NCBI GenBank assembly: GCA_042562855.1
Contig: JBHPNE010000005.1
Coordinates: forward strand, 154 to 64,153
Source of the DNA: Elusimicrobiota bacterium
GTDB taxonomy: Bacteria; Elusimicrobiota; Endomicrobiia; Endomicrobiales; JAPLKN01
DNA: 64,000 nt
Direction: 5' to 3'
In this document: positions 1-64,000 of the stretch, in pieces
How the letters are laid out: every line of letters begins with the position of its first letter
How positions within the stretch are numbered: the first letter of the stretch is position 1
Translations under genes and position numbers: made by a program
Notes under the pieces: model-generated
The model's database searches: none
What the model saw: only the letters and a program-made list of their open reading frames with translations
Told to the model about the DNA's origin: nothing

Positions 1-302
1 ATGTTGTCAATATTTTAAGAATCCAGCTGGAACGCCAGCAAAACAATCTTTTTCCATCTGTCCATGAATATGTTGAACTTTATCAGGTAACAAAGGATAG
101 GTTGGGTGCAGCAAAGTCAGATGTTTTAATAATGCATCCTGGCCCGATGAATAGAGGGATAGAAATTTCTTCTGAAGTTGCTGACAGCCCGTCTGCTGTC
201 ATAAATGAACAGGTCACAAACGGTATTGCTGTTAGAATGGCTGTTTTGTATTTGTTGGCGGGGGACGGAAAAAGCAGAGGTAAATTAAAAACGGGTAAAT
301 AA
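1..302 (+). CDS. pyrB: aspartate carbamoyltransferase catalytic subunit, C-terminal part (5' truncated by window)
   Basis: Frame starting at nt 3 is open: [12 protein letters not shown]...[20 protein letters not shown]...[14 protein letters not shown]; RIQxER and HPGP motifs; followed by pyrC. Confidence 0.95.
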
Positions 303-303
303 T

Positions 304-1599
304 ATGAACATAATAATTAAAAACGGAAGAGTTGTCGATCCGTCTCAAAACATTGATAAAGAAATGGATGTTCTTGTTTCGGGAAACAAGATTTCGGACA
401 TAAGTAATTCCATTACCGATAAACATGGTGTTGTAATAGATGCAAAAAACAAGGTTGTAGTTCCGGGTCTCATAGATGCTCACACGCATTTAAGGGAACC
501 CGGCCACGAAGAGGAAGAGACAATTGCAACCGGTACTCGTGCAGCTGCACATGGCGGTATTACAACTGTGATGTGTATGCCTAATACTCATCCTGCATTA
601 GACAATGCTCCGGCTGTTGAATTTGTAATGTTAAAGGCTCAGAAGGAAGGGCTTGTGAATGTATTTCCTGTAGGGTGTATTACGAAGGATTCTAAAGGCG
701 AAGAGTTGGCAGAGATTGGAGTTTTAAAGAATGCTGGTATTGTCGCGATTTCTGATGATGGAAATCCAGCAAAAAACTCTAAAATTATGCGTCACGCCCT
801 TGAGTACACTAAAATGTTTAATATTCCTGTAATATCTCATTGTGAAGACAAAGATTTATCAAAAGATGGTTCGATGAATGAAGGCCATATGTCAATGGTT
901 CTGGGGCTTAGGGGAATACCAAAACAAAGTGAAGAAATTATTGTGAGCAGAGACATTATGCTTGCTGAGCTTACCGGCGGGCATTTGCACATTGCGCACG
1001 TTTCAACAGCAGGTTCGGTTGAGCTCATAAGGCAGGCAAAGAAAAGAAAAATCAGTGTGACCGCAGAAACATGTCCGCATTATTTTACTTTAACCGATGA
1101 AGCCGTTAAAGGATACGACACAAATACAAAAATGCATCCGCCATTAAGGGAAAAGGTGGATGTGGAAGAAATAAAAAAAGGTTTAGCGGATGGAACAATA
1201 GATTGTATCGCAACTGATCATGCTCCGCATTCAGAAGAAGAAAAAAATAAAGAATATGATCTTGCGCCTTTTGGAATAATAGGGCTTGAAACAATGCTTG
1301 GTTTAGTCATTAGCGAGCTTGTGAATAAAAAGGTCTTGAGTTTATCTGATGCGATATCCAAAATGACCATTAATCCTGCAAAAATATTCGCCATAGCAAA
1401 TCGCGGGACTCTCAAAAAAGGGAGTTTTGCAGATATAACAATAATAGATTTGAACAAAAAAGGCATTGTAAAGAGCGAAGACTTTTTTTCGAAAAGTAAA
1501 AATTCTCCATTTATAGGAACTGAGTTAACAGGATTTCCTGAAACTACAATAGTGGGAGGAGAAATAGTCTGGTCATCAAAAGAAGGGATAAAACCTTAA
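304..1599 (+). CDS. pyrC: dihydroorotase
   Basis: PGLIDAHTHLREPG, MPNT and IATDHAPH amidohydrolase motifs; pyr operon context. Confidence 0.96.
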   Translation: MNIIIKNGRVVDPSQNIDKEMDVLVSGNKISDISNSITDKHGVVIDAKNKVVVPGLIDAHTHLREPGHEEEETIATGTRAAAHGGITTVMCMPNTHPALDNAPAVEFVMLKAQKEGLVNVFPVGCITKDSKGEELAEIGVLKNAGIVAISDDGNPAKNSKIMRHALEYTKMFNIPVISHCEDKDLSKDGSMNEGHMSMVLGLRGIPKQSEEIIVSRDIMLAELTGGHLHIAHVSTAGSVELIRQAKKRKISVTAETCPHYFTLTDEAVKGYDTNTKMHPPLREKVDVEEIKKGLADGTIDCIATDHAPHSEEEKNKEYDLAPFGIIGLETMLGLVISELVNKKVLSLSDAISKMTINPAKIFAIANRGTLKKGSFADITIIDLNKKGIVKSEDFFSKSKNSPFIGTELTGFPETTIVGGEIVWSSKEGIKP

Positions 1600-2327
1600 C
1601 TATAAGAGAAAATGCTTGTGTGCAGCCGGGCTATTACAGGATTGTTTTTCGAGACGAATATTTAGCTCGGTTTTCTTATTCCGGGCAATTCTGTCTGCTG
1701 ACACTGCCAGGTGTATTTTTGCGCAGGCCGTTCAGTATTTATGCTACTAGAAAAGGAAGTGTTGAGTTTTTATATAAAGTTTTAGGAAAAGGGACAAAAG
1801 AATTATCTCAACTGAAACCCGGTGAAAAATTAAAAGTTTTGGGTCCTTTGGGCACAAGTTATGATACAAAGAGTAAAAACTCAGTTCCTTTATTGGTCGG
1901 TGGTGGTACAGGTATTGCTTCGTTAAACTTTTTAGCACAACAGTTAAAAATAAAAGGTGTTCTTTTTTACGGAGCAAAAAGTAAAAGCGATATTGTTACT
2001 TTGAATGGCTTTAACAAATGGAAAGTAATTAAAATAACCGAGGATGGTTCAATTGGCCAAAAAGGGCTTGTAACCAGAGCTTTTGAGGAATTTGTTAAGA
2101 AAAATAAAGAAAAACATTTTGTTGTATATGCGTGCGGCCCGAACATGATGCTCAAAAAAGTTTCAGATATATGCAGTAAAAATGGAATTAAAGGATTTAT
2201 TTCTTTAGAAGAGATGATGGCTTGCGGGGTAGGAAATTGCCAGGGTTGTGCAATAAAGGCTGGAGAAACTTATAAAATGGTATGTAAGGACGGACCGGTT
2301 TTTAATATTGGTGACGTAGAGTTATGA
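1569..2327 (+). CDS. pyrK: dihydroorotate dehydrogenase electron transfer subunit
   Basis: LRRPFS, GPLG, GGGTGIA, YACGP and MACGVGNCQGC...VCKDGPVF (2Fe-2S) motifs. The ORF track starts at GTG 1620, but the frame is open back to CTG 1569, which follows GGAGGAG; start uncertain. Confidence 0.92.
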   Translation: MVIKRRDKTLTIRENACVQPGYYRIVFRDEYLARFSYSGQFCLLTLPGVFLRRPFSIYATRKGSVEFLYKVLGKGTKELSQLKPGEKLKVLGPLGTSYDTKSKNSVPLLVGGGTGIASLNFLAQQLKIKGVLFYGAKSKSDIVTLNGFNKWKVIKITEDGSIGQKGLVTRAFEEFVKKNKEKHFVVYACGPNMMLKKVSDICSKNGIKGFISLEEMMACGVGNCQGCAIKAGETYKMVCKDGPVFNIGDVEL

Positions 2328-3238
2328 AAATTAATAACAACTTTGCAGTAAACATAGCAGGAATAAAATTTGCTAATCCGGTATTGGTCGCCTCAGGTAC
2401 ATTCGGCTACGGAGATGAAATACAGGATTTAGTACAGGTAAAAAAATTAGGCGGAATCATTACAAAAACTGTTACATTAAAACCTAAAGAAGGAAATCCT
2501 TCTCCAAGAATTGCTGAAGTTGCAAGCGGAATGATAAACACTATTGGTTTGCAGAATATGGGGGTAGAAAATTTTATTAAAGAAAAACTCCCGCAGTTAA
2601 GGCGACTTGCTGTTCCTGTGATAGTAAGCATTGCCGGGGAGGCATCAAGCGATTATATTCATGTTGTTAAGATGCTAAGTAATGAAGATGGAATTTCTGC
2701 AATAGAGCTGAACCTATCTTGCCCTAACTTAAAAAAGAAAATAATTTGCCAGGATAAACGTTTGGCTGAAGAAATAGTACAGCAGACATCGGAAATAAGC
2801 AAAGTGCCGATCTTTGCAAAATTGTCTCCACAGGTAGAAGATTTGGTTGATCTTTCTATCCTTATGGAGAGAAGCGGTGCAAAAGCTTTGTCCTTGGTTA
2901 ACACTTATCCAGGAATGGTAATAGATGTCAAAACCCGCAAGCCCAAACTGTCTACAGTAACCGGTGGTGTTTCAGGCCCGGCGATAAAACCTCTTGCTTT
3001 AAAATGCGTCTGGGATGTTTCAAAAAGTGTGAGTATTCCTATAATTGGCGGCGGCGGAATAATGAATGCAGGTGATGCCATAGAATTTATTATAGCGGGA
3101 GCAAGTGCCGTAAGTATCGGTACAGCAAACTTTATTAATGCTAAGATCCCCACAGATGTTGTTAGGGGAATAGGTGAGTATTTTTCTAAAAATAAGATTA
3201 AAAGCATTGATGAAATAAGAGGAAAGCTTGAGGTATGA
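2324..3238 (+). CDS. pyrD: dihydroorotate dehydrogenase type 1B catalytic subunit
   Basis: ASGTFGYG, ELNLSCPN, KLSP and GGVSGPAIKP motifs; ATGA overlap with pyrK. Confidence 0.95.
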   Translation: MKINNNFAVNIAGIKFANPVLVASGTFGYGDEIQDLVQVKKLGGIITKTVTLKPKEGNPSPRIAEVASGMINTIGLQNMGVENFIKEKLPQLRRLAVPVIVSIAGEASSDYIHVVKMLSNEDGISAIELNLSCPNLKKKIICQDKRLAEEIVQQTSEISKVPIFAKLSPQVEDLVDLSILMERSGAKALSLVNTYPGMVIDVKTRKPKLSTVTGGVSGPAIKPLALKCVWDVSKSVSIPIIGGGGIMNAGDAIEFIIAGASAVSIGTANFINAKIPTDVVRGIGEYFSKNKIKSIDEIRGKLEV

Positions 3239-5277
3239 CAAAGGGTAGCTTCTTTCCTTTAGTATTAGATATAGTAAAAAAATATGTTCTTTTAAATTTC
3301 ATATTTTTGTTTTTGATGTCGGTGCATAGATTTATCTTTTGTTTTTACTATTCCGATTTAGGAGATTTTAAAGGACTTTTTTGGCATGTAATAAAAGCTT
3401 TTATTTTAGGTTTAAGGTTTGATTTAGTAGTTATTGCTTATTTAAATGCTGTAATAGTGCTGACATTACTTATAACATGGGCATTCAGAAATAAAATATT
3501 ATTTAAACTCTGGGTAGTATTTTCCAAATATTATTATATATTTGTTTACGCGTTAGTTTTTATTCTGCTCATATTTGATTTTGGTTTTTATTCGTATTTT
3601 CAAAATCATATTAATGTTGTGATTTTTGGGATATTTGAGGACGATACGAAAGCTCTTTGGTCCACCTTGGTTGAGAATTACAATATGTGGCTGGTGTTTC
3701 TGGGGTTTTTTGCTCTGTTTGTGATTATATATCTATTGGTCAGTTACTTTGTAAAATCCATAGATATCAGAGAGTTTAACCCGGCAAAAAAATCTTACCC
3801 CGTTTTTTTAAAAAGTTCTTTTATAGCAGTATTGATTATTGTAAATATTGTTACAGCAAGAGGTTCTTTGGGCTTGTTTCCCTTGGGGACATATGATGCT
3901 GCGATATCTCCGAATGTATTTATTAATAAATTGGCCTTGAATGGAATTAATACATTGCAGGAAACGCTGGAATTTAGACTAAATGAAGACAGAAATTATG
4001 ATCTTATCAAAAAAGTCGGATACGAAAATAATATTGAAGCGGCTTTTTCTACATTTTTAAAAAAATCAGTAAGTGAACTTGATAATGATTTAATAAAAGA
4101 TATCACATTCAGAACCAAAAAAAATTACGGACTTGAAAAAAATCGGCCGAATGTAGTTGTTATAATGATGGAAGGTTTTGGAAGTGATTTACTTCGTTAT
4201 CAGTCAAAACATTTTAACGTATTAGGTGAGTTGGAAAAACATTTCAAATCAGATTTGCTCTTTCTCAGCTTTTTATCCGGTGATGTCGGTACGATCGGGA
4301 GTTTTGAAGTTGTGAACTTAAACATTGCAAAGCGCCCCAAAGCCAGACATGTGAGCCAGTCAAAATACGCGTATAACGACAGAATTTCAGGAGCCGCCAT
4401 TCCGTACAAAAATGCGGGATATGAAACTATCCTTATGTATGGCGGAAACATTGCATGGAGAAATCTTGAAACATATGCGTCCAAGCTTGGCTATGACCAT
4501 TCTCAAGGCGAAGAGTCAATGGAACGTGGCTGGGAAAGAAACCAGTGGGGAGTCTATGATGAATATTTGTATAGGCAAATATACAAAAGACTTGCCGATA
4601 ATAACACGAAACCTAAATTTATATTTGCTTTAACAACAAGTAATCATCCCCCGTATTCACTGCCCGATTCATATAAGCCTTTACCCTTAGAAGTAAATGG
4701 GAGTCTTGAGGCTGACATAACCGGGGACAGGAAACTGGCGAATTTAAGATTTCAAACATATCAGTATTCCAATCACAAATTGGGAGAGCTGATAACTAGA
4801 ATAAAAAATTCAAAATACGGGGATAATACTATAATTGCCGTAACGGGGGACCATAATTTTTGGGGAGTTTTTAATTATACGCAAGAAAAAACTCCATATA
4901 GATATGCTGTTCCTCTATATTTATATATCCCGGATCATTTAAAGCCGAAAAATGTAGACCTGAAGACTCCGGGGTCGCATTTGGACATAATGCCGACGCT
5001 CTATAATTTGTCTTTATCCGAAGCAGAATATATTTCGCTTGGACAAGACATGTTGGATCCAAAAATTAAGCACATCGGTTTTAACGTAGACGGCATTATT
5101 TTGACAAAAAAAGAGTCTGTCAGATATTATCTGGGTACGGATTCGCATTTTAACTTTTTATGGGATCCCAAGAGAGAAGGGATGTGGAAAAGTGCGGAAG
5201 AAAACGGTAAGAGCGGTGAGCTAATAAAATACTATAAGGCTGTGCTGGCTTTGTCCGAATATATAGTAAAATATTAA
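3235..5277 (+). CDS. LTA synthase / alkaline-phosphatase-superfamily (sulfatase-fold) membrane protein
   Basis: About 5 N-terminal TM helices, then PNVVVIMMEG, TSNHPPY, TGDH and SHLDIMPTL motifs. Confidence 0.85.
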   Translation: MTKGSFFPLVLDIVKKYVLLNFIFLFLMSVHRFIFCFYYSDLGDFKGLFWHVIKAFILGLRFDLVVIAYLNAVIVLTLLITWAFRNKILFKLWVVFSKYYYIFVYALVFILLIFDFGFYSYFQNHINVVIFGIFEDDTKALWSTLVENYNMWLVFLGFFALFVIIYLLVSYFVKSIDIREFNPAKKSYPVFLKSSFIAVLIIVNIVTARGSLGLFPLGTYDAAISPNVFINKLALNGINTLQETLEFRLNEDRNYDLIKKVGYENNIEAAFSTFLKKSVSELDNDLIKDITFRTKKNYGLEKNRPNVVVIMMEGFGSDLLRYQSKHFNVLGELEKHFKSDLLFLSFLSGDVGTIGSFEVVNLNIAKRPKARHVSQSKYAYNDRISGAAIPYKNAGYETILMYGGNIAWRNLETYASKLGYDHSQGEESMERGWERNQWGVYDEYLYRQIYKRLADNNTKPKFIFALTTSNHPPYSLPDSYKPLPLEVNGSLEADITGDRKLANLRFQTYQYSNHKLGELITRIKNSKYGDNTIIAVTGDHNFWGVFNYTQEKTPYRYAVPLYLYIPDHLKPKNVDLKTPGSHLDIMPTLYNLSLSEAEYISLGQDMLDPKIKHIGFNVDGIILTKKESVRYYLGTDSHFNFLWDPKREGMWKSAEENGKSGELIKYYKAVLALSEYIVKY

Positions 5278-5360
5278 AAAACTAATCAGGGAGAGATCCT
5301 AATGACCAAAAAGATGATGTTGATACGGATAAAATCCAGGAATTAGGTACTTGAGGAATT

Positions 5361-5999
5361 ATGAAAAAGTTAATAGTAGCATTAGATGTCAATGAAAAGC
5401 CCAAGGCTTTAAGCTTGATAGATAAACTCTCTCCTTGGGTGGATATTTTTAAAATTGGACCTGTGCTTTTTTTAAATGACGGGCAAGAAATAGTGAAAAA
5501 AATTAAAAACATAGGAAAGGAAGTCTTCTTAGATTTAAAATTTCATGATATACCTGCTACTGTTCAAAGATCGGTTGAATCTGCTCAAAAAATGGGAGTA
5601 TACAGTTTAACGCTTCATTCAAGTGGCGGTGAGGAAATGCTTAAAGCAGCGGCATCTGTTAATCCAAGACCAAAACTTTGGGCAGTAACAGTTTTAACAA
5701 GCCAGGAAAGCTCTGTTGAAGAAGTAGTTAAGAGAGCAAAGCTGGCTAAGGCGTGTGGTTTAGACGGAGTAATATCTTCGCCGTTAGAAGCTGAAATTAT
5801 TAAAAAAGAGTGCGGAAAAGATTTCTCCGTTGTTACACCCGGCGTAAGGCTTGAAAAAACTAACGATGATCAAAAAAGAACTGCAACGCCCAAAGCAGCG
5901 ATTAAAGCCGGCGCGGATTTCATAGTTGTTGGCCGCCCAGTTATTGAGGCAGATAATCCGGTTGATATTGCACAAAGAATAAATAAGGAGATTGAATGA
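5361..5999 (+). CDS. pyrF: orotidine-5'-phosphate decarboxylase
   Basis: LIVALD, FLDLKFHDIPATV, VTPGVR and VVGRP motifs. Confidence 0.96.
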   Translation: MKKLIVALDVNEKPKALSLIDKLSPWVDIFKIGPVLFLNDGQEIVKKIKNIGKEVFLDLKFHDIPATVQRSVESAQKMGVYSLTLHSSGGEEMLKAAASVNPRPKLWAVTVLTSQESSVEEVVKRAKLAKACGLDGVISSPLEAEIIKKECGKDFSVVTPGVRLEKTNDDQKRTATPKAAIKAGADFIVVGRPVIEADNPVDIAQRINKEIE

Positions 6000-6580
6000 A
6001 ATCCGAGGAAGTAAAAGAACTATTTGAAAAGAATAAAGCTTTATTAACGGGCCATTTTTTATTATCCTCAGGCCTGCATTCAGATACATATTTTCAATCT
6101 GCTATTGTTCTCCAGTATCCTGAAATTGCCGAAAAGCTGGGAAAGGCGATTGCCCAAAAGGCTATAAAAGCTGTCTCAAAGATAAATGTTGTGGTTTCGC
6201 CTGCACTTGGCGGGCTCATAATAGGTCAGGAAGTAGCAAGAGCTCTTGGCTGCAGGGCGATCTTTGTAGAAAAAGTCGACGGTAAGTTAACAATGAGACG
6301 AGGGTTTGCAGTTGAGCCTAATGAAAAATGTTTGGTCGTTGAAGACGTTATAACGACCGGGCTTTCTACTAATGAAGTTATTAGAGTTTTAAAATCAATG
6401 AACGCGGATGTGGTCGCGGTGGCATCATTAGTTGATAGAAGCGGCGGAAAGGCAGATTTTAGTGCGCCAAAGATATCTTTGTTAGACTTGGACATAAAAA
6501 GCTATAAATCTGAAGAATGCCCTTTATGCAAAGAGGGATTAAAAATTGTTAAACCAGGAAGCAGAGACATAAAAAAATAG
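5996..6580 (+). CDS. pyrE: orotate phosphoribosyltransferase
   Basis: GHFLLSSGLHS and PRPP-binding VVEDVITTG motifs. Confidence 0.95.
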   Translation: MKSEEVKELFEKNKALLTGHFLLSSGLHSDTYFQSAIVLQYPEIAEKLGKAIAQKAIKAVSKINVVVSPALGGLIIGQEVARALGCRAIFVEKVDGKLTMRRGFAVEPNEKCLVVEDVITTGLSTNEVIRVLKSMNADVVAVASLVDRSGGKADFSAPKISLLDLDIKSYKSEECPLCKEGLKIVKPGSRDIKK

Positions 6581-6589
6581 AGGAAGATA

Positions 6590-7552
6590 ATGGTTATCAC
6601 ATATAAAAAAGCAGGAGTAAATATAGACGCAGGCAATAAACTGGTTAAGAGAATTAAAAAAATGGTTCCATCGCTTGGTGGATTTTCAGGGCTTTTTCCT
6701 TTGGAAAAAACAAAATATAACTTAGTAAGTTCAACAGACGGTGTCGGAACAAAATTAAAACTAGCATTTATATTGAATAAGCATGATACAGTCGGCATAG
6801 ATCTTGTAGCCATGAATGTTAACGACCTTGTATGCTGCGGGGCCAAGCCTTTGTTTTTCTTGGACTATTTTGCATGCGGTAAACTCGATGTGGGTTTGGC
6901 AGAAAAAGTTGTTAAAGGAATCATTGCAGGCTGCAGGCAGGCAGGAGCCTCGCTTTTGGGCGGAGAAACTGCGGAGATGCCCGGATTTTATAAGCAGGGA
7001 GAATATGATTTGGCGGGCTTTGCCGTAGGCGTAGTTGAAAAAGGCAAAGAGATTTCTGGTAAAGATATTAAACCAAAAGATGTTTTAATCGGCCTGCCTT
7101 CAAGCGGCCCTCATTCAAACGGATACTCATTAATTAGGAAAGTATTTACAAAAAATGAACTGAAGAAATATGGCCGGCAGCTTATTATGCCTACTAAAAT
7201 ATATGTAAAAGAAATTTTGGCTCTACTAAAAAAATTCAATGTTAAAACAAAAAATGTTGTTGCGTTATCTCATATTACCGGCGGTGGATTCTACGATAAC
7301 ATAGAAAGACTCCTTCCCGATAATTGTAAGGCAGTAATAAAGAAAAATTCATGGAAAGTCCCTGAAATATTTAAAACCATTCAGCAAAAAGGAAAAATGA
7401 CCGATAAGGAGATTTATAGAACATTAAACATGGGTATTGGTATGGTGATAGCAGTGCGGCCGAAGTATGCTGCCAGGATAAAACAGTCCATAAAAAGTTC
7501 CAAATTAATCGGATATATTGATAAGGGCAAAAAATCTGTCGAGATAATATGA
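6590..7552 (+). CDS. purM: phosphoribosylformylglycinamidine cyclo-ligase
   Basis: YKKAGVNI, STDGVGTK, GGETAEMPG, SSGPHSNGYSL and HITGGG motifs. Confidence 0.96.
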   Translation: MVITYKKAGVNIDAGNKLVKRIKKMVPSLGGFSGLFPLEKTKYNLVSSTDGVGTKLKLAFILNKHDTVGIDLVAMNVNDLVCCGAKPLFFLDYFACGKLDVGLAEKVVKGIIAGCRQAGASLLGGETAEMPGFYKQGEYDLAGFAVGVVEKGKEISGKDIKPKDVLIGLPSSGPHSNGYSLIRKVFTKNELKKYGRQLIMPTKIYVKEILALLKKFNVKTKNVVALSHITGGGFYDNIERLLPDNCKAVIKKNSWKVPEIFKTIQQKGKMTDKEIYRTLNMGIGMVIAVRPKYAARIKQSIKSSKLIGYIDKGKKSVEII

Positions 7553-8160
7553 TGGAAAAAATAAAAATAGGTGTGCTTGCTTCGGGCGGTGGAACAAATC
7601 TTCAGTCTATAATAGATGCGTGTGAATCGGGGCTTTTAAAAAACTTAGCAGAAGTATCCATAGTGCTTTCCAATAATGAAAATGCATTTGCTTTACAGAG
7701 AGCAAAAAAGCACGGTATAAAAGCTGTTTTTGTTGATAAAAAAAGTTTAAAAGATATGGATTCGTTTTGTGATGAACTAATTAATTTGCTAAATGAGAAT
7801 AAGGTAGCATTAGTTTGTCTTGCCGGATATCTTTTAAAGCTTTCAAGAATTTTCGTACAAAAATTTAAAGGCAGAATTATGAACATACATCCGGCACTTT
7901 TACCAAAGTATGGCGGAAAAGGGATGTATGGTCATCATGTACATGAGGCAGTAATAGCTTCTGGGGACAAAGAGTCGGGGGTAACGGTTCATTGGGTGGA
8001 TGAAGAGTATGATCATGGCAATATAATAGTTCAGGAAAAAGTTCCGGTTGATCCCAATGACACCCCAGAAACTCTTGCAAAGAAAGTTTTAAAAGTAGAA
8101 CATAAAATATATATTGAGGCAATAGAAGGATTTATAAAAGAAATAAATCGCTGTTGTTAA
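7549..8160 (+). CDS. purN: phosphoribosylglycinamide formyltransferase
   Basis: SGGGTNLQ, NIHPALLP and GVTVHWVDEEYDHG motifs. Confidence 0.96.
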   Translation: MMEKIKIGVLASGGGTNLQSIIDACESGLLKNLAEVSIVLSNNENAFALQRAKKHGIKAVFVDKKSLKDMDSFCDELINLLNENKVALVCLAGYLLKLSRIFVQKFKGRIMNIHPALLPKYGGKGMYGHHVHEAVIASGDKESGVTVHWVDEEYDHGNIIVQEKVPVDPNDTPETLAKKVLKVEHKIYIEAIEGFIKEINRCC

Positions 8161-8177
8161 TATTTTAGGAGGATGAG

Positions 8178-9473
8178 ATGATTTTGCGTTACAGCCGCCC
8201 AGAAATGGCGAGAATATGGTCTGATGAAAACAGGTTTAAAAAAATGCTCGAAATAGAAATATTGGCAGCAGAAGCAATGTCTAAAATGGGCATTGTCCCA
8301 AAATCTGCAATAGGACCCATACGAAAAAAAGCAAAAATTAATATTGAAAGGATTAATGAAATTGAGGAGACCGTAAAGCATGATGTTATAGCTTTTTTAA
8401 CTCAAGTCGGCGAGACAATAGGTCTTGAGGCAAGATTCTTGCATTTGGGGATGACATCTTCCGATGTATTAGATACCGCTCTTTCAATCCAGATGAAAGA
8501 ATCATGTGCACTTATTGTTGACGGATTGGAAAAGCTGGCCGATATCTTGAAGAAATTGGCAATCAAATACAAAGATACTCCTATGATGGGGAGATCCCAC
8601 GGTGTTCACGCTGAGCCAACGACTTTTGGTCTTAAATGCCTGGGTTGGTACAGTGAGATAAAAAGGGGATCACACATGATCGAGGCGACGCGTATCAATT
8701 CAGCATACGGGAATATTTCAGGTGCAGTTGGTACTTATGCGCACTTGAGCCCTAGAGTGGAAGAATATGTCTGCAAAAAGCTTGGCCTTCAGCCGGAGCC
8801 TGTATCGACACAGATTATTCCAAGAGACAGACATTCCGTATATTTATGCAGATTTGCGATTGTTGCAGGATCCTTGGAGAGAATTGCTACCGAGATTAGG
8901 CATCTTCAACGTACAGAAGTACAAGAAGCAGAAGAACCTTTTTCAAAAGGACAGAAAGGCTCCTCAGCCATGCCGCATAAAAGAAACCCAGTCCTATCAG
9001 AGAATATTAGCGGTCTTGCAAGAATTTTAAGAGGAAATGCTGTAGCGGGCTTGGAAAATATTGCTTTATGGCATGAGAGAGACATTAGTCACTCATCTGC
9101 TGAAAGAGTGGCTCTTCCGGATTCATCAATACTGTTGGATTTTATGATTGCAAGATTAAGCTATGTAATGTCAGGTTTAAGAGTATATCCTGAAAATATG
9201 CTTGCAAATATGTCAAAGTCTCAAAGCACAATATTTTCAGGCACTCTCCTTCTTTATTTAGTGGATAAAGGATTGAAAAGGGAAGATGCTTACGCTTTAA
9301 CGCAGAAAGCAGCATTTGCTGCGAGGGAAAAACAAATCAGTCTTGAAAAGGCTGTGTTAGAAGATTCTGAAATAACAAAACATTTATCATTAAAAGAAAT
9401 CAAGATGGCGTTTAATATAAAAACGCATTTTGCAAATATCCCATACATATATAAGCGGGCCCTTAAAAAATAG
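8178..9473 (+). CDS. purB: adenylosuccinate lyase
   Basis: GSSAMPHKRNP fumarate-lyase signature, GRSHGVHAEP, WHERDISHSS. Confidence 0.96.
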   Translation: MILRYSRPEMARIWSDENRFKKMLEIEILAAEAMSKMGIVPKSAIGPIRKKAKINIERINEIEETVKHDVIAFLTQVGETIGLEARFLHLGMTSSDVLDTALSIQMKESCALIVDGLEKLADILKKLAIKYKDTPMMGRSHGVHAEPTTFGLKCLGWYSEIKRGSHMIEATRINSAYGNISGAVGTYAHLSPRVEEYVCKKLGLQPEPVSTQIIPRDRHSVYLCRFAIVAGSLERIATEIRHLQRTEVQEAEEPFSKGQKGSSAMPHKRNPVLSENISGLARILRGNAVAGLENIALWHERDISHSSAERVALPDSSILLDFMIARLSYVMSGLRVYPENMLANMSKSQSTIFSGTLLLYLVDKGLKREDAYALTQKAAFAAREKQISLEKAVLEDSEITKHLSLKEIKMAFNIKTHFANIPYIYKRALKK

Positions 9474-9541
9474 GGGACGGGGCTTGTAATTACTTTTTAA
9501 ATATGTAGAATAGTGTGCACAAATCGCACTTAGAGGTAAAG

Positions 9542-12500
9542 ATGGGCAAGAAAAATATATCGGATCAAAATCAGTCAAATTATAGATTGCTCGATGACGG
9601 CTCTTTTGTTATTGAAGACTATAATCAGGCTAAGTCATTTTCCAGTTTTTTCCCCGGTATTGCGGGCTTAAACGGAATACCAATGTGGGCTTTTTATGTA
9701 AACCGCAATCAGGGAATTGCTTCTTTTGGAATACGTAATAAAAACTACCCCATAATGGAGTTTTATCCTGCAAATACTTCATATGCTCTAACTGCAAATT
9801 TGGGATTCCGCACCTTTATTAAAATAAAGAAAAACAGCAAAGTAGAATTTTATGAGCCATTTAGGGATAATTCAACGAGTACAAAACATAAAATTAGACA
9901 AAGGATGTTCGTAAGGTTTTACGAAGTTATATTTGAAGATATTAATGAAACTCTGGGCCTTAAAACTTTAGTTAGATATTTCACGATACCAAACGAACCC
10001 AGGGCAGCCATGGCCAGAATGGTAGAATTTACTAATTTGTCAGCGGAGAAACTCTCAATCGAAGTTATTGACGGTCTGCCGAAAATAATTCCCTATTGGA
10101 TGGAGCAGTGGATTTTAAAATTTATGGGACATACGGCCCAAGCCTGGACAACAGTAACAAACTTAGACAAGGCCGCACCCTTTTATAAATTAAAAGTTGA
10201 AATAAACGATAGCCCCGAGGTTAAAAATCTTGATCACGGGAATTTTTATTTTGGATTTGAAGGTGCTGGCAAAAAGTATAAAAAAATAAAGCCGATTGTT
10301 GATCCAGAGATAATTTTTAAGCAGGACTTAAGCTATTCAACGCCGGCCAACTTTGTTCTGGAAGACAATTTTTCTGTACCCAAAAAACAATTTGGCGACA
10401 ACAAGTATCCTTCAGCTATGGGCTGGTTTAAGGCAGATATTTTACCTTCCGAAAAACATAATGTAAATTCAGTTATAGGATATATTGAAAGCGAAAAAAA
10501 GCTCAATGAATTCTGTAAAAAAGCCTCAAATATTCATTATTTCAGTGATAAAGCTCTTGAAAATCAGAATTTAATTAATGGTCTTCTTAGTTCTGTAGAG
10601 ACGAATTCTTCAGCAAAGATTTTTGACATGTATTGTAAACAGACATATTTGGATAATTTGCTGCGCGGCGGGATGCCGATTGTGATTCCAGGCAAAAGCA
10701 AGAAAACTGTTTTTTATGTTTATTCACGCAAGCACGGTGATTTGGAGCGCGATTACAATAATTTCGAGTTATCACCAATGTATTTTTCTCAAGGAAACGG
10801 AAACTACCGTGACGTGAATCAGAACAAAAGATCCGATGTATTTATAAACCCCAATATAGAAGATTTTAATGTTCTATCATTCTATAATTTAATACAGCTT
10901 GATGGGTATAATCCTTTGCTTATAAAAGGGCAGAGATTTCATTTTAATGCCCTTAGTAAAATCGGCGAACAAATCCTTAAAAAGCTTGTGAAGGGCAAAC
11001 ACAGGCCAATGATGAAGGAATTTTTCAAAAAAACTTTTGAGCCTGGCAGTCTTTTATTGTTTTTGGAGAAGAATAACATCGGTCTTTCTGTTTCAAAAGA
11101 AAAATTTTTGGCCAATATGCTTGAGAGCTCAAATAGTATAAATAGCGCTGATCATTGCGAGGGGTTCTGGACTGACCACTGGACATACAACATAGATTTA
11201 TTGGAAAGTTATCTGTCTATTTATCCGGAAAAAAAGCATGAGATATTACTCGAAAAAAACGAATTCACTTTTTATGACAATCCGCACTATGTAGTTCCGA
11301 GAAGCGACAAGTACGTGAATTTCAATGGCAAAATTAGACAATTCGATGCTGTTATAAAAAGCAAAGAAAAAGAAAAACTTATTATAGGAAGACAGTCCGA
11401 TATAAATACAATGCGGACAAATTATGGCAAGGGAAGTATTTACAGGACAACGCTCTTGGTAAAAATGTTATGCCTTGTCCTAAATAAATTCGCAACCTTA
11501 GATTCTGGGGGAATTGGTATTGAAATGGAGGCAGGTAAACCAAGCTGGTATGATGCCTTAAACGGTCTGCCGGGTGTATTCGGATCCAGTGTGCCGGAAA
11601 CATTTGAGCTTAAACGTAATATGCAGTTTATTCATGATTATTTGTCTTCAAGCAGTGTTTCGCCTATTTATGAAATAGGTGTGGCGGAAGAAATATATGA
11701 GTTCTTTCATGATTTAGAAGGTATTTTGAAGAAGTCATCTAAATATTCTCCTTTTAGTTTTTGGGATAATGCAACATCAGCGAAGGAAAAATACAGGAAA
11801 AGGACATTGTTTGGGGTCAGCGGCAGGGAGAAAAATCTCACCTTAGATCACGTGCTCAGCTTTATGAACATGGCGATCAAGAAAATCGATAAGGGCTTAA
11901 AAAAAGCAATTGAGAGAAAAACAGGGTTGTATTACACGTATTATACTCATGAGGCAAAAAAAATATATTCCAAGTGAAAAAACAAGCAAAAGGGGATTTG
12001 CGTGTGTCAAAGTAAGCAGTTTCGCAAAACACCCTCTTCCCTTATTTCTTGAAGCGGAAGTCCATTATATTAAAACTGAAAAAAGAAATGAAAAAATTAA
12101 GAAGCATCTCAAATCATTGAAAAAAAGCGAACTTTATGATAGAAATCTTAATATGTATAAAGTGAATGCGTCTTTAAAAAATGAATCCACTGATATTGGT
12201 CGCTGCACCGTGTTTACTCCAGGCTGGCTTGAAAATGAGTCCATATGGCTTCATATGGAATATAAGTATATTCTTGAGCTTTTAAAAGCAGGTTTGTATA
12301 AAGAGTTTTTCGAAGAATTTAAAAAAACATGTGTATGTTTCCAGGATCCTAAAGTTTACGGAAGAAGTTTGCTTGAAAACTCCTCGTTTATTGCATCAAG
12401 CGCTTTTCCCGACAAAAGTATGTGGGGAAGAGGTTTCGTTGCGAGATTGAGCGGTTCAACGGCAGAGTTTATGCAGATGTGGCTTTCCATGACATGCGGA

Positions 12501-12797
12501 GAGAAACCATTTGCAATAGATGAAAATAAAGAACTTGTTTTGGAGTTTAAGCCTATACTTCCCAAAGAATATTTTAATGAAGACAGGGAATTTAGCTTTA
12601 GATTTTTAGGAAATACGCAGGTTATTTACAAAAATTCGCAGAAGATAGATACTTTTTCAAATAAAATGGCCATAAATAAGGTTGTTATTAGATGGCACGA
12701 CGGAACAATGGATTATATCGATGGAGCTAAGATCATTGGGCCTAAAGCAAAAAGGATCAGAGCCCAGGAAGCAAAAGAAATAGAAGTATTTTTCTAA
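9542..12797 (+). pseudogene. GH161-like (beta-1,3-glucan) phosphorylase, split by a 1-nt frameshift into ORFs 9542-11977 and about 11960-12797
   Basis: SRKHGDLERDYN, QGNGNYRDVNQN, WTDHWTYN and GIEMEAGKPxWxDALNGLPG in ORF1; GWLENESIWLHMEYKY and RLSGSTAEF in ORF2. Removing one A from the A8 run at 11956-11963 fuses them into 1084 aa. May be a sequencing error. Confidence 0.75.
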
Positions 12798-12817
12798 TAA
12801 ACAGCGGGGAACCTAAA

Positions 12818-13285
12818 ATGAAAAAAGTACTATTGCTCTTAGTTTTAATGTCTGTAATGTATATTAATGTGCACGCTGGATTATCAAAAATAAAATCTGT
12901 TAAAATCATTACTACAGCTAAAAAATCAGAATTCATTAAGCAAGAAGAAATTGATAATCAGGTAATAAAATCATTTGCAAACAAACTTCCTCAAATTAAG
13001 GTTGGCAAAAGCGGTAAAATTACCTGTGAAGTCAGATATTCTGACGGGTATTTTAAAATAGAAGATGATATATTCGGAAGTTATTATTTGGGAGTGGCAA
13101 TGAAGTCCGATTTCAAAAAATATGATAAAATTTCACCTAGCAGAAAAACCTATTGGGAAAGAGGTTTTTTTATGCCGAGTATAAACAGTAAGGATTTAGG
13201 CGAATCGGTAAAAAACAACATTGATAGTATAATTGATGCGTTTGTAGTTGAATGGTATAAAGATAAGGAAAAAGAAAAAAAATAA
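12818..13285 (+). CDS. hypothetical secreted protein
   Basis: Signal-peptide-like N-terminus (MKKVLLLLVLMSVMYINVHA); G-rich RBS upstream; no family recognised. Confidence 0.7.
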   Translation: MKKVLLLLVLMSVMYINVHAGLSKIKSVKIITTAKKSEFIKQEEIDNQVIKSFANKLPQIKVGKSGKITCEVRYSDGYFKIEDDIFGSYYLGVAMKSDFKKYDKISPSRKTYWERGFFMPSINSKDLGESVKNNIDSIIDAFVVEWYKDKEKEKK

Positions 13286-13286
13286 T

Positions 13287-13763
13287 ATGCTTCATTCTTT
13301 ACAGGTCGGTTTCAACTTCGGTATAACTTCCGGTATAATCACCACTCTTGGATTAATGATTGGCTTAAATTCGATTGCTGAATCTAAGATGGTAGTCATT
13401 GGAGGAATACTTACCATAGCGATAGCGGATGCATTTTCCGATGCATTAGGTATACATATTTCTGAGGAATCAGAAAATGTCCACACAACAAAACAAATCT
13501 GGGCATCCACCATTTCCACTTTTGTATGCAAGTTTGTCACCGCGCTCACATTTATTATACCTGTTTTAGTCTTTGATCTTGCAGTTGCTGTAAGAATAGG
13601 CATTATTTGGGGAGTTTTGATACTTTCTTTCCTCAGTTATACAATGGCGCGCAGACAAAAAATCAATCCTTGGTCTATAATAGCCGAGCATTTGGTAATA
13701 ACATTAATCGTAATAGTTGCTGCTCATTATGTTGGGACTTGGATATCAACAAGTTTTAAATAA
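13287..13763 (+). CDS. VIT1/CCC1-like membrane protein
   Basis: FGITSGIITTLGL, AIADAFSDALGIHISEESE and 5 hydrophobic segments; ATG 13287 sits just after the upstream stop. Confidence 0.75.
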   Translation: MLHSLQVGFNFGITSGIITTLGLMIGLNSIAESKMVVIGGILTIAIADAFSDALGIHISEESENVHTTKQIWASTISTFVCKFVTALTFIIPVLVFDLAVAVRIGIIWGVLILSFLSYTMARRQKINPWSIIAEHLVITLIVIVAAHYVGTWISTSFK

Positions 13764-13787
13764 AAATTATGCAAGAACGAGTGTGAT

Positions 13788-14045
13788 GGAGAGGTGTCTG
13801 TGTGGGCCGCAGTGCGAGGAATAACGAGCACAAGTATTGCGGCGGGCGCGAGATGGTGAGCGCCCCGGAAACCAACTCCTGGGCAGCTCGTAATGAACGA
13901 AGTGAATGGAGAGGTGTCCGAGTGGGCCGCAGTGCGAGGAATAACGAGCACAAGTATTGCGGCGGGCGCGAGATGGTGAGCGCCCCGGAAACCAACTCCT
14001 GGGCAGCTCGTAATGAACGAAGTGAATGGAGAGGTGTCCGAGTGG
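13788..14045 (+). repeat. 120-bp tandem repeat: 18-nt tRNA-Ser 5' end plus a 102-nt hairpin-rich module, two copies abutting the intact tRNA
   Basis: Units start at 13788 and 13908 and the tRNA at 14028. 13802-13925 is identical to 13922-14045. The first tRNA fragment has 2 mismatches (ggagaggtgtcTgTgtgg). Confidence 0.95.
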
Positions 14046-14114
14046 TTTAAGGAGCACGCCTGGAAAGTGTGTGTACCAGCAATGGTACCGAGGGTTCGAA
14101 TCCCTCCCTCTCCG
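14028..14114 (+). tRNA. tRNA-Ser(GGA)
   Basis: Acceptor ggagagg/cctctcc; anticodon arm cacgc-ctGGAaa-gtgtg; long variable arm gtacca-gcaa-tggtac; T arm gaggg-ttcgaat-ccctc; CCA not encoded. Confidence 0.97.
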
Positions 14115-14117
14115 TTT

Positions 14118-14282
14118 GAGTTTGGCTGAAAGGTTCTTAATTCTATTCCGAAATCAATATTTTGGCTGCAACTTCGGAATCCTCATTTCATGTAGCGCTG
14201 AGGCTACACATCAATTCTGATTCCTTCGTTTCGCTCAAAACTTTGTTTTCTCATAACGAATTAGAACCATTCAGGCAAACTC
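14118..14282. repeat. 165-bp imperfect palindrome (MITE/REP-like long hairpin)
   Basis: Arm 14118-14143 gagtttggctgaaaggttcttaattc versus reverse complement of 14258-14282 gagtttgcctgaatggttctaattc; nested inner stems ggaatc/gattcc and tgtagc/gctaca. Confidence 0.8.
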
Positions 14283-14310
14283 TATAAAAGTGTTTATTGG
14301 GAGGAGATTA

Positions 14311-14946
14311 ATGAAAGATATTTTAAAGGAGACAGAAAAAATATTTAGGTATATTTTATCAGGAGTGTTTGGTTTGGGATTACTATATTTAATGATACTT
14401 GATCCTAAAATAAAACTTATTCCTGATGGTATAATTTTGCCTGAATCAGTCAATAGTATTAGTTTTATGCTAAGGATTGATGTTATGTTGGTATTGGCTA
14501 TTGTAATAGGAATGACGCTGTATTTGATTCAAAGATATGTAATTATTAGTTTGATTGATCTTATCTTATTTATATGTGGGCTGAATTGTTTTGCTGAAAA
14601 GAAAGTCAAATATTCTGATGCCCTTTCAGAATACCTTAAAAAAAGATTTGATCCAAAAAAAGCAAACATAGAGCTTTCTGGTCATCTTTTGTCTAGACAT
14701 GCGCATATTCATGCATTGATGTTGATTTCCTTAATAACATTATTGGGCAATATATTTATACTAAATAATTGGATTATAGGAATTGCTCTTACAATAATGT
14801 TTGTGATTATCTTTGCTCATATTATCAACTTAGAAAAAATAGAACGTAAAATATTTTATGGAAAAGCATTAGAAAATGAGAAGTATAGATGGGTAGTTAT
14901 TGGTCTTCCTTCGTTATTGATAATACTAGTACATTGGTTTTTTTAA
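14311..14946 (+). CDS. hypothetical multi-pass membrane protein
   Basis: GGAGGAG RBS before ATG 14311; several hydrophobic segments; very AT-rich. Confidence 0.7.
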   Translation: MKDILKETEKIFRYILSGVFGLGLLYLMILDPKIKLIPDGIILPESVNSISFMLRIDVMLVLAIVIGMTLYLIQRYVIISLIDLILFICGLNCFAEKKVKYSDALSEYLKKRFDPKKANIELSGHLLSRHAHIHALMLISLITLLGNIFILNNWIIGIALTIMFVIIFAHIINLEKIERKIFYGKALENEKYRWVVIGLPSLLIILVHWFF

Positions 14947-14957
14947 TACTATTACTC

Positions 14958-15131
14958 ATGAAAAAATATTTGCTATGGGCTTCGCTCGTAATAATCCTTA
15001 TTTTGGACTGGCTTGCTCTTGATGATATTACAACAAGGAATGAGCCTAACTATGCGGGTGAGTGGGGTATATTAGCAGCAAGTATAGTTATAATTCCTTT
15101 CTTAGTATTCCTAATTTCAAAAAAGAAATAG
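14958..15131 (+). CDS. small two-TM membrane protein (57 aa)
   Basis: MKKYLLWASLVIILILDWLALDDITTRNEPNYAGEWGILAASIVIIPFLVFLISKKK; two TM helices with basic ends. Confidence 0.6.
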   Translation: MKKYLLWASLVIILILDWLALDDITTRNEPNYAGEWGILAASIVIIPFLVFLISKKK

Positions 15132-15143
15132 TATTGTTTTATA

Positions 15144-15860
15144 TTACAACTGAAAATCGTCTATAAGTTTTAGGAGTGTCTTAGAGGATTTTTGAACGAT
15201 TTGTCTCATTTTGGTTGAATTTTCTTTGCTAAATGCCTCATAGTATGGTTTCGTTCCTATAATATCAGTCACGAAAAGAGCAGCTGCAGCTTTCTTTCCT
15301 ATATTCTGAGCGGCAGCTAGAACAGCAGAAGTTTCCATATCAATAACATCTATGTCGTTAATGTCTAAACTCTTTAAATACTTTTCTTCTAGTTTCAGAG
15401 AACTTACGGTAAGGCAATTACCTTTATGCATACCATCTGAATGACTTAGTAGTTTTTCAGTTAAGGCATTATCAGAAGCAAAAGTATCGTTAATCTCCTT
15501 TCCTGAAAGCGTATTGGTAAAACTATCTTGTGAGTAAGCTTTCTTTATTAAGAAAATACCACCTATTTTTGTTTGCCCTTTGTCTACTGCTCCGCAGGAA
15601 CCGAAGAATATTATTTTTTCGCATGGAGTATCTTTTAAGTAAAGAACAGCATCTCCTGTAAAAGCGCTTCCCATACGGGTAATGATGAGAGTAATATTTT
15701 CATCATTGCCGGCAGAGTAGAGCAAACCCCTGCTGATGTTTTTGATATTCAGAATAGAAATTATGTCTTTAGAGTAAAATGGAATTACTATGCAGGTTTT
15801 CTTTAATTGTGATGGGAATATCCCAAATAGTGTTTTGAAAATCTCATTATTATTTTGCAT
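15144..15860 (-). CDS. nucleoside phosphorylase/hydrolase (PNP/UDP family)
   Basis: FFGSCGA, VIDMETSA and FVTD motifs; likely start MQNNNE at 15860 overlaps the upstream stop. Confidence 0.8.
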   Translation of the reverse strand: MQNNNEIFKTLFGIFPSQLKKTCIVIPFYSKDIISILNIKNISRGLLYSAGNDENITLIITRMGSAFTGDAVLYLKDTPCEKIIFFGSCGAVDKGQTKIGGIFLIKKAYSQDSFTNTLSGKEINDTFASDNALTEKLLSHSDGMHKGNCLTVSSLKLEEKYLKSLDINDIDVIDMETSAVLAAAQNIGKKAAAALFVTDIIGTKPYYEAFSKENSTKMRQIVQKSSKTLLKLIDDFQL

Positions 15861-16692
15861 ATTTGTTCTCAAAGTATGATTTTCTTCCGTGAATATAAAT
15901 GTCAGATCTGATTTTACAAAATTTTGATTCAATTTGTATATCTTCTTTTATTTGTCTCCAGGTCTCATTATAAAATCCATTGTTATTCAGCAGTTTGTCA
16001 TATTTTTCCTTTAGTTCTGGGTATACAGTGGTGATTTTTGCTACAACATTTTCGATATTTCCAAGATTAAAATTTAATCCTTCAAAATCCAATTCTTCAA
16101 TATTTGTAATGAGATTAAATGCTCCTTTTATATCGGATACAAAAGGTAAAACAGGGGAAAAATATGGAGTAACGTTTATTCCATTTTCTTTTAATTTTTT
16201 CACTGTTTCTATTCGTGATTGGAATGATGGGCTTTTAGGTTCAAGTAAATCCTTTAATTTTTGATCATAAGAGTTTATAGTGAAGTAAATCGATTCGCAC
16301 ATTCCTTGTTTAAGGAGGTCGATGTAGTCTAAAACCAATGGTGAGCGGGTAAGTATAGAAAACTTTATCTTATACAAGTTTAATACTTCCAGGCATTTTT
16401 TAGTAATTTTGTATTTTGCTTCCAATGGCTGAAAGCATTCTGTAATAGAGCCAAGAAGTACATTTTTAGGTTTATTATAAAGAACCTCTTTTTCTAAAAG
16501 CAGTGGTGCATTAATTCGTGCATCAACATAGCTGCCCCAAGGCCGGCCGTCTTTTTGCGCAACCTTGTTAAATTGGGCATAGCAGTATAGACATGAGTAT
16601 TCGCATCCCTTAAAGGGGTTTATTACGTATTCGCCAAGATCAATTGATGTTGGATTAAGTATTTGTCTCAAGAAAACTTCTTTAACTTCCAT
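15850..16692 (-). CDS. radical SAM protein, spore-photoproduct-lyase-like family
   Basis: INPFKGCEYSCLYCYA (CxxxCxxC), ILTRSPL, LEPKSPS...RI. Confidence 0.85.
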   Translation of the reverse strand: MEVKEVFLRQILNPTSIDLGEYVINPFKGCEYSCLYCYAQFNKVAQKDGRPWGSYVDARINAPLLLEKEVLYNKPKNVLLGSITECFQPLEAKYKITKKCLEVLNLYKIKFSILTRSPLVLDYIDLLKQGMCESIYFTINSYDQKLKDLLEPKSPSFQSRIETVKKLKENGINVTPYFSPVLPFVSDIKGAFNLITNIEELDFEGLNFNLGNIENVVAKITTVYPELKEKYDKLLNNNGFYNETWRQIKEDIQIESKFCKIRSDIYIHGRKSYFENKYAK

Positions 16693-17984
16693 TAATGTTC
16701 CACCAGGTTGTTTATAAATGATTTTGAATATGTATATCCGTTCGCCTTAATTGTGTTAATTAGCTCATCAACCCTTGTCCCGGATACACTATTTAACTTA
16801 TAGTCAAATGATCTGTCAAGCTCAGTTCCTTCATAGTAAACATAAGGATTAATCTGCTCTATCTTTTTTATTAAACTCCTGTTGTTAACAAGAAAGCTGA
16901 GTGTTTCCTTGAAATCCTGCTCGGATTCGTTTGGAAAGCCTACTATCATACTTATTCCGAATTGAAGATCATGGCTTTTAAGTTTTTTAAAAAACTCTAA
17001 TGCCTCATTTGATGTAAAGCCTTTATTCATTATTTTTAGAGTACTATCCGATCCGGATTCTAGACCAACGAATAAATTGTAGCAGCCGCTTTGTTTCATT
17101 TTCTCAAATAATTTAATGGGCATGTCAGAGCGGACTGCAATTTGCGCCTCCCAGGGGATGGACACGAAGTTTTTGATGATTTCATCGAGCAATGTTTCAA
17201 AAGCAGCTAAATCCGCATTTACCATTGAGTCATTGAAAACAAAGTTTTTTATACCTTCAGCTTTTAAATCTCTTATTTGCAAGATCATCTTTTCGATAGA
17301 CATTGTTTTAAAGTTTTTGTAAAGGAGTTTTTCAGAGCAAAATGTACAATGTCTTATACACCCCCGTGAAAACATAAGCTGAATTGTATTTTTTCTTGGG
17401 TACTTGGATAGGTCAAGGCCTGAGTAGTCCGGAATTGGTAAGTCGCTTGAGTTTTTTATTTCATTGAATAAAACAAGTTTGGTATCATTGCTTTTGTCTT
17501 GGATAAAATTGAGTAACGGTATTTCGCCTTCGCCGACGACAATTTGGTCGACAAAGCTTGAGTACTTATCAATAATTGAGTCTCCATGCTTAAAATACTG
17601 CCATGTTATTTCTGGTCCGCCTATGATAATTTTAATCTTGCTGTTTTTACCTTTGAGAAGTTTTGAGAATTTTAGAACACTATTAAAATTGCTTTTATAA
17701 CAAGACATGGCAATGGTATCGTAATTGGCAAGCTTATCGGTTATTTTTTCGAATTCCTTTGTTTTGGAAATTATGCCGAAAGCTTCGTCCTCTATCTTTT
17801 TATTGCAGCTGATGAGCCATTCTTTCTTGAGATCGGGACCAGCCAAATTATAAAATAAATTATTCAAATCGAATGTATCAATGCTTATATTTCGGCTTTT
17901 TAAATATCCTTTAAGCGATGCTAAGCTAATTGGCGCAAGAAGCGGCCAAAAAACAGGTAGTAATACAAGGGCATTTTTATTCAT
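16692..17984 (-). CDS. cobalamin-binding radical SAM protein
   Basis: N-terminal B12-binding-like domain (PISLASLKGYL...IIIGGP...VVGEGE), SRGCIRHCTFC, GLESGS, IVGFPNE. Confidence 0.87.
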   Translation of the reverse strand: MNKNALVLLPVFWPLLAPISLASLKGYLKSRNISIDTFDLNNLFYNLAGPDLKKEWLISCNKKIEDEAFGIISKTKEFEKITDKLANYDTIAMSCYKSNFNSVLKFSKLLKGKNSKIKIIIGGPEITWQYFKHGDSIIDKYSSFVDQIVVGEGEIPLLNFIQDKSNDTKLVLFNEIKNSSDLPIPDYSGLDLSKYPRKNTIQLMFSRGCIRHCTFCSEKLLYKNFKTMSIEKMILQIRDLKAEGIKNFVFNDSMVNADLAAFETLLDEIIKNFVSIPWEAQIAVRSDMPIKLFEKMKQSGCYNLFVGLESGSDSTLKIMNKGFTSNEALEFFKKLKSHDLQFGISMIVGFPNESEQDFKETLSFLVNNRSLIKKIEQINPYVYYEGTELDRSFDYKLNSVSGTRVDELINTIKANGYTYSKSFINNLVEH

Positions 17985-18062
17985 TTGTTTATTTTACTAT
18001 TTTTGGTACAATTATAACAGTAATCAGAATTACAGACTAAAAACATTAAACAGAAAACTAAA

Positions 18063-19130
18063 ATGAAATTAAAAGAACTAGGATTTGACAGCTGGTTTGA
18101 GAAAAAATTAGGCGATATTCCGATTAAGGACTGTAGTATTGCAAGAGTTTCGGCAGTTGAAAAGGATTCGTGCAGTGTTTTGGGTGAATTTGGAGAGGTA
18201 ATTGCAAGTATCTTGGGAAAACTTCGTTATACTGCTGAGTCAAAAGAAGATTTTCCGGCAGTCGGTGATTGGGTGTTTGTACAGTATGTAGATAATAATA
18301 CTCAAGGTGTAATTCATGGAATATTGCCTAGAAGATCGGTTTTAAAAAGGAAAAAACCGGGACAAAAATCTGAGTACCAGCTGATTTCCTCCAACATCGA
18401 TACAGCATTTATTATGCAGTCTTTGACAGAAGATTTCAATATAAGAAGACTTGAAAGATATCTTATTGCAGTAACTGAAGGCGGGATCGAGCCTGTAATA
18501 TTATTAAGCAAATGTGACCTTATATCAAATAAAGAAATAGACAATAAAATTCAAAGTATCAGTGATTATAATAAGTACAAGATCATTTCGTTTAGCAATA
18601 AGACGGGAGATGGGATAGGTAACATTGCAGACGTTATTAAACCCGAAAAGACATACTGTATCGTAGGGTCCTCCGGCGTTGGTAAAACCACTTTGTTAAA
18701 CAAGCTAATAGGCGAAGATAGATTTAAGACCGGCGAAATAAGGGAAAGTGATGGAAAGGGAAGGCATATAACAAGCAGAAAAGAGTTTGTAGTTCTTCAA
18801 AACGGAGGATTGATAATAGATACCCCGGGTCTTCGGGAATTTGGAAATATAGAAGCAGATGCAGGCCTGATAAATACTTTTCCCGATATAATTGAACATG
18901 CATCGGATTGTAAGTATGTTGATTGCACTCATTCAAACGAACCCGGCTGTGCGGTAGTTAAAGCCATAGCTGAGGGAAAAATATCTGAAAGCAGGTTCAA
19001 GAGCTATTTAAAATTGAAAAAGGAATCGGATTATAATAAACTCACTTATCTCGAAAAAAGGAGAAAAGATAAAAAGTTCGGAAAGTTTGTTAAAAAAGCG
19101 TTGAAACATCATTGGAAGAGAAGAGGCTAA
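18063..19130 (+). CDS. rsgA: ribosome small subunit-dependent GTPase A
   Basis: PAVGDWV OB domain, SKCDL, GSSGVGKT, GRHIT, DTPG and CKYVDCTHSNEPGC Zn site. Confidence 0.93.
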   Translation: MKLKELGFDSWFEKKLGDIPIKDCSIARVSAVEKDSCSVLGEFGEVIASILGKLRYTAESKEDFPAVGDWVFVQYVDNNTQGVIHGILPRRSVLKRKKPGQKSEYQLISSNIDTAFIMQSLTEDFNIRRLERYLIAVTEGGIEPVILLSKCDLISNKEIDNKIQSISDYNKYKIISFSNKTGDGIGNIADVIKPEKTYCIVGSSGVGKTTLLNKLIGEDRFKTGEIRESDGKGRHITSRKEFVVLQNGGLIIDTPGLREFGNIEADAGLINTFPDIIEHASDCKYVDCTHSNEPGCAVVKAIAEGKISESRFKSYLKLKKESDYNKLTYLEKRRKDKKFGKFVKKALKHHWKRRG

Positions 19131-19152
19131 GAATAGGAAAATGCGATATTAG

Positions 19153-19181
19153 TTGATATTTTTTTACAAAATTGGTATCTT
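19153..19181 (+). promoter_or_regulatory. sigma70-type promoter of the histone gene
   Basis: TTGATA (19153-19158), 17-bp spacer, TGg-TATCTT (19176-19181). Confidence 0.5.
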
Positions 19182-19215
19182 CTTGGCGTAAAACTAAAAT
19201 TGGAGGGTTAACAAC

Positions 19216-19395
19216 ATGGCAGAGATTCTTGCAGTAGTAAGCAAAGTTAAGAAGATGGTAAAAGATGCAGGTTTAAGAACAGGAGCTGATTATATAGCTT
19301 CTCTTTCAATTAAAATTGAGGAAATTGTAAAAGCCTCTATCGAAAAAGCAAAAGCAGACGGAACAAAGAAGACGTTAGGTTCAGAAGATATCTAA
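19216..19395 (+). CDS. bacterial histone-fold protein (59 aa; absent from the ORF track)
   Basis: GGAGG RBS at 19202-19206; MAEILAVVSKVKKMVKDAGLRTGADYIASLSIKIEEIVKASIEKAKADGTKKTLGSEDI matches the bacterial histone pattern (xxSKVKxxxK...AKAxGRKTVxxxD) of Bdellovibrio Bd0055 as I recall it. Confidence 0.85.
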   Translation: MAEILAVVSKVKKMVKDAGLRTGADYIASLSIKIEEIVKASIEKAKADGTKKTLGSEDI

Positions 19396-19402
19396 ATATC
19401 TG

Positions 19403-19774
19403 GTGTCAAAAGAAAAAATTACTTTTGAAGAGTTTGAAACAATTATTGAGAATTCTGTTAACGCTCTTCCTAAAAAGTTCAAAGATATACTGGATAAAAA
19501 CCATATCAAGCTTATTCCCCGCGATGACTTGCCGGAGTCGATTAGAAGTAAATACCCCGGGAAAGTAGTATTCGGCATATTTATCGGTGTGCCTTATGGC
19601 CGATTTTTCCATGTGGCCACTGAGCCGACCCGGATAGAGCTTTATAAAAAAAGCTTTGAAAAGGTTTTTGACGATCCTGATGAGATAAGGGAACAAATAA
19701 TCAAGACCGTTATTCATGAAATAGGGCACTACTTCGGGTTTTCGGAAGAAGCGATACGAAAGTTAGGTTATTGA
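19403..19774 (+). CDS. minimal zincin-like metallopeptidase (Zincin_1/DUF1025 type)
   Basis: GIFIGVP, PTRIELY and TVIHEIGHYFG motifs. Confidence 0.85.
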   Translation: MSKEKITFEEFETIIENSVNALPKKFKDILDKNHIKLIPRDDLPESIRSKYPGKVVFGIFIGVPYGRFFHVATEPTRIELYKKSFEKVFDDPDEIREQIIKTVIHEIGHYFGFSEEAIRKLGY

Positions 19775-19864
19775 AAAGATTTTAAAAATTGCTTTAAAAA
19801 TAATTCTCAAATTTGTATAATCCGACCACAAATCTTTAGTAAAAATACAAAAGGGATTCACACC

Positions 19865-21382
19865 ATGAAGATCTATCTTGCCGGATATAATGTCGATACC
19901 GTTGTGCTCAGCGAGCTAAAAGAAAAGTATGGTGATCGTACAGATATTACTCCTGAAGTAATATCTGCTGCTTATGCAAGAATAAGCCGCGATCCAAGAT
20001 CGATTAATGAAATAAGAAAAGACGCCCGCCTGGAAGTTGAACGTACAAGAAAATCGAATGAAACTATAATATTTAAAATGGGACATCATTCGGTTGCTGA
20101 ACATGCGGTATTCAATCTTGATATTGTTGGCCTTTCAAGACTTGCGATGGAAGAGCTCGAAAAATTCCGACTTTCTTCATTTACAGAAAAATCTCAAAGA
20201 TACATTACTTTAGATAAAGATTTTGTTATTCCTGAAGAAATTAAAAATACTCCTTTAGAAAAAGAATTCGTCGATATAGTACATCTGCAAAACAATGCCT
20301 ACCATGAGTATTACGGAATCTTAAAAAGTTATGTATTCAAAAAATATTCCGAACTCGCTTCTGACCCTAAAAAGCATAATTTACTTGAAGGCTGGGCAAA
20401 AGAGGATGCCAGGTATATAACAGCGCTTGCAACCGAATCTCAGGTTGGACTTACCGTAAATGCCAGAAATCTTGAGCTTATGCTAAGGCGGTTTGCGTCA
20501 AGCTCTTTGTCGGAAATTCGGGAGCTTGGAAGCCAGATTTACAGCCAGATTTCTGAGGTCGCTCCTTCAGTGGTTCTTTTCCATCAGGCAAACGACAAAG
20601 ACGTTAAAACTTACCCGGAATTGAAAAAACTGCTGTCTGGAAAAACTAAACAAAAAAGCCAAACAAAATTTTCTGAAGTAAAACTTGTTGATTACACCAA
20701 AATGGGGGATGACGTTATTGCAGCATCTCTCATGCATACCTCGTCAAATATGCCTTTCGATGCATGTTTATCCAGCTTAAAAAAAATGTCTAATAAAGCA
20801 AAAGCAGATATATTTAAAACATCTTTCTCAAATATGCAATTTTATGATTCTGCATTAAGAGAATTTGAATATGCAAATCTCACCTATAATGTAGTATTAT
20901 CATCCGCATGTTTCGGGCAGCTGAAGAGACATAGAATGTCTACAATCACAAGCCAACCTTATGATATTTCGCTTGGTATTACTATCCCTGAGTCTATTAA
21001 AGAGATCGGCAAAGAAAAACACTTTAAAGAAATTATTCTTAAAACAGAAAAAATATATGCAAAAATGTTAAAAGATGTGCCTTTGATTGCGCCATATATC
21101 CTTACTAATGCGCACAGAAAACGGGTTCTTATACGCCTGAATGCCCGGGAGATGTGCCATATATCCCGTCTTAGAGAAGATGCGCATGCTCAATGGGATA
21201 TAAGAAATATTTCTTCAAAAATGAGTGTGCTGGCAAAAAAAGCAATGCCTCTAACATTTATGATGTTGTGCGGAAAAGATAAATACAACGAAACTTATCA
21301 AAAAGTCTTCAGTAAATCGCCCAAAATTATTGAGGCAGTTTTACCGGGGGCAAGAAAAATAAAGGAAGGTGTGAAGTCATGA
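19865..21382 (+). CDS. thyX: FAD-dependent thymidylate synthase, tandem double-domain form
   Basis: AYARISR, MGHHSVAEH, SFTEKSQRY, EDARY and NARNL in domain 1; LKRHRMS, NARE and HAQWDIR in domain 2. Confidence 0.85.
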   Translation: MKIYLAGYNVDTVVLSELKEKYGDRTDITPEVISAAYARISRDPRSINEIRKDARLEVERTRKSNETIIFKMGHHSVAEHAVFNLDIVGLSRLAMEELEKFRLSSFTEKSQRYITLDKDFVIPEEIKNTPLEKEFVDIVHLQNNAYHEYYGILKSYVFKKYSELASDPKKHNLLEGWAKEDARYITALATESQVGLTVNARNLELMLRRFASSSLSEIRELGSQIYSQISEVAPSVVLFHQANDKDVKTYPELKKLLSGKTKQKSQTKFSEVKLVDYTKMGDDVIAASLMHTSSNMPFDACLSSLKKMSNKAKADIFKTSFSNMQFYDSALREFEYANLTYNVVLSSACFGQLKRHRMSTITSQPYDISLGITIPESIKEIGKEKHFKEIILKTEKIYAKMLKDVPLIAPYILTNAHRKRVLIRLNAREMCHISRLREDAHAQWDIRNISSKMSVLAKKAMPLTFMMLCGKDKYNETYQKVFSKSPKIIEAVLPGARKIKEGVKS

Positions 21383-21945
21383 AGATTCTTAAATGGATTT
21401 TAACCGCTTTGGCAGTTGCTGCTACAGGTCTGATGGTATTTCTCTGGTATATGGACATGTTTTCAAAGCCCGTAATAAGCGAAAGAGTTATCGGGCCTTA
21501 TACAATTGCATATGAGGATTACATGGGGCCGTACAAAAATACAGGAAAAGTATTTGAAACGGTATACAACAATTTAATGGCAGATGGAATTGAAACAACA
21601 AAGGGATTAGGGATTTATTATGATGACCCGCAGAAAGTTCCGGCAGAAAAATTAAGAAGCCGCTGCGGTTCAGTTGTTGAGGAAAATGATATTCCCAAGC
21701 TTATGTTGATGGAGAAAAAATATAATATAGCTACTATAAATCAGGCGCAAAGCGTGGTTATTGAATTTCCTATAAAAAATAACCTTTCATATATGATGGG
21801 GCCTATGAAAAACTACCCCGTACTTACGAAATATGCAAAAGCAAGAGAATATCAACTAAATTCCCTGGCTTATGAGCTTTATGATATACCAAATAAAAAG
21901 ATTTATTTTATAATGGAAATAAAAAAAGAGAACCTAGAAGATTAG
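21379..21945 (+). CDS. membrane-anchored GyrI-like small-molecule-binding protein
   Basis: N-terminal TM helix; GPY...GIYYDDPQKVPAEKLRS GyrI-like motif. Confidence 0.75.
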   Translation: MKILKWILTALAVAATGLMVFLWYMDMFSKPVISERVIGPYTIAYEDYMGPYKNTGKVFETVYNNLMADGIETTKGLGIYYDDPQKVPAEKLRSRCGSVVEENDIPKLMLMEKKYNIATINQAQSVVIEFPIKNNLSYMMGPMKNYPVLTKYAKAREYQLNSLAYELYDIPNKKIYFIMEIKKENLED

Positions 21946-21951
21946 ATATTA

Positions 21952-22812
21952 ATGAAAACAACAGTCTTTGAAGTGTCTCAAAGAATCGCTGGTACAAATC
22001 GTGAAAATGTAAGACGTGTATTAAGCAGCTTTAAAAAAGCCGGAGTTAAAGAAAAAGACATAGCTTCCATTGAAATTGATGACGCAAAGATATTCGCATA
22101 TTATACGGAAAGTTTAAAAACCGCAAAATCTATAAAACAAAAGTTTCTTAAAAATAAGCTACCCGAAGCAACTCTTGCAATTAAAAAGCTAAATAAATCA
22201 GACTGGCTCACAAGGTGGGAAAAAGAATCCAGACCTTTTTATATTAAGAAACATTTCAGAATAGTTCCCCAAAATATTCGATCAAAATTTAAAGCTACAA
22301 AAAAAGACATATATATAGATGCAACCAGGGCTTTCGGCCTGGGCGAGCATCCGACTACTATGTTTATGGCAGAATTTGTTATTGAAAAGGCAAAAAAATG
22401 CAGAAGCCTTCTTGATGTTGGTACGGGCAGCGGGATTCTTTCGATAGTTGCAAATAAATGCGGGATAAAGGATGTCTGGGCGACAGATATTTCGCCGGAT
22501 GCTTTAGAAACAGCCGATAGCAATTTTATAAGAAATAAGACCCAGGCCGATTTATTCTATGGCGGAGATTTTAGGAAAGCCGAATTAAGAAGAAAATTCG
22601 ATTTTATATGTGCGAATCTTTTTTCTAATGTTTTAATCGGGATGAAAAAGAAATTTCTAAATCATTTATCAGATAATGGATATTTGGCAGTATCAGGAAT
22701 ATGGAAAGATGAGATTGAGAGGTTTAAAGAAAGGTTTAACTCAAAAAGACTAAAAATAGAAAAAGTTGCTGCCAAAAAGGGATGGTACGCAATACTTTAC
22801 AAGCTGAAATAG
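21952..22812 (+). CDS. prmA: ribosomal protein L11 methyltransferase
   Basis: DWLTRW, AFGLGEHPTT, LDVGTGSGILSI, ANL and SGI motifs. Confidence 0.85.
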   Translation: MKTTVFEVSQRIAGTNRENVRRVLSSFKKAGVKEKDIASIEIDDAKIFAYYTESLKTAKSIKQKFLKNKLPEATLAIKKLNKSDWLTRWEKESRPFYIKKHFRIVPQNIRSKFKATKKDIYIDATRAFGLGEHPTTMFMAEFVIEKAKKCRSLLDVGTGSGILSIVANKCGIKDVWATDISPDALETADSNFIRNKTQADLFYGGDFRKAELRRKFDFICANLFSNVLIGMKKKFLNHLSDNGYLAVSGIWKDEIERFKERFNSKRLKIEKVAAKKGWYAILYKLK

Positions 22813-22822
22813 GAGGAATTGT

Positions 22823-22990
22823 ATGGAACTTCATGAATTAATTAAGCCGTTGGGAATATTGACATACGTTTTTGCTGCAATTACTTTTTTAAGCGGACTA
22901 TTTAGAATGAAAATTAAAAAGCATATGACCTTAGCCATAATTACAATACTGTTTGCAAGTGCGCATGCTTTTCTTGTTATCACTCATTGA
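22823..22990 (+). CDS. small two-TM membrane protein (55 aa; absent from the ORF track)
   Basis: AGGAGG RBS at 22811-22816; MELHELIKPLGILTYVFAAITFLSGLFRMKIKKHMTLAIITILFASAHAFLVITH. Confidence 0.7.
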   Translation: MELHELIKPLGILTYVFAAITFLSGLFRMKIKKHMTLAIITILFASAHAFLVITH

Positions 22991-23078
22991 TAAGAGTATT
23001 TTTATTTTGATACAATGAATACGGACGGATTTTAATTTTTCCAAGAAATATCACATAAACAAGGAGGAGGTGACATTC

Positions 23079-23426
23079 ATGAAGAGAGCATTAACTGTAT
23101 TGTTTGCTATCTGTTTTATTTTTAGCGCAAACATTCTTTACGCTGGTAAGGGTCAATGTCCTGCTGGCTCAGGAGCTGGACAAGGGAAGGGTATTGGAAA
23201 AGCCAGTGCGCCTGGACAAAAAATGAAAAAGGCTAAAATGCAGCAAGGAAAAATGAACAAAAAGCAAGTGAAGCAGAAGCAAATGAACAAAAAAATGACA
23301 AAAAAACAAACTAAGCTTGAGAAAAAGCAAGCTAAAAAAGCAGGAAAGACTGCTAAAGTGAAAAAGAGCAATAAAAAGCAGAAAACGAAAAAAGCTGCAA
23401 AAATGAAGACTCAAGATCAAAAGTAG
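23079..23426 (+). CDS. secreted Lys-rich low-complexity protein
   Basis: GGAGGT RBS 7 nt before ATG 23079; signal peptide, then about 93 aa with 33 Lys. Confidence 0.75.
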   Translation: MKRALTVLFAICFIFSANILYAGKGQCPAGSGAGQGKGIGKASAPGQKMKKAKMQQGKMNKKQVKQKQMNKKMTKKQTKLEKKQAKKAGKTAKVKKSNKKQKTKKAAKMKTQDQK

Positions 23427-23435
23427 CCGAATGTG

Positions 23436-23483
23436 ATAAACCTCTTATGAAGCAATTTAGCTGAATAGGAGGTTTATTATTTT
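23436..23483 (+). terminator. probable intrinsic terminator
   Basis: ataaacctcttat / ataggaggtttat stem followed by an A/T-rich tract. Confidence 0.5.
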
Positions 23484-23517
23484 AAAGAATCAAATAGTTT
23501 TGTATAATATTAAAAGT

Positions 23518-23718
23518 GGGTCGTTAGTTTCCGCCAGAGGCGGGCCCGCCCTGGGTGGGCAGTTGGGTCTTTAAGATTTTTTACTAAGCAGTAATTACTG
23601 TGCCAATGGGGCCATAGTACAACGGGCGAGTTTTTGGACCAGCCCGAATAGGGTTGGACGTACACATCGTTCGCAACGATGGGATATTGATTAAAGATGG
23701 GCCGGTAGTTCAGTTGGG
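23518..23718 (+). repeat. array of three tRNA-Ala 5' fragments upstream of the intact gene
   Basis: Fragment A 23518-23567 (with 30-nt insert); B 23608-23681 (divergent 5' half through the anticodon arm, 30-nt insert); C 23699-23718 (identical to tRNA nt 1-20). Confidence 0.85.
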
Positions 23719-23798
23719 TAATGTCACTGGGCCAACTGGATTTATAAAAAAACTAAAGCTTTCAAATATAAATGAAAAGTTGATATAGAATATAATAT

Positions 23799-23871
23799 GG
23801 GCCGGTAGTTCAGTTGGGAGAACGCTTCGTTCGCAACGAAGAGGTCGCCGGTTCGACTCCGGTCCGGTCCA
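23799..23871 (+). tRNA. tRNA-Ala(CGC)
   Basis: Acceptor gggccgg/ccggtcc with G3:U70; D stem gttc/gaac; anticodon arm cttcg-ttCGCaa-cgaag; T loop ttcgact; CCA not encoded. Confidence 0.96.
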
Positions 23872-23968
23872 TTTGTTAAGAATTACCTCCCTGTATTTTG
23901 GAATTTACACTTTCCTCTTTTTTTTGTATCATACATAACCTAAATCTAATAATTATTAAGGAAATTCT

Positions 23969-25681
23969 ATGTCTTATCAGGTATTAGCTAGAAAATATAG
24001 GCCTCAGAATCTTGAAGAAGTTGTAGGGCAGGACCATATATCAAGGACCTTGAGAAACGCCCTGATAGAAAACAGGGTTGCTCATGCGTATCTTTTTTCA
24101 GGTCCCAGGGGTGTAGGAAAAACTACGATGGCCCGAATCCTTGCAAAGGCCTTAAATTGTAAGGATTTGAAAAATAATGAACCATGCGGAGAGTGTCCTA
24201 ATTGTGTAGAAATTGCAAACAGTACCAGCGTTGATGTCCAGGAAATTGACGGAGCTTCCAACCGCGGAATAGACGAGATAAGGGCACTAAGAGAAAATGT
24301 TAAGTTTGCTCCTGCGACTTCAAAATACAAGATTTACATTATAGATGAAGCGCACCAGATAACCGACCAAGCCTTTAATGCATTGTTAAAAACATTGGAA
24401 GAGCCTCCATCGCATGTTGTTTTTATTCTTGCAACCACAGAAGTTCACAAAATCCCGATTACCATACTTTCACGCTGCCAAAGATACAGGTTCAGACTTC
24501 TCTCACCCAAAGAAATAATGGGACATCTTGAGGACTTGGTCCGCAAGGAAAATTTCCAAATTGATACACAAGCCTTACAAATAATTACAACTGCATCCGG
24601 CGGATCGGTAAGAGATTCTTTAAGTTTACTGGACCAGGCGGTTTCTTTTGTTTCGGAAAAAGTTACAGCTGATGATATGCAGAACCTCCTCGGTTTTTTG
24701 CCTAAGGAAATAATATCTTCCGTAGCGGATTACCTGGGTCGTGAAGACTTATCGGGAGTACTTACAAGTATTAAAGAAGTTAATGATCAGGGGTATAACT
24801 TACTACAGTTCGGCAGAGATTTGAGGGAATATTTTCGAAATATTTTACTTCTCAGGGTAAGCCCGGATTTGCTTAACACGACCCCTGAAGAACAAAAACT
24901 TCTTGTTACGCACAGAGATCTTTTTAGCGATGCATGGCTTATAAGATCAGGTCACCTAATCTCGCGTGCTTTAAATGAAATGAAATGGCATGATAACCCA
25001 AGAATCATTTTAGAACTTTATCTTTTAAGAATGGCCCAGCCTTATGTAAACGGCAGGGAACTTATTGAAAAAATTGAACAATTAGAAAAAAACTCATCAT
25101 ATAAAGAAGAAAAAGAAACTGGAAATTATTCTGTAAAATCTGTTATTACTTCTGACAGCGAAACGCTTAAAAAAAAAGAGAGTAAAAAAATAGATTCTGC
25201 TGTCCCAGAAAAAAAGAAAGAGGAATCAAATGTAGATTTCTCTTCAAACAAGCAGGATGTCGGGCCGGCCTGGGAAAAAGTAGTTAATAAGCTTCAGGAA
25301 GCCAGGCCATTATTGGCAACGTATTTAATTAACTCAAGCTATAGGGGATTTTCAGATAATTCTATTTCAATTGCTGCTTCAACTAAATTTGAAGAAAACG
25401 GCATTAAACATAATATGGCCATTATTCAGGACTGCTTAAAAGAAGAGCTAGGGTTTCCGGTAAGCATAAGAGTAATAATAGATCCTGAAATGGGCAAAAA
25501 GGCTAATAACGATTCTCCCGTCAAGGAAGAAATTATCGTAGAAGAAGAAAACCAACCTGTTCAGAACAAAGAATATTTTGAAGTAAAAGAGGATATTACA
25601 GATGGTGACGGTTCGGTTCCCCGTAATCTTGAAAAAATAGTAAGTAAGTTTCCCGGGCAAATTACAAAAAAGAAAAAATAA
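23969..25681 (+). CDS. dnaX: DNA polymerase III subunit gamma/tau
   Basis: YQVLARKYRPQ, GPRGVGKT, Zn cluster, IIDEAH, LKTLEEPP and SRC motifs. Confidence 0.97.
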   Translation: MSYQVLARKYRPQNLEEVVGQDHISRTLRNALIENRVAHAYLFSGPRGVGKTTMARILAKALNCKDLKNNEPCGECPNCVEIANSTSVDVQEIDGASNRGIDEIRALRENVKFAPATSKYKIYIIDEAHQITDQAFNALLKTLEEPPSHVVFILATTEVHKIPITILSRCQRYRFRLLSPKEIMGHLEDLVRKENFQIDTQALQIITTASGGSVRDSLSLLDQAVSFVSEKVTADDMQNLLGFLPKEIISSVADYLGREDLSGVLTSIKEVNDQGYNLLQFGRDLREYFRNILLLRVSPDLLNTTPEEQKLLVTHRDLFSDAWLIRSGHLISRALNEMKWHDNPRIILELYLLRMAQPYVNGRELIEKIEQLEKNSSYKEEKETGNYSVKSVITSDSETLKKKESKKIDSAVPEKKKEESNVDFSSNKQDVGPAWEKVVNKLQEARPLLATYLINSSYRGFSDNSISIAASTKFEENGIKHNMAIIQDCLKEELGFPVSIRVIIDPEMGKKANNDSPVKEEIIVEEENQPVQNKEYFEVKEDITDGDGSVPRNLEKIVSKFPGQITKKKK

Positions 25682-25699
25682 GGCGCGTAAGAGTTTTTT

Positions 25700-26296
25700 A
25701 TGAAAAGACCAGACCCTATTGAAAAAATGATAGATTCTTTTAGGCGGCTTCCTGGCGTGGGGCCTAAAATGGCAGAACGTTTGAGCTATTACATATTGAA
25801 ATCGCCTGGATCGGAAGTAAAGAAGTTTCTCGAATCGATCCTAAAAGCGAGAGATACCATAAAGTTGTGCAGCGTATGTTTCAATATGAGCGAAAAGGAC
25901 CCCTGTCCGATTTGCGACAATAATGAAAGGGACGAGTCCGTTCTTTGTGTGGTAGAGACCCCGCAGGATTTGCTTGCTGTCAGCAAAGTTAAGGATTATA
26001 GTGGGCTGTATTTTGTTTTGGGCGGGGCTCTTTCTCCATTAGATGCGATAGGACCTGAGGATATTCGCGTAAAACAGTTGATAAATCGCTTAGAAAAAGG
26101 TAAAATCTCTGAACTTATAATTGCTACAGATACAGATACACAGGGAGAAACAACGGCCCTGTATCTTGCCGAAAGAATAAAACCCCTTGGTCTTAAAGTA
26201 ACAAGATTAGGTTACGGCCTGCCGGTAGGCGGAGATCTGGAGTATGCAGACGAGATAACCATATCTCGAGCTCTGGAGGGTCGGCGTGAGATGTAG
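25700..26296 (+). CDS. recR: recombination mediator RecR
   Basis: LPGVGPK HhH, C4 Zn finger, TOPRIM, and GLPVGGDLEYAD motifs. Confidence 0.96.
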   Translation: MKRPDPIEKMIDSFRRLPGVGPKMAERLSYYILKSPGSEVKKFLESILKARDTIKLCSVCFNMSEKDPCPICDNNERDESVLCVVETPQDLLAVSKVKDYSGLYFVLGGALSPLDAIGPEDIRVKQLINRLEKGKISELIIATDTDTQGETTALYLAERIKPLGLKVTRLGYGLPVGGDLEYADEITISRALEGRREM

Positions 26297-26861
26297 CAGT
26301 TTGTGTTTCCTGTTAGTAATAATCTCTTTGTGTTTGCCCGCAGTTTCATTGGGTAAAACAAACGGTCTTTTAAATAAAAGCAGTTCTAAAAAAGATGAAA
26401 AAACGTTGAAAAATATAGAAGTTCCTAAGTTTTCAACAAATACAAAAGCAAAAACTGCAGAAAGTGAAGCTGCCATCCATATAAAAAAGCTTGGTTCCAC
26501 CACTACTCCCACTGAACAATCATTTGCTAAAAACAAACTTATAAAGATGGGCGACAAAGCGTTACCCTATTTGGAAGAAAGCTTGTTAACCGACAAGAGA
26601 ACATATACTAGAATACAAATTGCTTTTGTAATAGCAAAAATCAAAAATGAGTCTTCAATAGATGCGTTGGAAAAAGCGACAAACACCCAATATTCGGCAT
26701 TAAATCAGTCGGCAGTTAGGGCAATTGGCGAAATCGGCGGTAAGAAAGCAATAAAAACGCTAAAATCGCTTCAAAATTCAACAACAAATCAGATGTTTTT
26801 GAATGTGATAAACGAGGCACTTGAAAAAGCTACAATAAAGAATAATGCAAAAGGAGAATAA
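26286..26861 (+). CDS. secreted HEAT/PBS-lyase repeat protein
   Basis: Signal peptide; LIKMGDKALPYL and AVRAIGEIGGKKAI repeats; GGAGG RBS before GTG. Confidence 0.7.
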   Translation: MRCSSLCFLLVIISLCLPAVSLGKTNGLLNKSSSKKDEKTLKNIEVPKFSTNTKAKTAESEAAIHIKKLGSTTTPTEQSFAKNKLIKMGDKALPYLEESLLTDKRTYTRIQIAFVIAKIKNESSIDALEKATNTQYSALNQSAVRAIGEIGGKKAIKTLKSLQNSTTNQMFLNVINEALEKATIKNNAKGE

Positions 26862-26863
26862 TA

Positions 26864-27475
26864 ATGGCAGAAAAAAAGATGGTGGAAATTCGTTGGCACG
26901 GCCGTGGCGGGCAAGGGGCAAAAACTGCAGCTCTTTTGTTTGCTGAAACTGCGCTTGCTACCGGTAAACATATACAGGCTTTTCCTGAATACGGTCCCGA
27001 AAGAATGGGAGCTCCGGTTCAATCATTCAATCGAATCAGTGAAGAAGCTATTACAATTCATTGTGCAGTAACTAATCCGGATTTTGTGGTTATCTTGGAT
27101 CCCACACTTATGGATTCAGTTAATGTTACAGAAGGATTGGATGAGCATGGCAAAATTATAGTGAACACTTCATTTTCAGTAAAAGAAACTGCCAATCATT
27201 TAGGAATTTCAGAAAATCAGGTATTTGTGGTTAATGCAAGCCAAATTGCAATGGACACAATCGGAATGGATATACCCAATACTCCAATGCTCGGGGCTCT
27301 TGTAAAAGTTATGGGAAATATGGATTTAAATCATGTTATTGAAGATATTCAGAAAAAACTGGAACTAAAATTTAGACATAAACCACAAGTGATCAGTGGA
27401 AATCTGGATTCAATTCGGAAAGCGTATGAAGAAGTAAAGGGCGAAAAGGAACAAGCAGTTCAAGGTGCTAAATAA
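26864..27475 (+). CDS. porC: pyruvate/2-oxoacid:ferredoxin oxidoreductase gamma subunit
   Basis: EIRWHGRGGQGAKT, FPEYGPERMGAP and PNTPMLGA motifs. Confidence 0.93.
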   Translation: MAEKKMVEIRWHGRGGQGAKTAALLFAETALATGKHIQAFPEYGPERMGAPVQSFNRISEEAITIHCAVTNPDFVVILDPTLMDSVNVTEGLDEHGKIIVNTSFSVKETANHLGISENQVFVVNASQIAMDTIGMDIPNTPMLGALVKVMGNMDLNHVIEDIQKKLELKFRHKPQVISGNLDSIRKAYEEVKGEKEQAVQGAK

Positions 27476-27552
27476 TATTAGTTTTATCGGAGGAATATAG
27501 TCCTCCGCTGCGCTCTGTATAAAATCTTATTAAATTGCTTAAAGGAGATTTC

Positions 27553-27849
27553 ATGAAAAAAGTAGAAAATAAATTATCTCATAAAGAATTACCAATTGGT
27601 GATATCTTAGAGGCTGGAACCGCTGAGGCATTTCATACGGGAGATTGGAGAAGTTCGAGGCCAGTCTGGGATGAGAAAAAGTGCATTCATTGTATGGCTT
27701 GTTGGGTAGCTTGTCCCGATAGTTCCATATTGACAAAGGATGGTAAAATAACGGGGATAGATTTGGATCATTGTAAAGGATGTGGTATTTGTGCAGTTGA
27801 ATGCCCAACAAAAGTTTCTGCAATAACAATGGAAGCCGAAAAGAAATAA
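27553..27849 (+). CDS. porD: pyruvate/2-oxoacid:ferredoxin oxidoreductase delta subunit
   Basis: TGDWR and two CxxCxxCxxxCP ferredoxin motifs; AGGAG RBS before ATG 27553. Confidence 0.93.
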   Translation: MKKVENKLSHKELPIGDILEAGTAEAFHTGDWRSSRPVWDEKKCIHCMACWVACPDSSILTKDGKITGIDLDHCKGCGICAVECPTKVSAITMEAEKK

Positions 27850-27861
27850 ATTATTTATCAT

Positions 27862-29073
27862 ATGGGAGAAAAAATGATCAAAACCACTTATGAAAAAGGA
27901 AAATTAGTTGCAAAAACCGGCAATGAGGCTATGGCCGAAGCCATGCGCCAAATTTCACCGGATGTTGTTGCGGCATATCCTATAACACCTGCTACAGAAA
28001 TTGTGCAGATATTTTCACAGTTTGTTGCTGATGGAATTGTGCCTACAGAATATGTCGCTGTAGAAAGCGAGCATTCTGCAATGTCTGCTTGCATTGGTTC
28101 ATCTGCTGCAGGCGCAAGAACCATGACAGGCACATCTTCCCAGGGGTTTGCGTTAATGTGGGAAATGCTTTATATAGCCGCAGGTTTGAGATTGCCGATA
28201 TGTATGGCTGTGGTGAATCGTGCATTATCAAGTCCTATTAATATTCATGGTGACCAGTCGGACACGATGGGTGCAAGAGATTCAGGATGGATACAAATAT
28301 ATTCTGAAAACTCTCAGGAAGCATACGATAATATGATACAAGCAATGAAAATTGCAGAAATCTCGAAACTTCCTGCACTTGTTACGACCGATGGTTTCAT
28401 AATAAGCCATTGTCTGGAAGTAGTTGAAATGTTGCCGGATGAGGATGTAAAGAAATTTATTGGTGAATATAAGCCGGAAAGAAGTTTATTGGATATCAAG
28501 AATCCTTATACTTTAGGCGCACTTGATCTGCAGGATTATTATTTTGAACATAGATATCAGTTAGCTGAAGCAATGCATAATTCCAAACAAATTATTTTGG
28601 ATGTTGCGGCTCATTTTAAGAAAAAATTTGGACGCGAATATAGCTTTTATGAAAAATGCAAGATGGAAGATGCAGAAATGGCAATAGTTGTTATAGGTTC
28701 TGCAGCCGGAACGGCAAAAGTTGTGATCGACGAATTAAGAGAAAAGGGCGTGAAGATCGGACTTATAAAGATAAGGGTTTTCAGGCCTTTCCCGCACGAA
28801 GAACTTGCAAAAGATTTGTCTAAACTTAAAGCAATAGCTGTGATGGACAGATCGGATTCAAGCGCTGGAGCTATGGCGCCCGTGTATACCGAGATCACAT
28901 CAGCCCTTTATACACACTCAAAAGAAGCAAAACCAAAAGTTATAAATTATATTTATGGGTTAGGCGGAAGAGATATTACACTTGAACATTTTAGAGAAAT
29001 TATCGGAAATCTTGAAAAACTAAAAGCAGGCGATCCGGTTAAAAATGTTGTTGAATACGTTAACTTAAGATAA
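27862..29073 (+). CDS. porA: pyruvate/2-oxoacid:ferredoxin oxidoreductase alpha subunit
   Basis: AAYPITP, VESEHSAMS, TSSQG and GLGGRD motifs; start may be ATG 27874. Confidence 0.94.
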   Translation: MGEKMIKTTYEKGKLVAKTGNEAMAEAMRQISPDVVAAYPITPATEIVQIFSQFVADGIVPTEYVAVESEHSAMSACIGSSAAGARTMTGTSSQGFALMWEMLYIAAGLRLPICMAVVNRALSSPINIHGDQSDTMGARDSGWIQIYSENSQEAYDNMIQAMKIAEISKLPALVTTDGFIISHCLEVVEMLPDEDVKKFIGEYKPERSLLDIKNPYTLGALDLQDYYFEHRYQLAEAMHNSKQIILDVAAHFKKKFGREYSFYEKCKMEDAEMAIVVIGSAAGTAKVVIDELREKGVKIGLIKIRVFRPFPHEELAKDLSKLKAIAVMDRSDSSAGAMAPVYTEITSALYTHSKEAKPKVINYIYGLGGRDITLEHFREIIGNLEKLKAGDPVKNVVEYVNLR

Positions 29074-29106
29074 TAAAATTAATATTGGTTAATATAGGAG
29101 AAATAA

Positions 29107-30033
29107 ATGGCAAACTTAAAAGAACTTAGCAAAAAAGAGGAGTTGTTCTGCGGAGGACATCGTTTGTGTGCTGGTTGCGGAGCAGGTATTGTTGCGCGGC
29201 AGGCAATGATGGCGGCCTCAGATAAACCCGTTGTTGTTACAAGTGCTACGGGATGTTTGGAAGTTGCTTCCACAATATTTCCGTATTCTTCATGGAAGAC
29301 TTCGTTTATTCATTCTGCATTTGAGAATTCGGCTTCAACTTGCAGCGGAGTAGAAGCGGCATATCAATCTTTGAAAAAACAGGGAAAAATAAAAGAAGAT
29401 ATAAATTTTATAGCGTTCGGTGGAGACGGTGGAACGTATGATATTGGCATTCAAGCGCTTTCAGGTGCTATGGAACGCCGCCATAAAATGCTTTATATTT
29501 GTTATAACAATGAAGCTTATATGAATACAGGTATTCAGCGTAGTGGTGCAACACCCAAGGGGGCTCACACAACCACTGCTCCTGCAGGTAAAGTAAAACA
29601 AGGCAAGGAGCAGTTTAGAAAAGATCTAACTGCAATAATGGTAGCTCATGACATACCATATGTTGCTCAAGCGGTCGTAGGTTATGCAAACGACTTCATT
29701 GAAAAAGTTAAGAAGGCCTTAACAGTTGATGGCCCCAGTTTCATCAATATTCTTCAGCCTTGCCGTTTGGGTTGGGCATATGATCCTAAAGATACAATGA
29801 CTATCGGCAAAACTGCGGTTGAAACTTGTATTTGGCCTATTTATGAAGTTGTAAACGGAGAATATAAATTAAGCAGAAAACCGAAAGAGAAGAAGCCTAT
29901 AACACAGTTTTTGAAGAGCCAGGGAAGGTTTAAACATCTTTTTAAACCTGAAAACCAGCCTATATTAGATGATATACAAAAAGACGTTGACCTAAAATGG
30001 GAAAAATTGCTAAAATTGTGCGGCCAAGAATAA
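29107..30033 (+). CDS. porB: pyruvate/2-oxoacid:ferredoxin oxidoreductase beta subunit
   Basis: GHRLCAGCG and TPP-binding GGDGGTYDIG...NEAYMNTGIQRS motifs. Confidence 0.94.
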   Translation: MANLKELSKKEELFCGGHRLCAGCGAGIVARQAMMAASDKPVVVTSATGCLEVASTIFPYSSWKTSFIHSAFENSASTCSGVEAAYQSLKKQGKIKEDINFIAFGGDGGTYDIGIQALSGAMERRHKMLYICYNNEAYMNTGIQRSGATPKGAHTTTAPAGKVKQGKEQFRKDLTAIMVAHDIPYVAQAVVGYANDFIEKVKKALTVDGPSFINILQPCRLGWAYDPKDTMTIGKTAVETCIWPIYEVVNGEYKLSRKPKEKKPITQFLKSQGRFKHLFKPENQPILDDIQKDVDLKWEKLLKLCGQE

Positions 30034-30063
30034 AAAGCTGCAATTTAGAATATGTAGTGCAAT

Positions 30064-30135
30064 TCCGGCGTAGCTCAATGGTAGAGCATTCGGCTGTTAA
30101 CCGAAGGGTTGTTGGTTCGAGTCCAACCGCCGGAG
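30064..30135 (+). tRNA. tRNA-Asn(GTT)
   Basis: Acceptor tccggcg/cgccgga (U1-A72); anticodon arm ttcgg-ctGTTaa-ccgaa; T arm gttgg-ttcgagt-ccaac; CCA not encoded. Confidence 0.97.
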
Positions 30136-30139
30136 TTTA

Positions 30140-30169
30140 AAAAAAAGAACCTTGGAAGGTTCTTTTTTT
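30140..30169 (+). terminator. intrinsic terminator after tRNA-Asn
   Basis: aaaaaaagaacct-tgga-aggttcttttttt. Confidence 0.8.
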
Positions 30170-30232
30170 ATGTTTGATAGAAATCCAAAAATACTAAAAT
30201 ACTTTCAGATTCCATCGGGAAAACAATAAAAA

Positions 30233-31735
30233 ATGATTCAAATATTTGAGATAAACAAATCATACGGCGATCAGATTCTTTATAAAGATTTGAGCTTTAA
30301 TATTAACCGCGGCGACAAAATCGGCCTTGTAGGCAGAAACGGCCACGGTAAGTCCACGCTATTTCAGATGATTTTGGGAGAAGTCAGCATAGATTCTGGC
30401 AATATTTCAATACCAAAAAACTACCGCATTGGATACCTCCAGCAGCATCTAAACTTTACAAAATCTACCGTCGTAGAAGAAGCAAGCCTTGGTTTGTCGC
30501 ATGGAGAAGAATACGATACCTGGAAAGCTGAAAAAATCCTTTCCGGCCTTGGTTTTTCTCAAAGTGACATGTATAAAAAACCAAAAGAGTTTTCAGGCGG
30601 ATACCAGATAAGATTGAACCTTGCAAAACTGCTTGTTTCTAAACCTGATATGCTGCTCCTTGATGAACCGAACAATTATCTTGATATTGTTGCTATCAGG
30701 TGGCTTGAAGAATTTTTGCGTTCATGGAAGGGCGAGTTTTTGCTTATTACTCACGATAGAAATTTTATGGATAGGGTCGTAACGCACACAGTGGCAATTC
30801 ACCGATATAAAGCAAAGAAAGTTGAAGGTGATACTGAAAAACTTTATAACCAGATAAATCAGGAAGAAGAAATATACGAAAAAACCAGACTTAACGAAGC
30901 AAAAAAACGCCGCCAAACGGAGCTATTTATAGCAAGGTTTAAGGCAAAGGCAAGTTTCGCAAGCCGCGCCCAGTCGCGCGTGAAAAAACTGGAAAAAGAA
31001 GGTCAGATGGAAAAGCTAAAACATATTGAGGATCTCGATCTTTATTTTAACAGTGCAGATTTTTCCGGCGACAAAATGATGTCGGCCGAACATATTTCTT
31101 TTTCATACTCCGGAGAAAAACCATATTTAATAGATAATTTTACGCTTGAAATAGGCAATAAAGAAAGAGTTTGTATAATCGGAAAAAATGGAAAAGGAAA
31201 ATCCACCCTTCTAAAATTATTTGCCAATGAGTTGAAACCTATAAGCGGGGAAATAAAAAAGCACCCCGTATTGCAGGAAGGATATTTCGGCCAAACCAAC
31301 AAGATGGACCTTGGGGATAGCAATACGGTTCTTGAAGAAATAAAACTGGCAGATGTAAACTGCGGCGAAAATAAGGCGCGGACTATTGCAGGTGGACTAA
31401 TGTTTTCGGGAGATAATGCGCTAAAAACAATCAAGGTGTTATCCGGTGGTGAAAAAAGTAGAGTTTTATTGGGCAAGATACTTGTGGCACCTGCTAATAT
31501 TCTCTTTTTAGATGAACCTACGAACCATCTGGATATGCAGTCTTGCGATTCTTTAATTGAGGCGATTGATGATTTTGATGGTTCTGTTTTAATGGTTACA
31601 CATGATGAAAGGCATTTAAGGGCTGTTGCCACAAAGCTTATAGTATTTGACGAAAATAAAGTAAAAGTATATCCCGGCGGTTACGATGACTTTTTGAAAG
31701 ATGTCGGATGGTCAGATGAATATTTTGGGAATTAA
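30233..31735 (+). CDS. ABC-F family ATPase
   Basis: Two ABC cassettes ([18 protein letters not shown]; [23 protein letters not shown]); no TM segments. Confidence 0.92.
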
Positions 31736-31814
31736 TAGGATTATTATATTTACTTTTCCGAACCTACATGAAGGCAATAATGAACTATAAATTAAAATAT
31801 GGAATGGTGAAGGT

Positions 31815-33395
31815 ATGAAATTTAAATCTCACGAAAACATAAATGAGCAGGATTTACAGAAGGGCCTTAAGGCAGTTGTAAACGACGGTATCATGAGTCA
31901 TTTGATGGGAGTTTTGACTGGCGGAGTATTCCTTGTTGCTATCGCGCTTCAGCTTGGGGCTTCAAACTTTCAAATCGGGCTTCTTGCCGCAATACCACCA
32001 TTAATGCAATTGGTTCAACTCCCGGCAATCTTTTTAATAGAAAAGGTACAGAGCAGAAAAACAGTAGCCATTTATTCAGCCACGATAAGTAGGGTGGCTT
32101 TTTTAATGGTAGCTTTGAGCCCGCTTCTCTTTCCTCCATCAATAGGTTTGTTAATACTGATTGTTGCTGTTTTGTTTGCATCAGTTTTTGGCGGTATCGG
32201 TGGTTGTGCATGGAGTTCGTGGATGCGTGATTTAGTGCCTGAAAAGCAGATGGGAATATTCTTTTCTACCAGATTGAGAATTGCAACTATTCTAGGTATT
32301 ATTTTGAGCCTTCTTGCCAGCTTGTTCATCGACTATTGGAAAACATCTTTCCCTAATAGTGAGATTTATGCATATTCAGGGCTTTTTGCATCGGCTTTTG
32401 TAATTGGCATGATAGGTATTATCTTCTTATCTAAAACCCCTGAACCAACTATGATACCGCAGGAAAAATCTAATGTACTGGAACTGCTCACGCGTCCACT
32501 CAAGGATAAGAATTTCAAACGGCTTATGATATCTTTAGGATCATGGAGTTTCGCGGTAAATCTTGCAGCACCATTTTTCACTGTTTATATGTTGACGCGG
32601 CTAGGGATGGGGATGTCAATAATCGTAGCTTTAAGTATCCTAAGTCAAATATTCAATTTCACTTTCCTTGTTCTATGGGGAAAATTGGCAGATAAATTCA
32701 GCAACAAATCTGTCTTAGCAATAAGTGGACCTCTATTCATGTTCAGCATTCTTGGATGGACATTTACTACTATGCCTGAAAAGCACTTTCTGACAATGCC
32801 TATTTTGATAATACTTCATATTGTAATGGGTATTGCAACAGCTGGAGTTGCAATAGCTTCCGCAAATATAGGGCTCAAACTCGCTCCCAAAGGTAGTGCT
32901 ACGGCATACTTGGCCGCTAATACTCTTGTAAATTCATTTGCGGCCGGAATAGCTCCAATTTTGGGCGGTTTATTTGCTGATTTTTTTGCCACAAGTAATT
33001 TATCACTCGTTTTTAAATGGATTTCACCGAAGGAGGAATTTGTCTTTCAAACACTAAACTTTCAGTCCTGGGATTTCTTTTTCGCATTCGCCTTTCTTAT
33101 AGGATTATATGCTCTTCATAGGCTATCCTTAGTAGAAGAAGAGGGGGAAGTTGATGACGAAATTGTTCGGGCCGAGTTCATGGGCATTATTACAAAACCG
33201 CTAAGGAGCCTGTCATCCGGAGCGGGTTTGTTCCAGAATATTTCGTATCCTTTTATATTTGTTAAAAGAAGAGCCAGGATTATCAGAAGAAGAGTCAAAC
33301 ATAATATAAGAAGAGCTTTAAGAAAAAAAATAACTAAGAATAAGCTTCCAGTTTCAGAGCAAGGCTCTGGCAGTAGTACAGAAAAAAATGGTTAA
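31815..33395 (+). CDS. MFS transporter
   Basis: About 12 TM segments, SWMRDLVP...G.FF and WGKLADKFSNK motifs; Arg-rich C-terminal tail. Confidence 0.88.
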   Translation: MKFKSHENINEQDLQKGLKAVVNDGIMSHLMGVLTGGVFLVAIALQLGASNFQIGLLAAIPPLMQLVQLPAIFLIEKVQSRKTVAIYSATISRVAFLMVALSPLLFPPSIGLLILIVAVLFASVFGGIGGCAWSSWMRDLVPEKQMGIFFSTRLRIATILGIILSLLASLFIDYWKTSFPNSEIYAYSGLFASAFVIGMIGIIFLSKTPEPTMIPQEKSNVLELLTRPLKDKNFKRLMISLGSWSFAVNLAAPFFTVYMLTRLGMGMSIIVALSILSQIFNFTFLVLWGKLADKFSNKSVLAISGPLFMFSILGWTFTTMPEKHFLTMPILIILHIVMGIATAGVAIASANIGLKLAPKGSATAYLAANTLVNSFAAGIAPILGGLFADFFATSNLSLVFKWISPKEEFVFQTLNFQSWDFFFAFAFLIGLYALHRLSLVEEEGEVDDEIVRAEFMGIITKPLRSLSSGAGLFQNISYPFIFVKRRARIIRRRVKHNIRRALRKKITKNKLPVSEQGSGSSTEKNG

Positions 33396-33407
33396 ACTCA
33401 TTGAAAT

Positions 33408-33436
33408 TTGAGCTATTTTATAAAAAATGGTATAAT
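33408..33436 (+). promoter_or_regulatory. promoter of mnmA (possibly leaderless)
   Basis: TTGAGC, 17 bp, TGg-TATAAT; GTG start begins 7 nt after the -10. Confidence 0.55.
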
Positions 33437-33442
33437 AAACCA

Positions 33443-34510
33443 GTGAACAAAAAAGTAATGGTTGCGATGAGCGGGGGAGTAGATTCTTCAGTTGCTGCTT
33501 TACTTCTGAAGAAACAAGGATATGAGGTTGTAGGCGTAACAATGTGTTTAGGGATAAAGGACATTGAGGATAGCCCCTACCGTTGTTGCGGCACTCAATC
33601 GATTGAAGATGCACGCAGTGTGTGCACACAGTTAAAAATAAAGCATTATGTTATGGATTTTTCCAAACAGCTGGAAGAGGATGTTATAAACCCTTTTGTT
33701 GCAGATTATAGCGTTGGAAAAACTCCGAATCCTTGTATCGAATGCAATCGTCATATTAAGTTTGGATCTCTGTTTGAAAAAGCTAAGAGTATGGGGTTTG
33801 AATTTCTGGCCACCGGACATTTCGCAGCCATAGAAAACCTAAAAGGAAGCCATTTCTTAAAAAAACCAAAAGACAAAATGAAAGATCAGACCTATTTTTT
33901 ATATCAAATAAAGGCTGAATGCTTGAAATCCGTAATATTTCCTTTATGCGATTTAACGAAGGATGAAGTTAGAGGTATTGCCCGCGATTGGAAACTTGCC
34001 GTTGCCGATAAACCACAAAGCCAGGATGTCTGTTTCATCCCAGATAAAAACTACCATAAATTTATTGAAAAAAAGATAAAAAGTGCAAAGCCCGGTAAAA
34101 TTGTTGATAAAAAGGGGAGTACACTTGGAAATCATAAGGGAATTTGCTTTTATACCGTTGGACAGCGCGCAGGGTTTGAGCTAAAAAAGCAAAGTCCTTC
34201 CCAAAAGCCATTGTATGTTGTTTCAATAAACCTTGAAAAGAACGAGCTTGTTGTTGGCGAAAAGAAGGATTTGGGAGCAGATGGGTTAATAGCCTCGGAT
34301 ATAAATTTGTTTACGGAAGACTTTTCCGGAGAAATATTTGCTAAAATACGGTATGCGCACAAAGATGCAAAGTGCAGTGTTGTAAAAACTGGTGACAAAA
34401 TAAGGGTAAAATTCGATACTTTGCAGCAATCTATTACTCCCGGTCAATCCGTTGTGTTGTATAGGGATGGCTTTGTATTGGGAGGCGGTAAAATTGAAAG
34501 CGTTATATAA
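33443..34510 (+). CDS. mnmA: tRNA 2-thiouridine(34) synthase
   Basis: AMSGGVDSS, TPNPCIECN, ATGH, KDQTYFL, SQDVCF and TPGQS motifs; start GTG 33443 preferred over TTG 33401. Confidence 0.95.
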   Translation: MNKKVMVAMSGGVDSSVAALLLKKQGYEVVGVTMCLGIKDIEDSPYRCCGTQSIEDARSVCTQLKIKHYVMDFSKQLEEDVINPFVADYSVGKTPNPCIECNRHIKFGSLFEKAKSMGFEFLATGHFAAIENLKGSHFLKKPKDKMKDQTYFLYQIKAECLKSVIFPLCDLTKDEVRGIARDWKLAVADKPQSQDVCFIPDKNYHKFIEKKIKSAKPGKIVDKKGSTLGNHKGICFYTVGQRAGFELKKQSPSQKPLYVVSINLEKNELVVGEKKDLGADGLIASDINLFTEDFSGEIFAKIRYAHKDAKCSVVKTGDKIRVKFDTLQQSITPGQSVVLYRDGFVLGGGKIESVI

Positions 34511-34552
34511 AAAATTATTTATCTGTATTTTTTCATGGAAGGGAGGGTTATA

Positions 34553-37500
34553 ATGGATCCTAATGATAAATCAAACTACATTATTTCTAAATCCAAATTT
34601 GAAGCTGTTATTTTTGATCTCGATGGGGTCATAACAAAAACAGCAATTGTTCATGCAAAAGCATGGAAAGAAATGTTTGATGAATTTCTTTTAAAAGGGT
34701 CCAAGAAAGCCCAGCCTTTTACTCATGCCGAATATCATAAATTTGTTGATGGCAAACCTCGCTATAAAGGTGTAGACAGTTTCTTAAAATCACGTCATAT
34801 TAAGCTCCCCTTCGGTAAGCCAAGTGATCAACCAGAAAAAGCTACTGTTTGCGGTTTGGGAAACAGAAAAAACCAGGTATTTCTTAATTGCTTGAATACT
34901 GAAGAGGTAGAATCCTACAGATCCTCAGTAGCTTTAGTAAGAGAGCTGAAAGATAAGGGTTTTAAAATAGGAGTTGTATCATCCAGTAAAAATTGTGTAG
35001 GTGTACTTGGTGCAGCAGGTATTACCGATTTATTTAGCGTGAAAGTTGATGGTGTTGATGCCGAAAGAGCGGGCTTAAGCGGTAAGCCTGACCCTGATAC
35101 TTTTTTGGATGCTGCGAAACAGCTCAAAGTAAAACCTGAACAATGTGTTGTATTTGAAGATGCGGTTTCAGGTGTTCAAGCCGGGAGTAGAGGCAAGTTC
35201 GGCATGGTTGTCGGTGTAAACAGGGAAGAAAATAGAGAAAGGCTTCTTGAGGCCGGTGCAGATGTTGTAGTTGATGATTTAGCTGAGATTAAAGTAGAAG
35301 CTAGAATGAAAGACCTGCTTAACGGAACTGAGTATTTTAATCAGATTGAAAAGGCCATAGGCGATAAACAAATAGTTTTATTTCTGGATTTCGACGGAAC
35401 TCTTTCTCCAATTGTTTCCAAACCTGAAGATGCTGCATTGGCAGAAGGAATGAAGGAAGTATTAATGGATCTATCGGAAAGGTGTAAGCTGGCAATTGTA
35501 AGCGGACGAGGACTTGATGATGTAAAACAGCGTGCAGGCATTGACAATATATACTACGCCGGAAGTCACGGCTTTGAAATTAAGGGCCCGGACGGCCTAT
35601 CAATGGAAAATGAACAGGCAAATGCACTTTTGCCGTTGATAGATAAAATAGAAAAAGAGCTGGAACGAGAATTAGCCAGTATCAAAGGTGCGCAGGTAGA
35701 CAGAAAAAAATATTCTGTTGCAATTCATTACAGAAATGTTGGAGAAAAAGATGCAGGCGCGGTAGAAGAAATTGTAGACAAGATAAATGCAAAGTATAAA
35801 GAGGTTAGAAAAAAACACGGCAAAAAAGTATTCGAACTTCTTCCCGATATAAAGTGGGACAAAGGAGAAGCGCTTCTTTGGATAATGGATACTTTAGGGA
35901 TTACTTTTTCCGATTATATACCCTTTTACGTGGGCGACGATGTTACTGATGAAGATGCATTTAAGATTTTGAGCTCTTACGGAATGGGGATAGCGGTCGG
36001 AAACGATGTAAGGCAGACTTCGGCCCGCTACAAAGTTGACAGTGTTGACCAAGTTAAAGATTTCTTTAAAATCTTAATTGACTATATAGAAAAGAGAAAA
36101 TCATGGGATTTATCATACGATGAATTCAAACCGAAGGAAGAAGGGCTTCGCGAAGCATTATGTACTTTAGGCAACGGCTATTTTGCGACCAGGGGTGCGG
36201 CGCCTGAAAGTTCTGCGGATGGCATTCATTACCCGGGTACTTATTTAGCGGGCGGTTATAATCGTCTCAAGACTAAAATAGCGGGCCGGATAGTAGAGAA
36301 TGAAGATTTGGTGAATTTGCCCAACTGGCTGTGCTTTAATTTTTCAATTTCAAAAGGAGACTGGTTTGATCTTAAGAAAGTAAAAATTTTATCTTATCAT
36401 CAAAGGCTTGATATTAAAAAAGGAATATTAAACAGAACTATTCTTTTTCAGGACAAAAAGAAAAGAAAAACAAAAATTATTCAGCGCAGAATTGTAAGCA
36501 TGGCTTATATGCATATCGCAGCGCTAGAGACGGTAATTGTTCCTGTTAATTGGTCCGGAAAAATCAGGATTCGCACAGCATTGGATGGCAGGGTAGATAA
36601 TTCCGGGGTCAAAAGATATGGTGATTTAAGAAAAAAACATTTAAAACCTGTTGAAACGAAAAAACTTAATAAAAACGGAATATTTTTAAAAGTTCGTACT
36701 AACCAGTCGGATATAACAATAGCTCAGGCTGAAAGAACAAGGGTATATAAACAGGATCAAATAGTTCTTGTTGAAAGAAAAGTTACAAGAAAACCGGGCT
36801 ATATCTGCCAGGATTTTAAAGTAAATGTGAATAAAGGAACAAGGCTTACTGTAGAAAAAACGGTGTCGCTTTTTACTTCCCGGGATTTGGCGATTTCAGA
36901 ATGTGGAATAGAGGCAGAAAGAGCGGTCGTTAGTGCTCCAAAATTTAACCGATTGCTTTATCCGCATTTAGTTTCCTGGAACCGTTTATGGGCAAAGTTT
37001 GAGATCGATTTGGAATTGTACAGATATGATACTAATCACCATCCCCAAAAGATTCTTCGGTTATATAGTTTTCATCTTCTACAAAGCGCTTCACCGCATT
37101 CGCTGTATAACGATATAGGCATGCCTTCCCGCGGCTGGCATGGAGAAGCATATCGCGGACACATTTTCTGGGATGAGCTTATCATTTTTCCATTTTTAAA
37201 TTCCCGCATGCCAAGAATCACGAAAGCTTTGCTTATGTATAGATTTAGGCGGCTAGGTGAGGCAAGGAAAGCAGCTCGCGTGCTCGGATATAAAGGGGCA
37301 ATGTATCCATGGCAGAGCGGAAGCAACGGCAGGGAAGAAAGCCAGATGGTTCATCTAAATCCCGATTCCGGGAACTGGATAACAGACAATTCGTATGTTC
37401 AAAGACATATTAATGCAGCAATTGTTTTTAACATTTGGCAGTACTATCAGGTTACAGGAGACTCAGAATTTCTGTCTTTTTACGGGGCAGAGATGATTTT

Positions 37501-38500
37501 TGAAATTGCAAGGTTTTGGTCGAGCATTGCAAGTTATAATAAAAAAATAGATCGCTATGAAATATCTGGTGTTATGGGTCCGGATGAGTTCCACGATGCG
37601 TATCCCGATTCAGACAAGAAAGGCCTGGATAACAATGCGTATACAAATATTATGGTCGTTTTTGTTTTGTCTTGCGCTCTCGAACTGCTAAACATTGTAG
37701 ATGCGGAGGAATTAAACCTTCTGCGTTATCGCCTCAATATAAAAGATGAAGAAATAAAACTATGGAAAGAAATAAGCTCTAAAATGCAAGTACCCTTTCA
37801 TGATGACGGTATAATAAGCCAGTTTGAAGGTTATGACAAGTTAAAAGAACTAGATTGGGATAAATACACAAAAAAATACGGCAATATACAGCGCATGGAC
37901 CGAATCTTGGAGGCCGAGGGAGATACGGCAAATAGATACAAATTGTCTAAGCAGGCAGATGTCTTGATGCTTTTTTATCTTTTTTCTGCGGAAGCTTTGG
38001 AAAAAATGTTTAAACAGCTTGGCTATCAGTTTAAGAAAGATACGATACCGAAAAACATAAATTATTACCTCAAACGCACATCAAACGGATCTTCCCTCAG
38101 CCTGATTGTTCATTCATGGGTTGCTTCGCGTTTGAATAGAAAGCACTCTTGGGAATTATTTAATAAGGCTTTGGAAACTGATATCGGCGATATTCAGGGC
38201 GGAACAACATCGGAGGGCATACACTTAGGAGCAATGGCAGGATGTGTGGATTTGATACAAAGAGATTTTACCGGAGCAGAATTTAGGGATGATACTTTAT
38301 GTTTCAACCCTGTCCTTCCAGAAGAGGTGAAAAAAGTTAGAATGAATATGTGTTATCGAAGCCACTGGTTTGAGCTGGAAGTGGCTTCAAAGAAAATGGT
38401 TATTAAATCCCTGTCTTCAACAGCCAGCCCGGTGAAAATTAAGGTCAAAAATACTGCATTTATTCTTAAAGTAGGAAAAAGTAGAGAAATCAGGCTTTAG
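34553..38500 (+). CDS. three-domain fusion: beta-PGM-like HAD + trehalose-6-phosphate phosphatase + GH65 phosphorylase (OtsB1-like)
   Basis: FDLDGV...GKPDPD...FEDA; FLDFDGTL...YAGSHG...WDKG...GDDVTDED; LGNGY, GEAYRGHIFWD, GPDEFH and KQADV GH65 motifs; GGAGG before ATG 34553. Confidence 0.9.
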   Translation: MDPNDKSNYIISKSKFEAVIFDLDGVITKTAIVHAKAWKEMFDEFLLKGSKKAQPFTHAEYHKFVDGKPRYKGVDSFLKSRHIKLPFGKPSDQPEKATVCGLGNRKNQVFLNCLNTEEVESYRSSVALVRELKDKGFKIGVVSSSKNCVGVLGAAGITDLFSVKVDGVDAERAGLSGKPDPDTFLDAAKQLKVKPEQCVVFEDAVSGVQAGSRGKFGMVVGVNREENRERLLEAGADVVVDDLAEIKVEARMKDLLNGTEYFNQIEKAIGDKQIVLFLDFDGTLSPIVSKPEDAALAEGMKEVLMDLSERCKLAIVSGRGLDDVKQRAGIDNIYYAGSHGFEIKGPDGLSMENEQANALLPLIDKIEKELERELASIKGAQVDRKKYSVAIHYRNVGEKDAGAVEEIVDKINAKYKEVRKKHGKKVFELLPDIKWDKGEALLWIMDTLGITFSDYIPFYVGDDVTDEDAFKILSSYGMGIAVGNDVRQTSARYKVDSVDQVKDFFKILIDYIEKRKSWDLSYDEFKPKEEGLREALCTLGNGYFATRGAAPESSADGIHYPGTYLAGGYNRLKTKIAGRIVENEDLVNLPNWLCFNFSISKGDWFDLKKVKILSYHQRLDIKKGILNRTILFQDKKKRKTKIIQRRIVSMAYMHIAALETVIVPVNWSGKIRIRTALDGRVDNSGVKRYGDLRKKHLKPVETKKLNKNGIFLKVRTNQSDITIAQAERTRVYKQDQIVLVERKVTRKPGYICQDFKVNVNKGTRLTVEKTVSLFTSRDLAISECGIEAERAVVSAPKFNRLLYPHLVSWNRLWAKFEIDLELYRYDTNHHPQKILRLYSFHLLQSASPHSLYNDIGMPSRGWHGEAYRGHIFWDELIIFPFLNSRMPRITKALLMYRFRRLGEARKAARVLGYKGAMYPWQSGSNGREESQMVHLNPDSGNWITDNSYVQRHINAAIVFNIWQYYQVTGDSEFLSFYGAEMIFEIARFWSSIASYNKKIDRYEISGVMGPDEFHDAYPDSDKKGLDNNAYTNIMVVFVLSCALELLNIVDAEELNLLRYRLNIKDEEIKLWKEISSKMQVPFHDDGIISQFEGYDKLKELDWDKYTKKYGNIQRMDRILEAEGDTANRYKLSKQADVLMLFYLFSAEALEKMFKQLGYQFKKDTIPKNINYYLKRTSNGSSLSLIVHSWVASRLNRKHSWELFNKALETDIGDIQGGTTSEGIHLGAMAGCVDLIQRDFTGAEFRDDTLCFNPVLPEEVKKVRMNMCYRSHWFELEVASKKMVIKSLSSTASPVKIKVKNTAFILKVGKSREIRL

Positions 38501-38520
38501 AAAATCGTTGGATTCTCATT

Positions 38521-38557
38521 AATAACCCTTTGGTTCTAAAGCCATAGGGCTATTTTT
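38521..38557 (+). terminator. probable intrinsic terminator
   Basis: Imperfect stem aataaccctttggtt / agccatagggctatt followed by a T run. Confidence 0.5.
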
Positions 38558-38561
38558 GTGC

Positions 38562-38616
38562 TTGACAAATATATGAACTGATGTTATAATCGTAATGAAT
38601 GAACATTCATTCATTA
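38562..38616 (+). promoter_or_regulatory. consensus sigma70 promoter plus palindromic TetR-type operator
   Basis: TTGACA (38562-38567), 17 bp, TGt-TATAAT (38585-38590); perfect inverted repeat taatgaatgaa-ca-ttcattcatta at 38593-38616 over the start site. Confidence 0.85.
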
Positions 38617-38634
38617 TTTTGAGGCTAAATTTTC

Positions 38635-39213
38635 ATGAATAAACAACAACAAATACTAGCTGCAGCGCGTGAGGTCTTTGCGCAAAAAGGATTTCATGGT
38701 ACATCAATAAAAGATATTGCAACAAAGGCTTCTGTTGCTCAAGGTACGCCTTATCTGTATTTCAAGAGCAAAGAGGAATTGTTCGAAAAACTTATCCTTT
38801 CTTTATTGGATGAGACAAATAGTGTATTAAAGGAAATAGCAGATCAAAAAAAAGATTTATTGGGTAAACTGGACGATTTTGTTACAGAGAATATTACTAA
38901 TGCTTACAAACACCGGGAAATTTCAATTATGCTGATGAGAGACAGCGGTTTGTTTAGTTCGGCAAAGAATAAAAAGAACAATAATATGATGGCAATATTT
39001 AAGGAAAGAGAGAATATTATTGAAGATACGTTTAAAAAGCATAAAGATGACAATGTGATAGATCCTGATTTTGATTGTAATGAGGCGGCGAAAATATTTA
39101 CTGCAATAGTTGCGGGCATGTCTCATAAAATAATAATGGGTGCGGATAATGATACAGAAAAAAGCATTAGTATGATAAAAAAAACGGTAAGGAAAGCTCT
39201 AATTAAAAAATGA
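38635..39213 (+). CDS. TetR/AcrR family transcriptional regulator
   Basis: ILAAAREVFAQKGFHGTSIKDIA...YLYFKSKEELF HTH. Confidence 0.93.
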   Translation: MNKQQQILAAAREVFAQKGFHGTSIKDIATKASVAQGTPYLYFKSKEELFEKLILSLLDETNSVLKEIADQKKDLLGKLDDFVTENITNAYKHREISIMLMRDSGLFSSAKNKKNNNMMAIFKERENIIEDTFKKHKDDNVIDPDFDCNEAAKIFTAIVAGMSHKIIMGADNDTEKSISMIKKTVRKALIKK

Positions 39214-40538
39214 AAGGTAAAATTTCTTTCCTATTAGCCATATTGTTATCTTGCTCAATACTGCATTCTACTGAAAAAACGTTAGACAATGTTGTATTAA
39301 GTATGGATAAAGCTGTAGAGCTTGCATTGGCAAACAGCAAAGATGTAGAAATCAGTAAAGAAAAGTTGGAAAAACTCTGGAATACATATAGAGAAGTTAA
39401 GGCGTCAATATTTCCTCAAGTTTACGGGGAAGTCGGTGTTACAAACTACATCGAGGCGCCCATAATGACTTTCGATATTGGCAATGGCCCAATAAGCATA
39501 CCTGTAAAACAGGAATGGGAAACGAGGGCAAGCGTTACCTTGTCGCAAGTTCTGTGGGCTTTTGGCAAGGTATTTAACGCTATTGATATCGCAAAGCAGG
39601 CGATAAAGATGGAAGAGCTTTCAAAAGAAGCCGTTGAAAACTATTTAATTTTCGGCATTAAACAGACCTACTATACATTACTTTTTGCTGAAGCAACAGT
39701 TGGCATAGCAAAGGATTCACACAAGAACGCTTTAAAAAATAGGGAAGCATTAAAAGAACGTTTTAGGGGCGGAAGAATATCCAGGGTTAACAATATAAAA
39801 ATGGAAGCCGATATTTCTGCAAGAGTACCTGCTGTTTTGAAAGCCGAGGCCACCAGAAACCTCATAATTGTTAGCTTGAAGGATATGCTGGAATTAAACG
39901 AAAAGAGCAAAATAGAGCTTACAGACGGCTTCATAACAAAATTCCCGAGGTTTAAATTTGATGAGCTTTATCAGAAAATGCTGGCCAATGAGCCAACAAT
40001 AAAAATATTTAGGAAAGGTATTGATTTAAACAAAAGCATTATAAAACTAAAAAAGGCAGGTTTTTTACCCACGCTTTCCGGTTTTGCAAGTTACGGGTAT
40101 GGCGGTGAGGGAGGCGAGATATACCCCGAAGAAAATATGCAGAGAGATATTATAGCCGGTGTCAGGCTGAATCTTACCCTATGGGATAGCGGTGCAACCT
40201 GGAATGCTTACAAACAGGCTAAAAATGACAAAAATATTGCAATAATGGAACATGAAAAAAAACTTAAAGAAATGAGAGTGGCTTTAAGCTCAACATTATT
40301 GGAATATGATTCTTTGATAGAAACATATAAAGCAAATCTCAAAGCACAAGAATATGCAGAACAAGCATACGATATCACTTTATCCAGTTTCAAATCGGGG
40401 GCTGTTTCGCAGACAATGCTTAATGATGCGGAAATCAGACTAACTGCAGCTAAAATTGAATCCAAAACAACCCTTTTCAATATCAATATACTTATTGCAA
40501 AAATCGAAAATATGACAGGGCGTAAAGAGGAAATATGA
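39210..40538 (+). CDS. TolC family outer-membrane efflux protein
   Basis: Signal peptide, AVELALANS, two OEP repeats (IFPQV; FLPTL); operon context. Confidence 0.88.
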   Translation: MKGKISFLLAILLSCSILHSTEKTLDNVVLSMDKAVELALANSKDVEISKEKLEKLWNTYREVKASIFPQVYGEVGVTNYIEAPIMTFDIGNGPISIPVKQEWETRASVTLSQVLWAFGKVFNAIDIAKQAIKMEELSKEAVENYLIFGIKQTYYTLLFAEATVGIAKDSHKNALKNREALKERFRGGRISRVNNIKMEADISARVPAVLKAEATRNLIIVSLKDMLELNEKSKIELTDGFITKFPRFKFDELYQKMLANEPTIKIFRKGIDLNKSIIKLKKAGFLPTLSGFASYGYGGEGGEIYPEENMQRDIIAGVRLNLTLWDSGATWNAYKQAKNDKNIAIMEHEKKLKEMRVALSSTLLEYDSLIETYKANLKAQEYAEQAYDITLSSFKSGAVSQTMLNDAEIRLTAAKIESKTTLFNINILIAKIENMTGRKEEI

Positions 40539-41200
40539 GAAAGCTTATTTATGTACTAATTGCTGCTGTTTTTATTTTCCTGGTTATTGCAAAGGCAAAT
40601 GTAATTAAAGGAAAAAATAAGAAAGAAATAGTCAGTATTTCCAAAGAGTGGGCGAATTATGGCAAACCTGTCAGCATTGCTAAGATAGGAAAAGGCACCA
40701 TAATTAACAATACTAGGGTTACCGGAGAAGTAAAAAGAGACATCATTTCGGTAAACGTGCCTCTTTCAATCAAATTTAAAATTAAAAAAGGCCAAGAGTT
40801 TACCGCCAAGAAAAACGGCAAACCAATCAAGGGTTCTGTTATCAGTGTTTCCAAGAAAAGGGATATGCTTAGCGGCCTGTATTTAGTGGAATTAAAATGC
40901 AGTTGTGACCCAAAAATAAAGTATGGAAACTTCCTAGCGGTTGATATACAAACCGAAGTCTTAAAAAACGCCTTAAAAATTCCTTTAGCCGGTATATTTA
41001 AGGAAAATGGTAAAAATTTGTGCTGGACCGTGGATGAAAAAAACAAGGTAACGAGGAAAGAAATAAAAATCGGTACAGTAAACGAACATTTTGCACATGT
41101 TTTAAGTGGCGTAAAAGAAGGCGATATGGTTTGTGTTAGCGGAATAGAAGTATTAAATGAGAATGATCAGGTAAGGATATATAAGGGTGAAAAGAAATGA
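40535..41200 (+). CDS. RND periplasmic adaptor (short form, 221 aa)
   Basis: N-terminal anchor; C-terminal ALKIP...V..G......VLSGVKEGDMVCVSG membrane-proximal motif; lies between tolC and the RND gene. Confidence 0.75.
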   Translation: MRKLIYVLIAAVFIFLVIAKANVIKGKNKKEIVSISKEWANYGKPVSIAKIGKGTIINNTRVTGEVKRDIISVNVPLSIKFKIKKGQEFTAKKNGKPIKGSVISVSKKRDMLSGLYLVELKCSCDPKIKYGNFLAVDIQTEVLKNALKIPLAGIFKENGKNLCWTVDEKNKVTRKEIKIGTVNEHFAHVLSGVKEGDMVCVSGIEVLNENDQVRIYKGEKK

Positions 41201-44200
41201 TATCACTTTTTGTTAAAAGACCAGCTATGACAATAATGTTCGTTTTAGTGTTTGTGGTACTTGGTTTAGTATCTTTCACAAGTATTTTGGTTGAGAGAAC
41301 CCCAAGGATAGATTTTCCTTTTGTAACAATATCCGTTTCTTACAGGGGTGCTGCACCCGCAGAAATGGAAAGTCAAATTATTAAAAAAATTGAAGATGCG
41401 GTTGCAGAGATTTCGCAATTAAAAAAAATCCAATCTTTTGCCTATGAGGGGCTTGGGCTTATATTTTTGGAATTTGAAAGCGACGTTGACGCCAATGTTA
41501 AAGCGATAGAAGTAAAAGACAAGGTTGAGCCTGTACAGAATATGTTTCCGCATGCAGCGGACAAGCCGACAATAAGCAAATTCGATCCCATGGTTGCCCC
41601 GATAATGGACCTTATACTGACAAGCGAAAACCCCGATGAGATAGAATTATTTGAATATGCGGATAAAAAACTAAAAAATCAATTAAGCGTTATTGATGGA
41701 GTTGCATCCGTTGAAATTTACGGCGGTAAAGAGCGCCAGATCAACGTAAAACTCGACAATATGCTTATGAACAAATATTTTACCACAATAGCCGACGTGG
41801 TAGGTTTTATGGGTATGGCCAATGTTAATGTATCCGGCGGTTCAATCGAGGACGACTATACGAAAACAAATATTCGTCTTTTAGGTGAATTTGAAAGTAT
41901 TAATGATATTAAAAATATGTCCATCATATCACGCGAGGGCAGAAAACTAAAACTATCCGATATCGCGGTTGTTGAAGACTCTTTTAAAGAAGTCGATACA
42001 TACACCCGTTATAATAAGGAAAACGTTGTAGGTCTTTCGGTAAAAAAACTTTCCGACGGTGATGCTGTAAATATTATTAAAGACATAAGAAAATACTTGC
42101 CAAAAATCGAAAAAACTCTTCCGGAAGGGATGAAGTTGATAGTTGCATATGACATATCCGAAAATATTATCAGAGAAACAAATTCCACGGTTATAAATAT
42201 CATAATTGGTATAATTCTTACCATATTAATTCTATATTTCTTTCTTGAAAATGCAAAAATTACTTTAATTGCAGGTATAGTTATTCCGTCTTCAATAATT
42301 TCGGCATTCTTCTTAATGGAAAAATCGAATTTTACGGTAAATTTTATAACTTTACTCGCGATAGCAACGGCTCTTGGCACGTTGATCGCAAACGCTTTGG
42401 TTATTATTGAAAGTATTGACCAGGAGTTGGAGCACGGGAAAAATTCCGTTGAGGCTGCAATAGACGGTACTAAGCAGGCAGCTGTGGCAGTTATCGCCGC
42501 CGCCGGAACAAATATTGCCGTGTTTACACCTCTTGCTTTTTTAAGCGGTATCACCGGACAATTTATGAAGCAGTTCGGGATGACCGTTGTCTATCTGACA
42601 ATATTTTCAATTCTTGCCTCTTTTACTTTAACTCCGATGTTATGCGCACTATTATTAAAGCCTATAAACAAGGATGAAGTGAAGCAAAAGAAGATGACTA
42701 TATGGCGGAAATTGTACCTTTTCCCGCAGAATATGATGCATTTTCTGGTAGCAGAGTACAGAATTGTATTTCATCAAATGTTTGAGCACCCTAAAAAAAT
42801 AGTTCTGCTATGCGCACTTTTGATGGTGTCCCTTGCTTATCCTATGAGATATATTGGAAGCGAATTTTTTCCTGCATCAGATCAGGATAAAATAGTGGTG
42901 ACTATCGAAACTAAACAAGGAACTCCGCTGAATCGTACGCTTGAAAAAGTCGAGGCAATTGAAGACTTGCTAAAAGATGTCCCTGAAATATCAAGCTTCT
43001 TAAGCTACGTCGGAAAGGATGGTTCCGAAACAGCTCAAGTTACAGTGAATTTACTGCCCTTAAAACAAAGAAAAAGGTTTGACTTAGATATTATAAACAG
43101 TCTTATTCCTGAAGCTTCCAAAATTCCAGGTGCCGACATATCTTTTGCAAGAGGCGAGGGAATGGGCGGCGCCGGCGGCGATATTACGGTAAATGTTGAA
43201 GGGGCCGATTATGATAAGATGATTGAGATTTCAAAAGAAATGCGGACAATCATGATGAAAACAGGATATATAAGATCAACGAAATCTTCTTATAAGGAAC
43301 CGAAGAATGAGATAAGGTTTATTCCGAATAAGAAAAAAATGATACAGTTTGGAGTAACAAATTCTCAGGTTGGGGATGTCTTAAAATTTGCTATCAGAGG
43401 AAATGATGCGAATGTTTATAAAGAAAAAGGTGAAGAATATACCATTCAGATTGAGATGGATGATAAATACAAGGAGACCATCGATAATATTGGAAATATT
43501 TCAATAATGACTCAAGACGGTCTGGTTCCCATTTCAAAATTGGGGAGACTCACCGTTCAAAAGGGCTACTCAACAATTTTTCGCAGAGACAAAAGCAGGG
43601 TTATACAGGTTGATGGTTTTTTATCGAAATCAACTACAGGCCAGGTTAGAGAGTTGCTTCGTGAAAAGTTTAAAGATATTGATTTTCCGAAAGGATATGG
43701 TTATAAATACGTCGGAGAAGCGGAGTTTGCAGAGGAATCTCAAAAACAGCTTGGCCTCGCTTTTATCCTGGCTGTGTTATTCACATATATGCTTTTAGTT
43801 TCAATCTTGAATTCATTTAGCTACCCTTTCGTTATAATGACTTCAGTTCTTACGGCATTTTTCGGCGTTTTTATGTTTATGTTTTTCTTTGAGTTTTCAT
43901 TTAATATAGGCGCCATGATGGCAATGATTCTGATCGTAGGGCTTGTGGTCAACAACTCAATCCTTATGCTTGATTATACTATGAAAAAAATGGCACACGG
44001 CAAATGCGTTAAGGACGCCTTATGGTTAGGCGCTTCCGTGAAATTCAGGGCAATACTTATGACATCTTTGGCAATTGTTTTTGGCGCGCTTCCGCAAGTT
44101 TTTGATCCCAATGCAGCCAAGGCATCTATAGGCGCTGTAGTTGTGGGTGGTATGACAGCTTCAATTCTTTTCACCTTCATTCTTACCCCGATCGCTTTCT

Positions 44201-44280
44201 GGTACATGTCAAGGTTTCAGGATTTTGTTAAGAATACTCTTTCCAAAACTGCACAAATAATCAGCCATAAACAGCAGTAA
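41197..44280 (+). CDS. RND (AcrB/HAE1-like) efflux transporter
   Basis: FVKRP, YRGAAPAEME, 12-TM organisation, LTPMLC and RAILMTS motifs. Confidence 0.93.
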   Translation: MISLFVKRPAMTIMFVLVFVVLGLVSFTSILVERTPRIDFPFVTISVSYRGAAPAEMESQIIKKIEDAVAEISQLKKIQSFAYEGLGLIFLEFESDVDANVKAIEVKDKVEPVQNMFPHAADKPTISKFDPMVAPIMDLILTSENPDEIELFEYADKKLKNQLSVIDGVASVEIYGGKERQINVKLDNMLMNKYFTTIADVVGFMGMANVNVSGGSIEDDYTKTNIRLLGEFESINDIKNMSIISREGRKLKLSDIAVVEDSFKEVDTYTRYNKENVVGLSVKKLSDGDAVNIIKDIRKYLPKIEKTLPEGMKLIVAYDISENIIRETNSTVINIIIGIILTILILYFFLENAKITLIAGIVIPSSIISAFFLMEKSNFTVNFITLLAIATALGTLIANALVIIESIDQELEHGKNSVEAAIDGTKQAAVAVIAAAGTNIAVFTPLAFLSGITGQFMKQFGMTVVYLTIFSILASFTLTPMLCALLLKPINKDEVKQKKMTIWRKLYLFPQNMMHFLVAEYRIVFHQMFEHPKKIVLLCALLMVSLAYPMRYIGSEFFPASDQDKIVVTIETKQGTPLNRTLEKVEAIEDLLKDVPEISSFLSYVGKDGSETAQVTVNLLPLKQRKRFDLDIINSLIPEASKIPGADISFARGEGMGGAGGDITVNVEGADYDKMIEISKEMRTIMMKTGYIRSTKSSYKEPKNEIRFIPNKKKMIQFGVTNSQVGDVLKFAIRGNDANVYKEKGEEYTIQIEMDDKYKETIDNIGNISIMTQDGLVPISKLGRLTVQKGYSTIFRRDKSRVIQVDGFLSKSTTGQVRELLREKFKDIDFPKGYGYKYVGEAEFAEESQKQLGLAFILAVLFTYMLLVSILNSFSYPFVIMTSVLTAFFGVFMFMFFFEFSFNIGAMMAMILIVGLVVNNSILMLDYTMKKMAHGKCVKDALWLGASVKFRAILMTSLAIVFGALPQVFDPNAAKASIGAVVVGGMTASILFTFILTPIAFWYMSRFQDFVKNTLSKTAQIISHKQQ

Positions 44281-44377
44281 AAGCGGTATAGACTTTTGAT
44301 TTTAATTTTGATAGTATCTCGTGACAATTTAGTAAATATTCAATTCAAATAAAGTATTTCAAAAATAGAGAGGAATA

Positions 44378-46057
44378 ATGTTCAAAGAAATGATTTTTCC
44401 GTTATTGGGGGGCTTAGGGTTTTTCTTTTTCGGAATGCAGTTTTTGTCTGATGGTTTAAAAAAAGTCGCCGGGGAAAAATTAAAGGCGATTTTACATATG
44501 GCAACAAAGATTCCTTTGGTTGGGATTTTAGTCGGGGCGATTGTTACCATTCTTATACAGTCATCCAGTGCTACAACAGTTATGGTAGTTGGTTTTGTTA
44601 ATGCGGGTTTACTTGCGCTAAAACAAGCAATATGTGTCATAATCGGGGCAAATATTGGTACTACTTTTACTGCTTGGCTTGTTTCTTCAATGTCTGTTTT
44701 TAAAGTTACAACATATGCTTTGCCTGCTATAGGTATCGGTTTTGTTATCATGCAATTTGGCAAGACCAGAAAAATAAAAGCTGCAGGGCAGGTCATACTT
44801 GGTTTTGGTATTTTATTTATAGGCCTTTCATTTATGAAAGATGCATTTTCGCCGCTGAAAGACAGCCTATGGACTATAGATATGTTTACTTCGCTTAGCC
44901 ACAGCCCGCTCCTTGGTTTGCTTGTTGGGCTTGTTTTTACTGTATTATTGCAAAGTTCAAGTGCTACATTGGCAGTTATTCAGGTATTGGCATTTAGCGG
45001 CGTTTTAAGTTTTACTGCAGCAATACCCATAATGCTTGGAACAAATATAGGCACTACTGTTACCGCACAGTTAGCGAGTGTGGGGGCAAATTTGGCAGCA
45101 AGAAGAACTGCGATGGCTCATACATTATTTAACGTTATAGGGAGTTTGTATGTATTGATTTTTATCTACTTGGGATGGTTTGAGGCAGGAATAATATTTA
45201 TTATGCCAATTGAGCTAAGTCTTACGACGGTCATGTTTTATATTGCTGTTTCTCACAGTATATTTAATATTGTTAATACAATAGTTGTGTATCCATTCAT
45301 TAATTGGCTTGAAAAAACCAGCATATGGCTTGTCCCTAAAAAACCAGGAGCAGTAGAAATTGGAACACAGTATTTGGAGAAACATCTTCTTGACACGCCT
45401 CCGATTGCGCTTGAAGTTGCTTACAAAGAAACTGTTTACATGCTTACATTGGCGAATAGGTCAATATCTGCGGCCTGGGAGGGATTCATAAAAAATGATG
45501 CAAAATGTTTAAAAGAAATTGATCATTTAGAGCAGGCAGTAGATAATCTTCAGTCTGAAATCACCCAGTATTTAATTGAGCTTTCACAAAGAAATCTTGC
45601 TAAGGAAGAAACCGAGGAGCTCCCCGTGTTAATTCACAGTGTCAACGATATTGAAAGGATAGGGGACCATTCTAAAAATATTTGTGAATTAGCCGACAGG
45701 AAGATGGATGAGAAACTTTGTTTATCCGACAATGCTTTAGAAGGCCTAAAAAATATGTGGAGTGAGCTAAATTCAATGATGTCAGAAACAGAAATTGCTT
45801 TAAAAGATAATGACATACAGTTGGCTAAAAAAGTTTTAAAAAGAGAAGAAAAAATTAATATGTTTCAAAAGGATTTGAAAAAAGGACACGTTGAAAGATT
45901 AAATAAAGGTGTATGCGATATAAAGAGCGGGATCATATTTGTAGATTTAATCGACAATCTTGAAAAAATCGGAGACCATCTTACAAATATTGTACAGGGA
46001 GTTTTAGGTGAGATGAGATGGAAGGGATATAAAGAGAAAAAGTTTGCAAGAACTTAA
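44378..46057 (+). CDS. Na/Pi cotransporter family protein with PhoU domains
   Basis: Two QSSSAT...GANIGTT/GTNIGTT repeats; C-terminal DIERIGDH and NLEKIGDH PhoU motifs. Confidence 0.93.
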   Translation: MFKEMIFPLLGGLGFFFFGMQFLSDGLKKVAGEKLKAILHMATKIPLVGILVGAIVTILIQSSSATTVMVVGFVNAGLLALKQAICVIIGANIGTTFTAWLVSSMSVFKVTTYALPAIGIGFVIMQFGKTRKIKAAGQVILGFGILFIGLSFMKDAFSPLKDSLWTIDMFTSLSHSPLLGLLVGLVFTVLLQSSSATLAVIQVLAFSGVLSFTAAIPIMLGTNIGTTVTAQLASVGANLAARRTAMAHTLFNVIGSLYVLIFIYLGWFEAGIIFIMPIELSLTTVMFYIAVSHSIFNIVNTIVVYPFINWLEKTSIWLVPKKPGAVEIGTQYLEKHLLDTPPIALEVAYKETVYMLTLANRSISAAWEGFIKNDAKCLKEIDHLEQAVDNLQSEITQYLIELSQRNLAKEETEELPVLIHSVNDIERIGDHSKNICELADRKMDEKLCLSDNALEGLKNMWSELNSMMSETEIALKDNDIQLAKKVLKREEKINMFQKDLKKGHVERLNKGVCDIKSGIIFVDLIDNLEKIGDHLTNIVQGVLGEMRWKGYKEKKFART

Positions 46058-46091
46058 AAGATTGTTATTTTATCGTTGGATGCTGAAAATT

Positions 46092-46120
46092 AGAAACCGC
46101 ATATGCGGTTTCTTTTTTTT
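46092..46120 (+). terminator. intrinsic terminator
   Basis: agaaaccgc-atat-gcggtttct followed by a T run. Confidence 0.85.
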
Positions 46121-46141
46121 ATATTAAATAAATGGTAATAT

Positions 46142-47113
46142 ATGGTTATGGAAATCTTCACTAAGAAAAAACCCCTAGTTTTAATTGCAGACGACGACCA
46201 GGCTGATACCGCAATTTTGGGCCAGCTTATGATAAGCCAGGGATACGATATCATTGCCGTCAACGACGGAAAAACCGCATTAAATAATATTCTAGCTAAA
46301 AAACCGGACCTTATATTAGTCGATAATTACATGCCCGGAATGACAGGCAGAGAGATATGCAGAGAGGTAAAAAGTAACCCTTCTTTGAGACTTATCCCTA
46401 TAATAATAATTACCGGATATATCGGGCCGACCGAAAAATTAAAATCAATCGAGGTCGGTGCCGACGATTTTGTTTCAAAACCCTTCAAATCGATTGAACT
46501 TATCACAAGAGTAAAAGCTTTATTACATGCAAAATTTTTAAATGACGATCTGGATTCTTCGGAGGCTGTTATTTTTTCTTTGGCAAGTGCGATCGAGGCA
46601 AAGGACAAATATACGCAAGGTCATACGGAGAGAGTAAGCAGATTATCGCTTCTGGTCGGCCATCAGCTAATGCTTCCTGAAGAGGAGCAAAAAGCACTTT
46701 ATAAGGGCGGAATACTGCATGATATAGGAAAAATTGCCGTTCCCGATGCAATTTTAAACAAACCTGAAAAACTTGATGTATCTGAATTTGAAATGGTTAA
46801 AACTCATCCCGAGCGGGGAGAAAAAATATGCCAGCACCTAAATTCCATCAGGCCGGCTCTGGATATAATTCGTTCTCATCATGAAAAAGCTGACGGTTCG
46901 GGATATCCGGATCGTTTAATCGGAGACCAGATTCCTTTAATTGCAAGAATAATGTCAGTAATAGATGTTTATGATGCTCTAACAAGCGATAGATCATATA
47001 GGCCTGCAATGTCTCAAGGCAAAGCTTTTGAAATTATAGACAATGAAACAGAGATGGGATGGTGGGATAAAAAGGTTGTAAAAGAGACAAAAAAAATAAT
47101 TTCAAGGGCATAA
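46142..47113 (+). CDS. response regulator with HD-GYP c-di-GMP phosphodiesterase domain (RpfG-like)
   Basis: Receiver (ADDD, VDNYMPG, KPF) plus YTQGH, LHDIGK, HHEKADGSGYP and DVYDALTSDRSYR; start may be ATG 46148. Confidence 0.92.
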   Translation: MVMEIFTKKKPLVLIADDDQADTAILGQLMISQGYDIIAVNDGKTALNNILAKKPDLILVDNYMPGMTGREICREVKSNPSLRLIPIIIITGYIGPTEKLKSIEVGADDFVSKPFKSIELITRVKALLHAKFLNDDLDSSEAVIFSLASAIEAKDKYTQGHTERVSRLSLLVGHQLMLPEEEQKALYKGGILHDIGKIAVPDAILNKPEKLDVSEFEMVKTHPERGEKICQHLNSIRPALDIIRSHHEKADGSGYPDRLIGDQIPLIARIMSVIDVYDALTSDRSYRPAMSQGKAFEIIDNETEMGWWDKKVVKETKKIISRA

Positions 47114-47262
47114 TGCTTGAACTTTTAAAATCGTAAAATCCGTTGATTCTTGTATCTGAATTTGTTAAAATCACCCCATTGAAAAGTTGCACAAAATCTT
47201 CAAACAAAACTGCCGAAAATTGTACATAGAGGGATTTTTACGCGGATAAAAGAGGTTTGTTC

Positions 47263-48690
47263 ATGATCAAGTTTGGGACATCAGGTTGGAGAGGGCTAAT
47301 AGCAGATGATTTTACTTTTGATAACGTACGGTTAGTTACGCAGGCAATTTGTAAGTATTTGAAAACAGGCTCAAAAAAGAAAGATAGCGGTGTTATAAAA
47401 ATTATTGTAGGATATGACACCCGTTTTCTCTCGGAAAAGTTTGCGGAAATTTGTGCACAGGTGCTTGCGGCAAACGGGATCAAAGCTCTTATCTGCGACA
47501 GAAACACGCCGACCCCCGTTGTATCGTTTGAAATCCTAAGGAGAAAACTGGAAGGCGGAATAAATTTTACCGCTTCACACAACCCATATAACTACAACGG
47601 TCTCAAATTTTCTCCATCCTGGGGAGGCCCAGCGCTACCAAAAACTACAAAAGCTATCGAGAAATACTGCAAGACACTCAAACAAAAAGACATTAAGAGC
47701 ATCAGCCTGGATGACGCTAAAGCTAAAAATCTCATAGAATATATTGACCCCGCGCCGCTTTATTTAAAAAGAATTAAAGAATTAATAGATTTTAATGCTA
47801 TTAAAAACAGCGGTATTAAGATAGCAGTTGATCTCCTCAATGGCACAGCTGCGGGCTATTTAGACAAACTGCTTAATGACGCAGGGATTAGTAATAAAGT
47901 AGTTAGAATAAACAGAGATGTAATGTTTGGCGGAGGGGCCCCTGAGCCAAGTAAAGAAAATTTAAAAGACTTTGTTGATATAATGAAAAAAGAATCCTGC
48001 ACCTTAGGGCTTGCAACTGACGGCGATGCGGACAGATTCGGTATAGTGGATTCCGACGGGACATTCATAAACCCTAATCAAGTTGTATCTGTCTTGTTGT
48101 ATCATCTTATAAAGAGCAGAAAATGGAAAGGTATTGTTGCAAGAAGCGTAATGACAACCCATATGGTTGATAAAATTGCGGACAAGTTTGGTTTAGAAGT
48201 GCGCGAAACTCCGGTAGGCTTTAAATTCATCGCAAGTATTATGGTTGAAGCAAAGGAGAAATTTGTTATTGGCGGAGAAGAATCGGGCGGCTTAACAATA
48301 AGAAATCACATCCCTGAAAAAGACGGGATACTTGCATGTTTGCTTATGGCGGAAATGGTTGCCATGAATAACAAATCGATTAAAACAACTTTAAAAGAAA
48401 TAGAAGGTCTTGTAGGCGAAATATATTCAGAAAGGATAAATTTCAAACTAACGACGAAAGGCATAGAAAAATTCCGATTAAAATTAAAGAAGAAAATCCT
48501 GAAAAGTTTTGGTGAGTATAAGATAAAAAAAACGGTTACGCTTGATGGGTATAAATTTATTTTACAAGACAATTCCTGGATAGGGATAAGGTTCTCCGGG
48601 ACCGAGCCAATAGTCCGTCTTTACATTGAATCGGATTCTAGTGAAAAGGCAAAAAAACTGATACAATTAGGAAAAGAATTTATAGTATAA
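47263..48690 (+). CDS. phosphoglucomutase/phosphomannomutase family protein
   Basis: IKFGTSGWRG, TASHNP, DGDADR, GGEESGG and RFSGTEP motifs. Confidence 0.93.
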   Translation: MIKFGTSGWRGLIADDFTFDNVRLVTQAICKYLKTGSKKKDSGVIKIIVGYDTRFLSEKFAEICAQVLAANGIKALICDRNTPTPVVSFEILRRKLEGGINFTASHNPYNYNGLKFSPSWGGPALPKTTKAIEKYCKTLKQKDIKSISLDDAKAKNLIEYIDPAPLYLKRIKELIDFNAIKNSGIKIAVDLLNGTAAGYLDKLLNDAGISNKVVRINRDVMFGGGAPEPSKENLKDFVDIMKKESCTLGLATDGDADRFGIVDSDGTFINPNQVVSVLLYHLIKSRKWKGIVARSVMTTHMVDKIADKFGLEVRETPVGFKFIASIMVEAKEKFVIGGEESGGLTIRNHIPEKDGILACLLMAEMVAMNNKSIKTTLKEIEGLVGEIYSERINFKLTTKGIEKFRLKLKKKILKSFGEYKIKKTVTLDGYKFILQDNSWIGIRFSGTEPIVRLYIESDSSEKAKKLIQLGKEFIV

Positions 48691-48763
48691 CTTAATTAGG
48701 GGGCAGCATATCCTACGCTTTGCTCTGGATCAACCATATTTAATTACTTAGAGGAGGTTTGAA

Positions 48764-49408
48764 ATGGGAAATTTTAAACTTGATATTAAAAAGAACATTA
48801 TCACCGGGATAATTACGATTCTCCCGTTATTGGGTACTTTTTACATCGTATGGATTATATTTTCTTTGGTCAGCAGTCTTGCTATACCGTTTTTAAAGCC
48901 GTTTGTAAAACTTTTTTTTGGCAAAGATGAAGTGAATTTATTGCTTAGATTAGTGAGTTTTATCCTCACAATAGCTGCAATATGGCTTACCGGAGTTTTT
49001 GCTACACAAATAGTGAGCAAGAGGATAATACACTGGCTTGAAGGGCTTCTTGCAAGGCTGCCTTTCGTAAATAGTATTTATAAAGCGTTCAGGCAGTTTA
49101 TGAATTATTTTTCGCAAACCAAAAATTTCAAGAGTGTTGCCATGGTTCAATTTCCAAGGGAAGGGTCTTATGCATTGGGTTTTGTAACAGGAAAAATAGA
49201 TATAAAAGACAGGGCAGAAGTGAATGTTAAAGTATTCGTGCCAACATCACCTACGCCAACAACGGGTTTTTTGATATTTGTCAGAGAGCAAGATCTCATA
49301 CATATCAGCATAAGTGTTGATGAAGCCGTCAGGGCTATTATATCCGGAGGAATTGTTATGCCGGATTTAAACAAACGCATCCCGGATTTAAACGATAAAA
49401 AAAACTAA
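48764..49408 (+). CDS. DUF502 membrane protein
   Basis: LPFVNSIY, VFVPTSPTPTTGF and IISGG motifs; GGAGG RBS. Confidence 0.85.
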   Translation: MGNFKLDIKKNIITGIITILPLLGTFYIVWIIFSLVSSLAIPFLKPFVKLFFGKDEVNLLLRLVSFILTIAAIWLTGVFATQIVSKRIIHWLEGLLARLPFVNSIYKAFRQFMNYFSQTKNFKSVAMVQFPREGSYALGFVTGKIDIKDRAEVNVKVFVPTSPTPTTGFLIFVREQDLIHISISVDEAVRAIISGGIVMPDLNKRIPDLNDKKN

Positions 49409-49421
49409 ACGAGGTAGATAG

Positions 49422-50696
49422 ATGAATTACAAGGCACCGCGCGGCACACATGATTTGTGGGGCGATAAGGTCAATAAGCTAAACCATCTTAATACAATAT
49501 GCAGAAAAATATTTGTTAAACATAATTTTTCAGAAGTTGTTACTCCGACATTTGAAGATGCAAAACTCTTTTCCAGGTCAATCGGCGAGACAACGGATAT
49601 AGTGGAAAAAGAAATGTATGTGTTCCAAGATAGAAAGGGAAGAAATCTTGCTCTTCGCCCCGAAGGCACAGCTTCATTGGTAAGGGCATATATTGAAAAC
49701 CATCTTTCGCAAAGCGATCCGATCGGCAAATATTTTTACATCGGACCGATGTACCGTTACGAGAGGCCTCAGGCCGGAAGGTATAGGGAGTTTTTTCAAG
49801 TAGGGGCGGAATATTTCGGAAACAATGAGCCTGCTGCAGATGCGGAAACAATTATTCTATCATCCGAGATATTTAATGCTTTTGGCGTTACGGATGCGAA
49901 AATTTATTTAAACACGCTTGGATGCAGCAATTGCCGCCCAAAATTTCGTGAAGCGATAAAGAAATATTTTGCTACAGTTAAAGATCTATGCGATGACTGC
50001 AAAAGAAGGATTGAGAAAAATCCTTTGAGGATTCTCGACTGCAAGGTTGACGCCGATAAATTCAATAATTTGCCGAAAATGGAAGATTTTTTAGATAAAG
50101 GCTGTAAAGAGCATTTTGATAAAGTCCAAGAATTGTTAAAAGGCGCGGGATGCGAGTTTGTGGTTGACCATAAGTTAGTAAGAGGGCTCGATTATTATAC
50201 CCGCACGGTTTTTGAAATACGTTCAAAAAGCGTTGGTTCACAGGATGCACTTGCTGCAGGGGGCAGGTACGATAATCTTGTAAGAGAACTTGGTGGGGCA
50301 GCCACCCCCAGCATAGGTTTTGCCCTTGGGTCCGAGCGTGTAATTATGGCTGCCGAAAATCTTAAAATACTTGGCAATTTAGAAAAACCTAAAGTAATTT
50401 TTGTTGCTGTTTCAAGCAAAGATTTGGAAAACCAAGCTTTCTCATTCGTTTCCAAATTGAGAGCAAAAACTTCAAAAAGTAAATTTATGGAATCAATAGG
50501 CCAAATCGATAATATTTCCATCGAGGGTCCGTTCGCCGATAAAAGCCTCAAGAACCAGCTCAGGCTTTCAGACAAAATAAAATCAGTAAAAACAATTATT
50601 TTCGGCGAAGAGGAATTTAAAAAAGGTTTAGTTGTTGTTAAGGACATGGCCAGCCAAAAACAGGAAGAAATAGCAATTGATAAAATTTTGTCTTAA
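49422..50696 (+). CDS. hisS: histidine--tRNA ligase
   Basis: PRGTHD, LRPEGTA, RYERPQAGRYREF, LVRGLDYY and GGRYD motifs. Confidence 0.97.
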   Translation: MNYKAPRGTHDLWGDKVNKLNHLNTICRKIFVKHNFSEVVTPTFEDAKLFSRSIGETTDIVEKEMYVFQDRKGRNLALRPEGTASLVRAYIENHLSQSDPIGKYFYIGPMYRYERPQAGRYREFFQVGAEYFGNNEPAADAETIILSSEIFNAFGVTDAKIYLNTLGCSNCRPKFREAIKKYFATVKDLCDDCKRRIEKNPLRILDCKVDADKFNNLPKMEDFLDKGCKEHFDKVQELLKGAGCEFVVDHKLVRGLDYYTRTVFEIRSKSVGSQDALAAGGRYDNLVRELGGAATPSIGFALGSERVIMAAENLKILGNLEKPKVIFVAVSSKDLENQAFSFVSKLRAKTSKSKFMESIGQIDNISIEGPFADKSLKNQLRLSDKIKSVKTIIFGEEEFKKGLVVVKDMASQKQEEIAIDKILS

Positions 50697-50720
50697 AAAT
50701 TCTTTTCTTATCTCATCTTA

Positions 50721-52484
50721 ATGAATAAAAATAGGCTAGTTATTTATTTAATAGCTTTAGGTGTCGGCTTGTTGGTGCTTTCTGCCTGGGCGATTGGAAT
50801 GTTTGATCCACTCGAAAACATGTCCCTGGACAATAGGTTTAGGATAAGGGGTCCGATTGAGCCGTCCAAAGAAATTGTAATAGTGGCTTTCGATGAAGAA
50901 TCCTTCACACATCTTGGCAGATGGCCATGGGATAGGGCTCATCACGGAAAACTCATTGATAATTTAACCTTGGTAGGGGCGAAGGCAATAGTTTTTGATA
51001 TGCTCCTTTTGGAAGAAGACAAAAGAAATCCGGCGTCGGATGCATATTTTGTACGCTCCTGTAAAAAGGCAGGAAATGTGATTGTTGCATCATATTTCCA
51101 ATACGATGACAACGGTAAGCCCATAAATTTCCTTGAGCCGATTAAAAATGTTAAAGATGCTGCAATCGCCGGATTCTCAAACATATTTCCCGAATTAGAC
51201 GGTGTCTGCAGGAAAGCACCGGTATATAAGGTATATAATAACACAATACTTCCTTCCATATCGCTGGCCGCCTTATCAAAGTATTTTGACAAAGATACCC
51301 TTGAAATATTGGCCGATAAAAACATACAAACAGACAAGTATGATGAGGTGCTCTTAAATTTTGCCGGTGAATACGGAAGCTTTCCTTATTACCCGTTTTA
51401 TAAAGTACTTAATAATCAAATTAATAAAAGTGATTTTAAAAACAAAATTGTCCTTGTTGGCGGTACTGCATCCGGCCTGTTCGATTTTAAGCCTATTGCC
51501 TTTGCTCCGAATTTTCCGGGTGTTGAGGTCCACGCGAATTTAATATCAAATATTTTGCTTAAAAACTACTTAAGGCCTATTGCGTCCGTGTGGACCGGCA
51601 TATTGATAATGCTTTTTGCGTTGCTGCCCGGATTTGCTTTGTATAAATTATCCCCCATAAAATCGGGAACAATATTTTTCCTTATTCTTTGTTTTTTTAG
51701 CTTAGTCGTTTATTTTTTGTTTGCTTCAAAAAACGTATACGCAGAATTTGCAGCGCCCGTTTTTAGTTTGTTACTCAGCTACGGATCAATACTGCTGTAT
51801 AGATTTATCACGGAAGAAAAAGAAAAAAGGTGGATAAAACATACTTTCAGCCGTTATTTGAGTTCAACCATAATGGAGTCCATTCTGTCTAATCCCGATA
51901 ATCTGAAACTGGGCGGGGAAAGGAAAGACTTAACTGTGTTATTCTCAGATATCAGGGATTTTACTACGATATCTGAATCGCTAAATCCTGAAGAAGTTGT
52001 TGAACTGCTTAATGAATATTTGAGCAAAATGGTTGATGTGGTCTTTAAATACGATGGAACACTGGATAAATTTATTGGAGATGCAATAATGGTTTTTTGG
52101 GGAGCGCCGATAGCGCAAAAAGACCATGCTAAAAAAGCTGTATTGTGTGCGGTTGAAATGATAGAAGAGCTAAAGAAGCTTCAGAAAAAATGGCTGAGTG
52201 AAGGAAAAAAGAATTTGGATATCGGTATAGGAATAAATACCGGAGAAATGATCGTCGGCAATATGGGTTCGAAAGATAAAATGGAATACACTGTTATAGG
52301 CGATAACGTAAATCTTGGTAGCAGGCTGGAGAACTTAAATAAGGAATATAAAACTAATATATTAATATCAGAAGCAACTCAAAATTTAGTGAAAGAGTTG
52401 GTGAAAACAAAATATTTGGGTGAAGTAAAAATAAAGGGAAAGACAAAGCCGGTTAAAATATATCAGGTTGAGGCAAAAAAATAG
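50721..52484 (+). CDS. CHASE2-domain adenylate/guanylate cyclase
   Basis: GRWPWDR CHASE2, PGVEVHA, 3 TM segments, LFSDIRDFT, DKFIGDA and GDNVNLGSRLE motifs. Confidence 0.92.
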   Translation: MNKNRLVIYLIALGVGLLVLSAWAIGMFDPLENMSLDNRFRIRGPIEPSKEIVIVAFDEESFTHLGRWPWDRAHHGKLIDNLTLVGAKAIVFDMLLLEEDKRNPASDAYFVRSCKKAGNVIVASYFQYDDNGKPINFLEPIKNVKDAAIAGFSNIFPELDGVCRKAPVYKVYNNTILPSISLAALSKYFDKDTLEILADKNIQTDKYDEVLLNFAGEYGSFPYYPFYKVLNNQINKSDFKNKIVLVGGTASGLFDFKPIAFAPNFPGVEVHANLISNILLKNYLRPIASVWTGILIMLFALLPGFALYKLSPIKSGTIFFLILCFFSLVVYFLFASKNVYAEFAAPVFSLLLSYGSILLYRFITEEKEKRWIKHTFSRYLSSTIMESILSNPDNLKLGGERKDLTVLFSDIRDFTTISESLNPEEVVELLNEYLSKMVDVVFKYDGTLDKFIGDAIMVFWGAPIAQKDHAKKAVLCAVEMIEELKKLQKKWLSEGKKNLDIGIGINTGEMIVGNMGSKDKMEYTVIGDNVNLGSRLENLNKEYKTNILISEATQNLVKELVKTKYLGEVKIKGKTKPVKIYQVEAKK

Positions 52485-52509
52485 TTTTTGTTAAATATTT
52501 GGAGACAGA

Positions 52510-53721
52510 ATGAATACTGCGAAAAAAATCATACTTTTGTTGTTTTTAGTTGCTTTTATTATCTTTTGGGGCTGGACTTTGGTCTCATCTTTGTCGTTTT
52601 TCGGCCTTACTTTTAGATCGGAGAAAGGAAAAATTGAAAAGCCAAAAACAGTGTTTACCAAGCCGAAATATGTTCGCGGTATTCATATTACCGGATGGGT
52701 TGCAGGATCAGAAAAGCTTCGTTCAGGCATAAACAAAATGCTTCAGGAAACCGAATTAAATACAGTAGTAATCGCCATTAAGGAATACGATGGAGAAGTA
52801 CGTATTTCAGGATTTAAAAATGCAAAAAAGTACGGTTCTTCAGTAAACGTGATCCCGGACTTAAAAGAATATTTGGAGTATTTGAATGAAAGCGGAGTTT
52901 ATACAATAGCCCGAATAGTAGTTTTTAAGGATAACCTAATGGCAAAAGTTAAACCTGAATGGCTGGTAAAGAATTCATCCGGAGATGCATGGGAAGATTA
53001 TGCCGGCAACAAATGGATAGACCCCTTTAATAAAAAAAGCTGGGAATATAATATTGATATAGCTGTTAGAGCAGTAGAGCTGGGGTTTCAGGAAATTCAG
53101 TTTGATTATACACGCTTTCCTTCCGACGGAGAAGTGAGCAAATGTGTCTATAGCGAGATCAAATCCTCCACAACGGCATCGGGGGCTATGGTGGGTTTTT
53201 TGAAAGAAGCTAATAATAGATTAAAACCTTTGGGTGTTAAAGTTTCTGTAGATGTTTTTGGTCTTACTACAACCACGGACGGAGACTTAGGTATAGGGCA
53301 GGATATTGTGCTTATGGGAGCAAACGCGGACTATGTGAGTCCTATGGTTTATCCCTCTCACTACTATCCGGGAGAATTCGGCATAGAAAATCCTGATGCT
53401 TCGCCTTATGAAACTGTTTACATGGCGATCAAGGGAGCAACGCAGAGGCTGCCTATCTCAAAAATTCGCCCATATTTGCAGAGCTTTTCGTTGGGCCACA
53501 TATATGGAGTAAAAGAAATCAGAGAACAGATACAAGCATGTTATGATAATGATGTGCCCGAGTGGATTTTGTGGAACTCAAGAAGCGTTTATAAAAGAGA
53601 CGCTCTAAAATCAAATACGAAATCCGGTGTCTATGGCCGGAGTGATAGAATTGCTGAAATGGAAAAAAGAAACAGTAAGGAAGAAGTTGTTGAGGAGATG
53701 ACGGACGAAGCAGGGACTTAA
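52510..53721 (+). CDS. putative glycoside hydrolase (DUF4015-like)
   Basis: IARIVVFKD, GFQEIQFDYTRFP, SPMVYPSH and RPYLQSF motifs; N-terminal TM. Confidence 0.8.
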   Translation: MNTAKKIILLLFLVAFIIFWGWTLVSSLSFFGLTFRSEKGKIEKPKTVFTKPKYVRGIHITGWVAGSEKLRSGINKMLQETELNTVVIAIKEYDGEVRISGFKNAKKYGSSVNVIPDLKEYLEYLNESGVYTIARIVVFKDNLMAKVKPEWLVKNSSGDAWEDYAGNKWIDPFNKKSWEYNIDIAVRAVELGFQEIQFDYTRFPSDGEVSKCVYSEIKSSTTASGAMVGFLKEANNRLKPLGVKVSVDVFGLTTTTDGDLGIGQDIVLMGANADYVSPMVYPSHYYPGEFGIENPDASPYETVYMAIKGATQRLPISKIRPYLQSFSLGHIYGVKEIREQIQACYDNDVPEWILWNSRSVYKRDALKSNTKSGVYGRSDRIAEMEKRNSKEEVVEEMTDEAGT

Positions 53722-53723
53722 AA

Positions 53724-54350
53724 TTATTTCAAAACATATTTTAATAATATAAAACCGCCGATAAGAAGTGCTATAAAAGCGATAGAAAGAATATCAAAAT
53801 ACTTTTCAATAGACTTTTCAATTTTTTCACCAAATATTCTTAAAGCACCCGAAACAATAAAAAATCTTGCACCTCTTCCCATAACAGAAGCAGTGACAAG
53901 TGCAGGCAGTGAAATTGAGAACAGTCCCGCGGAAATTGTAATAGCTTTGTAGGGTATGGGAGTGAATGCTGCGGTAAAAATTGTCAGGAAGGCATTTTCC
54001 GAAAATTTTTGTCCTACAACTTGCATAGCATGGTGTAAATTGTATATTTCCACGATAGGTTTCCCAATTGTTTCATAAAGCCCCCAACCGATGAAGTATC
54101 CCAGAAGAGACCCTAAAACTGAGCCTGTTAAGCATATGGAGGTAATAAATATCCATTTTTTTCTGTTTGCAACGACCATGGGAATTAAAAGAACATCCGG
54201 CGGAATAGGAAAAAATGAACTTTCGGCAAAAGCAATAGTAAAAAGCGCATATGGAGCCTGCGCAGTTCTGGACCAGTGAATTGTCCAGTCATACAGTTTT
54301 TTTAACCAAGCTGTCGGCAGTTTAATTAAAAACAAAATTTTATTTAACAT
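53724..54350 (-). CDS. DedA/YqaA family membrane protein
   Basis: ESSFFPIPPDVLL, FTPIPYK and GRGARFF motifs. Confidence 0.9.
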   Translation of the reverse strand: MLNKILFLIKLPTAWLKKLYDWTIHWSRTAQAPYALFTIAFAESSFFPIPPDVLLIPMVVANRKKWIFITSICLTGSVLGSLLGYFIGWGLYETIGKPIVEIYNLHHAMQVVGQKFSENAFLTIFTAAFTPIPYKAITISAGLFSISLPALVTASVMGRGARFFIVSGALRIFGEKIEKSIEKYFDILSIAFIALLIGGFILLKYVLK

Positions 54351-54352
54351 AA

Positions 54353-55159
54353 TTATTTACTCATTAAGAAAAATACTAGAAATATTAGCCCGAAAATAAT
54401 CCTATAATGCGCAAAAGGCCTAAAATTATTTGTAGATACAAATTTGATAAACCATCTTATTACCCACAAGGCAGATATGAAAGCTGTTATAAGGCCTATT
54501 GCCAAAATTAAAAAATCCGACATTTCCAGGATACTGATACTTTTTGTCAAATCAAACAGTGTTGCGGCAAACATTGTCGGTATCGCTAAAAAAAATGAAA
54601 ACTCCGTTGAAGCTTTTCTTGTCATACCAGCAAGTAGGCCTCCCATTATTGTTGCGGCGGAGCGTGACACTCCTGGGAATAATGATAGGACTTGAGCTAA
54701 TCCTACAAATAAAGCAACTTTAAGCGCAATATTATCCATTTCAGATATTTTGTTTGAATGTTGCTGACGCTCAATAATCAGAATTAGCAATCCTCCGGCA
54801 ATAAGCGCAATAGCAACCGTAACTGGGCCGAATAGAAATTCCTTTATAAGCTTGTGTGTTAAAAGCCCCACGACAGCTGCAGGAATGAAGGCAATAAAAA
54901 TGCTTAAAGCAAAATTTTGAGTTTTTTTATCACTTGGCAATTTTTGTATTATTGAAAGAATCTTTTCTCTGTAGTTGTAGACAATAGCAAGAATAGCTCC
55001 GAGTTGAATGAATACATCGAACAGTTTTGCTTTTTCTCCGGAAATATTCATAAATTCATTTGCTAATATTAAGTGTCCGGTGGATGAGATCGGCAGAAAC
55101 TCTGTTAGCCCTTCAACAATGCCTAAAATAATCGCTTGAATTACATTGATATTATCCAT
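54353..55159 (-). CDS. uppP: undecaprenyl-diphosphate phosphatase
   Basis: GIVEGLTEFLPISSTGHL, PGVSRS and EFSFFLAIP motifs. Confidence 0.96.
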   Translation of the reverse strand: MDNINVIQAIILGIVEGLTEFLPISSTGHLILANEFMNISGEKAKLFDVFIQLGAILAIVYNYREKILSIIQKLPSDKKTQNFALSIFIAFIPAAVVGLLTHKLIKEFLFGPVTVAIALIAGGLLILIIERQQHSNKISEMDNIALKVALFVGLAQVLSLFPGVSRSAATIMGGLLAGMTRKASTEFSFFLAIPTMFAATLFDLTKSISILEMSDFLILAIGLITAFISALWVIRWFIKFVSTNNFRPFAHYRIIFGLIFLVFFLMSK

Positions 55160-55170
55160 AACGTCGAACC

Positions 55171-55199
55171 ATTCTATTACAACAGGATTAAATTGTCAA
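55171..55199 (-). promoter_or_regulatory. sigma70 promoter of uppP-dedA
   Basis: Minus strand: TTGACA, 17 bp, TAGAAT; 11 nt before the ATG, no SD. Confidence 0.7.
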
Positions 55200-55210
55200 A
55201 TAGGAACTAG

Positions 55211-55255
55211 AAAAATAGGGACAGACACTTAAAGGCGTGTCAGTCCCATTTTTTT
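55211..55255. terminator. terminator-like hairpin with A/T tails on both sides
   Basis: aaaaata-gggacagacac-N8-gtgtcagtccc-attttttt; lies downstream of the minus-strand lipoprotein genes. Confidence 0.6.
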
Positions 55256-55276
55256 AATTTTTTAGGTTTAAGATTT

Positions 55277-55801
55277 TTACTGTTGTTCTCCGTAAATTAA
55301 CGAATTGTATTCCGTCTGCTGAATACTGTTGTTGGATGAAGAATCATATGTTTCAATGTATATGCGGTACCAGTAATCAATGTTATGGCCGCTGTCATGC
55401 AAAGCCGGTGTCTCAGGGCTACCCGACGGGTCATAGCTTCTGAATTCCACGTATCCTGCATGTACCATTGCTTCGTGCGAGGAATACATTGCTCCGGTTG
55501 CAAGGTTGCTTTGAGAAAATACGGTATCATTATCCCATGGGAGTAATCGGAGAGTGCCGTCCTCGTCGTATTCGGTTGTATAGCATCTAACATCCTGCGT
55601 GTTTGGATCTTTTATCTCAGGGGTATCAACTCTATGTACCTCAACACCGGTTTCAGGCTGGCCTCGGTAAACAACAGTTTTTTTATTATCTTTTTGTTTA
55701 CGGCCTATCATCCAATTTGTGAGCTCTGAACAGCTGCTAAAACTCACAGCGATGAAAGCAAAAACAAAAAAAAGAGTAAATACTTTTAACGGCTTGTTCA
55801 T
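55277..55801 (-). CDS. hypothetical lipoprotein (paralog of 55867-56382)
   Basis: Lipobox-like FSSC (Cys24); shared motifs with its neighbour; AGGGG RBS. Confidence 0.75.
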   Translation of the reverse strand: MNKPLKVFTLFFVFAFIAVSFSSCSELTNWMIGRKQKDNKKTVVYRGQPETGVEVHRVDTPEIKDPNTQDVRCYTTEYDEDGTLRLLPWDNDTVFSQSNLATGAMYSSHEAMVHAGYVEFRSYDPSGSPETPALHDSGHNIDYWYRIYIETYDSSSNNSIQQTEYNSLIYGEQQ

Positions 55802-55866
55802 ATTACCCCTTTATTCAAGTATTATACCAATATTATCTACATGTTTACGTACTTTGTCAAGAAATA

Positions 55867-56382
55867 TTATTCTATTGTTTTTCCATATATTAATGTATTG
55901 AATGTATTATCACTTCCGTGCGTAACGGAATCTTCGGCTCTGATATATATACGGTAACTGTATTGTACGGAAATATGGCCGTCATACAAAGCTGTCGGTT
56001 CGGGAACAAAAAGAACATGCCAGCTTTTAAACTGGACTTCTCCTGTAAATATGTCGCATTTATGCATGGTTCCGCCCGGGCTTTCCCAAGGCAGCAGATG
56101 CATATTATTTTCATCATCATCCAGTAAGGCATAACAATCAATTGTCTGTGTATCAGGGCTTGTGATTTCGGGAACACTGACCGTCCATATTTCATTTCCT
56201 TCAACAGGTGTTCCCTTGTAAACAATCGTCGTATCTGTATTTGTTATTAGCTGGTCGTCCGAATATTTAGTGTCCATCGGCCGGCCTATAAGAAAATTGG
56301 TCAGCTTCGCACACCCGGATAAGAGAGCTAGCGAAGCACTTATGCAGACAAAAAAAGTAATGATTTTTAAATACATTTTCAT
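55867..56382 (-). CDS. hypothetical lipoprotein (paralog of 55277-55801)
   Basis: Lipobox LSGC (Cys24); AAGGA RBS; shared motifs with its neighbour. Confidence 0.75.
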   Translation of the reverse strand: MKMYLKIITFFVCISASLALLSGCAKLTNFLIGRPMDTKYSDDQLITNTDTTIVYKGTPVEGNEIWTVSVPEITSPDTQTIDCYALLDDDENNMHLLPWESPGGTMHKCDIFTGEVQFKSWHVLFVPEPTALYDGHISVQYSYRIYIRAEDSVTHGSDNTFNTLIYGKTIE

Positions 56383-56530
56383 TATCGTATCCTTATTAGT
56401 AAAACTTCTTCCCTACAACCAGTTGATAGTACAAAATGCTGTAATTGTCCAGGAAAAAATGTGAAATAAATATAAAAAATACTGAATTTATAACGATATT
56501 TTGATAAATTGTAGGTTTGCTGGGTTTATG

Positions 56531-56559
56531 TTGTGTCTGCTAAATAATTTTGTTATAAT
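56531..56559 (+). promoter_or_regulatory. promoter of pcrA/uvrD
   Basis: TTGTGT, 17 bp, TGt-TATAAT. Confidence 0.5.
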
Positions 56560-56591
56560 GCTACAAAATTATTGATTTTAGAATCAAAAAA

Positions 56592-58796
56592 ATGAAACCT
56601 TTTCTAAACGACTTAAATCCAGACCAAAAAGAAGCTGTCCTGCATATTGATAATCCTCTGATTATTTTTGCCGGAGCTGGCACCGGTAAAACCCGTGTTA
56701 TTACATATCGTATTGCTTACCTTTTAGAAAACGGTATAGCGCCGTGGAATATAATGGCTGTAACTTTTACCAATAAGGCTGCAGGGGAAATGAGAAAACG
56801 CGTGGATTCTTTGGTCCCTGGGAAAGGCGCAAATGTAAATATTTCAACCTTTCATTCTTTTTGTGCAAAATTTTTACGCACAGAGTCAGAAAACATAGGA
56901 TTAGCTTCGGATTTTTTAATATATGATACAACGGATCAGAAAAATGTCATAAAAGAATGTATAAAAGAGCTCGAAATCGACGATAAAAAATTCAAACCCA
57001 GCCGTTTTCTTGCATTGATCAGCAGGGCCAAGGACGATCTGATAGAACCGCAAAATTATGAAGTACAGACCTCGTCTGAAGGAGAGTTTTTGAGGCAAAT
57101 GACGGCCTCGGTTTATAAACTTTATCAGCAAAAGCTTGCAAGAACCAGCGCGTTGGATTTCGGGGATCTGCTCATGTATTCTGTTTTGGCTCTTAGAGAC
57201 AACGAAGCCATAAGAAAGAAATATCAGGAGAGATTTAAGTATATTTTGGTAGATGAATACCAAGACACAAACCATGCGCAGTATATGCTCACAAAATATT
57301 TGTCTGAAAAAAACAAAAACATATGTGTTGTCGGCGACGACGACCAGTCGGTGTATTCGTGGCGGGGTGCTGACATCAAAAATATACTAGAATTTGAAAA
57401 GGACTATCCGGGCTGCCGGACAATTAAGCTAGAGCAGAATTACCGCTCTACGCCGAATATTTTATCCTGTGCATGGAATGTGGTGCAGAATAATCAAGAC
57501 AGGATAGAGAAAAAACTTTGGACAAAAAATGATGAAGGCAACGAAATTAGAATAAATGAAAATATAAACGAACTCGAAGAAGCCCAAAAAATTGCCGATG
57601 AAGTAGAATTTCTTCAAGGCAAAGAAAAAATCAAGCTTAATGAATTTGCGGTTTTTTACAGGACAAATGCCCAATCCCGTGTTTTTGAAGATGCTTTCAG
57701 AAGGGCAGGTATTCCTTATACGGTAATTGGTTCGATGCGGTTTTATGAAAGGGCCGAAGTCAAAGATATTTTGGCGTACATGAGGCTTATACACAATTCG
57801 AACGACGATGTCAGCTTTAAGAGGGTGATCAATGTCCCGAGAAGAGGTGTTGGTAAAACCTCTATGGAAATATTGCAAGGAATTGCAAAAGAAAAATCCG
57901 TTTCTTTATGGAGCGCAGTAGATTATGCTCAAGAAACCAGGCTTTCAAAAAATATTACAAAAGTGTTGCGCGATTTCAAGTGCTTTATTCAAAGTTTCAG
58001 AGCGAAAAAAGATGAAATGACCGTTTTAGAAATTGCGCGCGATGTAGTCCATAAAACAGAATATATTAAAGAGCTTGAAGCAGAAGATACAATCGAAGCA
58101 AAAAGCAAAATAGAAAATATTTATGAATTAATATCCGCTATTGATGAGTTTGAGAGAAGGTCGCCTGATAAATCCTTGTCCGGGTATTTGACCCAAGTTT
58201 CACTTATCAGCGACGTCGACGATTTGGATGACGATCAGGAGAAAGTTACTTTAATGACACTGCACCTTGCAAAAGGTTTAGAATTTAATTCTGTGTTTAT
58301 TACAGGTCTTGAAGAGGGGCTTTTCCCGATAGGAGAAGCATCGTTTGATCCCAAAGAACTTGAAGAAGAGCGCAGGCTCATGTATGTCGGCATGACAAGG
58401 GCCAAGAAGTATTTGTTTCTAAGCTGGGCAGCAGAGAGAAGAGTTTTCGGCAAGAGCAGATGGAATATGCCGTCCAGATTCATTGGAGAAACCGGGATAG
58501 ATATTCCTGATAAAATTACCCCGGATATGGATGTTGACATGGACATTAAACCGGCATATGCTGCCAAAACCTTAGACTACAGCAAAAGTTTTGTCAGAGA
58601 GCAGATTCCGGTAAGGGAGCATGGGGAAAGCGGGAAATATATTTTAGGCGGAAGGGTTAAACATGGAACATTCGGAGAGGGTAAAATAATAGATAAAACA
58701 GGTTTAGGAGAAAATTTTAAACTGGTTGTACTATTTGATTCCGGACAGTGGAAGAAACTTGTTGTAAAATATGCAAATCTTGAAATAATTGGCTAA
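56592..58796 (+). CDS. pcrA: ATP-dependent DNA helicase PcrA/UvrD
   Basis: AGAGTGKT, VDEYQDTN, GDDDQSVYSWRGA, LEQNYRS, YRTNAQSR and EEERRLMYVGMTRA motifs; C-terminal Tudor-like VKHGTFGEG. Confidence 0.95.
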   Translation: MKPFLNDLNPDQKEAVLHIDNPLIIFAGAGTGKTRVITYRIAYLLENGIAPWNIMAVTFTNKAAGEMRKRVDSLVPGKGANVNISTFHSFCAKFLRTESENIGLASDFLIYDTTDQKNVIKECIKELEIDDKKFKPSRFLALISRAKDDLIEPQNYEVQTSSEGEFLRQMTASVYKLYQQKLARTSALDFGDLLMYSVLALRDNEAIRKKYQERFKYILVDEYQDTNHAQYMLTKYLSEKNKNICVVGDDDQSVYSWRGADIKNILEFEKDYPGCRTIKLEQNYRSTPNILSCAWNVVQNNQDRIEKKLWTKNDEGNEIRINENINELEEAQKIADEVEFLQGKEKIKLNEFAVFYRTNAQSRVFEDAFRRAGIPYTVIGSMRFYERAEVKDILAYMRLIHNSNDDVSFKRVINVPRRGVGKTSMEILQGIAKEKSVSLWSAVDYAQETRLSKNITKVLRDFKCFIQSFRAKKDEMTVLEIARDVVHKTEYIKELEAEDTIEAKSKIENIYELISAIDEFERRSPDKSLSGYLTQVSLISDVDDLDDDQEKVTLMTLHLAKGLEFNSVFITGLEEGLFPIGEASFDPKELEEERRLMYVGMTRAKKYLFLSWAAERRVFGKSRWNMPSRFIGETGIDIPDKITPDMDVDMDIKPAYAAKTLDYSKSFVREQIPVREHGESGKYILGGRVKHGTFGEGKIIDKTGLGENFKLVVLFDSGQWKKLVVKYANLEIIG

Positions 58797-58834
58797 AATT
58801 ATAGTATAATCAAGGTGTTTTAAAGGAAAAACGC

Positions 58835-59128
58835 ATGAAAATCACAAAAAAAGATGTTGAATATGTTGCACGTCTTGCAAGGTTAGAGCTGACCGAAAAA
58901 GAAAAAGGGCAGTTTGCGTCTCAGCTGGAATCAATTCTTTCATATATTGATCAGCTTAATGAAGTAGACACCAAAAGTGTTAAACCAACGAGCCACGTTT
59001 TGGATTTATCAAACGTATGGAGGGAAGACAAGGTAAAGAAGTCTTCCGACGAACTTATAGAAAAAATTATTAATAATTCTCCTGAAAAAGAGGACAATTT
59101 CTTTAAAGTATCCAAAGTATTGGAATAA
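58835..59128 (+). CDS. gatC: Asp/Glu-tRNA amidotransferase subunit C
   Basis: VEYVARLARL, LNEVDT and WRED motifs. Confidence 0.93.
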   Translation: MKITKKDVEYVARLARLELTEKEKGQFASQLESILSYIDQLNEVDTKSVKPTSHVLDLSNVWREDKVKKSSDELIEKIINNSPEKEDNFFKVSKVLE

Positions 59129-59151
59129 ATCTAACTTAACAGAGGGTTATC

Positions 59152-60144
59152 ATGATCAAGGCAATTTATTTAAAAAATGGAAAAGGTATCACCGAAACGA
59201 GCATTAAAAAAATCCCCTCTATTATTAAGAAAAAGCCGGAGCTTATTTGGCTGGACATTACCGTTGAGAATAATACTCTGGAAAGCGATGAAATAACTCT
59301 TTTAGCCGATATTTTTAAGTTCCATGAATTATCAATTGAAGACTGTCTTTTTCCTCAGTATCATCCGAAGGTGGAAGAATTTGCAACATACGTTTTTACT
59401 GCTGTGCACGGTATTAGAACAAAAGCAAAGGATTTATCTGATTTCGAAGAATCAATTTATGAGCTCGATTTATTTATCGGCTCGGGCTTCGTTGTAACGG
59501 TTCACACGGGTGAGCTTCTAATAGTAGACTCATTATTTGAAAGAGCTAAGCTAAAGCCCGGAGTGGAATTAAAAAGCCTGGAAAATCTGCTTTATAATAT
59601 TTTGCACAAGGTAGTTAACGGTTTTGAAAATGCAATGGAGAAACTAAGCGACAGACTGGACGAGATCGAGGATCAGGTTTTAGAAAATCCGACAAATGAA
59701 TTAATGCAGGAAATCTTTACAATGAAGAAAGTCCTCTTAAATCTACGCAAAGTATCTGAACCACAGCAGAATGTTTATACGTATTTTACCAGAGGATCCA
59801 GCGAATTTATTTCTAAAAAATCGAAAGCCTACTTCAGGGACATTTTCTTTCAATTTTCAAGAATCAACCAGTCTATATCGTCAAACAATCAGATGATAAG
59901 CAGTCTCTTGGAAATTTATATGTCCGGCGTAACGCTCAAACTCAATGAAGTTATAAAGTTTTTAACAGTTATTGCCACTATCCTTTTGCCGGCACTATTG
60001 ATAGCGAGTTATTACGGGATGAATGTTCAGTTCCCCGAGCACGCTTTTTTTGGAAATGACAAAGTGTGGTATTTTATTATAGGTCTTATTGTTGCAGCTA
60101 CTCTTACGGTATTTATATACATAAAGAAGAAAAAGTGGTTTTAA
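59152..60144 (+). CDS. corA: magnesium/cobalt transporter CorA
   Basis: FHELSIED, YFRD, YGMN signature, two C-terminal TM helices. Confidence 0.92.
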   Translation: MIKAIYLKNGKGITETSIKKIPSIIKKKPELIWLDITVENNTLESDEITLLADIFKFHELSIEDCLFPQYHPKVEEFATYVFTAVHGIRTKAKDLSDFEESIYELDLFIGSGFVVTVHTGELLIVDSLFERAKLKPGVELKSLENLLYNILHKVVNGFENAMEKLSDRLDEIEDQVLENPTNELMQEIFTMKKVLLNLRKVSEPQQNVYTYFTRGSSEFISKKSKAYFRDIFFQFSRINQSISSNNQMISSLLEIYMSGVTLKLNEVIKFLTVIATILLPALLIASYYGMNVQFPEHAFFGNDKVWYFIIGLIVAATLTVFIYIKKKKWF

Positions 60145-60180
60145 TACTATTGCTGGCATAAAAAATTTAGGATAATTTGT

Positions 60181-61647
60181 ATGGGAAACAATATTTTAGA
60201 GCTTAGCGCGCGTGAACTTGCAAAAAAAGTACAATCACGCGAATTAAAGAGCACCGAAATTGTTAATGAATATTTAAAGAGAATTGAAAAGTATGAGCCT
60301 AAGGTTAAGGCTTTTGTAACAGTCCTAAAAGATAGTGCGCTAGAGCAGGCAGAATTAGTGGATAAAAAAGTAGAAAAAGGAGAAAAAGTCGGGTCTTTGT
60401 CCGGTGTTCCGATTGCAATAAAAGATAACATTCAAATTGACGGATTTCCAACCACCTGCTCTTCAAAAATATTAGAAAAATTTAAAGCTCCGTATGATGC
60501 TACCGTTACAGAAAAACTAAAAGCCTCCGATGCAGTTTTTGTAGGAAAAACCAATCTGGATGAATTTGCCATGGGTTCTTCTACCGAAAACTCGGCATTT
60601 TTCACTACAAAAAATCCATGGAATACATTGCACATCTGCGGCGGATCTTCAGGAGGAAGTGCTGCAAGCGTTTCGGCCGGCATGGCGCCGATATCTATCG
60701 GCTCTGATACCGGAGGTTCAATAAGACAGCCTGCTTCTTGCTGCGGCGTTATCGGGATGAAGCCGACATACGGCTCGGTGAGCAGATACGGGCTTGTTGC
60801 TTTTGCTTCGTCACTTGATCAGATAGGTCCTTTTGCAAGAAATATTGAAGACACCTCACTTCTTCTTCAGATAATATCCGGATATGACAGTAAAGATTCA
60901 ACTTCGGTAAATAGAAAAGTACCGGATTATCCGTCGCTGATTAAAAAAGATATTAAAGGTTTAAAAATCGGCATACCGAAAGAATATTTTATAGAAGGTT
61001 TGAGCAAAGAAGTTGAAAAATCAGTTAAGGAAGCCATTAAAGTATTGGAGGGCCAGGGTGCGGTTGTAAAAGAGATTTCGCTTCCGAACACAAAATATGC
61101 AGTTGCAGTTTATTATATTCTTGCAACATCGGAGGCTTCAGCAAATTTAGCAAGATATGACGGTGTAAGATACGGATTTAGGGCAAAAGCTGAAAATTTG
61201 CTTGAAGCATACGAAAAAAGCAGAGGCCAGGGTTTTGGCGAGGAAGTTAAGAGGAGAATAATGCTTGGAACTTATGCACTGTCTGCGGGATATTATGATG
61301 CATACTACGGGAAAGCCCAGAGTGTAAGAACTTTGGTGAAGGAAGATTTTGAAAAAGCTTTTGAAAAAGTAGATTTGATTGTTACGCCAACAAGTCCGAC
61401 GCCGGCTTTCAAAATTGGAGAAAAAACTTCCGACCCATTGCAGATGTATTTATCAGATATTTTTACAATTTCATGCAACCTTGCAGGGCTTCCGGGAATA
61501 TCTATTCCTTGCGGATTTTCTAGTGAAAAACTTCCCATTGGCCTGCAAATGATCGGGAATTTTTTTAAGGAAGAAGATATCCTGCGCGCCGGATATCACT
61601 ATCAGAAAAATACGGATTGGCATTCAGAGCGTCCGGAAATAGTATAG
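60181..61647 (+). CDS. gatA: Asp/Glu-tRNA amidotransferase subunit A
   Basis: [34 protein letters not shown] and [11 protein letters not shown] motifs. Confidence 0.96.
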
Positions 61648-61654
61648 AGGAAAT

Positions 61655-63112
61655 ATGGCATTTGAGACAATTATAGGCCTTGAAGTTCACTCGCAGTTAA
61701 ATACGGACTCAAAAATATTCTGCGGATGTTCAACCTCTGTCGATTCAAAACCGAATACGAACATTTGTCCGGTTTGCACGGGCAATCCGGGCGTACTGCC
61801 GGTATTGAATAAAAAAGTTGTGGAATACGTTGTAAAAACAGGGATTGCCCTTAACTCAAAGATCAATAAGCGCTCTGTTTTTGCCAGAAAACAATATTTT
61901 TATCCCGACCTGCCTAAAAATTACCAAATTTCACAATATGAACTGCCTGTTATTGAACACGGCTCCATTGATATACATGTTAATAACGAAAAGAAAAAAA
62001 TAGGTATAACAAGAATTCATTTAGAAGAAGATGCAGGCAAACTTCTTCATGCGATAGGCAGCAGAGAATTGGACTATTCGCTTGTTGATTTGAACCGTAC
62101 CGGCGTACCCCTCATGGAAATTGTTTCAGAGCCCGATATGCGCACGCCTGAAGATGCTTACCAGTATTTGGCCGCATTAAAAAGTATTATTGAATACTTG
62201 GGCGTTTCTGAATGTAATATGGAAGAGGGGAAATTCAGATGCGATGCAAATGTCAGCATAAGGCCTGTCGGCCAAAAAGAATTCGGCACAAAAGCCGAGT
62301 TAAAGAACATGAATTCACTTTCGGGGGTGAGAGATGCATTGGCTTATGAAATCCAAAGGCAGACCGAAGAAATTAATTCCGGGAAAAAAATTATCCAGGA
62401 GACGAGACTATGGGATCCGGATGCAAAAGTTACCCGCGCGATGAGAACAAAAGAAGAAGCGCATGATTACAGATACTTTCCCGATCCCGACCTGGTTCCG
62501 ATTATTCTGGATGATGAGTATATTAACGAAATAAAAAAATCTTTACCGGAGCTCCCTCTAGTGCGGCGCCAACGACTCATAAATGAGTTAGGCTTATCGG
62601 ATTATGATTCAGAAGTTATTACTTCCGAAAAAGCTTTGGCGGATTATTATGAACAGGCTGTAAATGAGACAAAAGAAAAATGCGACATTTCCAAGACGGC
62701 TAAGCCTATTGCAAACTGGCTGACAACGGAGCTTTTGGGCCGTTTAAATGCCAATAAGAAAACTATCAAAGAATCGCCTGTTTTACCTAAAGATCTGGGA
62801 AAGCTAATCGTTCTGATACAAGACGGGACGATATCAGGAAAAATTGCAAAAACCGTATTTGATGAAATGTTTAAAACCTCTAAAGCTCCTGATGCTATTG
62901 TAAAAGAGAAAGGCTTGGTGCAGATTTCTGACGAATCTGCCGTTATCAAAATTTGCGAGGAAGCCATACTTGAGAACCCCAAAGCGGTTGAGGAATATAA
63001 AGCAGGCAAAGAGCGTGCAATAGGTGCAATTGTCGGCGCTGTCATGAAGAAATCAAAAGGACAGGCAAATCCCCAAGTCGTTAACAAAATTCTAGTTAAA
63101 CTCCTAAATTAA
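61655..63112 (+). CDS. gatB: Asp/Glu-tRNA amidotransferase subunit B
   Basis: [35 protein letters not shown] and [10 protein letters not shown] motifs. Confidence 0.97.
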
Positions 63113-63121
63113 ATCCAAGAT

Positions 63122-64000
63122 ATGAATATGGAACTAAACCAGATTAAGAAATTCAGCTATACCGATATTTTAGGCTGGTCCGTATCTAGGCATGATAAAT
63201 TCATGCTATGCAGGCGGCAATATTACTACGATTATTATGCAAAATACGATACCGAATACGGAAGGCTAAAGATTGATTCATTAAAGAAAATGACGTCCAT
63301 ACCTCTGGAGATAGGCAATATCGTACACGACGTGATAAAAGTATTTCTGGAGAGACTTCTAAAAACTGAAAAAGCAATTGATAAAACAAAATTCTTAAAA
63401 TATGCCGAAGAAAAAACAAATGAGTATTGTAAGTCCAAGACTTTTTCAGAAGTTTATTATAAGGCTATCCCATCCCTTGATATTAAACTTCTTTTTGAAA
63501 AGGTAGAGCTTATATTAAATAATCTTATAAACAGCAAAAGATATAATTGGATAATTGATAAGGCGATTGAAAATAAGAGGGGATGGGTAATAGAGCCCCC
63601 GGGATATGGTGAGACACGGATTAACGACCTCAAAGCATATTGCAAAGTCGATTTCCTGTTCCCGGTAGAAAATAAAATTTATATTTTAGATTGGAAGACC
63701 GGTAAAAAAGATGAAATAAAGCATAAAAAACAACTTGTGGGATATTCACTCTGGGCGTCATATCATTTTGGGAAAAAACCTGAAGATATTGTGCCCATAG
63801 ATGTGTACATGAAGCCCGTTTATGAGGAAATGCAAATAGAGGTCACTGGAGCTGACATAGAGAAATTCTCTAATACAGTAAAAGAAGAAACTAAGGCAAT
63901 GTATGAATTCTGCGATAATATTGAAAAAAATATTCCTAAGGGGAAAGATAAATTTGAGCAGACACAAAATCTTTCTATTTGTAATTACTGCAATTATAGA
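63122..64000 (+). CDS. PD-(D/E)XK nuclease, Cas4/AddB-like with probable Fe-S staple (3' truncated by window; absent from the ORF track)
   Basis: Open frame from ATG 63122: GWSVSRHDKFMLCRRQYYY...IGNIVH...KVDF...ILDWKTG...QLVGY...ICNYCNYR. Confidence 0.82.
   Translation, partial: MNMELNQIKKFSYTDILGWSVSRHDKFMLCRRQYYYDYYAKYDTEYGRLKIDSLKKMTSIPLEIGNIVHDVIKVFLERLLKTEKAIDKTKFLKYAEEKTNEYCKSKTFSEVYYKAIPSLDIKLLFEKVELILNNLINSKRYNWIIDKAIENKRGWVIEPPGYGETRINDLKAYCKVDFLFPVENKIYILDWKTGKKDEIKHKKQLVGYSLWASYHFGKKPEDIVPIDVYMKPVYEEMQIEVTGADIEKFSNTVKEETKAMYEFCDNIEKNIPKGKDKFEQTQNLSICNYCNYR

Follow-up and report, generated by a model that had tools for sequence, protein, structure and literature searches.

Hairpin-bearing partial tRNA copies stacked upstream of tRNA genes in an Elusimicrobiota genome: probable remnants of small selfish cassettes

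Two arrays of partial tRNA copies

The window analyzed here, a stretch of 64,000 nucleotides from an Elusimicrobiota contig, contains the genes for tRNA-Ser(GGA) and tRNA-Ala(CGC), each preceded by dead copies of its own 5' part, and a tRNA-Asn(GTT) gene; all three tRNAs were recognized by both ARAGORN and Rfam. The features are as follows (positions in the window).

13788-13805, + strand: distal pseudo-fragment of the tRNA-Ser(GGA) 5' end, matching nt 1-18 at all but 2 positions
13806-13865, + strand: double-hairpin module copy 1 (hairpin H1, 13806-13843; hairpin H2, 13844-13865)
13866-13907, + strand: tail of Ser unit 1, whose 3' end adjoins the next fragment
13908-13925, + strand: proximal pseudo-fragment of the tRNA-Ser(GGA) 5' end, an exact match to nt 1-18
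13926-13985, + strand: double-hairpin module copy 2
13986-14027, + strand: tail of Ser unit 2, immediately before tRNA position +1
14028-14114, + strand: intact tRNA-Ser(GGA)
23481-23508, + strand: promoter-like site TTTAAA-16 nt-TATAAT, a consensus match only
23516-23569, + strand: Ala pseudo-part A, the oldest, with diverged nt 1-12, two GC hairpins and nt 13-20
23608-23681, + strand: Ala pseudo-part B, with a diverged 5' end, an insert, the D-loop, the D-stem and the anticodon arm
23699-23798, + strand: Ala unit C, the youngest, with an exact copy of nt 1-20/21
23799-23871, + strand: intact tRNA-Ala(CGC), with dnaX 97 nt downstream
30063-30136: tRNA-Asn(GTT)

A conserved double-hairpin module of 60 nt is present in both Ser units; in H1 of module copy 1, the loop reads GAATAA and a tandem G.A pair occurs. 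The two Ser fragments lie within a tandem repeat whose 120-nt unit is present in 2.2 copies with 98% matches, the copy number being that of the assembly. The Ala copies, which are spaced start to start by 92, 91, and 100 nt, are of three different kinds. In part A, hairpins at 23530-23544 and 23545-23559 interrupt the copy (23516-23529) behind nt 12, and it resumes at 23560-23569. Part B begins with a copy of the 5' end at 23608-23626, and its segment 23653-23679 is 81% identical to 23813-23839 of the tRNA. In unit C, the exact copy (23699-23718) is followed by inverted D-loop bases near 23732-23740 and then by an AT-rich tail reaching the tRNA. Because their inserts and end points differ, the three Ala units represent separate events; the most decayed unit lies farthest from the tRNA, and the stack thus forms a rough record of successive events, as an initial annotation of this DNA had supposed. 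The promoter-like site ends 8 nt 5' of the oldest Ala part, which would be the place expected for the original tRNA promoter.

The initial annotation had also reported arrays of tRNA 5' ends at these two genes, and the arrays are real, with two Ser and three Ala copies; the match ends at the D-loop GG(G) in four copies out of the five, and divergence is indeed greater in the distal ones. However, the D-loop positions that it took for breakpoints are rather the points of hairpin insertion within longer pseudo-copies, which go beyond a D-loop truncation, reach about nt 21-43 and carry GC-rich hairpin modules within the D-arm. Some pseudo-parts include the leader, and in 6 of the 12 loci listed for homologues of the GIY-YIG nuclease described below, they extend past the hairpin insert as far as about nt 29-35. 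For annotation, 'D-loop breakpoints' drawn from exact matches are therefore misleading, since the dead copies run on past the hairpin inserts.

Occurrence in the genome and its relatives

The genome is about 60% (60.5%) complete, and the 500 nt upstream of each of its 27 tRNA genes were surveyed. An exact copy of the tRNA's own 5' end, 13-23 nt long, was found upstream in 7 of the 27; no tRNA had a 5' copy downstream (0/27) or a 3' copy upstream (0/27), and two had a 3' copy downstream (2/27). Among 672 non-self pairs of a tRNA with an upstream region, used as a control, there were six long matches, all of which were due to neighboring tRNA genes, and the remainder were at most 9 nt long. Chance is thus excluded as the cause of the 5' copies. 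The suggestion that two such loci indicate a system and not a coincidence is upheld by this upstream search, and by the relatives as well. tRNA-Asn(GTT), cited in the initial annotation as being devoid of an array, indeed has no own-5' copy of at least 13 exact nt in the 500 nt upstream. The units measure 90-350 nt, with one to three per array; those of tRNA-Gln(CTG) in this genome repeat at 105 and 104 nt. As proposed, the arrangement is strictly polar, and without exception the proximal end holds an intact tRNA. The same architecture is present in many independent genomes, which argues against an assembly artefact. In a survey of public sequencing runs, no run contained more than 0.06 of the sequence words sampled from the stretch, and no RNA run contained it.

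The tRNA-Ala(CGC)/dnaX site was compared in 13 genomes including this one, and the comparison revealed a presence/absence polymorphism of the kind displayed by free-standing GIY-YIG cassettes: five sites are occupied (G000, G006, G007, G035, and G032), seven are empty (G001, G008, G012, G024, G039, G023, and G002) and one is unclear (G016). Two relatives, G023 and G001, have the same polarity, with no wrong-side copy in either; the copies number 1/46 and 1/46 in G023, and 2/33 and 6/33 in G001, where 33 of the 42 tRNAs were covered. In G001, matching 5' and 3' pseudo-parts enclose an ORF plus a tRNA. In G007, the pseudo-tRNA-Ser upstream of the ORF and the intact tRNA after it do not have the same sequence; therefore, a replacement tRNA arrived.

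The double-hairpin module

Covariation within the module is strong. Thirteen of its 19 pairs are changed on both sides, and it scores 86 cells compared with 26.6 in shuffles; none of 500 shuffles reaches 86 cells, and the maximum in slid controls is 11. Of 38 module copies, 36 retain the GAATAA loop and 33 the tandem G.A. Searches of Rfam with the window and 12 module-bearing loci, at E-values up to 1, returned only tRNAs and chance-level matches, which leaves the module without an Rfam family. Among 61 related genomes, 25 contain it as a dispersed element, which may face either way and can lie 3' of tRNAs as well (locus L035). In genomes with many copies, most lie away from tRNAs, i.e., 8 of 12 in G044 and all 6 examined in G038.

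These properties bear on whether the units are functional structured leader RNAs, in which the unit would be co-transcribed with the tRNA, would form a three-way junction with an acceptor-like closing helix, would be released by RNase P and would be maintained by selection. The covariation and the conserved loop and G.A elements accord with such RNAs, as does the predicted fold of the Ser unit, in which fragment nt 1-13 are paired to the tail (z-score -3.3); in Ser unit 1, it is the first 14 nt of the tail that are able to pair with them. Additionally, TATAAT, as read by eye, lies upstream of the distal fragment in relatives (loci L011 and L037). Nevertheless, we regard leader function as an unlikely explanation of the arrays, given the varying presence of units at orthologous loci, the occurrence of the module in both orientations and 3' of tRNAs, and the predominance of copies off tRNAs in high-copy genomes. 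The pairing of flanks is also nearly equal for own and swapped partners (means of -16.1 and -14.2 kcal/mol over 38 copies, a weak difference), and the counts of G-T versus A-C (10 versus 6) give no clear strand signal.

It is distinctly improbable that each array goes back to one founding event and owes all later growth to replication slippage or to unequal crossing-over at short direct repeats, since the three Ala units differ in inserts and end points, 7 of the 27 tRNAs are affected, and the founding duplication would still require a cause. The near identity of the Ser units and their spacing of exactly 120 nt, the regular Gln(CTG) units, and the amplification driven by the phage nuclease SegB, in which such repeats can expand (PMC13096335), are compatible with growth of this type. 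Repeat recombination of that sort is retained below as one step of the preferred reading, in which the arrays are remnants of selfish cassettes.

Nuclease genes and the cassette interpretation

At the tRNA-Glu(CTC) and tRNA-Pro(GGG) loci of this genome, an ORF of ~90 aa encoding a GIY-YIG protein of the UPF0213 type is positioned between the pseudo-part and the intact tRNA, as in free-standing GIY-YIG cassettes. Both ORFs match PF01541 above the cut-off (Pfam E-values of 9e-16 and 6e-17), and both extend into the tRNA, with the TAG in its D-loop as the stop codon. The genome has five such small proteins; in the four that were aligned, Tyr, Tyr-x-Gly, Arg, His and Glu form invariant columns, among which we take the catalytic GIY-YIG residues to be found. 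The nearest solved structures are those of the UPF0213 proteins 1ZG2 and 1YWL.

The search for homologues, in which a single protein served as the query, yielded 212 relatives, and the best 80 loci, which come from many phyla, were examined. In 35 of these 80, a tRNA on the same strand lies between -80 and +160 nt relative to the stop codon, and a copy of the 5' part of the adjoining tRNA was present upstream of the ORF in 25 of the 35. However, no GIY-YIG ORF occurs in either array of the window, both of which are ORF-less. A hidden Markov model built from 74 GIY-YIG proteins, applied in six frames to ±600 nt of the 27 tRNAs, detected only the two intact ORFs, on contigs C12 and C19; because these two were the only ones recovered, the ORF-less units are not demonstrable as decayed nuclease cassettes.

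We propose, as the probable explanation, that small selfish cassettes invade tRNA genes and that the stacked units of the arrays are what remains of them. An invasion would leave upstream a dead front part of the tRNA that is split by a GC-rich hairpin module, followed by a short tail or, in complete versions, by the ~90-aa GIY-YIG nuclease gene, and would keep an intact tRNA at the downstream end; later events would strike the intact copy, so that older scars would be displaced outward. The nuclease is presumed to break the tRNA gene, after which repair would copy the cassette-bearing allele, the flanking tRNA pieces serving as portable homology arms, a process that we infer to be homing. Recombination between the short direct repeats may subsequently add or remove units, which would give rise to the two 98%-identical Ser units. 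The arrays of the window are, in our judgment, likely to be ORF-less derivatives or non-autonomous relatives of such cassettes, connected to the nuclease by architecture only. The recurrence of a small GIY-YIG nuclease in this position points to homing-type selfish cassettes combined with short-repeat recombination, and not to an adaptive array; the model of the initial annotation thus holds insofar as the process is polar, recurrent and stacked, and lacks support as a CRISPR- or integron-like recorder.

Several observations weigh against the cassettes. In 45 of the best 80 homologue loci, no same-strand tRNA lies in the -80 to +160 nt interval around the stop codon, and the ~90-aa proteins are limited to the catalytic domain and have no DNA-binding domain that could be recognized. 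The double-hairpin module was not found beside a GIY-YIG gene in any of 29 loci of relatives, and many module copies, such as those counted above in G044 and G038, lie away from tRNAs. Among the 61 related genomes, module and nuclease gene are both present in 18, the module alone in 7, the nuclease alone in 13 and neither in 23; seven module-bearing genomes are therefore without a match to the nuclease. A separate consideration of the same direction concerns the target site: if it lies inside the tRNA, the cassette's own intact tRNA would also be exposed to cutting.

A wider reading is possible, which we put forward tentatively. The cassettes may belong to an undescribed, phylum-spanning selfish class that overwrites tRNA genes by nuclease-triggered recombination with tRNA pieces as homology arms; the hairpin modules would be cis-acting, either by shielding the dead copy from re-cutting or as RNA processed from the leader, and the stack would be a record of invasions. 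Any genome with a similar tRNA would then be a target. If the cassette interpretation is true, the tRNA genes of many uncultured bacteria are repeatedly overwritten by tiny nuclease cassettes, which would account for the enigmatic tRNA fragments and pseudo-tRNAs of metagenome-assembled genomes, open a route to horizontal replacement of tRNA alleles and provide a biological role for the widespread, uncharacterized ~90-aa UPF0213 GIY-YIG proteins; the module would be an additional conserved structured element, a candidate RNA or DNA hairpin.

Comparison with known systems

In the literature outside subscription journals and supplements, no account was found of bacterial cassettes in which a small GIY-YIG gene accompanies a duplicated tRNA 5' part. 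One of the closest parallels, SegB, is a free-standing GIY-YIG homing endonuclease of the phage T4/T6 tRNA gene cluster (PMC2330249), which is described as cutting inside tRNA genes and driving recombination-dependent tandem repeats of tRNA and truncated nuclease gene (PMC13096335). Analogous to SegB, the nuclease genes described here adjoin tRNA genes. However, SegB is a phage protein, whereas the present ones are chromosomal, comprise ~90 aa with the catalytic domain only and are known from sequence; the partial tRNA copies here also bear hairpin modules. SegB additionally has a DNA-binding part. In fungal mitochondria, free GIY genes are described whose duplication involved the N-terminus of atp9 as well (PMC7487136). 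The GIY-YIG and LAGLIDADG genes of these organelles likewise present a duplicated piece of a host gene, with a pseudogene beside the working copy; unlike the arrays, their targets are protein-coding organelle genes, and neither hairpin modules nor tRNA targets are described in the available part of that source (PMC7487136).

The attachment-site duplication made by an integrase usually involves the 3' part of a tRNA, and the element measures several kilobases and carries the integrase. In the arrays, by comparison, 5' parts lie upstream, the units are 90-350 nt and no integrase is present; no integrase-bearing element bounded by a tRNA part was identified. No integrase, transposase or reverse transcriptase gene lies between tRNA-Ser and tRNA-Ala, in agreement with the initial annotation, and a single Phage_integrase gene (tyrosine recombinase) was found in the 60.5%-complete genome, on contig C51. 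It is very unlikely that the units are scars of att sites from tyrosine or serine integrase elements that had entered tRNA genes and were later deleted to about 100 nt, since the pseudo-parts of the units are hairpin-interrupted and may include the leader, and the gene in position is a GIY-YIG nuclease in 35 of the best 80 loci and not an integrase; the two 3' copies downstream in this genome would fit such scars, as would the fact that a partial tRNA copy by an intact gene is a mobile-element footprint shared with integrase islands and proviruses, duplication of a tRNA piece around insertions being typical of integrases (PMC9897764).

A dedicated trans-acting enzyme that adds short cassettes as a chronological record, which the initial annotation likened to CRISPR and integrons, is scarcely credible: strict polarity with the newest unit adjoining the intact tRNA suits it, but the arrays hold one to three units only, the spacers belong to a small number of recurring hairpin module families and are not diverse captures (98% identical in Ser), neither array matched phage or plasmid collections, neither Cas1 nor a reverse transcriptase (RVT_1) was found in the 60.5%-complete genome, and, in contrast to integrons, the units are gene-free, the sole tyrosine recombinase found being the distant one on C51.

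The modules of the proposed cassettes also invite comparison with REP/BIME palindromic repeats, which are associated with RAYT (Y1) transposases. Both are short, GC-rich and palindromic, are dispersed intergenically and are sometimes in tandem, and Y1_Tnp genes are present in this genome. However, the module described here consists of two hairpins with conserved loops. Among the 61 related genomes, which are not independent, module and Y1_Tnp are both present in 16, Y1_Tnp alone in 8 and neither in 28, so that neither the GIY-YIG gene nor Y1_Tnp tracks the module strictly; the nine genomes with the module and no Y1_Tnp match include G038, which carries at least 12 copies.

Arrays of partial tRNA copies and their polarity

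The tRNA genes of the window and the units mapped upstream of two of them are as follows.

13788-13805: Ser unit, distal copy of nt 1-18 of tRNA-Ser(GGA), 2 mismatches
13806-13865 and 13926-13985: GC-rich double hairpins of the Ser units, 60 nt
13908-13925: Ser unit, proximal copy of nt 1-18, exact
14028-14114: tRNA-Ser(GGA), ARAGORN and Rfam
23516-23569: Ala unit A, diverged nt 1-12, two GC hairpins, then nt 13-20
23608-23681: Ala unit B, diverged 5' end, insert, then D-loop, D-stem and whole anticodon arm
23699-23798: Ala unit C, exact nt 1-20/21, inverted copy of the D-loop bases, AT-rich tail
23799-23871: tRNA-Ala(CGC), ARAGORN and Rfam
30063-30136: tRNA-Asn(GTT), ARAGORN and Rfam

The Ser array is a 120-nt tandem repeat (2.2 copies, 98% matches), each unit of which consists of the first 18 nt of the tRNA, the 60-nt double hairpin and a 42-nt tail that directly adjoins the next copy or the tRNA itself. 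The Ala array comprises three units, all different, and unit B is 81% identical to the tRNA across 23653-23679. The mapped copies bear out the initial annotation, which had described stacked 5' ends before both genes; its statement that four of five copies end at the D-loop holds for exact matching, but units A and B resume after an insert. Immediately 3' of tRNA-Ser(GGA), a segment of ~168 nt (14118-14285), single-copy in this incomplete genome, carries 26-nt inverted repeats at its ends (2 mismatches, one gap) and folds as one long hairpin (-55.6 kcal/mol). The two tRNAs lie 9.7 kb apart here (14115-23798), as against 0.5-1 kb in the related genomes G007, G008 and G016, and the intervening genes are of housekeeping type (RsgA, ThyX, PrmA, radical SAM enzymes). 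A low-complexity ORF of 118 aa (23070-23426), rich in lysine and glutamine and without a Pfam match, ends ~90 nt ahead of the oldest Ala unit.

The pattern first described from two loci extends to other tRNAs and to relatives. In the genome to which the window belongs, as contig C45 (G000; 1.12 Mb, 54 contigs, 60.5% complete), 7 of 27 tRNAs carry an exact copy of their own 5' end (13-23 nt) within 500 nt upstream, namely Gln-CTG, Ala-TGC, Glu-CTC, Pro-GGG, Ser-CGA, Ser-GGA and Ala-CGC, which is more than chance; 672 non-self tRNA/flank pairs, used as a control, gave only 6 long matches, all from neighbouring tRNA genes in the flank. Copies of the 3' part occur downstream of two of the 27 (Pro-GGG, Ser-CGA), and copies on the wrong side are absent for both ends (5' downstream 0/27; 3' upstream 0/27). 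The complete genome G023 has one upstream 5' copy and one downstream 3' copy among all 46 tRNAs, while G001, of the same family as G000, has two and six, respectively, and none on the wrong side, for the 33 of its 42 tRNAs that were examined. Strict polarity is thus common to all three genomes, and by the same counts G000 is unusually rich in upstream copies.

Downstream of tRNA-Pro(GGG) on contig C19 (locus L002), there are two tandem units of ~120 nt, both terminating in a 3' pseudo-part of the tRNA in which a small hairpin takes the place of the T-loop. Elsewhere the T-loop of a downstream 3' pseudo-part holds a second conserved element, rich in GC, as on C34 of G000 (~27540-27643, downstream of tRNA-Ser(CGA)) and at loci L008, L021 and L026; at the last two this element is present together with the double-hairpin module.

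A GIY-YIG gene between fragment and tRNA

At tRNA-Glu(CTC) on contig C12 and tRNA-Pro(GGG) on C19, the gap between fragment and tRNA reaches ~300 nt and is occupied by a 93-96-codon ORF with a Pfam GIY-YIG match (E 9e-16 and 6e-17), which extends into the tRNA and stops at a TAG in the D-loop. Both proteins are limited to the catalytic domain; among solved structures they come closest to 1ZG2 and 1YWL, two uncharacterised UPF0213 proteins, and an NCBIfam search returned only sub-threshold matches, to a group I intron endonuclease family. When the Pro-linked protein was searched against one genome per species, 212 relatives emerged, and the best 80 belong to Patescibacteria, MAGs labelled Gammaproteobacteria, Bacteroidota, Bdellovibrionales, Planctomycetales and one Elusimicrobiota. 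Among these best 80 loci, 35 have a same-strand tRNA at -80 to +160 nt of the stop codon, where chance would give <1 by a rough, uncomputed estimate, and 45 have none in that range; in 25 of the 35, the 260 nt ahead of the ORF include a copy of the adjoining tRNA's 5' part. The closest homologues from the same order stand directly before a tRNA at 5 of 29 loci (Pro-GGG, Ser-GCT, Ser-GGA, Pro-TGG, Ser-CGA), with a tRNA upstream at 4 more and no tRNA at 20.

The upstream copies in the nuclease cassettes are hairpin-interrupted rather than cleanly truncated, as in copies composed of nt 1-19, a GC hairpin and nt 18-29; nt 1-17, a hairpin and nt 17-34; or nt 1-22, a perfect 20-bp palindrome and nt 23-35. 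The junction of pseudo-part and ORF thus falls past the D-stem but before the anticodon loop, in many cases close to nt 35, and the hairpin is a separate insert in the D-arm. The ORF of G007 is preceded by a nearly full-length pseudo-tRNA-Ser(GGA) that has hairpins in its T-loop and a sequence unlike that of the intact tRNA-Ser(GGA) after the ORF; the cassette therefore supplied a replacement tRNA, the one clear case. In G001, an upstream 5' and a downstream 3' pseudo-part both have the anticodon arm replaced by one and the same hairpin, a layout that would be expected if insertion of ORF plus tRNA had split a resident tRNA; such a split would also account for the downstream 3' copies in G000.

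The Ser and Ala units of the window are ORF-less. A six-frame search around all 27 G000 tRNAs with a profile of 74 proteins recovered the two intact genes only, so the window arrays are tied to the nuclease by architecture, not directly. Two further small GIY-YIG genes in G000 (C30:4991-5251 and C4:25027-25266; roughly 90% similar by eye) each have an inverted repeat of 11-13 nt around them and are flanked by housekeeping-type ORFs, judged by eye, with no tRNA alongside.

Occupied and empty sites and the double-hairpin module

A dnaX match is present in 61 genomes; of the 30 whose dnaX locus was compared, 13 have tRNA-Ala(CGC) immediately upstream of the gene. In these 13 genomes the site is empty in seven (G001, G008, G012, G024, G039, G023, G002), occupied in five (G000, with three units, G006, G007, G035, G032) and ambiguous in G016; the empty site of G001 has a tRNA-to-dnaX spacing identical to that of G000. 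A hairpin is inserted after nt 12 in G006 and G007 (different hairpins) and in unit A of G000, while in G035 the double-hairpin module follows nt 20 and the copy resumes with nt 22-33. The duplicated segment in G006 and G035 also takes in ~20-30 nt of leader, which fits copying from an allelic cassette-bearing locus; a short target-site duplication does not fit these duplicates.

With the 120-nt Ser unit as query, matches were found in 25 of 61 related genomes, mostly via unit positions 17-83 and with up to 14 per genome among the matches listed. The alignment of 38 distinct module copies supports two hairpins, with changes on both sides in 13 of 19 pairs and 86 double-sided-change cells versus 26.6 in shuffles (0/500 reach 86; slid controls, maximum 11). 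Of the 38 copies, 36 conserve a GAATAA loop and 33 a tandem G.A/A.G, and an Rfam search with the module matched no family.

The module lies within ~150 nt of a tRNA at 21 of 28 loci in other genomes, these loci being the best-scoring matches, 1-2 per genome, and biased toward tRNAs since the query held Ser flanks. Upstream it follows a copy of the tRNA 5' end (Ser, Gln, Glu, Ala, Thr), and downstream it precedes a copy of the 3' part, once in reverse orientation. In fuller sets, a tRNA is close to only 4 of 12 copies from G044 and to 0 of 6 from G038, and the rest reside inside other palindromic carriers; the module is therefore a dispersed structured repeat for which dead tRNA parts are only one site. 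It was not seen beside a GIY-YIG gene at the 29 same-order loci, and neither that gene nor Y1_Tnp strictly co-occurs with it across the 61 related genomes. Two Y1_Tnp (IS200/RAYT-like) genes of ~226 aa are present in G000 (C34:61507-61836 and C23:31107-31436); the C23 gene is flanked by ~14-nt inverted repeats, and the C34 copy has part of the motif only.

Proposed mechanism and alternatives

On balance, we propose that the arrays are remnants of small selfish cassettes that invade tRNA genes and keep an intact tRNA downstream. The nuclease would cut tRNA genes, the flanking tRNA pieces would serve as homology arms in repair, and the hairpins may inactivate or protect the dead copy; recombination between short repeats could have produced the pair of 98%-identical Ser units. 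Two published precedents support such a mechanism: SegB cleaves within tRNA genes, leading to recombination-dependent tandem amplification (PMC13096335), and free GIY genes of fungal mitochondria are described as duplicated along with the atp9 N-terminus (PMC7487136). Partial duplication of the target by a homing-endonuclease gene is a known phenomenon, whereas literature searches outside supplements and subscription journals gave no account of small chromosomal GIY-YIG cassettes that duplicate the 5' parts of tRNAs around hairpin modules. The load of 7/27 tRNAs in a single genome, the comparison of empty and occupied states at the orthologous Ala(CGC)/dnaX locus and the covarying double-hairpin module are new.

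The Ser unit may instead be a functional leader RNA, and its fold as a three-way junction (z-score -3.3) speaks for this; however, the presence/absence pattern at the Ala(CGC)/dnaX site counts against it, as does a weak result in the flank-pairing test. Evidence against the CRISPR- or integron-like recorder suggested in the initial annotation comes from the repetitive nature of the units, none of which, from either array, matched the phage and plasmid collections, and from the 60.5%-complete genome, in which searches found no Cas1 or RT and a single tyrosine recombinase, distant from the arrays. What survives of the chronological record, as a by-product, is the Ala array: its three units differ from one another, which favours a series of separate events with the oldest unit lying at the greatest distance from the tRNA.

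Follow-up and report, generated by a model that had tools for sequence, protein, structure and literature searches.

The characterisation of bacterial histones reportedly goes back no further than 2023 and is confined to Bdellovibrio and Leptospira; Elusimicrobiota are listed in the papers concerned as a clade that has retained the gene. The nearest known system to the gene described here is HBb (= Bd0055) of Bdellovibrio bacteriovorus (PDB 8fvx, 8cmp, 9ezz, 9f0e), which belongs to the 'bacterial dimer' class. According to excerpts of PMC11390915, this class was defined by sequence clustering and not by predicted structure, alpha3-truncated histones are defined by having just 3-4 residues in alpha3, and Elusimicrobiota are among the main hosts of 'bacterial dimer' histones. 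Histones of HBb/Bd0055 type have already been reported from Elusimicrobia in the available part of PMC10627809, the preprint of which names a supplementary cladogram of Elusimicrobia in its list of legends. Simulations of HBb rank its DNA-contact residues in the order N22, R57, S9, T53, T8, S24, K10, K12, K52 and K16, and these contact residues are described as conserved in relatives from Elusimicrobiota (both in passages of PMC11317129).

Three further histones serve as points of comparison. HLp of Leptospira perolatii (9qt0-9qt2) is a bacterial face-to-face (FtF) tetramer that is alpha3-truncated and ends at F63, one residue after its clamp residue D62 (PMC12701072, in the part available). 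HU is absent from Leptospira, and the histone has been reported as replacing it. HTkC of Thermococcus kodakarensis (9f2c) is an archaeal face-to-face histone. The archaeal nucleosomal histones of HMfB type (PF00808) share the histone-fold topology and the KT motif of loop L2 with the protein described here (PMC10627809, PMC11317129), but the bacterial class has a shorter alpha2 and alpha3 and is without the tetramerisation His and the sprocket Arg (PMC11390915, PMC10627809), as far as the accessible portions of these papers go.

The locus and its signals

The window, i.e. the whole stretch of 64,000 nucleotides of Elusimicrobiota DNA that was analysed, belongs to an Endomicrobiales-type assembly of 1.12 Mb in 54 contigs with a completeness of 60.5%. 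The features in and around the histone gene are listed below by their positions in the window.

18063..19130, RsgA GTPase gene, upstream of the histone gene
19153..19181, + strand, promoter-like site 1 (TTGATA, 17 nt, TATCTT, with TG before the -10; 9/12 matches)
19172..19200, + strand, promoter-like site 2 (TTGGTA, 17 nt, TAAAAT; 9/12 matches)
19202..19206, + strand, Shine-Dalgarno sequence GGAGG, 9 nt 5' of the ATG
19216..19395, + strand, predicted histone gene of 59 codons plus TAA, alpha3-truncated 'bacterial dimer' histone of HBb/Bd0055 type
19403..19774, + strand, Zincin_1 (PF06262) gene, GTG start, 123 aa, HEIGH motif, E 1.3e-15
19865..21382, + strand, ThyX gene, 505 aa, downstream of the zincin gene

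The histone frame begins with ATG at 19216 and closes with TAA at 19393-19395. Its translation is identical to the 59-residue protein of the original prediction, and the open reading frame, the GGAGG ribosome-binding site and the zincin gene 7 nt after the histone stop were all found as described there. The gene had also been called unannotated. It does fall below the ORF-length cutoff of the earlier reader, but the exact protein is already present in a predicted-protein collection (as P0001), and gene callers do find it. Relatives of the protein are deposited as 'hypothetical protein'. Genes of this kind get overlooked because they are short and fall below the Pfam histone threshold.

Promoter-like elements of its own had been attributed to the gene as well. 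Two sigma-70-like sites are indeed present within the 85-nt spacer 5' of the histone ORF, but they are weak evidence, as the surrounding AT-rich 1.2-kb region gives 11 such sites versus 3.6 +/- 1.7 in shuffled sequence. The site at 19172..19200 is less likely to be used for the histone gene, because a start about 7 nt downstream falls on or after the GGAGG; of the two candidates, only 19153..19181 would keep the GGAGG within the transcript. No terminator-like site was found in a site scan of the gap between the histone and zincin ORFs, so the two genes are probably co-transcribed at this locus. The 505-aa ThyX protein holds two Thy1 (PF02511) stretches and is about twice the usual length; this layout suggests a flavin-dependent thymidylate synthase that has been fused or duplicated in tandem.

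For comparison, 110 related-genome loci were gathered, of which 94 were distinct after removal of duplicates, the window's own locus included. Clade-specific patterns were used to collect the extra loci, so the outcome that all of them are from Elusimicrobiota is uninformative on other phyla.

Relationship to known histones

The window's protein was compared with PDB sequences by a single-sequence search (phmmer) and by a search with the clade family profile A1. Three solved histones were matched:

HBb/Bd0055 of Bdellovibrio (8fvx, 8cmp): E 1.6e-8 with the single sequence (residues 1-55), 2.1e-13 with profile A1 (residues 1-58)
HLp of Leptospira (9qt0): E 0.085 with the single sequence, 4.6e-8 with profile A1
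HTkC, archaeal (9f2c): E 0.0025 with the single sequence, 4.3e-7 with profile A1

Identity to HBb amounts to 26 of 56 aligned columns, counted from the phmmer alignment. BLASTP to the HBb-like library protein P0169 gave 43% identity at E 5e-11. Searches of Pfam and NCBIfam assigned 0 families to the window's protein. PF00808 (CBFD_NFYB_HMF) gave sub-threshold matches to 6 of 71 clade members, the best at E 0.022, and the HU/IHF model PF00216 (Bac_DNA_binding) gave no match to the histone protein. Taken by sequence, the protein is very probably an alpha3-truncated 'bacterial dimer' histone of the HBb/Bd0055 class. The matches to 8fvx and 8cmp bear out the identification as a Bd0055-type bacterial histone in the original prediction, and the Bd0055 layout given there agrees with the aligned PDB sequence.

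The window's protein and HBb have a nearly identical N-terminus and alpha1 (MAE.L.V.SKVKK..K, including S9, K10, K12 and K16), both read AKADG at the end of alpha2, and the KT of L2, the clamp residue Asp58 and a hydrophobic residue 59 are kept. A short alpha2, a truncated alpha3, a modelled homodimer and the presence of HU in the same genome are further common traits. Unlike HBb, the window's protein has K51 for R51, E57 for R57, R21 for N22, V8 for T8 and G23 for S24; its L1 is one residue shorter, one extra residue (T50) precedes L2, and the few C-terminal residues after D58-I59 are missing (59 aa versus 64-66 in the PDB chains, which may include tags). HTkC resembles the window's protein in its 59 aa, its MAE start and the same layout, but it is archaeal, has an Arg in its GRKTL motif and is described as tetramer-forming in the part of the source that was accessible.

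The earlier reading of L2 as TKKTLGSED is correct as sequence, but it is not specific to this gene. The stretch K51-K52-T53-L54-G55-S56-E57-D58 aligns with R51-K52-T53-V-M-A-R57-D58 of HBb (numbering of HBb from an excerpt of PMC11317129), with the extra residue T50 preceding the motif in both the profile alignment and MAFFT. RKTxxxD in its literal form, which is conserved in the class but does not define it, is thus absent, with K52, T53 and D58 kept and the Arg replaced by K51, and the L2 motif is best written KKTLxxED in place of RKTVxxxD. Column 51 holds K in 90 and R in 4 of the 94 loci, while T53, E57 and D58 each occur in 94/94. The exchange of Lys for Arg at the clamp is, from these alignments, conservative and clade-wide and no peculiarity of the window's gene; K51 stands where HBb has the clamp Arg and probably still pairs with Asp58.

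The protein ends one residue after the clamp residue D58, and a variant fold had been proposed from this early ending. The wider family, collected by a profile search of the whole library, comprises 547 representative clusters at E <= 0.001. Among 77 singlets (76 of 149 newly listed representatives, 55-72 aa in length, plus the window's protein; the other 73 were longer or shorter representatives, i.e. doublets, fusions and fragments, and were omitted from the counts), the chain runs on past the Asp for one residue in 30 and for two residues in 20. As HLp does the same, the early ending does not speak for a variant fold: a single residue beyond the clamp Asp is what these sequences most often have, and HBb is one of the longer ones. 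At the clamp column, the same 77 singlets have R in 61 and K in 10.

The library proteins of the wider family (P0073, P0082, P0116 and others) also include many doublets, which have two histone stretches in 118-136 aa. Fusions were seen of RRM_1 with a histone (P0116, 189 aa) and of DUF5805 with a histone (P0073, 150 aa). One member of 1336 aa with C2H2 zinc fingers (P0149) is probably a spurious family match.

Structure models and mode of DNA binding

The AlphaFold2 monomer model has a mean pLDDT of 78.1 and a pTM of 0.46, with helices at residues 2-17 and 23-48 and a short, unstructured C-terminal tail of 11 residues at low confidence. It resembles what a histone-fold chain modelled outside its dimer should look like. 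Together with the chain length and the ending just after D58, it gives the class layout of alpha1, L1, a long alpha2, L2 and an alpha3 of 3-4 residues in a protein of about 58-65 aa. Searched against the PDB with Foldseek, this model had no match at E <= 0.001; among histones, 9f2c came first, at rank 13 of the list (E 6.0, TM 0.47); a 59-residue two-helix monomer without its dimer is a poor query. The three-dimensional histone fold is therefore inferred from sequence homology together with the dimer model.

The homodimer model, built from the family alignment with two copies of the chain, scored 0.56 against 0.00 for the best control. Of 30 proteins solved as one-chain pairs, 20 reach this mark, as does 1 of 23 solved as single chains. 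Contacts coincide between the runs to at least 96%, and the partner pLDDT is at least 80. The tightest contacts (I34-I34, L30-I37 and V38-L30) form an antiparallel crossing of the alpha2 helices, and R21, T22 and G23 touch T53, L54 and G55 of the other chain (21:53, 23:53, 23:54), the way L1 and L2 pair up in a histone handshake. HBb dimers are solved, and the pass of the dimer model may reflect likeness to them; the model indicates resemblance and not binding.

Sequence, model and analogy to HBb point to one overall explanation, to which we give a probability of about 80%: the gene encodes a genuine histone of the HBb/Bd0055 class that acts as an HBb-type DNA-binding homodimer alongside HU. 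In the model, two chains form a symmetric head-to-tail homodimer whose alpha2 helices cross at I34, with L1 (R21-T22-G23) of one chain packed on L2 (T53-L54-G55) of the other. By analogy to the work on HBb, this dimer would bind the DNA backbone without sequence specificity, gripping it with the first turn of alpha1 (S9, K10, K12, K16) and with the paired L1-L2 loops (K52, T53 and probably also R21), and would bend or compact DNA as a nucleoid-associated protein alongside HU. For the mode of action taken by itself, a DNA-bending dimer as in HBb is slightly favoured.

The HBb contact residues S9, K10, K12, K16, K52 and T53 are kept in the window's protein and are invariant or nearly so in the clade; within the Ser/Lys patch of alpha1, S9 and K12 are invariant in A1, and K10, K13 and K16 are conserved to at least 90%. 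The two residues that rank highest in the HBb simulations are changed, N22 to R21 (invariant in A1) and R57 to E57, the latter with reversal of charge and in all 94 loci. Further changes at HBb contacts are T8 to V8 and S24 to G23. These changes at contact positions are of more note than the one at the clamp. In effect, the paired loops have lost one positive charge in L2 and gained one in L1, and the net charge is about +2 (11 K/R versus 9 D/E by our own count).

Because R21 and E57 stand at two top contact positions, the DNA-binding geometry may differ from that of HBb. A stronger form of this argument would make the Elusimicrobiota histones a distinct subtype with a rewired DNA-contact surface and a DNA geometry or an assembly different from that of HBb, on the grounds of the invariant E57 and R21, the Lys at the clamp and the one-residue shift of each loop; R21, for example, could take the minor-groove role, and E57 could bridge to K51 or to a neighbouring dimer. 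We regard such a subtype as unlikely. If true, it would be a third bacterial histone mode beside the bending by HBb and the wrapping by HLp.

A quite improbable alternative to the bending dimer is action like the FtF tetramers HLp and HTkC, in which a pair of dimers, held together by the end of alpha2, L2 and alpha3, would wrap about 60 bp of DNA. The family profile does match HLp (4.6e-8) and HTkC (4.3e-7), and the window's protein shares with HLp the truncated alpha3 and the ending one residue after the clamp Asp. However, the match to HBb is much stronger than that to HLp, both with the profile (2.1e-13 versus 4.6e-8) and with the single sequence (1.6e-8 versus 0.085). The tetramer residues R49 and N53 of HLp are not kept: R49, N53 and R55 align with K44, the variable position 50 (T50 here) and K52, respectively, in a mapping that is approximate owing to a nearby gap. 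In addition, the available part of PMC11390915 describes bacterial dimer histones as lacking the tetramer residues and reports no confident multimer larger than the dimer.

Coating of DNA as an end-on nucleohistone filament without bending is likewise given little credence. This mode was proposed from the first co-crystal of Bd0055 with DNA (PMC10627809, in part), and the window's protein belongs to the same family as the protein for which it was reported; later crystal, solution and simulation work on Bd0055/HBb favours bending by dimers (excerpts of PMC11317129 and PMC11390915). The present data do not separate filament from bending.

Distribution, neighbourhood and conservation in Elusimicrobiota

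The histone profile matched in 88 of 301 sampled genomes of the phylum (76 of 234 high-quality genomes; 56 of 98 by genus). In most families, nearly all members have the histone. A profile search found it in 0 of 89 genomes of one large family of the window's order, many of them 99-100% complete, and it is near-absent in two other families (2/88, both weak partial matches inside a 589-aa frame, and 2/22). These gaps look like lineage-specific loss; elsewhere in the phylum, the persistence of the histone is vertical-looking and wide, as far as the profile matches indicate.

HU (PF00216) was found in 289 of the 301 genomes, including the window's own (E 9.2e-23), and is kept in the histone-poor families (83/89, 86/88 and 20/22). 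In view of these counts, the histone would work beside HU, as in Bdellovibrio, and would not replace it. A role as substitute for HU, as in Leptospira, is rejected on the same figures: Leptospira is without HU, and Elusimicrobiota keep it. The original prediction had inferred a histone-based chromatin, which is overstated given this prevalence of HU.

The gene neighbourhood was annotated on one representative per cluster. Conservation of the linkage between histone and zincin had been named as a check; it was run, and the linkage did not hold. Zincin, RsgA and ThyX genes were beside the histone gene in 0 of 29 other loci (within +/-1.5 kb) and in 0 of 109 when loci with +/-3 kb were added, a genome of the same family included. 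A functional histone-zincin module is rejected on these counts. No universal neighbour of the histone gene was found among the 94 distinct loci.

These results weigh on the reading, very unlikely in our view, that the protein has the histone fold but a main role other than global DNA organisation, e.g. as an adaptor or as a partner or substrate of the zincin protease. It would fit the 7-nt gap to the Zincin_1 gene with no terminator between the two, the presence of E57 in place of the main DNA-contact Arg of HBb, the low net charge, and the remark in a passage of PMC11390915 that not every histone-fold protein need organise genomes. Against it stand the absence of an adjoining zincin gene from all 109 other loci, the lack of any universal neighbour, and the near-invariance of the alpha1 Ser/Lys patch and of the KT of L2, which are DNA contacts in HBb.

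The commonest neighbour, seen in 40 of the 94 loci, was a methyltransferase gene (PF02636, Methyltransf_28) that lies downstream of the histone gene and has nuo genes after it; it is absent from the window. In these 40, the PF02636 gene is the nearest same-strand downstream gene (e.g. L087:3300-4301, L052:2666-3118). A nuoA-like gene (PF00507) lies within the flank of 52 of the 94 histone loci. In the PF02636/nuo subclade, these annotations place the histone gene first in a complex I gene cluster. Four of the first 30 loci (L002, L007, L011 and L023) have a gene for a Rex-like redox-sensing repressor (PF06971 + PF02629; annotated at L007:859-1494) immediately upstream of the histone gene.

A search of a collection of 5.8 billion proteins gave 72 candidates, 71 of which are relatives of 57-69 aa with 60-88% identity; wherever the source gives a name, it is Endomicrobiales, Elusimicrobia or Elusimicrobiota. 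The frame is intact in all 94 distinct loci, with 59 aa in 35 and 60 aa in 59; its start codon is ATG in 91 loci and GTG in the other 3. An SD-like word precedes the gene in 89 of the 94 loci, and GGAGG itself in 58. Mean column entropy at codon positions 1, 2 and 3 is 0.55, 0.37 and 1.43, a pattern that is, on these alignments, one of purifying selection on the protein. That the 59-codon ORF is a chance ORF or a non-coding region is of negligible probability: shortness and the lack of a curated-family match are all that would suit it, and against these stand the intact frames of the same length, the excess of variation at third codon positions, the SD-like words and the match to a solved histone at E 1.6e-8. 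A truncated or broken gene is likewise rejected, as its length is the norm of the clade.

By all sequence comparisons made here, the gene is thus real and conserved and encodes a short histone of a class already published, and such genes were known from its phylum before. A literature search on bacterial histone/Bd0055 and on Elusimicrobi- histone fold found no work devoted to an Elusimicrobiota histone. Mildly new are the clade signature, i.e. the KKTLGxED C-terminus with R21, E57 and the one-residue shifts in both loops, and the gaps in distribution within the phylum; the exchange of K for R and these gaps may, however, already be visible in the HMM logo and cladograms that supplement PMC11390915 and PMC10627809. 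The description of the clade is useful for the choice of constructs in biochemistry and leaves the picture of bacterial chromatin unchanged.

Two minor observations concern the histone matches themselves. Eleven genomes of the phylum carry, in open frames of 56-194 aa, a second sequence that matches the histone profile but is far more divergent (E 1e-7 to 8e-5), e.g. G130:C22:39170-39328, G078:C37:13556-13720 and G119:C4:37280-37447; judged from the profile scores, it may be a second histone paralogue. Of the loci L064 and L105, one belongs to a metagenome-assembled genome (MAG) with the title Candidatus Endomicrobium trichonymphae and the other to a MAG with the title Ignavibacteria bacterium; the contigs may have been mis-binned or mislabelled, or the two loci may depart from the distribution given above.
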